From positions 1,984,001 to 2,048,000 of the forward strand of contig NW_026889810.1 of assembly GCF_033153115.1 (NCBI RefSeq): a DNA stretch of 64,000 bases, written 5' to 3'. Positions 1-64,000 of the stretch are shown here, in pieces. The stretch is from Saccostrea echinata (taxonomy: Eukaryota). How positions within the stretch are numbered: the first letter of the stretch is position 1; every line of letters begins with the position of its first letter. Under the pieces are notes generated by a model. It saw only the letters and a program-made list of their open reading frames with translations. It was not told the origin of the DNA and searched no databases. A program made the position numbers and the translations under genes.

Positions 1-172
1 GGACCTGGTGTTTTGGACAGAGTGATTGATTACAGATCAGAGGAAGAAGAAGAAGAAAAAGTGTAAAAGAAAAAAAAAAAAATAGACTCAATAAAAATTT
101 TTAAAAAACAAAAAAAGGTGTTGTTATAAATAGAAGGGTCCTAAGTTATTTTGTCTCAGTATCTCACTGAAC

Positions 173-1156
173 ATGGCCGAGAGCAGTGGTTTTTACATGA
201 CTTTACCCAGTGATGGGTCCATGCAATCTTTTCCGAGTAATACGACGGCTCAATTTAAAACCTTATTACCACAAACAGTAGATTTAACAAATGGACAATG
301 GGAAGTGGCTTTAACAGAATTGATGTATCCCATTTCATTGAAAAACATCACAGAAGAGGAAGCTTATTTAGACATCCTGCTTCCTCAGTTTTATGTTAAA
401 AAAGTCGAAGAACCTAATGTGTTTAGATGGGACAGATTTAAAATGAAAACCATAGAGGCGATGCCATTAAGCGAATGTCCTGTACTGTTAGATTGGGCCC
501 ATACTGAATTTGGTAATCTCATAACGAAAGACCAGAAGATGGAAATTAAGCGAATTCACTTTAGACCGGGGCCTTACATTCATCCCATGGCTTTAACAAG
601 TGAAATCAGTCTTGGACTGGAAAGAACTTTGAAAAAATTATGGAAGTTTTTGGGTGATTCTAAAAAAGAGAATGCCATGAAATTAACCTATCATGACAAA
701 TATGATAAAGTGATGTATCACTTTAACGGGAGAGAACTTAGAAAATATCCCTTTTGCATTCGTTTTCCAGCAGCCTTAGCTTATAAGTTAGGAATAGAAA
801 GTAAGAAGGTGATGCTTCAGAACGATACAGAAACCAAATGGATCAACGTTAGTTACATGGGTAACAATACCGTAGATTTATATGAAAATCTGAAATCCAT
901 GTACGTGTATTGTGACTTGATTGAACCCCAGACGGTAGGATCCAATGCCTTGAAATTGTTAAGAGTGGTTCCTTGTACACTCAATCTGGAAGATAAAAAA
1001 CAAGCTAAATGGGAACCCGTTCGAGCGGAATATTTGAAACTGAGTAAAAAACATTTCGATAGCATTTAGATTCATATCATGACTCCTTTAGGGACTCCCA
1101 TGCCTTTATTAAGTGGAAAATCGGTCGTGAAACTTCATTTCAGAAAAGTGTACTGA
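173..1156 (+). pseudogene. Minor capsid protein (penton) with one internal TAG at 1067-1069
   Basis: N-terminal FYMTLPSD..FP.NT.A.FKT.LP...L..G.WEVAL.E and C-terminal YVYCDLI.PQ.VG....LLR motifs. The frame continues past the TAG (E in copy B) to LHFRKVY-TGA at 1156. Confidence 0.88.
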
Positions 1157-1305
1157 GATGAGTGTACATCTTTTTTGTTACATCCTATTGGGAGTGATGA
1201 CTTGTCTGATATGCTGTCTGTATTGTATTCAACCCTAAGACAGGAGGGGTATAAAAAGGAGTCACTTGAGTGCATTTAGGTCAGTCTGACACGAGTCATG
1301 AAAAC

Positions 1306-2080
1306 ATGCAGTATCATCCCGGATTATTGAGACAAAGAGGACACGGACAGTTTGTCTATCATAGAGGTTTATTACGTCAAAAAGGACACGGTATTTTGGG
1401 ATCCTTGTTTAAAGTAGCAGCTCCCTTAATAGGAGGATTATTTGGAGGAGGCCAACAGCAACCACACCCACCCCCACCCTATTATTATCCACCCCAAAAC
1501 TATCAAAGAGGGGAAGGATTTTTTACAGATTTACTGAAATCGGGGGCTAAACACGCCTTGACCGCTGCTGCTAGAACGGGGTTAGACGTGTTAGAAAATA
1601 AGAGATCTTTAAAAGACGCTGTCAAAACTCACGGAGTACAAGCCCTGAAAAACACTTCGGGAATGGTGAAACAAAGAATGAATCTAGGAGGTACTAAGAA
1701 AAGAAGAAGAAAGAGAATGAAAAAACAGAGGGGATCGGGAATGGTGATTAAAATAATAAGAAGAAAAAGACGACAGAGAGGCAGAGGATTTTTTACAGAT
1801 TTACTGAAAACGGGAGCTAAACATGCCTTGACCGCTGCTGCTAGAACGGGGTTAGATGTGTTAGAAAATAAGAGATCCTTAAAAGACGCTGTCAAAACTC
1901 ACGGAGTACAAGCCCTGAAAAATACTTCGGGAATGGTGAAACAAAGAATGAATCTAGGAGGTAGTAAGAAAAGAAGAAAAAAAGACACCTGTGTTAGCCC
2001 GTGGAGGTCCTAAGAGAAAAAGAAAAAAACAAGGAGGAATTCAGACTAAGAAAACACGTCCTTTAGATATCTTTGATTGA
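1306..2080 (+). CDS. Basic virion core/membrane-active precursor (QxGxG-repeat protein between penton and hexon), with an internal duplication and a likely 3' frameshift
   Basis: Repeated QRGHG/QKGHG/QRGEG motifs, amphipathic LGSLFKVAAPL, Lys/Arg tracts. Homolog at 32818-33360 ends LDVFD*, matching LDIFD* at 2080 in another frame. Confidence 0.75.
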
Positions 2081-2151
2081 GAGACTATAAATAGGGGAGA
2101 CGAGTGAGATTGACCTTATTTGTGAAAAATCAATCTTAGTAGACAGACATC

Positions 2152-3573
2152 ATGTTGCAACCAGATTCCTGTGCGTGTGGGATGAACAATTTACAATTGT
2201 TTCAAGTCCCCCCGACTAATATTGCTTTAGAAGACTCCAAATGGGAAGAATATTACCCCATTTCTAGTACTTTAGATTCGGATACGGCTCCCATTGAATT
2301 TGAAATTAAAGGACAAGGAGATCAATATCTGGATTTATCTCAAACGTATGTTCAAATGGTGTGTAAATTTACCAAAGACGATGGTACTAATCTGACTGGA
2401 GCTAACACCACTTGCGCCCCGGTGAATAATATCTTACATTCCTTGTTTACGGAAATCGATCTCAATGTCAATGGAAAAATAGTGACTCCTGGAACTGATA
2501 CTTATCCTTACAAAGCTTATCTGGAGAAATTACTTTCTTACAAACCCAGAACTTTAATGACACAGATGAGAGCCTGTAGTCTGTGGGAAAAAGATACGGC
2601 AGGACACATGGACGAAGTGGGGGTAGCAGACCTTGGAGTGGCTCAAAATAAGACATTTGATGTAACCAAGGGTTTACTGGGTGCTGCTGATACTGTGGTC
2701 ATTGACGAACCTATCGTCCCAGAGTTACCGGCCAATTCTAGAAACGAAGGATTTAGAAAACGTCACCAGGCCATCCATGATAGTAAGAAAATAGCCTTGT
2801 TTGATCGTTTACATCTGGATCTATTTCAACAAGACCGATTTCTACCCAATGGAGTAGATGTCCGTTTGAGATTTAATCGAGCTAGACCTCAGTTATATAT
2901 GATGATCAAAGCAGGAAGTACGGGAAAAGTGAAAATATTGAACATAGTCTTGTGGGTGAGAAAAGTCAAACCCACGGCCGTCATGATGAATGGCATTAAT
3001 CAAAGTTTGAACACTCATAGAGCTAAATATCCATTGAGAAGAGTGGAAGTGAAAACCTTTACCATACTAACAGGAACTCAATCTAAGATTACGGATCATC
3101 TGTTTCAAGGCCAGATGCCTAAACGTCTCATTTTAGGCTTTGTGGAGAATGCGGCTTTTAACGGAGATAAAACTAAAAATCCGTTTCATTTTCAAAACTT
3201 AGGGATTAAGAAATTAGATGTCAGTATCAACGGAGAGACCATGAGTACTCGTTGTTTTGAGCCCAATTTCAATGAAGATTTATATCTGAGATCTTATCTG
3301 AGTTTATATCAAGCCTTGGGAAAATTAGGAGAAGATTGGGCTCCGGACATCACCCTAGAAGAGTATAAAAACGGATACACTCTGTGGGGGTGGGATTTCA
3401 CTAAAAGTCAAGAAGCGCAGTCGGACAAATTCCACATCATAGAAACCGGAAATCTGAGAGTAGAAGTCCAATTTACGAACAATACGGTGAACACCTTAAA
3501 TTGTGTGGTGTATGCAGAATTCGATAACCTATTAGAAATTAACAAACAGAGAGAAGTGAGTATTGATTACTAA
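2152..3573 (+). CDS. Major capsid protein (double jelly-roll, hexon-like), intact 473 aa
   Basis: Typical Maverick MCP sequence (LQLFQVPPT...PIEFEI...YLDLS...[11 protein letters not shown]...[14 protein letters not shown]...[15 protein letters not shown]). Lies between core and protease genes. Confidence 0.93.
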
Positions 3574-4076
3574 TGGATACGGGACAGTTGAGAGAAGTCT
3601 TATCCAGAGAATTAAAGAGTTCTTTTGGTGGAGTGTACCCTGTAGATATATTACCGGATCAATTAAGACCTCAAGAAAAAGCCATCGTGGTGAATACGGA
3701 TCCTCAAGATCAACCTGGAGAACATTGGGTATGTTTGTATTTGTCCAGTCCAGTCATCGAATATTTTGATTCTTATGGATTTCCTCCCTTACAAAAAGAA
3801 ATTCAAGATTTTATCCATCGTCATGCTCAACAATGGATTTATAATCCGTACCGATATCAAGATTGGAATACAGATGTATGTGGACAATATTGCGTGTATT
3901 ATTTACATCAAAGACACAAGTTGAGAAAGAAAGCAGACGAGTGGTTATTTCCCTTTGACCATAGTACAGCTTTACAAAGAGATCATTATGTAGCTCAATG
4001 GTTTAAAGACAGTTATCATAAAAGACCTACGGGTCATGGACAAACTTGTCAATGTTTCTATCAAAATGTCATGTAA
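3573..4076 (+). CDS. Adenain-like (C5) cysteine maturation protease, intact
   Basis: NTD...PGEHW (His), YFDSYG (Asp), YQ...VCGQYC (Gln, Cys) catalytic pattern. Start overlaps the MCP stop (TAATG). Confidence 0.93.
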   Translation: MDTGQLREVLSRELKSSFGGVYPVDILPDQLRPQEKAIVVNTDPQDQPGEHWVCLYLSSPVIEYFDSYGFPPLQKEIQDFIHRHAQQWIYNPYRYQDWNTDVCGQYCVYYLHQRHKLRKKADEWLFPFDHSTALQRDHYVAQWFKDSYHKRPTGHGQTCQCFYQNVM

Positions 4077-4234
4077 TTAATTGCTGTTATCAATAAAGAA
4101 TTGGAAAAAAAAATCTGTTCTTGTTGGGTTTTTTTTTTTTTTTTAAAAAAGGGGGTTTTCCCCATGATACTAAATATAGATAGAAAAAAGGTATATAAAA
4201 AAAGAAAAAGAAAAAAAAATAGCCTCATTTGATC

Positions 4235-4735
4235 ATGAGTCTCCAGGAGATACAGGGTGATTTATTAAACATTCCTGTAGAAGCTATCGTACATCAATGT
4301 AACTGTTTAACAGTCAGAGCTCATGGATTGAGTCAAAGTATAGCAGATAAATATCCTCAAGTGAATTTGTATGCCACCCGCAGACCTTTAGGGTCTAGAA
4401 ATTTAGCCTTAGAAGAGGACAGGGATAAGCCAGGAACCATTAGGGTGTTTTCCTCACAAGCACCTGTGGTCATTTGTTTATTAGCTCAATGGGATTATGG
4501 CAGAGCAAGTCACAGACCTAAAAGAATCTCCACTTATCAGGACACCCCACAAAATAGAGAGCAATGGTTTCAAGCCTGTTTACAAGAATTGGGAAATTTA
4601 CCTTATAAAACTTTTGCTTTTCCTTACAAGATTGGATGTGGCTTAGCTGGAGGAAATTGGACTCATTATAGACATTATATTGAACAATTTGTACACACTT
4701 ATGAGAAACATGTGTACATTCTTCATAAACATTAA
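4235..4735 (+). CDS. Stand-alone Macro domain protein (TARG1/DarG/Poa1p-like ADP-ribose hydrolase family)
   Basis: IQGDLL...IVHQCNC....HGLS..IA.KYP...PGTI...FPYKIGCGLAGGNW macrodomain motifs. Own TATA (about 4192) and TCATTT initiator. Confidence 0.88.
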   Translation: MSLQEIQGDLLNIPVEAIVHQCNCLTVRAHGLSQSIADKYPQVNLYATRRPLGSRNLALEEDRDKPGTIRVFSSQAPVVICLLAQWDYGRASHRPKRISTYQDTPQNREQWFQACLQELGNLPYKTFAFPYKIGCGLAGGNWTHYRHYIEQFVHTYEKHVYILHKH

Positions 4736-4749
4736 CTGTGTGTGTGTGT

Positions 4750-5855
4750 GTTTTTTATGTGATATAAAATAAATCTTTTTTGAAATATATGGGTAGGCGT
4801 GATGATATTGAAAGTACCTTTTAGGAATGAAGTGCCATGCTCCAGCCTCCAAAAAGTATATATTTAAAACAGGAGAAGGTCCACAGCAGTCTGATGCACT
4901 CATAAGCAGATCCTTGGGTGGGGCCCAGTAGAAACACTAGGAATTTTTTATTTCCATGAGATCATCCACTTTGGCTCACACTACAGTTTTTCTTTTCCCC
5001 CTGTAATATAATGTCAATATTAAAATGGGAAAAATTCATAATTCATCAGCACTTGGAGATAAAAAAAAAACCTTGCTATCTTTAACAACTATGGTATTAT
5101 AATTTACATTATCAATTATCTTTTACTTATCCATTTTTTTTATCATTTTTTAAAATATATATATATATAAACATGTATAGTAAAAACAGAATTAAAATTT
5201 GTATCTCATTGAAAACTTCAAAGTTTTGTTTGTTTCTATATGTTGGATGATTAACTGTGTGTATTTCCAAAAGGAAGAGCACAGCCCAGGCTTCACTTCA
5301 TAGAGACTTGATTATAGATGGTTAGGAACCCAAAAAACATATCTTCCATGTTGAGGACTGTAGAAATAAAACCATTTTGTTATTATAACAAAATACTACA
5401 TGAAACAATGCATGTTTAAATGTAATGGAATAAAAAAAAGAGTAATATATATATATCACGACCTAACTTATACTGGAATGAATGAAATTTCATTCATAAA
5501 TATATATATATTTAAAAGACAAAAGATAAATACAGACTTATTTACTATGGACCATAAATGATGACATGAATAGCAGGCCATACTTTAAGCACATGACAAA
5601 CCATTATCTCAAAATCATGAAGAACTGGGTTCATTAGCATAGCTGACATTAAAACATATAGGTGAGGGATAACATAATCACAACAATAAACAATGTGTAA
5701 AAATTTTTTAAACTACTTACAGGGTGGATTACACGCCTTGAACAGGGAAGGGGTAAAAAAACTTGCCGCGAGAGTATCATGGCGGCATAAACACAGAAAA
5801 TTAAGTCGTACTTAAACACATTCCCTAATGATTTGAGAAAATCACTGTATTTCAT
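4750..5855 (-). pseudogene. Possible decayed multi-exon accessory gene of element A
   Basis: ATG at 5855, GTAAGT donor near 5719, AG acceptors near 5359 and 5001, coding-like blocks with in-frame stops. No recognisable homology. Confidence 0.3.
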
Positions 5856-6004
5856 GTGTATTTACTTCTTTTTTTTATTGGACATGGGGAGAGAAAGTCT
5901 ATAAATTTTTTGTTGTTGTTGTTATAATCGAATAATAAATAAATAAATAATATGAGTTGACAAGAAAAAAAAATAATTATTTTATTTTAAGTGTTTATGA
6001 GTTT

Positions 6005-6048
<44 letters not shown>

Positions 6049-6099
6049 AGTGACCTCTGGTGTTATTATACGTTTCTTTTATAACCGTGTATGTTATAG

Positions 6100-6228
6100 T
6101 TACACTATAGATATTAATTGGTCATTGGTAAATACACTCACAGTTTTTAATTCACGAGGGGCGGAGCCCCGAGTGAATTAAAAACTGTGAGTGTATTTAC
6201 CAATGACCAATTAATATCTATTGTGTAA
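6100..6228. repeat. Long near-perfect inverted repeat (about 63-bp stem, GC-GGA-GC loop) at the Crypton left end
   Basis: tagatattaattggtcattggtaaatacactcacagtttttaattcac is followed, after gaggggcggagccccga, by its exact reverse complement. Confidence 0.95.
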
Positions 6229-6423
6229 GTTACTTGTACCAGAGGACCAATCAAAAAGTTGAGCTAACGTTTTGTACCGCCTACTGCATGCTACATATTA
6301 ATGATCAAATATTAACATTCAACACTCATTGTATGGACCAATGAAAAATCAAGATATTGTTTTGTACTGCCTACTCCTGTATAAAAGCTTAAAACAATTA
6401 AAATTTACAGTAGTTTAACAAAA

Positions 6424-8074
6424 ATGGATCTCTGGAATGTTCATGAGATAGATGACATAACTTTGAGTCAGGCTGCAGAATTCCTTGAAGCCGAATCAAA
6501 TTTTGAAAACTTGTCCTTAAGTGATTTCCTTGACATTGATTTCGGAAATTTTGATATATTGTCAATGGAAAATATTGATATTACAAGTTCTGATGTGAAA
6601 ATGAAAACGGAGAATTCTGATGTGAACTCAGCTGGGTCGCGCTTCGGAGATCTAAAAGAGGAAGAGGATATAAATCGTCTAATTAAGGATACTGAGAGTA
6701 AACATACAAGAAAAAACTCCAATTGGAGTAAGAAAACATTTGATGAGTGGCGAGAGTACAGAACAAGCCAGACAAACGTCCCTATACCTGAGATCGAAAA
6801 TTTTACAGAAAACGATGTAAATGTATGGTTGAGCAGATTTGTACTTGAAGCCAGACGCAAGGATGGAGCACCGTACCCTCCTAACACGCTTTATCAACTT
6901 TGTGCCGGACTGATGAGAGTACAGAAAGAAAGCGGAACTTTTATGAATTTTCTAGATGAAAAAAATCCTGTTTTTTTTCCGTTTCGACGAAGTTTGAGTG
7001 CAAGAATGGCTGAGTTAACAAAGCAGGGTGTTGGAACAGTAACACATCAAGCGGACCCCATATCTCGTGACAATGAGGAGGAACTCTGGTCAAAGGGAGT
7101 GTTTGGATCAGGAACAGCAAAATCACTTTTATATACAGTTTTCTTCTACAATTGCAAACTGTTTGGGATGAGGGGGACAGACGAACATAGAAACTTAGAG
7201 CTGAATCAATTTCAACTGGACAAAGAGCCAATGAGTCTTACATTCTATGGGAGAGCTAACAAAACCTACAAGGGTAAGTTACACTTTCTAGTTTTATATA
7301 TTTATATTTTCATTCTTTAGAGTAAATAAATTGCGACAATATTTAAGCGTATCTTAGGCCTACTTTTCAATTATTGTTGCTAAATATCTGAAGATTTTTC
7401 TCAACTGTCTGTTTGTTTTATCTTACAAAAGGGGGGTGGGGGGTGTCTAAACACATTTGTGACTAAGAAATGAAAAGTTTCATAGGAACGAAAAAAATGT
7501 AAGAAATTTAATTGGTATTTTAATTTTAGGTGGGCTGAATCAGAGGCACATTTCTCCAAAAACTATTAAGCATGTGTTTTCTGACCCCAAGCTTTTCCTT
7601 ATTTACGAGGAATACATTCAACTTGTTCGAATGATTTCTACTGATGAGAATGGTTCTGAACCATTTTATAGGCGTCCTCTGGAAAACAAGAATAACTTAA
7701 AAACATTTAGTAAGCAGTGTCTTGGTGTCAATAAGTTATCAAAGCTTATGAAAAGTATTTGTGAGGAAGGGGGACTCAAAGGCGCATTCAGTAACCATTC
7801 AGGGAAAAGAACCTGTGCAACGCAACTTTATCAAGCTGGAATTCAAGAGCAGGAAATAATGGGCCGTACTGGGCATCGTAGTGTACAAAGCGTAAGAAAA
7901 TACAAGAGGCCTTCAGGAGAAATGTTGGAAGAAATTTCGAATGTATTGGAACCACCTGTGAAACGCGAGAAAGTTGAAATGGAGGTGTCCGAATCCACTG
8001 AGAGGATGTGTTCTAAATCTGGCTGCACTGGTGTTACTGCGTATAACAATTGTGTGTTTGAGTTCAAATTTTGA
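6424..8074 (+). CDS. Crypton tyrosine recombinase (DUF3504/ZMYM-KCTD1-QRICH1-related); two exons 6424-7273 + 7530-8074, 464 aa, intact
   Basis: The GT..AG intron 7274-7529 joins the exons in frame (ANKTYKG|GLNQR). Motifs EARRKDG..YPP.TL, FGMRG.DEHR (R), NKTYKGG (K), NHSGKRT (H/R), TGHRS (H), VRKY (Y). Confidence 0.88.
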
Positions 8075-8115
8075 CAGTACAATGCCGAATTCCCGAGTAA
8101 TCAATCGTGTGTGTG

Positions 8116-8152
<37 letters not shown>

Positions 8153-8678
8153 GTAAAATTTGTGAGGTACACAGAAATTAAAAAGAAATGTGAAATTATG
8201 TTATGTTAAAATCAAAGTTGAAATGTTTTTATAGCATAATTATGTGAAGTACACAATATAAGACAATCTAAGAAAAAAATTACAAAAATGAGAATTTATA
8301 AATGTTTTAATTTGTATTTGGAATAAATTGTATATTTAGTGCAATTGTGCAAAGTTGTTTGTGTAAAATGACATCATTCTTTCAGCAGCTTTGAATGTGC
8401 TGTCAAACTATGACTGAAATTGACATCATTCATTCAGCAGACAAGGTCTAAAATTTACACTGATCATTCATTCATCAGTCAAGGTCTTGACACTATGGCT
8501 TGATGCCAAAAGTGGGCGTGACTAAAAAAACTGTGATTCTTCTGGCAAATACACCACAGCAACATCAAAGTAAAATCTGAATTTACCGCCAGTCCTATGG
8601 TACAACAAAAAGGTATCTTTTCGTAAAATTTGGGTTGGCCCTTAAAAGGGCCGTTGTTGTTTTTTTTTTCTTCAGGGT

Positions 8679-9389
8679 TTACTCTCTGGGACGTCGGCCT
8701 CGCCCTCGACCAGTAGCTACTCCATTCTCTCTCCCCTCTATGGTGACCCCACGGCCTCGGCCCACAAACTGTCTCCTGGGTGTTGGAGGAGGAGGAGGGG
8801 TAGGAACAACGGGCTCTGGGCATCCGTATCGACAGAGGGGGCAGCCCTCTCCTCGGTCGATGAGGCGGGCCGCACAGAGGAAACATGCTGGCCTCTGGCG
8901 GCATCGACCACAGACGAAGTTGGATAGCTCATCGTCGCATAAACAGAGAACGCAGTGTCCCTCCGCCACAGCAGCCTCGATCCCCCACAAGGGAATACAT
9001 CCCTGAAAGACCGCTCGGTCCTGGGGTGGTGATGGTGGTTGTACCCCGTTGAGCAGGCGGTGGAGCGCTCTGACCGGCGATGAAGGGGGGGGGGGGGACT
9101 CCGGAGTGTCTGGCAAGTCGAAGTTCCTGCCCTCCTCCTCTGGCCGCGGATGATAGATGGGCCCTGGCTCCCTTCTGCGCTCTGCCGCTGCTGCTGGCGA
9201 TGGCCTGGCATAAGGAGTGGGTCTGGATCTCCGGGTGTTGGTGGCGATGAAACTGTTCAGATCTCCCACACGAATGCGCCCCATATTAAATATGGCAAAC
9301 TCCTCCCCGGTGTCCTGGTTCCTAACAACCATCTGCAAAATGACCTCCACTCCAGGTTGTATGGCAATGTTCTCGGTAAACAGAGACAT
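8679..9389 (-). CDS. Pro/Arg-rich protein with a C-terminal all-Cys (C4C4-type) RING-like finger, putative E3 ligase
   Basis: CVLC-x10-CGRC-RQRPA-CFLC-x10-CPLCR. Homologs in B (36519-37160) and C. TATA and TCATTC initiator upstream. Confidence 0.75.
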   Translation of the reverse strand: MSLFTENIAIQPGVEVILQMVVRNQDTGEEFAIFNMGRIRVGDLNSFIATNTRRSRPTPYARPSPAAAAERRREPGPIYHPRPEEEGRNFDLPDTPESPPPPSSPVRALHRLLNGVQPPSPPQDRAVFQGCIPLWGIEAAVAEGHCVLCLCDDELSNFVCGRCRQRPACFLCAARLIDRGEGCPLCRYGCPEPVVPTPPPPPTPRRQFVGRGRGVTIEGRENGVATGRGRGRRPRE

Positions 9390-9409
9390 GATGCTTTCGT
9401 TGTATGGCC

Positions 9410-10260
9410 GAAATCAGCTAGGTAACGAATGACAGTTAACAGCTGATCAGCGTCGGTATTTATACACACAGCGCGAGCCGAAAAGAGAGCACTCTAAAAG
9501 CCCGGATGACGAAGAGCTCAGAAAATCATGGAAAAATCAAAATTGTGTTATTTGTGTTTTGTGAATACCTCTATTGGATTAAATAACATATTATGGAATT
9601 ATATATACATTCAAACCTTCTAGTTATGAGATGAAGGTAAGTTTTGAGAATGATTTCACAGTATTTTTTATACATGACATTATTCCCTTGTTTAGAACAG
9701 GCTCATTCATGCCGAAGCGAAGGGTTAACCTTGACTGACCTGAATACGTAAAATAAGTCGTTTTAGACTTTTTAGAGTGTAACAAAAAGAAAACTTATTG
9801 TATACAATAAGATTGAACTTAGGGAAGAGTGTTGGTATAGTTTTCAGATCAAAAGAATCGTTACAAGTGTAAAAATAAACTTAGCGTCGGTTTCGGGATA
9901 AACATAAGGGAGGTCAAAGGTCAGCCATTTTCAGAAAATCAATGTATAAGACTTGTATAGGGAATATAAGAATCTTTTCGATCCTGACCTTTTCAGATAA
10001 AAATTTTGAGATGAATAGAATCAGATTGATTTAAAAACAAATTGTATACACTTTATTTGCAGTGGGAAAGTTTAGATTTTTTTAAATAAGAACAAAACAT
10101 CCCAGCGTCTAAATGTATAGACTTGTATAGGGAATATAAGATTCTTTTCGATCCTGACCTTTTCAGATAAAAATTTTGAGATGAATAGAATCAGATTGGT
10201 TTAAAAACAAATTGTATACACTTTATTTGCAGTGGGAAAGTTTAGATTTTTAAATAAACC
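9410..10260 (-). promoter_or_regulatory. Conserved non-coding upstream region of the RING gene, including a perfect DR1 AGGTCA-A-AGGTCA at 9911-9923 and a roughly 170-bp tandem duplication at about 9940-10255
   Basis: Alignable along its length with 37170-37860 in B and partly with 45780-45890 in C. Confidence 0.6.
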
Positions 10261-10351
10261 AGGATTTTATAGACTCAGAGTCTAACGGATACATGATGAC
10301 GTCATTACTAAACAACAACAATAACAAAAAGCTTAGTGTCTTTTCATCCTT

Positions 10352-10885
10352 TTATTTTTTTTGGTTTAACAATTGTTCCAAATGTTGAATTCTGCGTTGA
10401 AATCTTATTCGATCGGCTACTAGAGCCATCCATTCACTTTTCCGATCTTCGGGTGGTAAATAATGAATTTCATTCAAGTCTGTATTAAAAGTCACACATT
10501 TCTTAGTCTCTCTGAAATTTCCAGATATTTCATCCCGTATTGAATGCATATTTTCTCCATCGATTCTATTTCCTGGTAGAGTAAAATCACTTTCCTTGCT
10601 TGGGGATGGCATAAAAAAGTGTAAGGCTTTCCGAGATAGTGGGTTCTGGGGCAGAGTTTCTTTCATGCGTTGACATAGAAAATGCAGTGTAGCTAGTCTC
10701 CCCAGGTTGGGAGGATGTAACAGGGCCAGGCATTGTAACCATAAGTCCTGAATGGTTTCTATGATGGTAGTGGCTCTCTGAAAGACTTGTTCTGCCTCGG
10801 GAGGAAGAGGTTGTTCGTGTTGTTCTATCCATTGCATTAACAAATCATAGCCTTCTAAAATCAAAGAGTGGTATTGCTTCGACAT
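10352..10885 (-). CDS. PPP1R15/DP71L/ICP34.5-like PP1-recruiting protein; in A a fusion of two overlapping frames caused by a 20-nt deletion
   Basis: C-terminus KKCVTF-NTDLNEIHYL-PPEDRKSEWMALVADRIRFQRRIQHLEQLL: an RVxF motif plus the W..DRxRFxRRI signature. Confidence 0.85.
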   Translation of the reverse strand: MSKQYHSLILEGYDLLMQWIEQHEQPLPPEAEQVFQRATTIIETIQDLWLQCLALLHPPNLGRLATLHFLCQRMKETLPQNPLSRKALHFFMPSPSKESDFTLPGNRIDGENMHSIRDEISGNFRETKKCVTFNTDLNEIHYLPPEDRKSEWMALVADRIRFQRRIQHLEQLLNQKK

Positions 10886-10937
10886 GACAATTGATTATGA
10901 ACAGGGGACAAGATATTTATCTTATTTATACCCCTGT

Positions 10938-11081
10938 TTTTTAATTTATTTTTAGACTTTGGAAAAACCAATAGACTTAATTTTTTTTTTTTAAATTTAT
11001 TTTAAGACTTTGGAAAAACCAATAGACTTAATTTTTTTTTTAAATTTATTTTTAGACTTTGAAAAAACCAATAGACTTAAA
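10938..11081. repeat. Three tandem copies of a roughly 50-bp unit between divergent promoters
   Basis: tttaaatttatttttagactttggaaaaaccaatagacttaa repeated three times. Confidence 0.9.
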
Positions 11082-11279
11082 TAGAGTAAGAACGTGTTAA
11101 GCACGTGTGGGTTTTTCCCAGATCTCACATCTCAGGAATTTCCAGATCTCAGAAGGTGCTGAGCGCGTGTGGGTTTTTCCAGGACCCCTTCCTTTAAAAA
11201 AGGTATAAAAACCAGCGCAGAGAGTGTATGGGTCATCATTTTCAGTCAGAACTTTTTTCAGAAGTCAGACGTGTATACC

Positions 11280-11969
11280 ATGGCACAAGCAATGATGAAT
11301 ACCAAAGACAACCCTAATTATGTGACACCTGAAGGCTATGCCATAGCCCCCATGCCAGAGACTCAGGATCCTGTAGGACTGGACTTGGGATTGTATAATT
11401 TCCCAGAGGCCATGACCAAAGAGGACTTTGGTATTTTAACCAACACGTTAGAGGGGATCGTCAACATACTAAACCAGATGCAAGTGAATGCAAATAAGTT
11501 TGAAGAGAAAGTCATAAGTGAATTCGTTGACCTGAGAGACAAAATGGCCCAACTGGAGGATAAAGTGTGGAGAATAGAAGAAAAAGGCAAAGGTAGAGAA
11601 CCCACAGACACAGAAGCTCCAAAGAAAACCAGAGAGACCAACCCCTGTTTCATCTGCAAACAGTTAGGACACTGGGCCCCTGAATGTCCCAAGAAAGACC
11701 TATGCTACAAATTAGGAAAATTTGGACATTGGGCCGATAAGTGTGACCAAAACAAACTGTCTGAGAAGAGACTACCCAAGCCCAAGGAAAAAAAAAAGAC
11801 GCAGGAGAACATGAGTCTCCAGGAGATACAGGGTGATTTATTAAACATTCCTGTAGAAGCTATTGTACATCAGGAGAACAAAGAAAATCTGATTCCACTG
11901 GACCAGCCTAAGAAAAGAAAACAGAAGGGAGAGGTCAAGAAGTCCCTGAAACTTCAAAAGAAGAACTGA
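11280..11969 (+). CDS. Coiled-coil plus tandem CCHC zinc-knuckle protein
   Basis: CFICKQLGHWAPEC and degenerate CYKLGKFGHWADKC, with a heptad-like region upstream. Homologs in B (38967-) and C (about 46100-46220). Confidence 0.8.
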   Translation: MAQAMMNTKDNPNYVTPEGYAIAPMPETQDPVGLDLGLYNFPEAMTKEDFGILTNTLEGIVNILNQMQVNANKFEEKVISEFVDLRDKMAQLEDKVWRIEEKGKGREPTDTEAPKKTRETNPCFICKQLGHWAPECPKKDLCYKLGKFGHWADKCDQNKLSEKRLPKPKEKKKTQENMSLQEIQGDLLNIPVEAIVHQENKENLIPLDQPKKRKQKGEVKKSLKLQKKN

Positions 11970-12209
11970 CTTTGTATCATACTTAAATAAAAAGAGTTTT
12001 TAAACTTTAACATTCACTTGTTTTTCTTTTAGAATAACAGCTGTAGATCAGCTGATTTTAAAGTGTCAAAATTAAGCAGCCAGAGAGGCGATGAAGGACT
12101 AGGATGACGTCATAATCAAGATTTGAATCGCTGCCAAGTTTAGGGCTAGGTAGGATCTCACATGGATTTTTTTTGTTTTTTGTTTTTTGTTTGTTTTTCA
12201 GGCACTTTA

Positions 12210-12388
12210 AGGGCCTAAAAGTGCACTCCGTTGACCCGGCCATCCCTTAAGGGCCCCAAAAGTGCACTCCGTTGACCCAGCCATCCCCCCCCCCAGGGCC
12301 CAAAAGTGCACTGAGTTGACCCGGCCATCCCCCCCAGGGCCCAAAAGTGCACTCAGTTGACCCCCCTAGCTAGGCTTCTTATACTACT
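12210..12388. repeat. Right terminal (TIR) region of Maverick A with four tandem 40-45-bp repeats
   Basis: gggccc(c)aaaagtgcactc(c/a)gttgaccc(g)gccatccc repeated four times, then cctagctagg-cttcttatactact. Confidence 0.85.
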
Positions 12389-12711
12389 TTGGCACAAAGT
12401 TTTTAACAGTAACCATTAGATCTAAAGGTTAGTTAACAGTTTATTTACTATTTAAGACATTTTAAAAGCACATGTTCAACTGTATTTCAAAACTCTGCAA
12501 AACATTTGTTGTCAATAATTAAAGCGTCGTAGAAATAAAAAAAATTGTTGTCATTGTACAGGTATGAATCTACCAAAGTAGGGAAATTGAAAAAGTCCAG
12601 GACACCTTGGATTATGTGTGTGGATCAACCCTTTTTCCATTTGGGTCCAAATACTTTGCCACTGTTTTTGTACTACAGTCACAGTAATGTGCAAACCCTA
12701 TGGAAACGATT

Positions 12712-14532
12712 TACAGTACTGACCGGACACAACCGAACCCAAAGCGCACCCCGGGATCGCTTCCTGGGTTCGCTGCGGGTCCGCTTTCAGGAAATTTGGG
12801 ACCGCTCTGGGTGCGCTTTGGGTTCTCTCTGCGTTCGCTCGGGGTCAGCTCTGGGTCCGCTAGAGCGAACCCGGCGTTCGCTTTCCGGGTTCTCTTTACG
12901 CACTCATGCGTGAAGCGGATCCCGCTTTAATCTCGCTGCCAGTAAGCTCCGCCCCTTGTATATTCCAAATACAGTAGTGAAATCGATCGTCACTGTTTTT
13001 ATGGCGATCGAAACATGTACATGTAAATGACAATATGGAGAACGTTGATAAATTTTCAAGAATTTCACCGTACATTCGACGTAGAATTATCACATTTATT
13101 TTTCTTAACTTACAAGCTAAGTATATCTCGAAAGAAAAAGAAGAAAAGGTGTTAAATTTATTTCGATGTATCGGATGGAGTGAAATCGATAAGAGTGTCT
13201 AAATAAAAAAAGAACTTTCAAATCGATTTGTTTACATTATTCATGCGTTTTAAAATAAGTTGGAACTTCCAATTATAATTGCAATTGCTAAATCGTAATT
13301 TAAATGTTTGAAAGACAAACAACTGAATTATGACCTTATCTATGAAATAGCCGAGACATACTGTACACGTAAAATGCTAAGTTTTCATATTTAGCATTTT
13401 ACATTTAAGCTAGGTTGTCTTCCATTACATGTATATATAGGTCGTGACAATCACTAAAAATTCTCCTACATGTACAGTGTAAATTGAGTTTCGTTTTACA
13501 GATCATTTATAATTTACTTCCATGCTATAAATCATTGTTTTATAAGGCGAGTTTAACGGAAGACTTATAAAAAAAACAACAACAATCAAGAAACCAAAAC
13601 AAACAAACAAAAACTAATAACTGGTCCACTGATAAGAATATGTTAATTTTTTTTAAGTTGTTTTCAAATACATGTACATGTAAATGATCATTTGAATAGT
13701 TTGTGTTCCTTACTGGTTCATGATAATAACGCCCGATTTTTTTTTATTAATGTTTTATTTCGATGAACCCCCACCCCTCTCCGTACTCGAATTGTTTTCT
13801 ATGGGCCGATTGTAGCGATTTTAATTTCAAATACTATAGTGTTCTCTCTCTCTCTCGTAAAGCTATTTTACTGATTTTCAGCATTCAGTTGACAGCAAAT
13901 TACATGAACATGTACTCTTCATGCAACGTACTAAAGAACTATGACGTTTCCAAATTCAAAAATAAATAAATAAGAATAATAATTGAATTTCTCATTGATA
14001 GCGTGCCCAGACGAGGTACATACAACTTAGGGGCATCGAATGTAGGGGGAGTATATACTCAGGTATACCGTGACCATGGATACAGTATACATCTAGCTAG
14101 CAAGTATCAATTTAAAAAAAAAAACCCACCGCAATTGCTCTTGGCACCCGCAATATCTTCGAAACAGGTGGATGATTACCGACACGTGGTGACCTTGGCT
14201 TCACTTTGAAACTATAATTATTAAAGTGTTAAAATTAAATAATTACGACAATAACAAAGTTCAAGTACAGGTACCTATGTAATGAAAAAAAAAATATGTA
14301 CGTTTTCGTATTAAGGTATCTTTGCAAGTTCAATTTACTAATGTTGGAATTACGTGTACTTTTCATGCACAAGTACAAAACGTACCCGTCTAGTATTTTT
14401 TGTTATATCAATATAAAGTATTTCGAAAATTACATGTACTACATGTAAGAGGTTCGTGAACATGTAAAGAACATGTAAACCTGTATAATTATATATATCG
14501 ACGCGAAGGAAAGTGATAAGCATTTTTGAGTT

Positions 14533-14577
<45 letters not shown>

Positions 14578-15632
14578 GACTGACTGACTTGCAAGTAGTT
14601 GCAAAATTTCAAAAACATACAATATAAGGTCTACATGCAGGATAACTAGATTTGACAAAATAATCTTTCCCTATATACATGTACTTAAATCAAGCTATTT
14701 ATTAAAGTTTGGTAAAAGATTAATTAAAAAAAATCATAGTATTTAAAAAAGTGAAATTTTTTTTCTCCAATTTACGTACTGACATACTGCACATTTATAC
14801 TGTACATTGTACATTTAATTTTTTTTTTCATGATCAATTATTAAGATCGATAATTTCGATGTTGATCTGGATTGATTAAAACGTGCATGTAAATCGAAAT
14901 AACAAATAAAAAATAATTAAATTAAAACACGTACATGCTTGAGATAATAAAATTCTATAATTTATCGAAGACCAGTTTAAAAAAAAAATTTTTTTTAGTA
15001 ACAATTGTTATAACCATTATTATCTTCTTTTTTTCTTTTATGAATTAAAGTACTTCTTGTCTGATAAATTTACGCAATGTATATTTATATATTAATGGAT
15101 TTTAAAAATATAAAGAAAATAAATAAGTAACTATACATGTAACATGCTACCTGGATAATAAAAATATATAAAGCATTAATAGATTTAAACAAAAAAGGAA
15201 AATATATGTGTAAATACTGCATGTTGTCTGAAGAATTAAAATATATAGATATAAAATCATGTTTAAAAATCATATTAATAATATTTTTACACTGTACGTT
15301 CACACGCTTTGCTTGTACAATGTTCAGAATACAAAATGGCATGTTGACTGGTCGATGCGCTGATGGTCAACGCATTTTATCCCTTATCATGATTGACAGA
15401 CCTGTTCGGCATGTTGATTGGTCGACGCGCTGATGAGTTAATCGCTAATCCTCATTGACAGCTCTGTTACGCAACACCGAACGCGCGTTTGCTTTCTGGG
15501 GCCGCTACTGAATTTGGGGTTCGCTTTCAGCGTTCCCTCTGGGTTCGCTCGGGGTCAGCACTAGCGGACTCTAAGCGAACCCGGGGTGCGCTCTGGGTTC
15601 GCTTTCTGTGAGGCTGTCTGGTCAGTACTGTG
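12712..15632. mobile_element. Non-autonomous EnSpm/CACTA-like DNA transposon
   Basis: TIRs (T/C)ACAGTACTGACC(G/A)GAC. GC-rich subterminal arrays of gggttcgct/agcgaaccc motifs at both ends. AT-rich non-coding interior. Confidence 0.7.
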
Positions 15633-15992
15633 TCATTCTGGTAAGTTTATTTGTGTCCTCTGAAGGTGTACCGATTTAAGTATTTTTCTTGTTAATATAC
15701 TGTTTTTGAAAAGGTACTACCTGAATTTGATTTAACTCTTATTATTTTGCAGGAGTTTGTGCAAATTTGCTGAAGTGTGTTTTTTCTGTGGTGACTTGGA
15801 CGTGGGGGGGGGGGGGGACCCCCGTATCCAGTCATACACGGAAAGGTTTAGCACTGTACGCCCAATATGTCTTTCCTGCTTGGAGGAACGTCCTCCTTCA
15901 GTGAGAAATGCCAAGAAAATTTTCCGTTTTATGTTTCCCACCTGCATCGATATGCTGCATATTAAAAGTTTCGAACATTGAGCACTTGTTTT

Positions 15993-16998
15993 TTATGCCC
16001 CCGGATCGAAAGACCCCGGGGGTATATTGTTTTTGTCCTGTCTGTCTGTTTGTCCGTTTGTCTGTTGTCAACTTTAACCTTGCCCATAACTTTTGATTGG
16101 TTGGAGCTATGACTTTCATATTTCACATGTATTCCTTGTGACAAGACCTTTCTTTGGGTACCATCATATTTGACCTTGACCTTGGAGTTTGACCTACTTT
16201 GCAAAATTTTATGAGACTTTAACCTTAGCCATAACTTCTGAACAGTTGGTGCTTGGGGTTTCAAACTTCACATGTGTATTCTTTGTGACAAGGCCTTCCT
16301 TTGGATACCAACAACTTTGACCTTTTGACCTTCACCTAGGAGTTTGACCTACTTTTGAAAAACTTTAACCTTGGCCATAACTTTTGAACAGTTGGTGCTT
16401 AGAGTTTCAAACTTCACATGTGTATTCCTTGTGACAAGACCTTTCTCTGGACATCAACCACTTTGACCCTTTGACCTTGACCTAGGAGTTTGACCTACTT
16501 TTGAAAAACTTTAACCTTGGCCATAACGTTTGAATGGTTGGAGCTAGGGCTTTCATACTTCACATATGTAATCCCTGCGACAAAACCTTCCTTTGGATAG
16601 CAACCACCACTTTGACCTTTTGACCTTGACTTAGGAGTTTGACCTACTTTTGAAAACCTTTAACCTTGGCCATAACTTTTGAATGGTTGGTGCTAGGGCT
16701 TTCATACTTCACATATGTAACCCTTGTGACAAGATCTTCCTTTGGATACCAATCACTTTGACCTTGACCTTGACATCTGACTTTCATTCAAAAAAAACTT
16801 TAACCTTCGCCATAACTTCTGAACAGTTGCATCTAGGTCTTTCAAATTTCATAGGTGTATTCCTCGAGACAAGACCTTTCTTTGGGTATCAACATTTCTT
16901 ATCTTTTGGACTGGATTTTGACTTGCATTTGAAGAAACTTTAACCTTCGCCATAAGCTGCCATACGGGGGCATCAGTGTTTCACAAGCACATCTTGTT
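15993..16998 (-). mobile_element. Helentron-associated non-autonomous element (HINE/Pearl type) with a roughly 150-bp tandem array
   Basis: Terminal hairpin atgcccccgg...ccgggggtat, a (tctg)n microsatellite, about six tandem units, subterminal gggggcat repeat and tcttgtt end. Confidence 0.8.
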
Positions 16999-17991
16999 CT
17001 TTTTTGTTTTTTTTTTTGTGTTTTTTTTTTGTAGCCACCCAATGGACATTTTCAATTAAAAAAAATCCGTAAAACAACTAATTAAAAAAATGGCCTTAAA
17101 ATAAAAAAAAAAACGAAGCTGTAATTCCGATAAAAATCATTCAAGCTTTCTTTTTCTGGAGCTCATCAAGATACACTCTCATACCAAAAATCAATTCAAT
17201 ATCTGCAATAAGTAAAATGCGGTAAACGAAGTTGGACAGACAGAACAGATGTGGAGGAAACCTAAAGTCCCCTACGATTTCACCAATAAGGGACAAATAA
17301 TACCAATGACTTTAGAGTGTAGATAACATTCCTCAAAATTGCAGTTTGAAAAACAAATGATATACCACTGACATACAGATTATTTAATCCTATGCAGGTG
17401 CTAGCTTTCTTTTTTAAAAAAAAAAACAAGATTGATGAGGGTGATTTAAAAAAAAAACAGCACATATTGATAAACAAACACATCATTTTGTTTATGATGA
17501 AACATCTTAATTCCCTTCTTTTGGCACGTTCTTCTATGTTCCTTTTCTTTACTTTTCATGAAGCATATAAACAACAAGTTAATATACATATTATTAAGAC
17601 AAATTAATCATTTTCTCATGTTTAAACTTAAACAAATTTAAAAACATTAAATTGTATTGTGCTGGATTTTACGTAGCTTGAGATAGAAAAAATAAAGTAC
17701 ATGTATGTATGCAATTTTCAATGAATAAACAGGGAATGCATTTTTGTACAGTTAAAATGTATTGCTAAATTCATGTTTACTTAAGATATAAAATTAGTAA
17801 ATTTCAAGATATTGATGTGAAAACATTTCGCGTACTATTATAACTTTTGCTTGAATTTGTCTGGGGTCTGTTTTCCATTCCTCTGGTCCATTATTTAATC
17901 GATGAGAACATTATGGAGAATAAATTAAATTAATGGGTTATATTTTGGAAAATTCACAATTTGTCTTAATATCTTTGCTTATACTTGGTAA

Positions 17992-18372
17992 GGCCATTCC
18001 AAGTTTTTTCTATGTTTAGCGTCCACCCATCTTTCAAAAACCTACCTACCTATTCGCTTAAAACACACAAATCAAAAAGAAAAACACAAGACTTTATAGT
18101 CTAAAAAATGACATCATTCAAAGGATTTGATTTCATTAATCTATTTTTTCTCGTAGAAATATTTATTCTTCAGCAAATTCAAGGCATTAAATGCTTACAA
18201 TATTCCTAATATGACATAATGTAGACAAATATTTAGAAAAATTTACAGAATTCAGTGATTTCAACCAGAATAATCAATTTCAGGACTCCTAATTTTGTTT
18301 GTTTTTTCTGATATGAGGTGTCTACAACCAAGGCGCACCGGACCCTAATCATAGAAAAAACTTGGAATGGCC
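17992..18372. mobile_element. Zator-type MITE
   Basis: TIR GGCCATTCCAAGTTTTTTCTATG at both ends, TAA target duplication (17989-17991 and 18373-18375). Confidence 0.85.
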
Positions 18373-18660
18373 TAACACTATCTCATACATTTTTTGACCA
18401 ATTGCCTCTGCTGTACTCCCAGGAAATTTGTTTTGTTCCTCGGAGAATATTTCTCATAAAAGATCTTAAAAACAAGACAAGGGATGAAAAACAAGGTCTC
18501 TTTAGGAAAAGTATTAAAATAATTTGAACTGTAACGAACATTAATATATTCAATTAAAATTAAAAACCTTGGCCCAAACTTGCATTTGATACCCATAACT
18601 ACCTATGGCCTCCTTATTCAACTTAAGTAGATTGAAATAAAATATCTTAATATATGCCTC

Positions 18661-18885
18661 AGTAGTAGATTACTCCAGGATAGACCGGTCTATCCTGGAG
18701 TATAGGGGCCTTTATAGACGGTAAAAAAATGCAAAAAATACGAAAAATGTAAAATGCGCTGGACCGGTCTATCCAGGCGTATAGGGGCCTTTATAGACGG
18801 TAAAAAAAAAAGTCAAAATAAGAAAGTCTATACAGGATACCGTATCAAAAGTCCCAAAATGCGCTGGTCGGGTCAACTAAGTGCA
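18661..18885 (+). repeat. Left TIR of Maverick B, containing a perfect 32-bp palindrome at 18671-18702
   Basis: Reverse complement of 40049-40272 with few mismatches. Looser similarity extends to about 18998/39899. Confidence 0.95.
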
Positions 18886-18939
18886 CCTTCCCAAGATCCT
18901 GGCTAGCCGGTTCAACTACCCTTTTTAAAAAATACACAA

Positions 18940-19384
18940 TCAAAAAAATTTCAAACCTTTTATTATTGATCCAATACAATACAATATGAAAAGAAAAAGT
19001 GTCAATTCTTTTTTTCTGTACTTTTCATTCATTTCTTTTGTCACTCTTTCTGTTTTTTTTTCCTTTTTAATTGTTCTAAGTTTATCCTTACGAATCTCAT
19101 CCATCACTTCTTTAAACACACCAATTTCTTTTGTTATGATTTCTCTAAACTCACAGTGATCCTTCTGAAGTTTTACCATTATATCAGTTGATTTCTCCTG
19201 ATCCTGAATCATTTTTCTTATTATACTGGCTATTTCCTTCTGGTTCTCTTTCAGAATTTGAATTATATCACATATATCCTCTAGGATTTTTTTTTATCCC
19301 TTTTCTTTCATGTAGTTCAATACCAGCCATTACTGTTGCCAGCTCAAACATATCATTCAGAGTCCTGGAATTTTCTTCTTCCAT
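18940..19384 (-). pseudogene. Coiled-coil protein gene at the left end, frameshifted in an A-run (about 19290)
   Basis: TATA (about 19455) and TCAGTC initiator, then MEEENSRTLNDMFELA... continuing in a shifted frame as ILEDICDIIQILKENQKEIASIIRKMIQDQEK... Confidence 0.55.
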
Positions 19385-19754
19385 CTTAAGGTTTGTTTTA
19401 AAATCCCTGACTAAAATATAAGACTGATCCTATATACTCTCAGATCTGGTTTATATACCTTTTTAATCCATTCTATTTTTAGTCTCTACTATTTTTTTAG
19501 TTTAATCTATTTTTAATCTCCACTATTTTTTATAAGTCTAAAACTATTTTTAGTTCTTTTTTAACTCTAATTATAACACCACGAGATCCTATTCTTAAAA
19601 CACCTGTGCAGTAGTGGCGTGTGCAAAAAAAATTCCTCCTACTTAAAATCTTTGCACCTATCCAAATCACAGCGACCTATGCATTGTGACGTCATATATC
19701 GTATAAAAACCGCCTTCTTTTGACTTTCAGCTCATTCTGTTGTTAAAAATAAAC

Positions 19755-31545: not shown

Positions 31546-32672
31546 AAGGGTGAGAACAGTGGTTTTTACATGACATTACCCAGTGATAGCTCCATGCAAT
31601 CTTTTCCGAGGAATACGACCGCTCAATTTAAAACTTTATTACCACAATCTGTGGATTTAACGGATGGTCAATGGGAAGTAGCATTAACCGAAATGATTTA
31701 TCCTTGTAGTATAGAAAATATAAGTCAGGATGAATCTTATATCGAAGTGTGTATAGTGGAAAAAGTTCCACCTTTTTTTAAAGGCGTTTCACCATCTGAG
31801 AAACTGGATCTCGAGGACCCTGATAAGTACCAGTGGGGACGGTTTCAATTATTGAAAAGTACTCCCATCACTTTTCAACAAACCAAGCTTTTAGTAGATT
31901 GGAGTAAAGCTTATTGGTTAATGGGTACTTATGATCCTAGAGAGAAAATGAATTTGTATCAACTTCGATTTAGACCGGGACCTTATCCTAACCCTACAGC
32001 TATCCTGGCAGAAATCAATGAAGGTTTAGTACAGACCATGAAAAAAATCTGGAAAAAGTATCACAAATGGAACGAGAAAAAAACCCCACAGATCAAGGAA
32101 GTGATGACGATGATGATGTGTATGGAAATTTAAAACAAAGCTTAAAGACAGTGATACAAGACTTGAAAGAAGAAGAAGAAAAACCCTCAAAACTTGAGAT
32201 GAAATTTAATTATCGGGAGGATTTCAATCGAGTGAATTATGTCACTCATTTACGTCCAATTCCCATCTTTGTACATCTTCCCTTAAGTCTGGCTTATAAA
32301 TTAGGATTTCATGATTCTAAATTAGTCCCGGAAAATTGGACAGAAGACACGACCAAATGGATTAACATCAGTTATCTGGCTCCAGACACTGTAGATTTAT
32401 ATCGAAATTTAAAATCCATGTATGTGTATTGTGATCTGATTCAACCCCAGACTGTAGGATCGAATGCCTTGAAATTATTAAGAGTGTTCCCTTGTCAATT
32501 TGAACATAATGACAATCAATGTAAATGGGAACCCATCCGTGCGGAATATCTCCCTTTGAGTAAAAAACATTTTGATACCATTGAGATACACATCATGACA
32601 CCTTTAGGAAAACCCATGCCCTTTTTAAGTGGAAAAACTTTAGTCAAACTTCATTTTAGAAAAGTGTACTGA
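31546..32672 (+). pseudogene. Minor capsid protein (penton) of B; ATG changed to AAG and a frameshift at about 32085
   Basis: Ends are homologous to 173-1156. Confidence 0.88.
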
Positions 32673-32817
32673 GATGAGTGTACAGCTTTTTTGTTACATC
32701 CTATTGGGAGTCATGATTTGTCTGGTATGCTGTCTATATTTTATTCAGCCCTAAAAAGGGGTATAAAAGGAAGTCCTCAGAGTGCACAAAAGTCAGTTTT
32801 TAAGAACAGTTATCACC

Positions 32818-33360
32818 ATGCAGTATCATCCAGGAATATTAAGACAGAGAGGACATGGTTGGACTTATCATAAAGGTTTATTGCGACAAAAAGGACACGG
32901 GCTTGGTCTTTTAGCTCCGGTGTTAAAATTAGCAGCTCCAGTAGTCAGTAATCTATTAGGTGGAATATTAGGAGGGGGTCAACAGCAACCACTCCCACCC
33001 CCACCACCACCAGCTTATTATTATCCACCCCCCAAAAACTATCAAAGAGGGGAAGGATTTTTTACGGATTTACTGAAAACGGGAGCTAAACATGCCTTGA
33101 CCGCTGCTGCTAGAACGGGGTAAGATGTGTTAGAAAATAAGAGATCTTTAAAAGATGCTATCAAAACTCACGGAATACAAGCCCTAAAAAATACGTCGGG
33201 AATGGTAAAACAAAAAATGAATCTAGGAGATAGTAAGAAAAGAAAAAGAAAACAGACAGAAAGAGTTCTGTTGGCTAGAGGAGGTCCTAAGAGAAAAAGA
33301 AAAAATCAAGAAAACAATATTCCCAAGAAGAAAACACGGTCTTTAGATGTCTTTGACTGA
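32818..33360 (+). pseudogene. QxGxG core protein of B with a nonsense codon at 33121-33123
   Basis: Homologous to 1306-2080, with a single copy of the unit duplicated in A. Confidence 0.8.
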
Positions 33361-33432
33361 GAGACTATAAATAGAGGAGTGTGAGGGAGAAGAGTTTCAT
33401 TTGTGAAAAATCAATCTTAGTAGACAGACATC

Positions 33433-34835
33433 ATGTTACAGCCCGATTCCTGTGCTTGTGGGATGGACAATTTACAATTGTTCCAAGTCCCTCCCACTAA
33501 TATTGCTTTAGAAGACTCCAAATGGGAAGAATATTACCCTATTTCTAGTACTTTAGATTCAGAGACAGCTCCGATCGAATTTGAAATTAAAGGACAAGGA
33601 GATCAATATCTAGATTAATCTCAAACTTATCTTCAAATGGTATGTCAATTTGTCCAAAATGATGGAAGTGATCTGGCTGGAGTTCCTGCTAAAACAGCCC
33701 CAGTGAATAATATCTTACATTCCTTGTTTACGGAAATCGATGTCAATGTCAATGGAAAAATAATCACTCCAGGGACGGATACTTATCCTTACAAAGCTTA
33801 TCTGGAGAAATTACTGTCTTATAAACCCAGAACTTTAGCCACACAAATGAAAGCCTGTAGTCTATGGGAAAAAGATACGGCAGGACACATGGACGAAAGG
33901 GGGCTAGCAGCTCTGGGAGTGGCTGCTAATCAGGCCTTTGCTGTAGCTGCTGGTACTTGTACCATTAACAAACCCATCATTCCAGCGTACCCAGCCAATT
34001 CTAAAAACGAAGGATACAGAAAACGTCATGAAGCCATAGATGCTAGTAAGAAAATTACTTTGTTGGTTCGTTTACATCTGGATTTGTTTCAACAAGATCG
34101 ATTTCTACCGAATGGAGTCGACGTCCGTTTGAGATTTAATCGAGCTAGACCTGATTTCTACATGATGACGGCTCAAGCCAATACGGGAAAAGTCAAAATA
34201 TTAAGTATGGTCTTGTGGGTGAGAAAAGTGAAACCTTCCCCTACTTTAATGAATCACATCAATCAAACTTTGAATCTCACAGAGCCAAATATCTATTAAG
34301 AAGAGTCGAAGTCAAAAGTTTTACCATACCTACAGGAACTCAATCTAAGGTTACGGATCATCTGTTTCAAGGCCAGATGCCAAAAAGGCTCATTTTAGGG
34401 TTTGTGGAGAATGCGGCTTTTAATGGAGATAAAACTAAAAATCCCTTTAATTTTCAAAATTTTGGGATTAAAAAATTAGATGTTAGTATCAATGGAGAGA
34501 CCATGATGACTCGTTGTTTCGAACCTAATTTTAATGAAGATTTATATTTGAGATCTTATCTGAGTATATATCAAGCTTTGGGAAAATTAGGAGAAGATTG
34601 GGCTCCGGACATTACCTTAGAAGAGTATAAAAACGGATACACTTTATGGGGCTGGGATTTCACGAAAGATCAAGAAGCCCAATCGGATAAATTTCATCTC
34701 ATAGAAACAGGAAATTTAAGAGTAGAAGTTCAATTTACTAACAATACGGCTACCACTTTAAATTGTGTGGTGTATGCAGAATTTGATAACCTCTTAGAAA
34801 TCAACAAACAGAGAGAAGTGAGCATTGATTATTAA
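33433..34835 (+). pseudogene. Major capsid protein of B; stop at 33616-33618 and a frameshift at about 34275
   Basis: Colinear and highly similar to the intact MCP at 2152-3573. Confidence 0.92.
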
Positions 34836-35338
34836 TGGATACAGGACAGTTGAGAGAAGTGTTATCTAGAGAAATAAAGAGTTCGTTTGGTGGAGTGTAT
34901 CCTTTAGATTTATTACCAGATCAATTAAAATTTGGAGAAAAAGCCATTGTAGTCAATACAGATCCTCAAGATCAACCTGGAGAACATTGGGTGTGTTTAT
35001 ATGTAAGCAGTCCAGTGGTAGAATATTTTGATTCTTATGGATTTCCTCCCTTACAAAAAGAAATTCAAGACTTTATCCAGCGTCATGGTCATCAATGGAT
35101 TTATAATCCGTATCGATATCAAGATTGGAATACGGATGTGTGTGGACAAAATTGTGTGTATTATTTACATCAAAGACATATGAAGAAAATTAAAGCAGAT
35201 GAATGGTTATTTCCCTTTGACCATCATACAGCTTTACAAAGAGATCATTATGTAGCTCAATGGTTTAAAGACAGTTATCATAAAAGACCAACAGGTCATG
35301 GACAAACTTGTCAATGTTTCTATCAAAATGTATTGTAA
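34835..35338 (+). CDS. Adenain-like protease of B
   Basis: GEHW, YFDSYG, YQ..., VCGQ. Near-identical to 3573-4076. Confidence 0.92.
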   Translation: MDTGQLREVLSREIKSSFGGVYPLDLLPDQLKFGEKAIVVNTDPQDQPGEHWVCLYVSSPVVEYFDSYGFPPLQKEIQDFIQRHGHQWIYNPYRYQDWNTDVCGQNCVYYLHQRHMKKIKADEWLFPFDHHTALQRDHYVAQWFKDSYHKRPTGHGQTCQCFYQNVL

Positions 35339-35438
35339 AAAAAATTGTTATTGTTGATTGTTGTTTGTTTGTTCTCAAAATAAAAAAAAAAGAAAAAAAT
35401 GCTACCTAGATGTTTTTTTAAGAATCTGAACTGATGCT

Positions 35439-35440
<2 letters not shown>

Positions 35441-35506
<66 letters not shown>
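35441..35506. repeat. (TA)n microsatellite
   Basis: Uninterrupted TA run. Confidence 0.95.
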
Positions 35507-35511
<5 letters not shown>

Positions 35512-35584
35512 TAACAAAGAGTTAAAAATAAACTTACAAAAAAGGTATAAATACAAAGGGATAAGGTGTATTAAAATCAGTTTG

Positions 35585-36205
35585 ATGAGGATGAGCTTGA
35601 GTAAAAAGTCAAAAGATATGGAGGAAGAGAAAATACCATTATTAGAAAAAAGAATGATCATGCCTATGGAGGTAAATGATTCCAGTCCTCCCAAAAGAAG
35701 AATAGAACTAAAAACAATGGATGAAGAACCCTGTAATGTTTACTTGCCAGCAAATGAGAAGATCCATGACCCAAAGGACCCATACAGAAGTTACAGAATA
35801 GCCACTAACTGGACATTTGTTTTAAATCAAGTGAACGAAGAAATAGAAGATATAGACATTTTTCTGAACCTTGAAGATGATGAAATTCAGTACCTGATCC
35901 TAAAAAAGGAAATTCATCCCTGCACAGGAAAAGTGCATCAAATCAGGGGTTTCATTCAAATGAAAGAACCTGTAGGAGGACTGGATGTGCATAAACTTAA
36001 TCTTACAGCAAGATTTGATATGTCCCACAGTACACCAGAATTAGAAAGAATGTTTTACAGGCAAGGTGGTAACTATCAAGAATATGGAATTCTGAAACCT
36101 GAGGAGAGAAACAAAGAATTACTGGAGAAATGGGAAACAGCAAAATTGTGCCTGGAGAAATTTCGTAGAAAAGAAAAAGAGAAATGTTGTTTTTGTTCAG
36201 CTTAA
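35585..36205 (+). CDS. CRESS-DNA-virus Rep N-terminal (HUH endonuclease) domain derivative; no helicase, degenerate catalytic motifs
   Basis: NWTFVLNQ (motif I), YLILKKEIHPCTGKVHQIRGFIQMK (motif II region), ARFD...ERMFYRQGGNYQEYG (motif III region). Own TATA (about 35546), TCAGTT initiator and downstream AATAAA. Confidence 0.72.
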   Translation: MRMSLSKKSKDMEEEKIPLLEKRMIMPMEVNDSSPPKRRIELKTMDEEPCNVYLPANEKIHDPKDPYRSYRIATNWTFVLNQVNEEIEDIDIFLNLEDDEIQYLILKKEIHPCTGKVHQIRGFIQMKEPVGGLDVHKLNLTARFDMSHSTPELERMFYRQGGNYQEYGILKPEERNKELLEKWETAKLCLEKFRRKEKEKCCFCSA

Positions 36206-36518
36206 ATATATGAAAAGTGACATTTAAAAAATTGTGTGTGTGTTAATAAAATGAAAGAGTTCTATGTTAATAAAATGTTGATTTGTAAAATAAAATAAAA
36301 TTAAAATTAAAAAAAAAAATATATATTTATTTCTTTTTTAAAAAAATTAATGTTAATAAAAAAATTTAATTTTAATTTTTAAAACAACAGTGACCTCTGG
36401 GTGTTTTTATGAGACTTTTCTATTATAACCAACTGTGTATCAAAAGGTATCTATTCGAATCATTGAAGTGGCCCTTAAAAGGGCCGATGTTGATTTTTTT
36501 ATTTAAGGGTTTACTCCC

Positions 36519-37160
36519 TTACTCTGGCTGTAGCCCAAATCCTCGCCAAGGGAATGGGTTGTAGCGGCATAATGGACAAGGTAAACGTCGATCTATGATC
36601 CTTGCTGAACATAGATAGCAAGCTGGTCTTTGCCTGCATTGGTCGGATATATAATTATTCTGTTCTTCATCGCACAAACACAGGCTGCAGAATATGGTAG
36701 ATACAGGGACTTGTAAACCCCAGCTGGGGATACATCCCTGAAACCTAGTCTGGGTCTGCTGGCTCTGGCGATTGTAAACCTCATCCACCGTTGATGGTAT
36801 CCCAGGAGATGGAGGTGGTGATTCTGGAGAATCAGGGAGAGAAAGATTTCTTCCCTCTTCCTGGGGTCTAGGGTGGTAAATAGGCCTTGGTGCTGGTGGC
36901 GGTGGTGAGGGTGGCCTTGCTGGTGGTGAGCGTGGCCTTGCTGGTGGTGAGGGTGATCTCCTCCTCCTCCTCCTGGGGTGAAGTCTATCATAAGGTGTCG
37001 CTGATATTCTTCTGGCATGGGAATTTTCACTTATCTGCACCCGCATCATCGGACAACGCAACAATTCTTGGCCGTCTGTAATTCTACGTACAGCATAGTA
37101 ACACACTAACTCAATCCCTGGGATGAGGTATAACTCTTCATGAAAATTTTCGTCAGCCAT
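36519..37160 (-). CDS. Pro/Arg-rich RING-like protein of B (third Cys replaced by Ser)
   Basis: Shares PIYHPRP.EEGRN..LPD.PESPPP, FQGCIP.WG and C.LCLCD...CRQRPAC.LC...CPLCRY with 8679-9389. Confidence 0.72.
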   Translation of the reverse strand: MADENFHEELYLIPGIELVCYYAVRRITDGQELLRCPMMRVQISENSHARRISATPYDRLHPRRRRRRSPSPPARPRSPPARPPSPPPPAPRPIYHPRPQEEGRNLSLPDSPESPPPSPGIPSTVDEVYNRQSQQTQTRFQGCIPSWGLQVPVSTIFCSLCLCDEEQNNYISDQCRQRPACYLCSARIIDRRLPCPLCRYNPFPWRGFGLQPE

Positions 37161-37169
37161 AGAAAGGGT

Positions 37170-37860
37170 CGCTGTGAAATCAGCTAGTAACGAATGACAG
37201 TTAACAGCTGACGAGCGTTGGTATTTATACACACAGCGCGACCCGAAAAGATAGCCCCAAAAGCCCGGATGAAACAGAGCTCAAAAAATCATGGAGAATT
37301 CAAAATTGTGTTATTCTGTGTTTGTGAATATCTCTATTGGATTAAATAACATATTATGGAATGATATATAGTTTCAAACCTTCTAGTGAAAGAATGAAGG
37401 TAAGTTTTGAGGATGATTTCACAGTATTATTCATACATGACATTCCTCCGTTGTTTAGAACAGGCTCATTCATGCCGAAGTGAAGGTCTAACCTTGAGTG
37501 ACCTGAATACCTAAAATAAGTCGTTTTAAACTTTTAAAAGTGTGACACCAAGAAAACTTAATGTCTATCATAAGATCGAACCTAAGGAAAAGTGTTGAGA
37601 GGGTTTTTAAATCAAAAGAATCCTTACAAGTGTAGAAATAAACTTAGCGTTGGTTTAAACATAAACACAAGGGAGGTCAAAGGTCAGCCATTTTCAGAAA
37701 ATCACTGTATAGACTTGTATAGAGCTTATAAGATTCTTTTCAATCCTGATCTTTGATGATGAAAATTTTGAAATGAATACAATCGGAAACTTATAAAAAT
37801 CATTTGTATCTACTTTATTTGCAATGGGAATGTCTAGATTTTTATAAAAAGACTAAAACA
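37170..37860 (-). promoter_or_regulatory. Conserved non-coding upstream region of the RING gene in B (DR1 at 37674-37686)
   Basis: Colinear with 9410-10110. Confidence 0.6.
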
Positions 37861-37949
37861 AAAAAAACATCTCAGCGTCTAAACAAGGACACAAGATGGC
37901 GTCCTATTTGTATAGAAATAATAACAAAAAAAAGAACTGATTGTTTTTT

Positions 37950-38471
37950 TCATTCTTTTTTTTTTTTTTTTAATTTTTTTAGTTTTAACAATTGTTCCAA
38001 GTGTTGAATTCTCTTTTGTAATCTTATTCTATCCGCTACTAGAGCCATCCATTCACTTTTCCGATCTTCGGGGGGTAAATCATGAATTTCATTCAAGTCT
38101 GTATTAAAGGTCACACATTTTTTAGTAGGTCTGATATTTCCAGAGATTTCATTCCGTATTGAATACAGATTTTCTCCATCGTTTCTATTTCTTTCCAAAG
38201 TAGAATCACTTTGCTCCCTTGGGGATGACATAGAAAACTGTAGGGTTTTTGTAAATATTGCATCATGTTCATCCCGTACATTTTTTCGGGTAAAGTCTTT
38301 TTCATTCGTTGACATATGAAATGAATAATCGCTAATCTCCCCACTGTCGTACGATGGGATAAAGCCAGGCATTGTAACCACAAGTCCTGAGTGGTTTCTA
38401 TGATGTTGTCTGCTTTCTGAAACACTTGTTCCGCTTCGGGGGGTAATGGTTGTTCCTGTTGTTCTAGACAT
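37950..38471 (-). CDS. PPP1R15/DP71L-like PP1-recruiting protein (overprinted frame Y), 173 aa
   Basis: Ser/Thr-rich N-terminus, C-terminal KKCVTF...DRKSEWMALVADRIRLQKRI. ATG position conserved with 10832 in A. Confidence 0.75.
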   Translation of the reverse strand: MSRTTGTTITPRSGTSVSESRQHHRNHSGLVVTMPGFIPSYDSGEISDYSFHMSTNEKDFTRKNVRDEHDAIFTKTLQFSMSSPREQSDSTLERNRNDGENLYSIRNEISGNIRPTKKCVTFNTDLNEIHDLPPEDRKSEWMALVADRIRLQKRIQHLEQLLKLKKLKKKKKE

Positions 38472-38524
38472 TGCATTAAAGTATCATAACTTTCCAACAC
38501 TAAAGTGTGATAGTGTCTCAACAT
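38111..38524 (-). CDS. Predicted all-helical 137-aa protein (frame X) overlapping the PP1-regulator ORF
   Basis: Conserved along its whole length with element A once the 20-nt deletion in A is corrected. Confidence 0.7.
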   Translation of the reverse strand: MLRHYHTLVLESYDTLMQCLEQQEQPLPPEAEQVFQKADNIIETTQDLWLQCLALSHRTTVGRLAIIHFICQRMKKTLPEKMYGMNMMQYLQKPYSFLCHPQGSKVILLWKEIETMEKICIQYGMKSLEISDLLKNV

Positions 38525-38966
38525 GATATAAATGATTTTTAAAAAAAAGAAATGTTTTTATGACCTTATTTATACCTTTTGGTTTTCTATTTATAGAAAT
38601 AAAACCAATCAAGGTAAAAATAGGCTTAAGTTAAATTTTTTGCACACGGTACTACTACAGAGGTGTGTTTTAATTGAATTGAATTGGTGCCAAGATTAGG
38701 TACATGACCCCTCTCTGCAGGTGTTTTAAGAATCAGATCTCGTGCTTAATATATATAATTATATAATTATAGTAACAAAAAGGTAAAAATAGTTTTTCAA
38801 AGTTGAATAGGTGCCAAAATTTCACCTGTGCAGGTGTTTTAAGAATGGGATCTAGTGCTATTATAATTATAGTAACAAAGAGCTAAAAATAGTTTTTCAT
38901 AAGGTATATAAACTCAGAGTTAAGTCAGTTATAGCATCAGTTTTGACACATGTAGAGAGAATAGAG

Positions 38967-39518
38967 ATGGCAGAAGCAATGATGAATCTTAATAATCTTA
39001 CAGGTCAGAATTATATTCCACCTCAGAGTACAGGACTAGGATATGCCTTACCCACGGCACCTGATACACAAGATCCCATCGGATTGGATTTGGGACTTTA
39101 TAATATGCCAGAACCCATGACCAAAGAAGATATGAGCATCTTAACCACCACTCTGGATGGAATTATTAAAATGCTGACGGATTTAAAAGAATACAACACC
39201 AGTGAATTTTGTTTGATAAGGGGGAAATTATCCAGATTAGAAGTTAAAGTGACTAATATCCAGGAGAAAATGAATGGTAATTTTATCAGAAAAAACAGAG
39301 TAGCAGCAGTAGCAATAGGAGCAGCACCACAGGAAAAAAGACAAAAGAAACAGATCCATGTTACATTTGTAATGAGTTTGGGACATTGGGCTCCAGACTG
39401 TCCCAGAAAAAAACAGGATTTGTGTTACAAATGTGGAAGAATGGGACATTGGGTTAATGAATGCCCAGAAGATGATCATCAATTTGTGAAAGAAGTACAA
39501 AATTTAGAGAAAAATTAA
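38967..39518 (+). pseudogene. Coiled-coil plus CCHC zinc-knuckle gene of B; local frameshifts scramble the first knuckle
   Basis: TQDP.GLDLGLYN.PE.MTKED shared with A. CYKCGRMGHWVNEC present; DPCYICNE lies in an alternative frame. Confidence 0.75.
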
Positions 39519-40048
39519 GAGAAGAAAAAACATCAGGAACATCAAATTCCTACTAAAGGCAGTAACAAAAGAAAACTTGAGAATACCAATGTAAAGGAGA
39601 AACTAAAATTGAAACTCTAGAAAAATAATTGACAGTTTTGTTGTGAATAATGGATGTGAAACAGTAAGTTTTCATGTTTTTAGTGAACCTTGTGATATTC
39701 CTGTTAGGACTGTTTCTCTGATGTCTTTTTTTCTTGTTTTTGTGTGATAATGACGTCATAATGGACATACTTGAATCGCTGCCAAGACTGTGTACGTCCT
39801 GCCTATTGGTGACTAACCCAAAAAAATTCCTTTTTGTACAGTGATAAAAAATTTGTGATTTTCCTGTTGTAATAGGACTGTTCTCTGATCTTTTTTTTTT
39901 CTTTTCATATTGTATTGTAATGTATTGTATTGGATTGGATTGGATCAATAATAAAGGTTTTGTTGAAATTGAAAAAAAAATCTTTTTTTTTTTGATTTTT
40001 TTTTTTTTTTTTTTTTGTATTTTTTTTTTTAAAAAGGGAGAAAAAAAA

Positions 40049-40272
40049 TGCACTTAATTGACCCGTCCAGCGCATTTTGGGACTTTTGATACGGTATCCT
40101 GTATAGACTTTCTTATTTTGACTTTTTTTTTACCGTCTATAACGGCCCCTATACGCCTGGATAGACCGGTCCAGCGCATTTTACATTTTTCGTATTTTTT
40201 CCATTTTTTTACCGTCTATAACGGCCCCTATACTCCAGGATAGACCCGTCTATCCTGGAGTAATCTACTACT
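40049..40272 (-). repeat. Right TIR of Maverick B
   Basis: Inverted copy of 18661-18885, followed by the TSD TGCCTC. Confidence 0.95.
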
Positions 40273-41610
40273 TGCCTCACATAAGATTTTTTTTTTTTTA
40301 ATTTTTGAGCAATATAACCTCATTTGAAGTCAGCATTTCGTTCATTCTATCGTTACGATGACCTTGTTATCAAGTATAACCTATCATTGGGTATATTATG
40401 GCTGACTCGTAAACTGCTAAGCCTTTACTTGACTACGGAATGTTCTGTGTACCTGATCAATACGCAGGACTCGCGGCGGGTGTGACAGGTCAACATGGAA
40501 TGCTTACTCCTAGGCTCCTAATCCAATCTTTAGTATTTCTAAAGGTCCGTGTTTTTCCATGCCCTCTTGACAGATTGACATTGTTTATAATTTTTTGAGA
40601 TCACTTGTTCGTTATTTTCTCCATTTTTACATATATAATAAAATGACTATTTTCTTACGAATGGGAATATCAAAACCTAAAACAATAATTTCATATTAGT
40701 AGAGCTTCGGTTTTAATAACCTACCCGGAAATAAAAATGTGGGTACAAATTTTTTATTTAAATCTACGGATTTTTTTTTTAATTTTTTTTTGGTTATAAT
40801 ATGTATGTTTCAATGATGCCGACGATTTGCCTGGGATTTGACAAGCATCCTCATTAATAAGGCTTTACTGTACATTTAGTAAAACCTGTCTCATCTGTTA
40901 CGTATCTCATCGAACTTAAACTCCCTTTTGTGGTTGCACCCTCGTTCTGTAAGCGTGATACATGTATGAATAAAACTTTGAATCAATACATAGATATATT
41001 TTTATATTAATACAACCAAATGTATTCCTTCTGTCTTGAAAAAGCCTTTTCTCTATTTTTGAGTTCTTTAATGACCCCATCTCTGGTCACATCCTAGTCT
41101 CAGAGGCCATAAATTGAAGAAACACGATCAGCTTTCAATAAGGAAACATTCACTATTTTTGTCTTTAATTGTTTAGTTCTTCTTTTAAATGATCCCACCT
41201 TATCTTTATTATCTCCCCTTTGAATTGGGAAGTTTTTCACTTGAACGAACTAAGTCTATGGATTTGTACCCTTTAAGGCAAGCACGCAAAATTACGTGAA
41301 GAAAAATATTTTACAATTTATCGTCTTACCCGCATCATTTTTCTTGTTTGAATACGAAAATTAATTTTGTGTTTGATTGCAGTCTCTTTTCCATACAGAA
41401 AGATTAAAACTTGTAGAATGTTCTTTGTCAAGAAAAAAAATGTAGAAATGTCAACGTAACTGATTAGGTTATGTAAATTCTATTAAATGCAATATCATTG
41501 ATCAAGTAAATATATTAAAAGCTTCATGTTTTAAATAATGCTTTATCAAATGAATATGTTCCATTGATTTCATGAAAATTACGAATTATCACATAACATC
41601 TTTGTTACCA

Positions 41611-41952
41611 AACCGTTCACAGTAGCTCAGTCGGTAGAGCGCTCGCTTCGTGGTCGGGAGGTCGTGAGTTCGAATCTCGGCCGCGACTGACCTAAGTCGA
41701 TAAAAAATTGGTAGCAACTGTTCTTCGCCATGCGCTCGGAACTTTGAAGTGAAAGTTGCGGGCCCATCGGATGAGAACTTAAAAACCGAGGCCCGCGTTG
41801 GTACAATAAAGATTCCTCACTGTTCAATGGCCCTGAGTGCCTAGTAAAGGTCAAAATTTGAAGCCCTTCACCGGTATATGGGAACGTCTATATATGAGTG
41901 AAAAATCCTCGAATCTCGAATGGGGCGTAAAACAACAATCAATCAATCAATC
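41611..41952 (+). mobile_element. tRNA-derived SINE (family 1)
   Basis: A box TAGCTCAGTCGG, B box GAGTTCGAATC, (AATC)n tail, TSD TTTGTTACCA. Confidence 0.88.
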
Positions 41953-41977
41953 TTTGTTACCATTGAAAGTATTGTGT

Positions 41978-42260
41978 TTGCTTGTATGTTGTTTAACGTC
42001 CCTCTCGAGAATTTTTCACTCATATGGAGAAGCCACCACTTGCCGATGCAGAGCTGCAAATTTTGTCCTATACTCGGCGCTTACGGCCATTGAGCAGTGA
42101 GGGATCTTTTTCGTGCCAGCACCTACAGCGACACGGGACCTGGGTTTATACGGTCTCATCCGAAGGACCGGTCTCCACGTCCCACATCGGGATTCGAACC
42201 CGCAACGTAAGGATCAACTCCTTACTTCGCGACTCTTAGAGCAGACGCTCTAACCACTGG
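41978..42260 (-). mobile_element. tRNA-derived SINE (family 2), slightly 5'-truncated
   Basis: B box GGTTCGAATCC, same 3' body as the other copies, TSD AAGTATTGTGT. Confidence 0.88.
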
Positions 42261-42426
42261 AAGTATTGTGTAATTGTCCTTAAAAATACTGTACCAAGAA
42301 AAAAATCACACTTCTTATTTCTCTCTCCAGCTTATTTTGTTACATGTGATGTCGTCACAATGGGTAGCTTTACTGACTTGAATCCCCGCCAGTGTTTTTG
42401 TGTATTGCCTGTTTATACTAACTTGA

Positions 42427-42612
42427 GTCGCCTGCGTGGCGCAAGGGTAAGCGCGTCTGCTCTAGAGTCGAGGTACCGTGTCGCAGTAATTGCGGGCACG
42501 AAAAAGATCCCTCACTGCTCATTGGCCCAAAATGCTGAGTAAAGGTCAACATTTACAGCCCTCCACCGGCAAGTGATGGCGTCTCGAGAGGGGCGTTAAA
42601 CAATAAACAAAC
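42427..42612 (+). mobile_element. Internally deleted SINE (family 2)
   Basis: Head gcctgcgtggcgca...gcgtctgctctagagtcg joined to the 3' body and an (AAAC)n tail. Confidence 0.75.
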
Positions 42613-57304: not shown

Positions 57305-60300
57305 CAGCCATTCTCCAGAAATGGTTCCAAATATGTAAAAATGGTGTCGCTTGCATTTAATACAAAATTATTTTTTCCTACTTAATGTAAATTACTGAAA
57401 CTTTACTCAAAATATGTCTACAACAAAATTAAAAAAATTAGGTACCAATTATTATGCATTTGAAGTGTTAGATTATGTCCAAATATTCCTATGAAAAATA
57501 GTTTTGTTCGTTTCTCAGCATGTCGTAAGTGCATATTCCAATTTTAATACTCTACTGAGTGGCATATACTTGAAGAAATAGACAATTAAAACTTAGTCTT
57601 TATTTTAACATCACAAAACCTGTTTTCTCAGTAAGACACAATCAGAAATCAAACATTCTTCCTTCATTTACCCCGATTTATATATTGTCGCTGAAACAGG
57701 CCTGATTTCCGTAACGCGTGATTGATTTGAAAGGAAGTGATTGTATTCAAACGAATATCTATGGATAGTATCGTAATAAAAAGTAAAAGGCACACTAGAA
57801 GAAAAATATATACCTCTGAAAGTCGGAAATGTATGGGGTTTTTTAAATTTTTGGTTAAAAAATGAATATTGAGTTTGACGCATTTTAAAGCCTGACTTCC
57901 GTAACGCCATTTTCAACCAAATTAATGACATTTGGCAAACTTATTCTTTATGTTTTTGAAGAATACAATGATCCAATGCTACATACGCTTATCTACAGAA
58001 AATGACGATGATAACGTGGTAAATAGAGAGGGAAAACAACTAAAAATCCTGATCGGCGTAACGTATGACATCCGTAACAATGTTTTCAAACAAAAATTAT
58101 CGGGTTCGGCTTTCCATTATTGACATAAAGAGTGTTCAGTGAAGTAGAACACGAGTTAGCATATGACGAAATTTTGAAATTACCGAACTTAAGCGATTAT
58201 TGTATGAAGCAAAGCGTATATTTGAGAAAAATATGACAAGGGTGCGTTAAAATGTTGAATAAATACGAATGGATATGTGTGGAATTGTCTGATTTAGTGT
58301 ATACTCATTTACAAGAAGTATATCTGCTGTAGACTAAAGCCATTTCACCTAAGTCAATTAATCATTTGACCTTATTTTTAGAAATTTTCTGTAGCGTTAC
58401 GCATGTCAGGGGGAAAAAAATCAGATTTCATACCTATACTTTCTAGTGCTTATAAAGTGTTTTCTAAATTTTATTATTCATTCTTATGTTCTAAAATCTA
58501 AAAAGTGATAATTATTACTGCGTATTATGCTTTGGATGTTTTATTCCATTGATATATTCGAACACCAAACTTATTGATTTACACAATATGTGATCAGATA
58601 TTTGTGTATCAGACATATTTGAAAAAAAATTACCATATGAACAAAATTTATTTGGCACTTTGAAATATTGTATTGATATGCACATATGAAAATTGTATTG
58701 TGTACAGATTAAATTATTTGTTTAATACTGTCTGGTAACAAATTTATTCTAAATAGTATTGGTTACGGATATCAGGTTTTATGAGACCTGACACCCATAA
58801 CGAATCTTACTTAGAATAAATGACTTCTCTTAAGAAAAAAAATATTTAATTTAGCTTATACCAATGCATAATTATATGCATTATTTACAGAATGCTATTA
58901 ACAAATGCAGAAAGACAGAAAAGATGGAGAGAAAGAAAAGTGAAAATATATGAGTGTATTCAGTAAACGAGTGAGAGAGAAAACGGAAGGCTTACATAAG
59001 TGTTTTAGAGTTAAATCAAAGGGAATTGAAGAAAAGAAAGAAAAAGTCAGGTAAAGAGCTTGAATGAAAGTCCTATTATAGATGCAAGCAAAGAAAAGCA
59101 GAAGAGGTGGTAGGGAGTTCTAGAATGAAGTCACAGTGAAACTATCTAGGAAAAAGCCACGCCAGGGGAACGTGATGAGTTAGGAACTAGTGTTAAATGA
59201 GCTACAGTTTATTCTCACTAGTGGTATATTGGAAAAGTTACAGAGAGAGATTATGAAGAGTAGGAGGTTCGGGTGAACTCCATGACCAAAGTGTGCAAAT
59301 ATGAAAAAATATATAAGTAGCCATTTGAAAAAAAAGAGTTAATGGTTCAATCAGCTCATATTTTAATGGTGATAAGCCCCCCCCCCCCTCCCCAATCCCT
59401 CTAGGGAAAATATCCAGTTTTTTTAACTTGAAAAGTTGACTTAGTTGAGAAAACTATAAACAATAAATTTCAAGACTATTGTAAGATATCTTCAGAGTAA
59501 TTATTTGCAAGAGGAGACTTTCTGACATCCGTAACAGAGTTGTGAGACATATAGAAGCTTTCAATTTTCAAAAATATACTATATATTATTATCTTTTGAA
59601 CTTACAAAATTGTAGACTGGAGATCTATCAGGGCATGTAATTTTTGTACATTTCTTCACTTTTTTTTTGACAAATAAACCAGAATTCTACATTTTTTAAA
59701 TTCATTTAATTGCTGTTTACTGACAAGAATTCGCTCTTTTTCAAGTTCAAATTACATTAAGTAATCAATAATTTCTATGACGTATAATCTATATTTCATT
59801 TTTTCCCCCTACTATTCAGTTGAAAAATGTATTTGAAGCTTATACTCCTAGAAAATGTTCACATGCTGACATCCGTAACTTTTATGGTCTTTATTTTTGA
59901 AGATCTCTCAACTTAAATTTGTGAATTGAAATTTTCTTAACTTCTCTGCATAAGTGTTTCATGAATTTGGTTTTTTATTTAAAATATCTGAATATAAGAT
60001 ATTCTTCATAGTTTGCTTTCAAATTTGAATGAAAGTTAATACATAGTTGTCTTTTTGGTGTGAAAAATAGGGATTTTGTTGAGACATGAGTATTTTTCCA
60101 AAATATGTGTCTTGAAGTTTAATTCTTAAAGATTTTGACAGAATTAAAATTGGTCTTCAGTAAAATAACAAATAAAGTGCTCTGTGATGTTTATTTTTTG
60201 TGTTTCGGCCGATGATTAGTGGCGTGTATTTACTTCTGACTTCCGTAACATGATTTTAAGTACTGTCTTAAAAATCAATTTTTTCGAAAACGAAGAAACA

Positions 60301-60435
60301 TCCGTGAGTCAAATTTCATATTTATGTCGGTGAATGGTTGTAGTAAAATATTTTAACAATTTGAACACAACAATCAAAAGTTTATTTTTCAACTTTTGCT
60401 ATCCTATTAATGGAACCATTTCTGGAGAATGGCTG
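57305..60435. mobile_element. Non-autonomous/decayed DNA transposon with 25-bp TIRs and a TATA target duplication (superfamily uncertain, possibly Sola-like)
   Basis: TIR CAGCCATTCTCCAGAAATGGTTCCA. Repeated internal TGACA/TTCCGTAAC motif. Relic exon MLLTNAERQKRWRERK at about 58892. Confidence 0.8.
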
Positions 60436-61788
60436 TATAGTTTTTAATATTAATTTTATCTGTTTCTTTTAAATTTGTTCTTGTAAACATATAGCTACTG
60501 GGCAGTGATCCTGAATGAGTAAAGACAATTCATTAAAATTAAAACCTCGACAATTCCATTGTATAAAAGTAGGATGAATCATTTTTATTTATTATGAGAA
60601 ATGGGGGATATTCTCCTTTTATTTTTATTTGGTGAAACGCTTCGGACTCTCGAGGAAGAATGGCATGGTGTTATGTGGAGAGTGACAACCCCTTTGGACA
60701 ACCGATCACTTGACTGTTTTGGGGTATTTTTTTGAGGGAGATTTGTTATGTCTCCCTGGTGATGTTGATTTACCCGCAGCTGCTGGTTTTGATGTAGTCG
60801 TAGCTACAGATTTGGTGCAGCCGCAACTGCAGGGCCTGCAGAAGCAGGTTTTGAAATAGGCTTACTTTTGTCATTAGATGACAAAGGTTCTTTACATGAT
60901 GAAGTCTGTTGAAGAAAGTCTTTCTCAGAGACCTGTGTAGAAGTGTCCTTCAAAGAGGACGATTTTAAAACAGTTGCGTACGTAAAGTTCGTCTCGGAAC
61001 ACTGTACAGGTTAACCAATTTTTTGGCTTCTTGATAAGATTTTTTTTCGACTTTAACTTTTTGTTATTCTCCTTTTTTCACATTGGGCATTGTTTGGAGG
61101 AAGACATGTGCCCACCCTTACAGTTTAGGGATTTGGGGGCGTTTTGACAACCTTTGCCATCATGCCCCTCCTCACCACACCTGAAGCATGCTTCGGAGCC
61201 TTTACAATTGGACTGTCCATGTCCAAATCGCTGACATTTGAAACAACGAGGGGGATTTGGAACGAACATTTCAACTTTCATTTGATAAAGCCCACCTTGT
61301 AGGTAATGTTGGCATACCAAAAGTCACAAGGTAGGTATATGTCGGTTCTATGTTATCATTCCGCTTTTTAGTAAACCGTTTCACAGAGACCACTCCCTGG
61401 GACTCCAATTCAGATTGTATTTCCTGTTCAGGAATGTCATCCAGGTCGTGATCCCTGTCGAAAAGAATACCTTTGCTTTGGTTTAATCCACTGTGGGTTT
61501 TACCAATAAAAGGAATATCGGCAAGCATTTTTAAACTTAATAAGGAAGTTGACTGTTTTTTTTGGTGACTTCAATAAGAAGTGACCTTGGGTAATCCAGA
61601 ATTTTTTCTTTTTAAAATTATTTTAAATGTCACTAAAAATGGGTAATCACAATTCTTTGATTACAGTAATAAATCCTACAAAAAGTACAACATATTTTCA
61701 TAACATTTAATCATTTTGTCAATTAGGAATGTCTAACATTATAAAGGTTTGAAGCACATAATTATGTCAATATTTTTTTTTATTTCAG

Positions 61789-64000
61789 GGATGATCGTGA
61801 CAGGAAATTACTGGTATATGAATGTCAGCTCATGGAACTCTTTGCAAATTGTCCCTCCTGTGCACAACCAACTTATGGGGAGATAAAACAACTGAAGGGA
61901 TCCTTCATCTCTATCACTCAAGACTGCAGATTTTGTTTCTACCAGCGGACTTGGAGTAGCCAGCCCCCTGATTGGAAGCATTCCTGCAGGGAATTTTGAA
62001 ATATCCTGTGCCTTGCTATTTTCAGTATCTCTTCCATGCAAAGCAGTCAGAATGTTCAAGTGTTTGAACATGGCTTCCATCTCCTACAGGACATTAATGT
62101 ATCACCAACAGTGCTACCTCCATCCAACAGTGATTGAAGTATGGAGAGACCAACAAGCCTCTTATGTACAAGAAGCACGGGCGTTGTGGCGGCAGTTACA
62201 TTTAGGTGGAGATGGAAGGGCAGATACACCCGGCCATTGTGCTAAATTTGGGAGTTACACTCTTATGGACCTTGAAAAGAATGTGGTGGTGGATCTGCAA
62301 CTTGTACAGGTAAATACAATTATAGGGGAAAAATGTTATTTTAATAGTTTAATGATTATATAAAAATTTGTTCTTTCCCTGTGTTGTAAACTTAAGTGAT
62401 ATTAGAATTGCAATTTTCTTTTAATCCTAAAGAGTAATGAAGTAGGTGGGAGTTGCCTTATGTTTTGTTTGTATGTTGTTTAACGTCCCTCTCGAGAATT
62501 TTTCACTTATATGGAGACGCCACCACTTGCCGGTTGAAAGCTGCAAATTTTGTCCTATACTCGGCACTTACGGCCATTGAGCAGCGAGGGATCTTTTTCG
62601 TGCCAACACCTACTGCGACACGGGACCTCGGTTTATACGGTCTCATCCGAAGGACCGGTATCCACGTCCCACAATGGGATTCGAACCAGCGACGTAAGGA
62701 TCAACACTTTTGCCGCGACTCTAGAGCAGACGCTCTAACCACTGCGCCACGCGGGCGAAGAGTTGCCTGATGGAGAAAGAGGGTTTGATCCGAGGTGTTC
62801 GTTACCTTCAGCAGAATGGGGTACCAATAAGCCAGATAGTGACTGACAGACATCTTCAGGTGCGAAGTGGCTGCATGAGAACCTACCAGATACAACACAT
62901 AGCATTGATGTGTGGCATGTAGCAAAAGGTATGAAAATAGAGCATGTCTTTTTAAATTGGTGGGAGAAAATATTGCACACAAAGTAAAAGCATCACATAT
63001 GCATTTCTTACTGGTTACTTAATTAGTTAGTCAGGGTGAACATGTAAGTAATCATGTTTTCACTTTTAGGTTTTAAGAAGAAGCTGTTGGCCCTCAGCAA
63101 AGAAAAGGATTGCGAGCACCTTAGAGAGTGGATAAAAAGTTTGGTAAACCATTTGTATTGGGTACCCTCCTCAGCACCTGATGTTGAAGACAATGAGTTC
63201 AAATGGGAAGAGTGGACTAGTATAACCAACCATGTCCAGAACATTCATGAAGATCACGGGCAACGTTTTCAACGGTGTGAACATGGGGACCTTGACCCAA
63301 CTGCTAGACAGAAAAGACGGTTGAGACCAGGTAACATTCACATACAGTTTTTTTAAGTTCTATTAATATAGTCATCAATTAAAAAATACACAATATGTAT
63401 GATATCACTATCATTTACTGTAATGGAGAAAAAAACGCATTGGGGGGGGGGGGGGGACTTGGTGCAACGTTTAAAATTAAAAAAAATTAACAAAAAGGAA
63501 TTAACAAAAGAAATTAGCCCAAAAAAAAATGTAAAAACTTGTAAAAATTAACATTTTTTTTTCTTTCAGGAACCAGAGTGATGGAGAAGTTAGAAACCAT
63601 TGTGAGTAGCAGGCAAATGAAGAAGGACATCCCATGCTCTCGTCATCATTTCAGACTTCAAGTGTAGAGGCATTTCAATGTGTCATAAACCAGTTTGCGC
63701 CAAAGATGTACAAATTCTCCTACTTTGGAATGCAAAGTCGGTATGTTGACTTGCGTACTGAACAATACTTTTAATATTTGTTTTTGTACTCAGTGTCATT
63801 ATAGAAAAACAGTGACATACACAAAATAAATACGATCTACAAAATAAATTATAATCTCGTATTGTTTTCAATTATAGCTTGGCCTTAGCAGCACTTCACT
63901 ACAGTGAGAATTCCAGTAAGGATCAGGCAGCCACAAGAGAGGGGAATCTACAATACAGCATTGTATTTCCTAACACAAAAAGGGTGACTACACTGCGACG
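61789..64000 (+). pseudogene. Spliced Kolobok-type DDE transposase, disrupted by a SINE and frameshifts; runs off the window
   Basis: WSSQP....PAGN, GDGRADTPGHCAKFGSY, SNEVGGS..MEKEG, VTDRH, DVWHVAK, NHLYW, TSSVEAF motifs across GT-AG introns. Confidence 0.8.
62463..62759 (-). mobile_element. Full-length tRNA-derived SINE (family 2) inserted in a transposase exon
   Basis: TSD GAGTTGCCT(T/G)ATG. A and B boxes present. Confidence 0.9.

Follow-up and report, generated by a model that had tools for sequence, protein, structure and literature searches.

A CRESS-type Rep endonuclease domain, apparently disarmed, as a cargo gene of Maverick elements in Saccostrea echinata

Introduction

The closest described systems are the apvReps of avipoxviruses, which are captured CRESS Reps (Kinsella and van der Hoek 2023, PMC10193959). 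Of these, apvRep-1, -3 and -4 are expressed endonuclease-only proteins in which the HUH/HUQ motif and catalytic Tyr are inactivated; there are several copies per genome, and purifying selection acts on them, at 0.23 for apvRep-1. Proposed roles are the control of replication and a dominant-negative defence. The same study describes HHV-6 U94, a Rep likewise captured and exapted by a dsDNA virus, whose endonuclease motifs are inactivated. CRESS-type Rep-like nickases are described in Gulliviroviridae virophages (bioRxiv 10.64898/2026.10.13.758929), and CressRep genes in adomaviruses and parvoviruses (PMC11071296). The Gulliviroviridae and adomavirus Reps are found in small dsDNA viruses, including Maverick relatives, and are listed in these sources as replicases or auxiliary Reps; among the CressRep labels (at least 22) listed in the PMC11071296 supplement, none is from an adintovirus. 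For a functional Rep, that of PCV2, the structural sections of PMC7826260 give Glu48, His57 and Gln59 as the metal ligands, motif I and the bridging motif as the source of the DNA contacts, and Y96F as the non-cleaving form used for co-crystals on uncleaved ssDNA.

Here a Rep-like gene, REP1, is described from a 64,000-nucleotide stretch of the Saccostrea echinata genome (the window; assembly GCF_033153115.1, contig NW_026889810.1, positions 1,984,001 to 2,048,000), together with a tandem paralogue, REP2, found elsewhere in the genome.

Results

The carrier element and the REP1 gene

REP1 is carried by Maverick B (Table 1), in which the hallmarks of such elements are present: pPolB, rve integrase, A32-type packaging ATPase, TIRs (97% identical) and a perfect TSD. 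The capsid and polymerase regions are each broken up into several ORFs, which marks the element as a decaying insertion. The capsid and protease labels, the latter including the adenain-like assignment of the ORF upstream of REP1, are presumptive, and were made partly from weak matches and partly from the usual Maverick gene order. The left TIR contains a perfect 32-bp palindrome (18671-18702). The CRESS nonanucleotide has no match in the Maverick TIRs, and 8 matches in the window against 13 expected. A second PP1c-binding-like ORF is located at 10352-10885 on the minus strand (E 3e-5, below the Pfam cut-off), and in a different frame an ORF of some 137 aa overlaps both it and its counterpart in Table 1. 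Element A, the second Maverick in the window, contains DUF3504/QRICH1 and tyrosine-recombinase pieces (6424-8074), which we take to be Crypton-like. The closest named relatives of its macrodomain gene (Macro) are from oyster, and an oyster adintovirus carries a related 'Macroid' (PMC11071296 supplement).

Table 1. Features of the window, numbered from its first nucleotide.
Feature	Position	Strand	Basis or remark
REP1 (Rep-like ORF)	35585..36205	+	intact, 206 aa
HUH/CRESS-Rep endonuclease fold, residues 71-173	35795..36103	+	predicted structure, Z 14.6 to PCV2 Rep'; profile search
Degenerate motif I, Thr position = Val	35810..35830	+	joint alignment
E109 at conserved metal-ligand Glu	35909..35911	+	joint alignment; 63/63 copies
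Degenerate motif II, one-residue insertion, Gln position = Arg	35936..35950	+	joint alignment
Segment aligned to ssDNA bridging motif, residues 140-149	36002..36031	+	first half varies among copies
Degenerate motif III: Phe157 at catalytic Tyr, Tyr158 beside it, Gln160 at Lys	36053..36064	+	joint alignment
C-terminal helix, predicted	36113..36193	+	structure model
TATA element, type common to other cargo genes	35544..35554	+	conserved among copies
TCAGT initiator-like element	35577..35581	+	31 nt after TATA
First AATAAA after REP1 stop	36245..36250	+	uninformative, 85% A+T context
Maverick B	18661..40272	.	225-bp TIRs, 6-bp TSD TGCCTC; core genes partly broken
Protein-primed-type PolB, main ORF	21068..23788	+	DNA_pol_B_2, E 1.5e-59
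rve integrase with chromodomain	28601..29686	+	Pfam
Adenain-like protease (presumed), upstream neighbour of REP1	34835..35338	+	weak Peptidase_C5 match on element-A copy
RING-like ORF, downstream neighbour of REP1	36519..37160	-	below Pfam cut-off
ORF with PP1c-binding-like region	37950..38471	-	E 7.3e-5, below Pfam cut-off
Macrodomain gene of element A (second Maverick)	4235..4735	+	after element A protease

The initial annotation had described the ORF as intact and equipped with its own TATA, initiator and poly(A) signal. The frame is indeed intact, and the start context of Met12 (35618) appears better than that of the first Met. The promoter part of the claim is borne out: 60 of 63 REP1 copies have a TATA and, 29-32 nt beyond it, an initiator-like element. 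TATA elements of this type also stand before other cargo genes (7 matches against 1.4 expected), and REP1 is presumably transcribed from the conserved pair. The poly(A) part is not, since the 200 nt 3' of the stop codon are 85% A+T and an AATAAA occurs within 120 nt of the stop in just 18 of 63 copies. At several loci (L016, L018 and L020-L023) an acidic/hydrophobic repeat occurs one to three times in the REP1 N-terminus.

Homology to CRESS-type Rep and predicted fold

Full-length REP1 yields nothing significant against Pfam and PDB sequences. Its core (residues 64-183) matches Pfam Viral_Rep with E 1.9e-4 and 22 bits, short of the 26-bit cut-off; 16 of 18 family members match Viral_Rep below or near the cut-off, one REP2 copy reaching 26 bits. 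In the Viral_Rep check proposed in the initial annotation the REP1 core itself stays under the cut-off, and it has no relevant match in NCBIfam or PHROGs. A profile of the 18 family sequences, searched against 1.84 billion proteins, gave 46 matches (3 family proteins and 43 others; best E 1.5e-10). Among the 45 of these that were scanned, 42 match Viral_Rep and 17 also match an SF3-type helicase family, and the best PDB sequence match of the profile is FBNYV Rep (E 0.008). In the reverse direction, a full CRESS-type Rep searched against the genome recovered the REP1 ORF with E 7.7e-7, all 132 of its genome matches being confined to its N-terminal endonuclease part.

The AlphaFold model of REP1 was built from 60 alignment rows, CRESS Reps among them, which makes its fold match partly circular; it matches duck circovirus and PCV2 Rep with E about 1e-5 and superposes on PCV2 Rep' with Z 14.6 (rmsd 2.2, 100 aligned). 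The REP2 model (mean pLDDT 66) was built from 20 family rows only, without CRESS rows, and again ranks PCV2 Rep first (E 6e-5; Z 11.5, rmsd 2.6, 97 aligned). Both models are thus HUH-type. Sequence identity of REP1 to the solved circovirus/nanovirus-type Rep structures is 16-25%. In the ESM Atlas, Viral_Rep clusters are found at 0.92-0.93 with recognition below threshold, which is a lead only, and homodimer prediction scored 0.00 in two runs in which the alignment went unused, so that it speaks neither for nor against a dimer. The origin-binding domains of papillomavirus E1 and polyomavirus T, like REP as modelled, have a non-catalytic HUH-type fold, but are more distant in structure at Z 7-9 (E1 9.3, SV40 T 7.4-8.8), whereas the REP sequence points to CRESS Reps; these domains are essential and helicase-fused, unlike REP, which is stand-alone and missing from close relatives. 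Taken together, profile searches in both directions and the structure models show REP1 to be homologous to the CRESS-type Rep endonuclease, with a predicted HUH-type fold, as the initial annotation had proposed from motif spacing.

The ORF stops 33 residues past the endonuclease domain and contains no helicase, also as first described, and none of 104 candidates in the genome gives a CRESS-type helicase match. The predicted C-terminal helix bears a loose resemblance to 3 of 41 Reps, by a pattern picked after inspection, and as a weak lead may possibly be a remnant of the first helix of the oligomerisation domain.

These comparisons make it likely that the gene was captured once from a CRESS-type virus, as first suggested for a transfer from an ssDNA to a dsDNA virus. 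An ssDNA virus would be the donor, but the direct source is not pinned by the tree, in which the CRESS backbone is without resolution and the CRESS-type profile relatives are unnamed; because CRESS-type Reps are also carried by Gulliviroviridae, adomaviruses and parvoviruses, a dsDNA intermediate is possible. No intact CRESS EVE that could be a local donor was found among the scored genome candidates.

Replacement of the catalytic residues

The motifs were compared in a joint alignment of the REP1 family with 42 CRESS-type Reps. In motif I, which reads FVLNQ in place of FTLNN as already noted, the Thr of 40/42 Reps is replaced by V79. The conserved Glu (41/42) is retained as E109. Motif II contains a one-residue insertion that aligns to a gap in all 42 Reps; in that register His is retained at 118, while the Gln of 41/42 Reps corresponds to R121, leaving the HUH/HUQ ligand set incomplete. 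In motif III the catalytic Tyr (41/42) corresponds to F157 and the Lys (39/42) to Q160, so that YxxK is lost.

These states are nearly fixed among the intact REP1 copies (F157 62/63, Y158 63/63, Q160 63/63, R121 62/63, H118 61/63, E109 63/63), and the replacement of Tyr and Lys by Phe and Gln read from the single copy thus holds for the family. In REP2, Phe occupies the catalytic Tyr position in 31 of 32 copies, Gln is present as in REP1, the Tyr158 equivalent is invariant (32/32), and motif II has two adjacent His. No Tyr is found at position 157 in any of 142 tblastn alignments, a set that includes broken copies and some overlapping loci. Nicking activity has, by these replacements, presumably been lost.

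The paralogue pair and its distribution

In the genome search, 150 matches were scored among 231 candidates. In the 70 loci studied, REP1 is intact in 63 ORFs, and its 157-aa tandem paralogue REP2 in 32; because loci were selected by design, these and the following locus counts are not frequencies. Five arrangements follow the protease gene: an ORF starting with MGNTSS, then REP2, REP1 and Macro; REP1 alone, as in the window's own subfamily; REP1 and Macro; Macro alone; and neither. The protease tree was built on 69 loci, with 12 overlapping loci left out. Of the 69, 48 have a Rep-like gene and 21 do not, with seven changes of state on the tree, three of them forced by strong branches. The protease clade to which the window belongs comprises 23 loci, 14 with the gene; among the other nine, six have the RING gene next and three lack downstream Maverick cargo. 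Elements with 96-98% identical proteases are found without a Rep-like gene, as is a young expanded subfamily; in a 14-copy subfamily of equal protease score, 5/5 sampled members carry Macro only.

REP1 had been placed in the slot where element A carries Macro. The position after the protease is the same, but replacement of Macro by REP1 is rejected, since most carriers hold both genes and the commonest arrangement (30 of 69 loci) has both paralogues together with Macro. Patchy presence and joint occurrence with Macro indicate that the Rep-like gene is an accessory and not a stand-in for Macro.

Outside the genome, homologues of the family are few and consist of ENA proteins only; scans of IMG/VR (95 pattern matches) and of JGI metagenomes (273) gave none that was confirmed. 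The REP family forms a single group (support 98/95), in which the ENA proteins are placed in both paralogue clades, and a clade of genome copies excluding them is rejected (p-AU 6e-7), so that the duplication and the residue replacements are older than the split from those elements. The ENA orthologues of both paralogues have open frames and the same replaced residues.

Several further arrangements were observed. An MGNTSS-starting ORF is located just upstream of REP2 (L042:2157-2492); we take this start to be myristoylation-like. In two ENA proteins (P0053 and P0005) a similar start is fused in frame with REP2, hinting at a membrane-anchored form. At L066:3979-4602 (minus strand) the reading frame of the REP2 3' part continues into unrelated sequence that is OTU-type-domain-like by eye. 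Two loci (L027, L029 and L071, C12; L028 and L030, C3) have the cargo cassette duplicated in inverted, head-to-head orientation, spanning about 5 kb. At L016, L018, L033 and L085, which appear to be a rearranged or deleted element type, REP1 adjoins the ATPase gene in opposite orientation, with Macro also present in three of the four. Two further Rep-like proteins among the profile matches, P0032 and P0012, are also short and endonuclease-only, and their motifs are degenerate; P0032 (104 aa, 7 members, JGI/ENA) is sister to the REP family (99/96) on a long branch.

Selection and conservation

The initial annotation had asked for orthologues and dN/dS, against the case of a one-off neutral insertion; orthologues are conserved, and the coding sequences of both paralogues are under purifying selection. 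Maximum-likelihood omega, under a model without recombination among copies, is 0.455 for REP1 (bootstrap 0.28-0.73; likelihood gain 8.3 over the fixed-parameter model; every third copy, 21/63) and 0.37 for REP2 (0.20-0.85; 16/32 copies). Protease and Macro, at 0.16 each, are under stronger selection than REP1. Pairwise NG86 values are 0.48-0.66 for the core of REP1 and 0.17-0.35 for protease. Between REP1 and REP2, dN is about 0.31 and dS 0.7-1.0. REP1 variants shared among copies have a ratio of 0.46 (binomial p 6e-4, Fisher p 0.049), while single-copy variants (18 synonymous, 68 nonsynonymous) have a neutral ratio of 0.94, as expected of variants that arose after insertion.

Along the protein, 26 of 33 residues in 147-179 are without a shared variant, and this block is conserved across REP1, REP2 and the ENA proteins; gene conversion may add to its conservation, because the paralogues are also alike there at synonymous sites. 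In the variable segment 132-146, omega is 1.48, with a bootstrap interval of 0.49-50 that does not differ from 1, and the clustering of variation there has p 0.079 after allowing for window choice, so that positive selection on this segment is unsupported. A contrast between 'structural' and 'variable' segments was set aside, its boundaries having been drawn after the alignment was viewed.

Base-reading positions vary among REP1 copies (Arg or Asp at 143, at least five residues at 141), and the basic DNA-contact positions are mostly replaced. By net charge, a crude proxy for DNA binding, the REP1 domain is at -4 or below in 62 of 63 copies, compared with -3 to +8 in 43 CRESS-type rows; REP2 is merely mildly acidic, and its ENA orthologues are at +1 and +2.

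Discussion

Relation to known Reps

REP shares with circovirus/nanovirus-type Reps (PCV2, MDCV, FBNYV; PF02407) the fold, the motif spacing and the conserved Glu, and differs from them in the replaced Tyr, Lys and Gln, the motif II insertion, the absence of an SF3 helicase, the acidic surface, and an oligomerisation domain of which at most a remnant is left; by these sequence features it falls outside the functional CRESS Reps. Nor is it a Replitron transposase, whose HUQ and GYxxK motifs are intact (PMC10288648) and are not so in REP. HHV-6 U94, as described in PMC10193959, differs from REP in its parvovirus origin and retained helicase. The strongest likeness is to the apvReps: REP is also endonuclease-only, with inactivated catalytic motifs, in a dsDNA element, in several copies and under purifying selection. 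The carrier there is a cytoplasmic poxvirus, whereas REP resides in Mavericks, which are integrated and have promoters of Pol II type; apvReps are near-universal in avipoxviruses, whereas REP is patchy and occurs as a tandem paralogue pair; and expression was shown for apvReps, whereas that of REP is predicted from its promoter. REP may accordingly be viewed by analogy as a functional counterpart of apvRep, not an orthologue. A disarmed Rep has probably not been reported from Mavericks before: the literature searched has none among their cargo genes, though one could be present in subscription journals, Repbase annotations or supplements.

Possible functions

The reading we tentatively prefer, to which we give slightly less than an even chance, is that REP is an exapted, non-catalytic, protein-binding accessory gene directed against host defences, and not a DNA-origin binder. 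A Maverick lineage would have captured a CRESS-Rep endonuclease domain, which was to become helicase-less, once from a CRESS-type virus; the gene would then have been duplicated into the tandem pair REP1 and REP2, its nicking residues replaced, and the gene kept by purifying selection as a dispensable accessory. Its partner would be a protein of the host or of a virus, bound through the conserved surface of residues 147-179, to which the one-time catalytic helix, the last strand and the linker contribute, and REP would work within a host-interaction cassette with the macrodomain, RING-like and PP1c-binding-like genes. This reading is favoured by the conservation of 147-179, the dispensability of the gene and the nature of its neighbours, whose anti-defence roles we presume from general family functions and sub-threshold Pfam matches.

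The leading alternative, itself unlikely, is that REP is a non-cleaving ssDNA trap: when CRESS viruses co-infect, it would occupy their origin stem-loop as a dominant negative, or mask viral DNA from host sensors. The Tyr-to-Phe replacement is the state in which PCV2 Rep was crystallised on uncleaved ssDNA (Y96F, PMC7826260), the face of the former active site hardly varies at E109, H118 and R121, and the specificity segment differs between subfamilies, with an omega above 1 that is, however, statistically no different from 1. The acidity of the domain, the loss of most basic DNA contacts and the absence of both a complete oligomerisation domain and a helicase argue against such a trap, as does the lack of CRESS-type helicase matches among the genome candidates. 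Circovirus Rep blocks cGAS through dsDNA binding, but in that study (PMC12201654) the effect required ATPase-domain residues that are absent in REP. The dominant-negative idea, raised in the initial annotation, has no positive support here and is less new than it seemed, having already been proposed for apvReps (PMC10193959). Its fullest version, in which Mavericks carry a natural CRESS Rep substrate trap with a diversifying specificity segment and, in some lineages, a membrane-anchored paralogue, blocking co-infecting ssDNA viruses, we consider distinctly unlikely.

It is quite improbable that REP is instead a nearly neutral passenger, carried along as the cassette spreads and constrained only weakly, by folding. 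The dispensability of the gene, an omega roughly threefold higher than for protease and Macro, the very few homologues beyond the genome and the unproductive IMG/VR and JGI scans fit such a passenger, whereas the REP1 omega interval excludes 1, in the ENA orthologues of both paralogues the frames have stayed open and the residue replacements are retained, the paralogues have diverged with dN well below dS, and the promoter is kept in nearly all copies.

Reuse as an origin/hairpin-binding protein, as first proposed, and more specifically as an origin- or TIR-binding regulator of Maverick replication like the polyoma/papillomavirus origin-binding domains, is very improbable: the fold family is the same and the TIR includes a palindrome, but Mavericks with nearly identical proteases and a young expanded subfamily do without the gene, the DNA-reading residues vary, the domain is acidic and unfused to a helicase, and the TIRs are without the nonanucleotide. 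Least probable of all, with only a small chance conferred by the invariant Tyr158, is a nuclease still active through a rearranged site of Tyr158 and the motif II His, for which E109, H118 and the two adjacent His of REP2 might speak, but in which Tyr158 aligns ungapped to a Cys position in a fixed-length helix, and other residues have taken the place of Lys and of the second metal ligand.

Significance

The REP family, preferably read as a protein-binding accessory, appears to be an independent repeat of the avipoxvirus pattern, namely capture of a CRESS Rep, loss of the helicase, loss of catalysis, duplication and retention under selection, and this convergence of Mavericks and avipoxviruses suggests that the Rep endonuclease fold by itself does something useful that is not enzymatic. 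Such a role could be tested with small soluble proteins, given two paralogues and many natural elements that either carry or lack the gene. The capture itself implies that a CRESS-type virus and Mavericks shared cells in the host lineage, and if the substrate-trap reading were true, REP would be a heritable, transposon-borne antiviral gene for its animal host.

Follow-up and report, generated by a model that had tools for sequence, protein, structure and literature searches.

A probable dual-coding overlap between a conserved orphan frame and the leader of a predicted GADD34-like PP1 cofactor in Maverick/Polinton elements of Saccostrea echinata

PP1 and the RVxF module are a textbook pair, and in two viral mimics of GADD34, ASFV DP71L and HSV ICP34.5, RVxF is followed by the pattern W-x5-DR-x-RF-x-x-RI. 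The same arrangement, RVxF and then W-x5-DR-x-RF, is carried by the tail of a predicted protein (Y) that overlaps a second frame (X) in a Maverick/Polinton element of Saccostrea echinata, within a 64,000-nt stretch of contig NW_026889810.1 (hereafter, the window). In contrast to the viral mimics, Y shares the coding sequence for its long N-terminus with a second conserved gene, which it reads in the -1 frame, and its carrier is an integrated Maverick. According to excerpts of PMC5346070, DP71L occurs in short (70-72 aa) and long (184 aa) forms, with the N-terminus of the long form being unrelated to other proteins; over the N-terminal part of two long viral homologues (185 and 184 aa), we found no ORF of at least 70 aa.

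With respect to the Y leader, the closest likeness is to overlapping extensions of viral genes and to the spacer of the hepatitis B virus polymerase (excerpts of PMC8227390), which, as we propose for the Y leader, is a de novo frame that links to a functional domain under little constraint. The Y leader would instead connect a start codon with a domain of host origin, not two enzyme domains with each other, and does so in a dsDNA Maverick. Bicistronic viral mRNAs decoded by leaky scanning include those of adenovirus E1B 19K/55K, paramyxovirus P/C, and polyomavirus ALTO. X/Y similarly has two out-of-frame AUGs near the predicted 5' end of the mRNA and one disordered frame, but its starts are separated by a 3-codon mini-ORF and an internal X Met, and no sequence relationship to these systems was found. 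On the host side, PPP1R15 mRNAs resist eIF2 repression by means of upstream ORFs (excerpts of PMC4383229 and PMC10743859), and, as in the PPP1R15A/B and ATF4 mRNAs, the start of Y is preceded by a short upstream ORF and by a long out-of-frame ORF that overlaps Y. However, X starts before the mini-ORF, so the order differs from that of ATF4, and X, unlike these upstream ORFs, is a 137-aa protein under purifying selection. In the manner of Maverick/Polinton (adintovirus) accessory genes, the X/Y locus sits between RING-like and zinc-knuckle ORFs near the right terminal inverted repeat (TIR). Among the open-access papers listed by our searches, Maverick/Polinton was not found in combination with GADD34, PPP1R15, DP71L, or ICP34.5. 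The main-text excerpts of two adintovirus papers (PMC8502044 and PMC11071296) make no mention of GADD34 or PP1/phosphatase, though genes of this kind may be listed in their supplements. Where the excerpts of PMC11071296 speak of overprinting, they do so for a different virus group and not for an adintovirus. Overprinting and viral GADD34 mimicry are each known; a Maverick that combines the two, the leader being unconstrained, is new in the literature searched.

The locus in question (copy B) lies inside element B, which is a Maverick/Polinton with polB, integrase, ATPase, and TIRs around a 21.6-kb span. Repeat comparison placed its TIRs (225 nt, 97% identity between them, no strand assigned) at window positions 18661-18885 (left) and 40049-40272 (right), the latter 1.5 kb from X/Y. 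Between them are a protein-primed polB (21068-23788; PF03175, E 1.5e-59), an A32-type packaging ATPase (23848-24462; PF04665, E 8e-7, above cut-off), and a retroviral-like integrase (28601-29686; PF00665 plus a chromo domain), with the RING-like and zinc-knuckle ORFs flanking X/Y itself. Copy A belongs to a second element with the same gene order, and aligned blocks of the two elements are 76-86% identical. Two other window ORFs (2152-3573 and 3573-4076), which we take to resemble the Maverick capsid and protease, gave no relevant match in Pfam.

Translation of copy B gave the two frames as first annotated, both on the minus strand: X, a predicted all-helical orphan of 137 aa (38111-38524), and Y, a protein of 173 aa in this copy and usually 165-169 aa (37950-38471), made up of a Ser/Thr-rich leader and a GADD34/DP71L-like PP1 module. 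The dual-coding overlap covers 361 nt or about 120 codons (38111-38471, minus), with Y in the -1 (+2) frame of X. At its end is the RVxF-type motif KCVTF (Y residues 118-122; 38106-38120, minus), whose codons contain the X stop (38113-38111), again as had been noted; the TGA is built from the V and T codons of KKCVTF in Y. Further downstream is an eIF2-alpha-binding-like motif (Y residues 137-155; 38007-38063, minus) that reads RL in copy B and RF in most intact copies. On the 5' side, the Y frame opens at a stop located five codons before the Y ATG in all three subfamilies (38484-38486, minus). A second in-frame Y ATG (Met34; 38370-38372, minus) is conserved, and is equivalent to the called Y start of a fourth lineage described below. 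The ATGs of copy A likewise lie where they had been placed, at 10885 and 10832.

Residues 106-160 of Y match PF10488, for which the curated cut-off is 26.1 bits. The window copy (23.0), L003 (23.4), L033 (24.3), and the fourth-lineage protein P0018 (24.6) score below it, while one C copy (L030, 28.5) and the stand-alone modules L202 (28.2) and L207 (33.7) are above. RVxF is present in 93 of the 94 copies with both frames intact, and the eIF2-alpha-binding pattern given in excerpts of PMC5346070 is matched in its strict form by 1/94 and, with the third position free, by 89/94, the window copy failing both. A profile of the modules, host and stand-alone ones included, matches DP71L (9nb9, E 2e-16) and PPP1R15B/A chains. 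Y is likely a GADD34-like cofactor predicted to recruit host PP1 to eIF2-alpha. Our PF10488 search of the genome also revealed other elements with a stand-alone module of 75-76 aa (L202, L204, L205, L207, and L208; for instance, L202:1615-1839, L207:1453-1680, and L208:1498-1725), whose ORFs start 4-17 codons before the motif and which come from no fewer than two further element families of this genome. In L207, the module begins 14 nt 3' of an 80-aa ORF, and a relative of a window ORF is present in both L206 and L207; these elements are presumably Mavericks. The Y tail scores 85-108 against the stand-alone modules and 56-86 against six host-type PPP1R15 proteins, with a tree grouping it weakly (70/74) with the former; outside the tail, and hence in the leader, Y shows no likeness to the host PPP1R15 protein. 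The host's own PPP1R15 gene is likely L201:1-1662, a spliced PPP1R15-like gene that matches named oyster proteins and in which an intron splits the RVxF-type motif. Since stand-alone modules exist in other elements, the overprint amounts to a leader added to a captured module and not to a new PP1 regulator. The earlier description of the PP1 regulator as overprinted therefore holds for its N-terminal leader, but not for the PP1/eIF2 module, which is almost wholly downstream of X. As for other settings of the module, a polyprotein at L212:611-4831, presumably picornavirus-like by resemblance, opens with a GADD34-like PP1 module as its leader, and L214:1542-1754 is a stand-alone GADD34-like ORF of 70 aa on a short DNA-virus contig.

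The DNA and protein searches of this 923-Mb genome returned 165-283 candidates, from which all distinct loci among 150 X matches, the other returned loci, and three more Y matches were taken; as only the best 40-150 candidates were scored per search, the resulting set of 151 loci is incomplete and biased to good matches. Well over a hundred copies of the X/Y-carrying Maverick are nonetheless present in this genome. Both frames are intact in 94/151 copies, and the two overlapping ORFs are kept in the family; the others have only Y (10), only X (7), neither (36), or are partial (4). Three subfamilies make up the 94, namely A (33), B (18), and C (43), with identities of 97.5-98.2% within and 78-81% between them. 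Among 110 frameshift-free copies that span the overlap, X has a stop there in nine and Y in three (leaving 107/110 without a Y stop), and their positions are all different, as is expected of decay after insertion.

Fusions of X to Y are found in nine of the 147 non-partial copies and stem from at least eight different indels, and the frameshifted copies number 16 in the fusing class and 11 in the other. Copy A, with its single 177-aa X-Y fusion frame (10352-10885, minus), carries one 20-nt gap at about 10645, near the 10642 reported in the first-pass annotation, and this gap is unique among the 147. Copy A is otherwise identical to intact copies of its own subfamily at 525/531 positions and is derived, the outcome of a one-off deletion. 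Beyond the gap, the identities to copy B that had been counted by eye, 35/45 for the hidden X frame and 30/46 for Y, proved exact. Two further features were observed. A G-A6 run near X nucleotide 239 (window about 38290-38284, minus) occurs in the B and C copies, with subfamily A being without it, and single-base gains recur there in several C copies, for which slippage or assembly error is possible. Moreover, a truncated A-type X/Y copy (L206:2870-3157) lies ~1.3 kb from the stand-alone PP1 module of another element, an arrangement that suggests a nested insertion.

For the openness of the Y frame, stop expectations were calculated with the X protein fixed and codon use taken from 11 single-coding Maverick genes of the window. 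All seven representative copies have zero Y-frame stops over the overlap, against 5.1-7.7 expected (P0 3e-5 to 1e-3), though the model overstates this somewhat, as one of the control genes, polB, shows depletion too (38 vs 71). In the third frame, 10-11 stops are present where 6.6-9.4 would be expected, the reverse calculation of X-frame stops given Y returned a P0 of 8e-4 to 7e-3, and the longest open run at the same offset in the 11 single-coding genes is 81 codons. We also considered at-risk sites, at which a synonymous X codon would create a Y stop, in the 87/94 intact copies with the standard overlap length. In the three subfamilies these are used at 0/16, 0/16, and 0/19 sites, compared with 222/708 in single-coding genes (P 2e-3, 2e-3, and 8e-4; 1e-4 for the 24 distinct sites), with the caveats that the gene was picked for its overlap and that the subfamilies are not independent. 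The depletion persists against all other X sites (p 0.002-0.004), while the strictest control, namely X codons before codons starting with A or G (used at 4/21, 4/21, and 5/25), gave a p of 0.12, 0.12, and 0.06. The stop five codons 5' of the Y ATG is itself an at-risk site that is used in all three subfamilies. Synonymous variation, as same-residue X codons that differ, was 0.24-0.35 vs 0.17-0.73 in other genes and shows no clear suppression in X. Taken together, we regard dual coding by X and Y as very probably real. As a separate observation, +1-frame ORFs of 141 and 157 aa lie inside the RING-like genes of both elements (36593-37018 and 8738-9211, both minus); these overlaps are within chance given codon use (P0 0.20 and 0.026).

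The two frames differ in constraint: X is under purifying selection, while the 120-residue overlapping part of Y has no detectable constraint at the amino-acid level. By pairwise counts with six copies per subfamily, omega_X (dNN/dSN) is 0.20-0.31, rising to 0.37-0.48 once a transition bias of 2.5 is applied, and the 95% intervals are all below 1, which bears out the earlier view of X as the constrained frame. The corresponding omega_Y (dNN/dNS) is 1.2-3.4, a value biased upward in that the NN/NS ratio of private, neutral variants is already ~1.6, and we take it to mean that the Y leader is under no detectable constraint, rather than under positive selection. Within subfamilies, there are 58 NN, 20 NS, and 31 SN private variants and 20 NN, 13 NS, and 34 SN shared ones. 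The difference between NN (20 shared vs 58 private) and SN (34 vs 31) is significant (p 0.002), meaning that changes altering X are purged and those altering only Y are not. Between subfamilies, identity over the overlap is 82-89/119 for X and 60-76/119 for Y, as against 31-39/44 for the Y tail, in which the N sites differ at 0.07-0.16 and the S sites at 0.17-0.34; selection on the tail within subfamilies is not significant (p 0.61). Thus, the overlapping part of Y is Ser/Thr-rich (22-26% Ser+Thr in the leader) and faster evolving, as initially described, but what is kept in the leader is its open frame, not its sequence. Codon usage does not show which frame is older, with a CAI of 0.53-0.61 in both, and X and the Y leader are both restricted to this clade.

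Among 5.8 billion proteins and 1.84 billion representatives, P0001 was the only homologue of X, with identities of 83/137 to copy B and 93/137 to an A copy (about 60-68%). A Y-type protein, P0003, was found with the profile of PP1 modules, together with its cluster mates P0018-20. A single DNA read in two frames could encode P0001 (X) together with P0018-20 (Y) at 87/87 positions, and with P0003 at 86/87, while other offsets give about 20%. This fit shows that a fourth lineage from public assemblies, read from its proteins, has the same predicted X/Y overlap, with Y openness there being seen from the equivalent of Met34 onward, the position from which all four Y proteins are called. Searches of IMG/VR and JGI metagenomes gave no loci for the X/Y pair outside this genome, a search with full-length Y no match at E 1e-3, and the 150 listed matches to P0001 in this genome no more distant X family. 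The structure predicted for X is all helical, at low confidence (mean pLDDT 49.8, pTM 0.31). It has no viral-structure match at E below 1, no Pfam match, no usable match in the ESM Atlas (best 0.77), and matches to PDB sequences only at E 0.012 or worse, to coiled-coil proteins. Judged only by its context, as the partner of a predicted translation-rescue factor, X is most likely a host-interaction accessory protein.

Signals for expression were compared in the 94 intact copies. A TATA box lies at -44 to -51 in 94/94 (in copy B, 38567-38574, minus, 50 nt before the X ATG), with none inside X, and no donor- or acceptor-like splice site is common to all subfamilies. At the 3' end, AATAAA or ATTAAA occurs no more than 13 nt from the Y stop in 89/94, a weak sign in A-rich sequence. 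Downstream of the predicted start, the AUGs come in the order of X Met1, a third-frame 3-codon mini-ORF (38476-38487, minus; stop overlapping X Met17; kept in 93/94), X Met17 in poor context, and Y Met1. As the Y AUG is thus the fourth and the X AUG has a purine at -3, leakage to Y would depend on the predicted short 5' leader. From Y +1 to +156, every common AUG belongs to the Y frame (Met1, Met34, and, in subfamily A, Met31), a post hoc pattern with exceptions; an X-frame Met lies between Y Met1 and Met34 in the fourth lineage and some C copies. A slippery heptamer common to the three subfamilies was not found.

For the transcription start, translation, PP1 binding, and direction of overprinting, we infer the following. 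Ancestrally, X and a short PP1 module would have lain end to end, with the module then gaining an upstream start by growing 120 codons into the -1 frame of X. The Y leader would serve mainly as a translational tether that places the Y start in reach of scanning ribosomes. One short mRNA, whose 5' leader would be 10-20 nt by the usual TATA-to-start spacing, may give X from its cap-proximal AUG, and ribosomes that miss this AUG, or that reinitiate after the 3-codon mini-ORF, could start Y at Met1 or Met34. Y would then recruit host PP1 to dephosphorylate eIF2-alpha, as DP71L does, and so oppose stress-induced translational arrest during periods of element activity. We judge this mechanism as a whole, the origin and role of the leader included, to be somewhat better than evenly probable. 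As an unlikely extension, the overlap could also be a stress switch, in which X acts as an inhibitory overlapping upstream ORF and Y is made mainly under eIF2-alpha phosphorylation, when ribosomes would bypass X or reinitiate late. If true, a Maverick would have rebuilt the feedback loop of the host GADD34 mRNA by overprinting, around a captured GADD34 domain.

Other readings accept the dual coding and differ on the leader or its origin. The leader might be functional itself: it might recruit substrate or membranes as the GADD34 PEST region does, or form a host-facing surface under diversifying selection. This is rather unlikely in our estimation: the Ser+Thr content of 22-26%, the omega_Y above 1 between subfamilies, and the ~125 residues before the motif in the long viral homologues all accord with it, but stand-alone modules exist without any leader, there is no similarity to host PPP1R15 outside the tail, and the private NN/NS of ~1.6 makes the high omega_Y partly a matter of bias. 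A lower shared/private proportion for NN (20/58) than for NS (13/20) gives a faint hint of constraint on Y, yet is not significant (p 0.18). The direction might also be reversed, Y being the older frame (a captured PPP1R15 whose N-terminus was long and disordered) and X the overprint. In favour of this, X has no homologue outside the clade among 1.84 billion representatives and was not found without Y, and codon usage is ambiguous on this point. Conversely, the Y leader is just as orphan as X and does not resemble the host protein, related elements contain modules with no leader, and the Y leader is the faster frame. Excerpts of PMC8227390 report that the two frames of viral overlaps evolve asymmetrically, with the de novo frame being the variable one in 23/23 asymmetric cases, and we hold the reversed direction to be quite unlikely.

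The remaining readings concern how, or whether, the module is made through the leader. That Y has its own mRNA, started within the 5' part of X or spliced, would account for the three AUGs that precede its own, and the module loci L202 and L208, being without a TATA within 400 nt, suggest that TATA-less starts may exist; however, with no TATA inside X and no splice-like site common to the subfamilies, this seems decidedly unlikely, and as a weak further argument, no joints occur in the few short contigs from four runs of a single study that were presumed to be RNA (shares 0.11-0.13). More doubtful still, the open leader could be a by-product of the X sequence, with the module started at a late AUG (Met81), by reinitiation after X, or not made. 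Such a leader would have no amino-acid constraint, as observed, the strict internal control falls short of significance in each subfamily, and the Y Met1 and Met34 ATGs are partly dictated by X residues. This reading is very improbable to us given that none of 24 distinct at-risk sites along the overlap, 15 of them before Met81, is used, that the fourth lineage is open from Met34, that there is no in-frame Met near the motif, and that the chance overlap in the RING-like gene is far weaker (P0 0.2 and 0.03). Finally, ribosomal frameshifting or polymerase slippage might yield an X-Y fusion as the main PP1 product, and copy A would be a fixed mimic of it. The -1 frame of Y, the 9/147 genomic fusions, and the recurrent single-base gains at the G-A6 run of B and C point that way, but subfamily A has no A6 run, no slippery heptamer is shared by the three subfamilies, and the fusions trace back to eight or more different indels, the frameshifted copies being 16 of the fusing class and 11 of the other. 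Fusions are also few, so the family does not mostly consist of single fused ORFs of the copy A type. Moreover, the C-terminal half of X is constrained, and the Y ATG is kept although both X codons that spell it change, leaving this the remotest of the readings.

The X/Y locus provides a well-replicated gene overlap (94 intact copies, four lineages) in Mavericks, a group in which accessory genes and their expression have received little study. The favoured reading, a leader acquired by a captured module, points to a way for overlaps to arise: a domain taken from the host obtains its start codon from the spare frame of a neighbour, and that frame stays open while its sequence is left free. The presence of a GADD34-like module in several element families suggests in turn that Mavericks meet an eIF2-alpha kinase defence, which fits a viral lifestyle, and X, as a conserved orphan protein, is worth structural work. 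Elsewhere in element B, we noticed an array of ~180-nt repeats between the ATPase region and the integrase (window about 26080-27830), inverted relatives of which lie at window positions 50050-53050.
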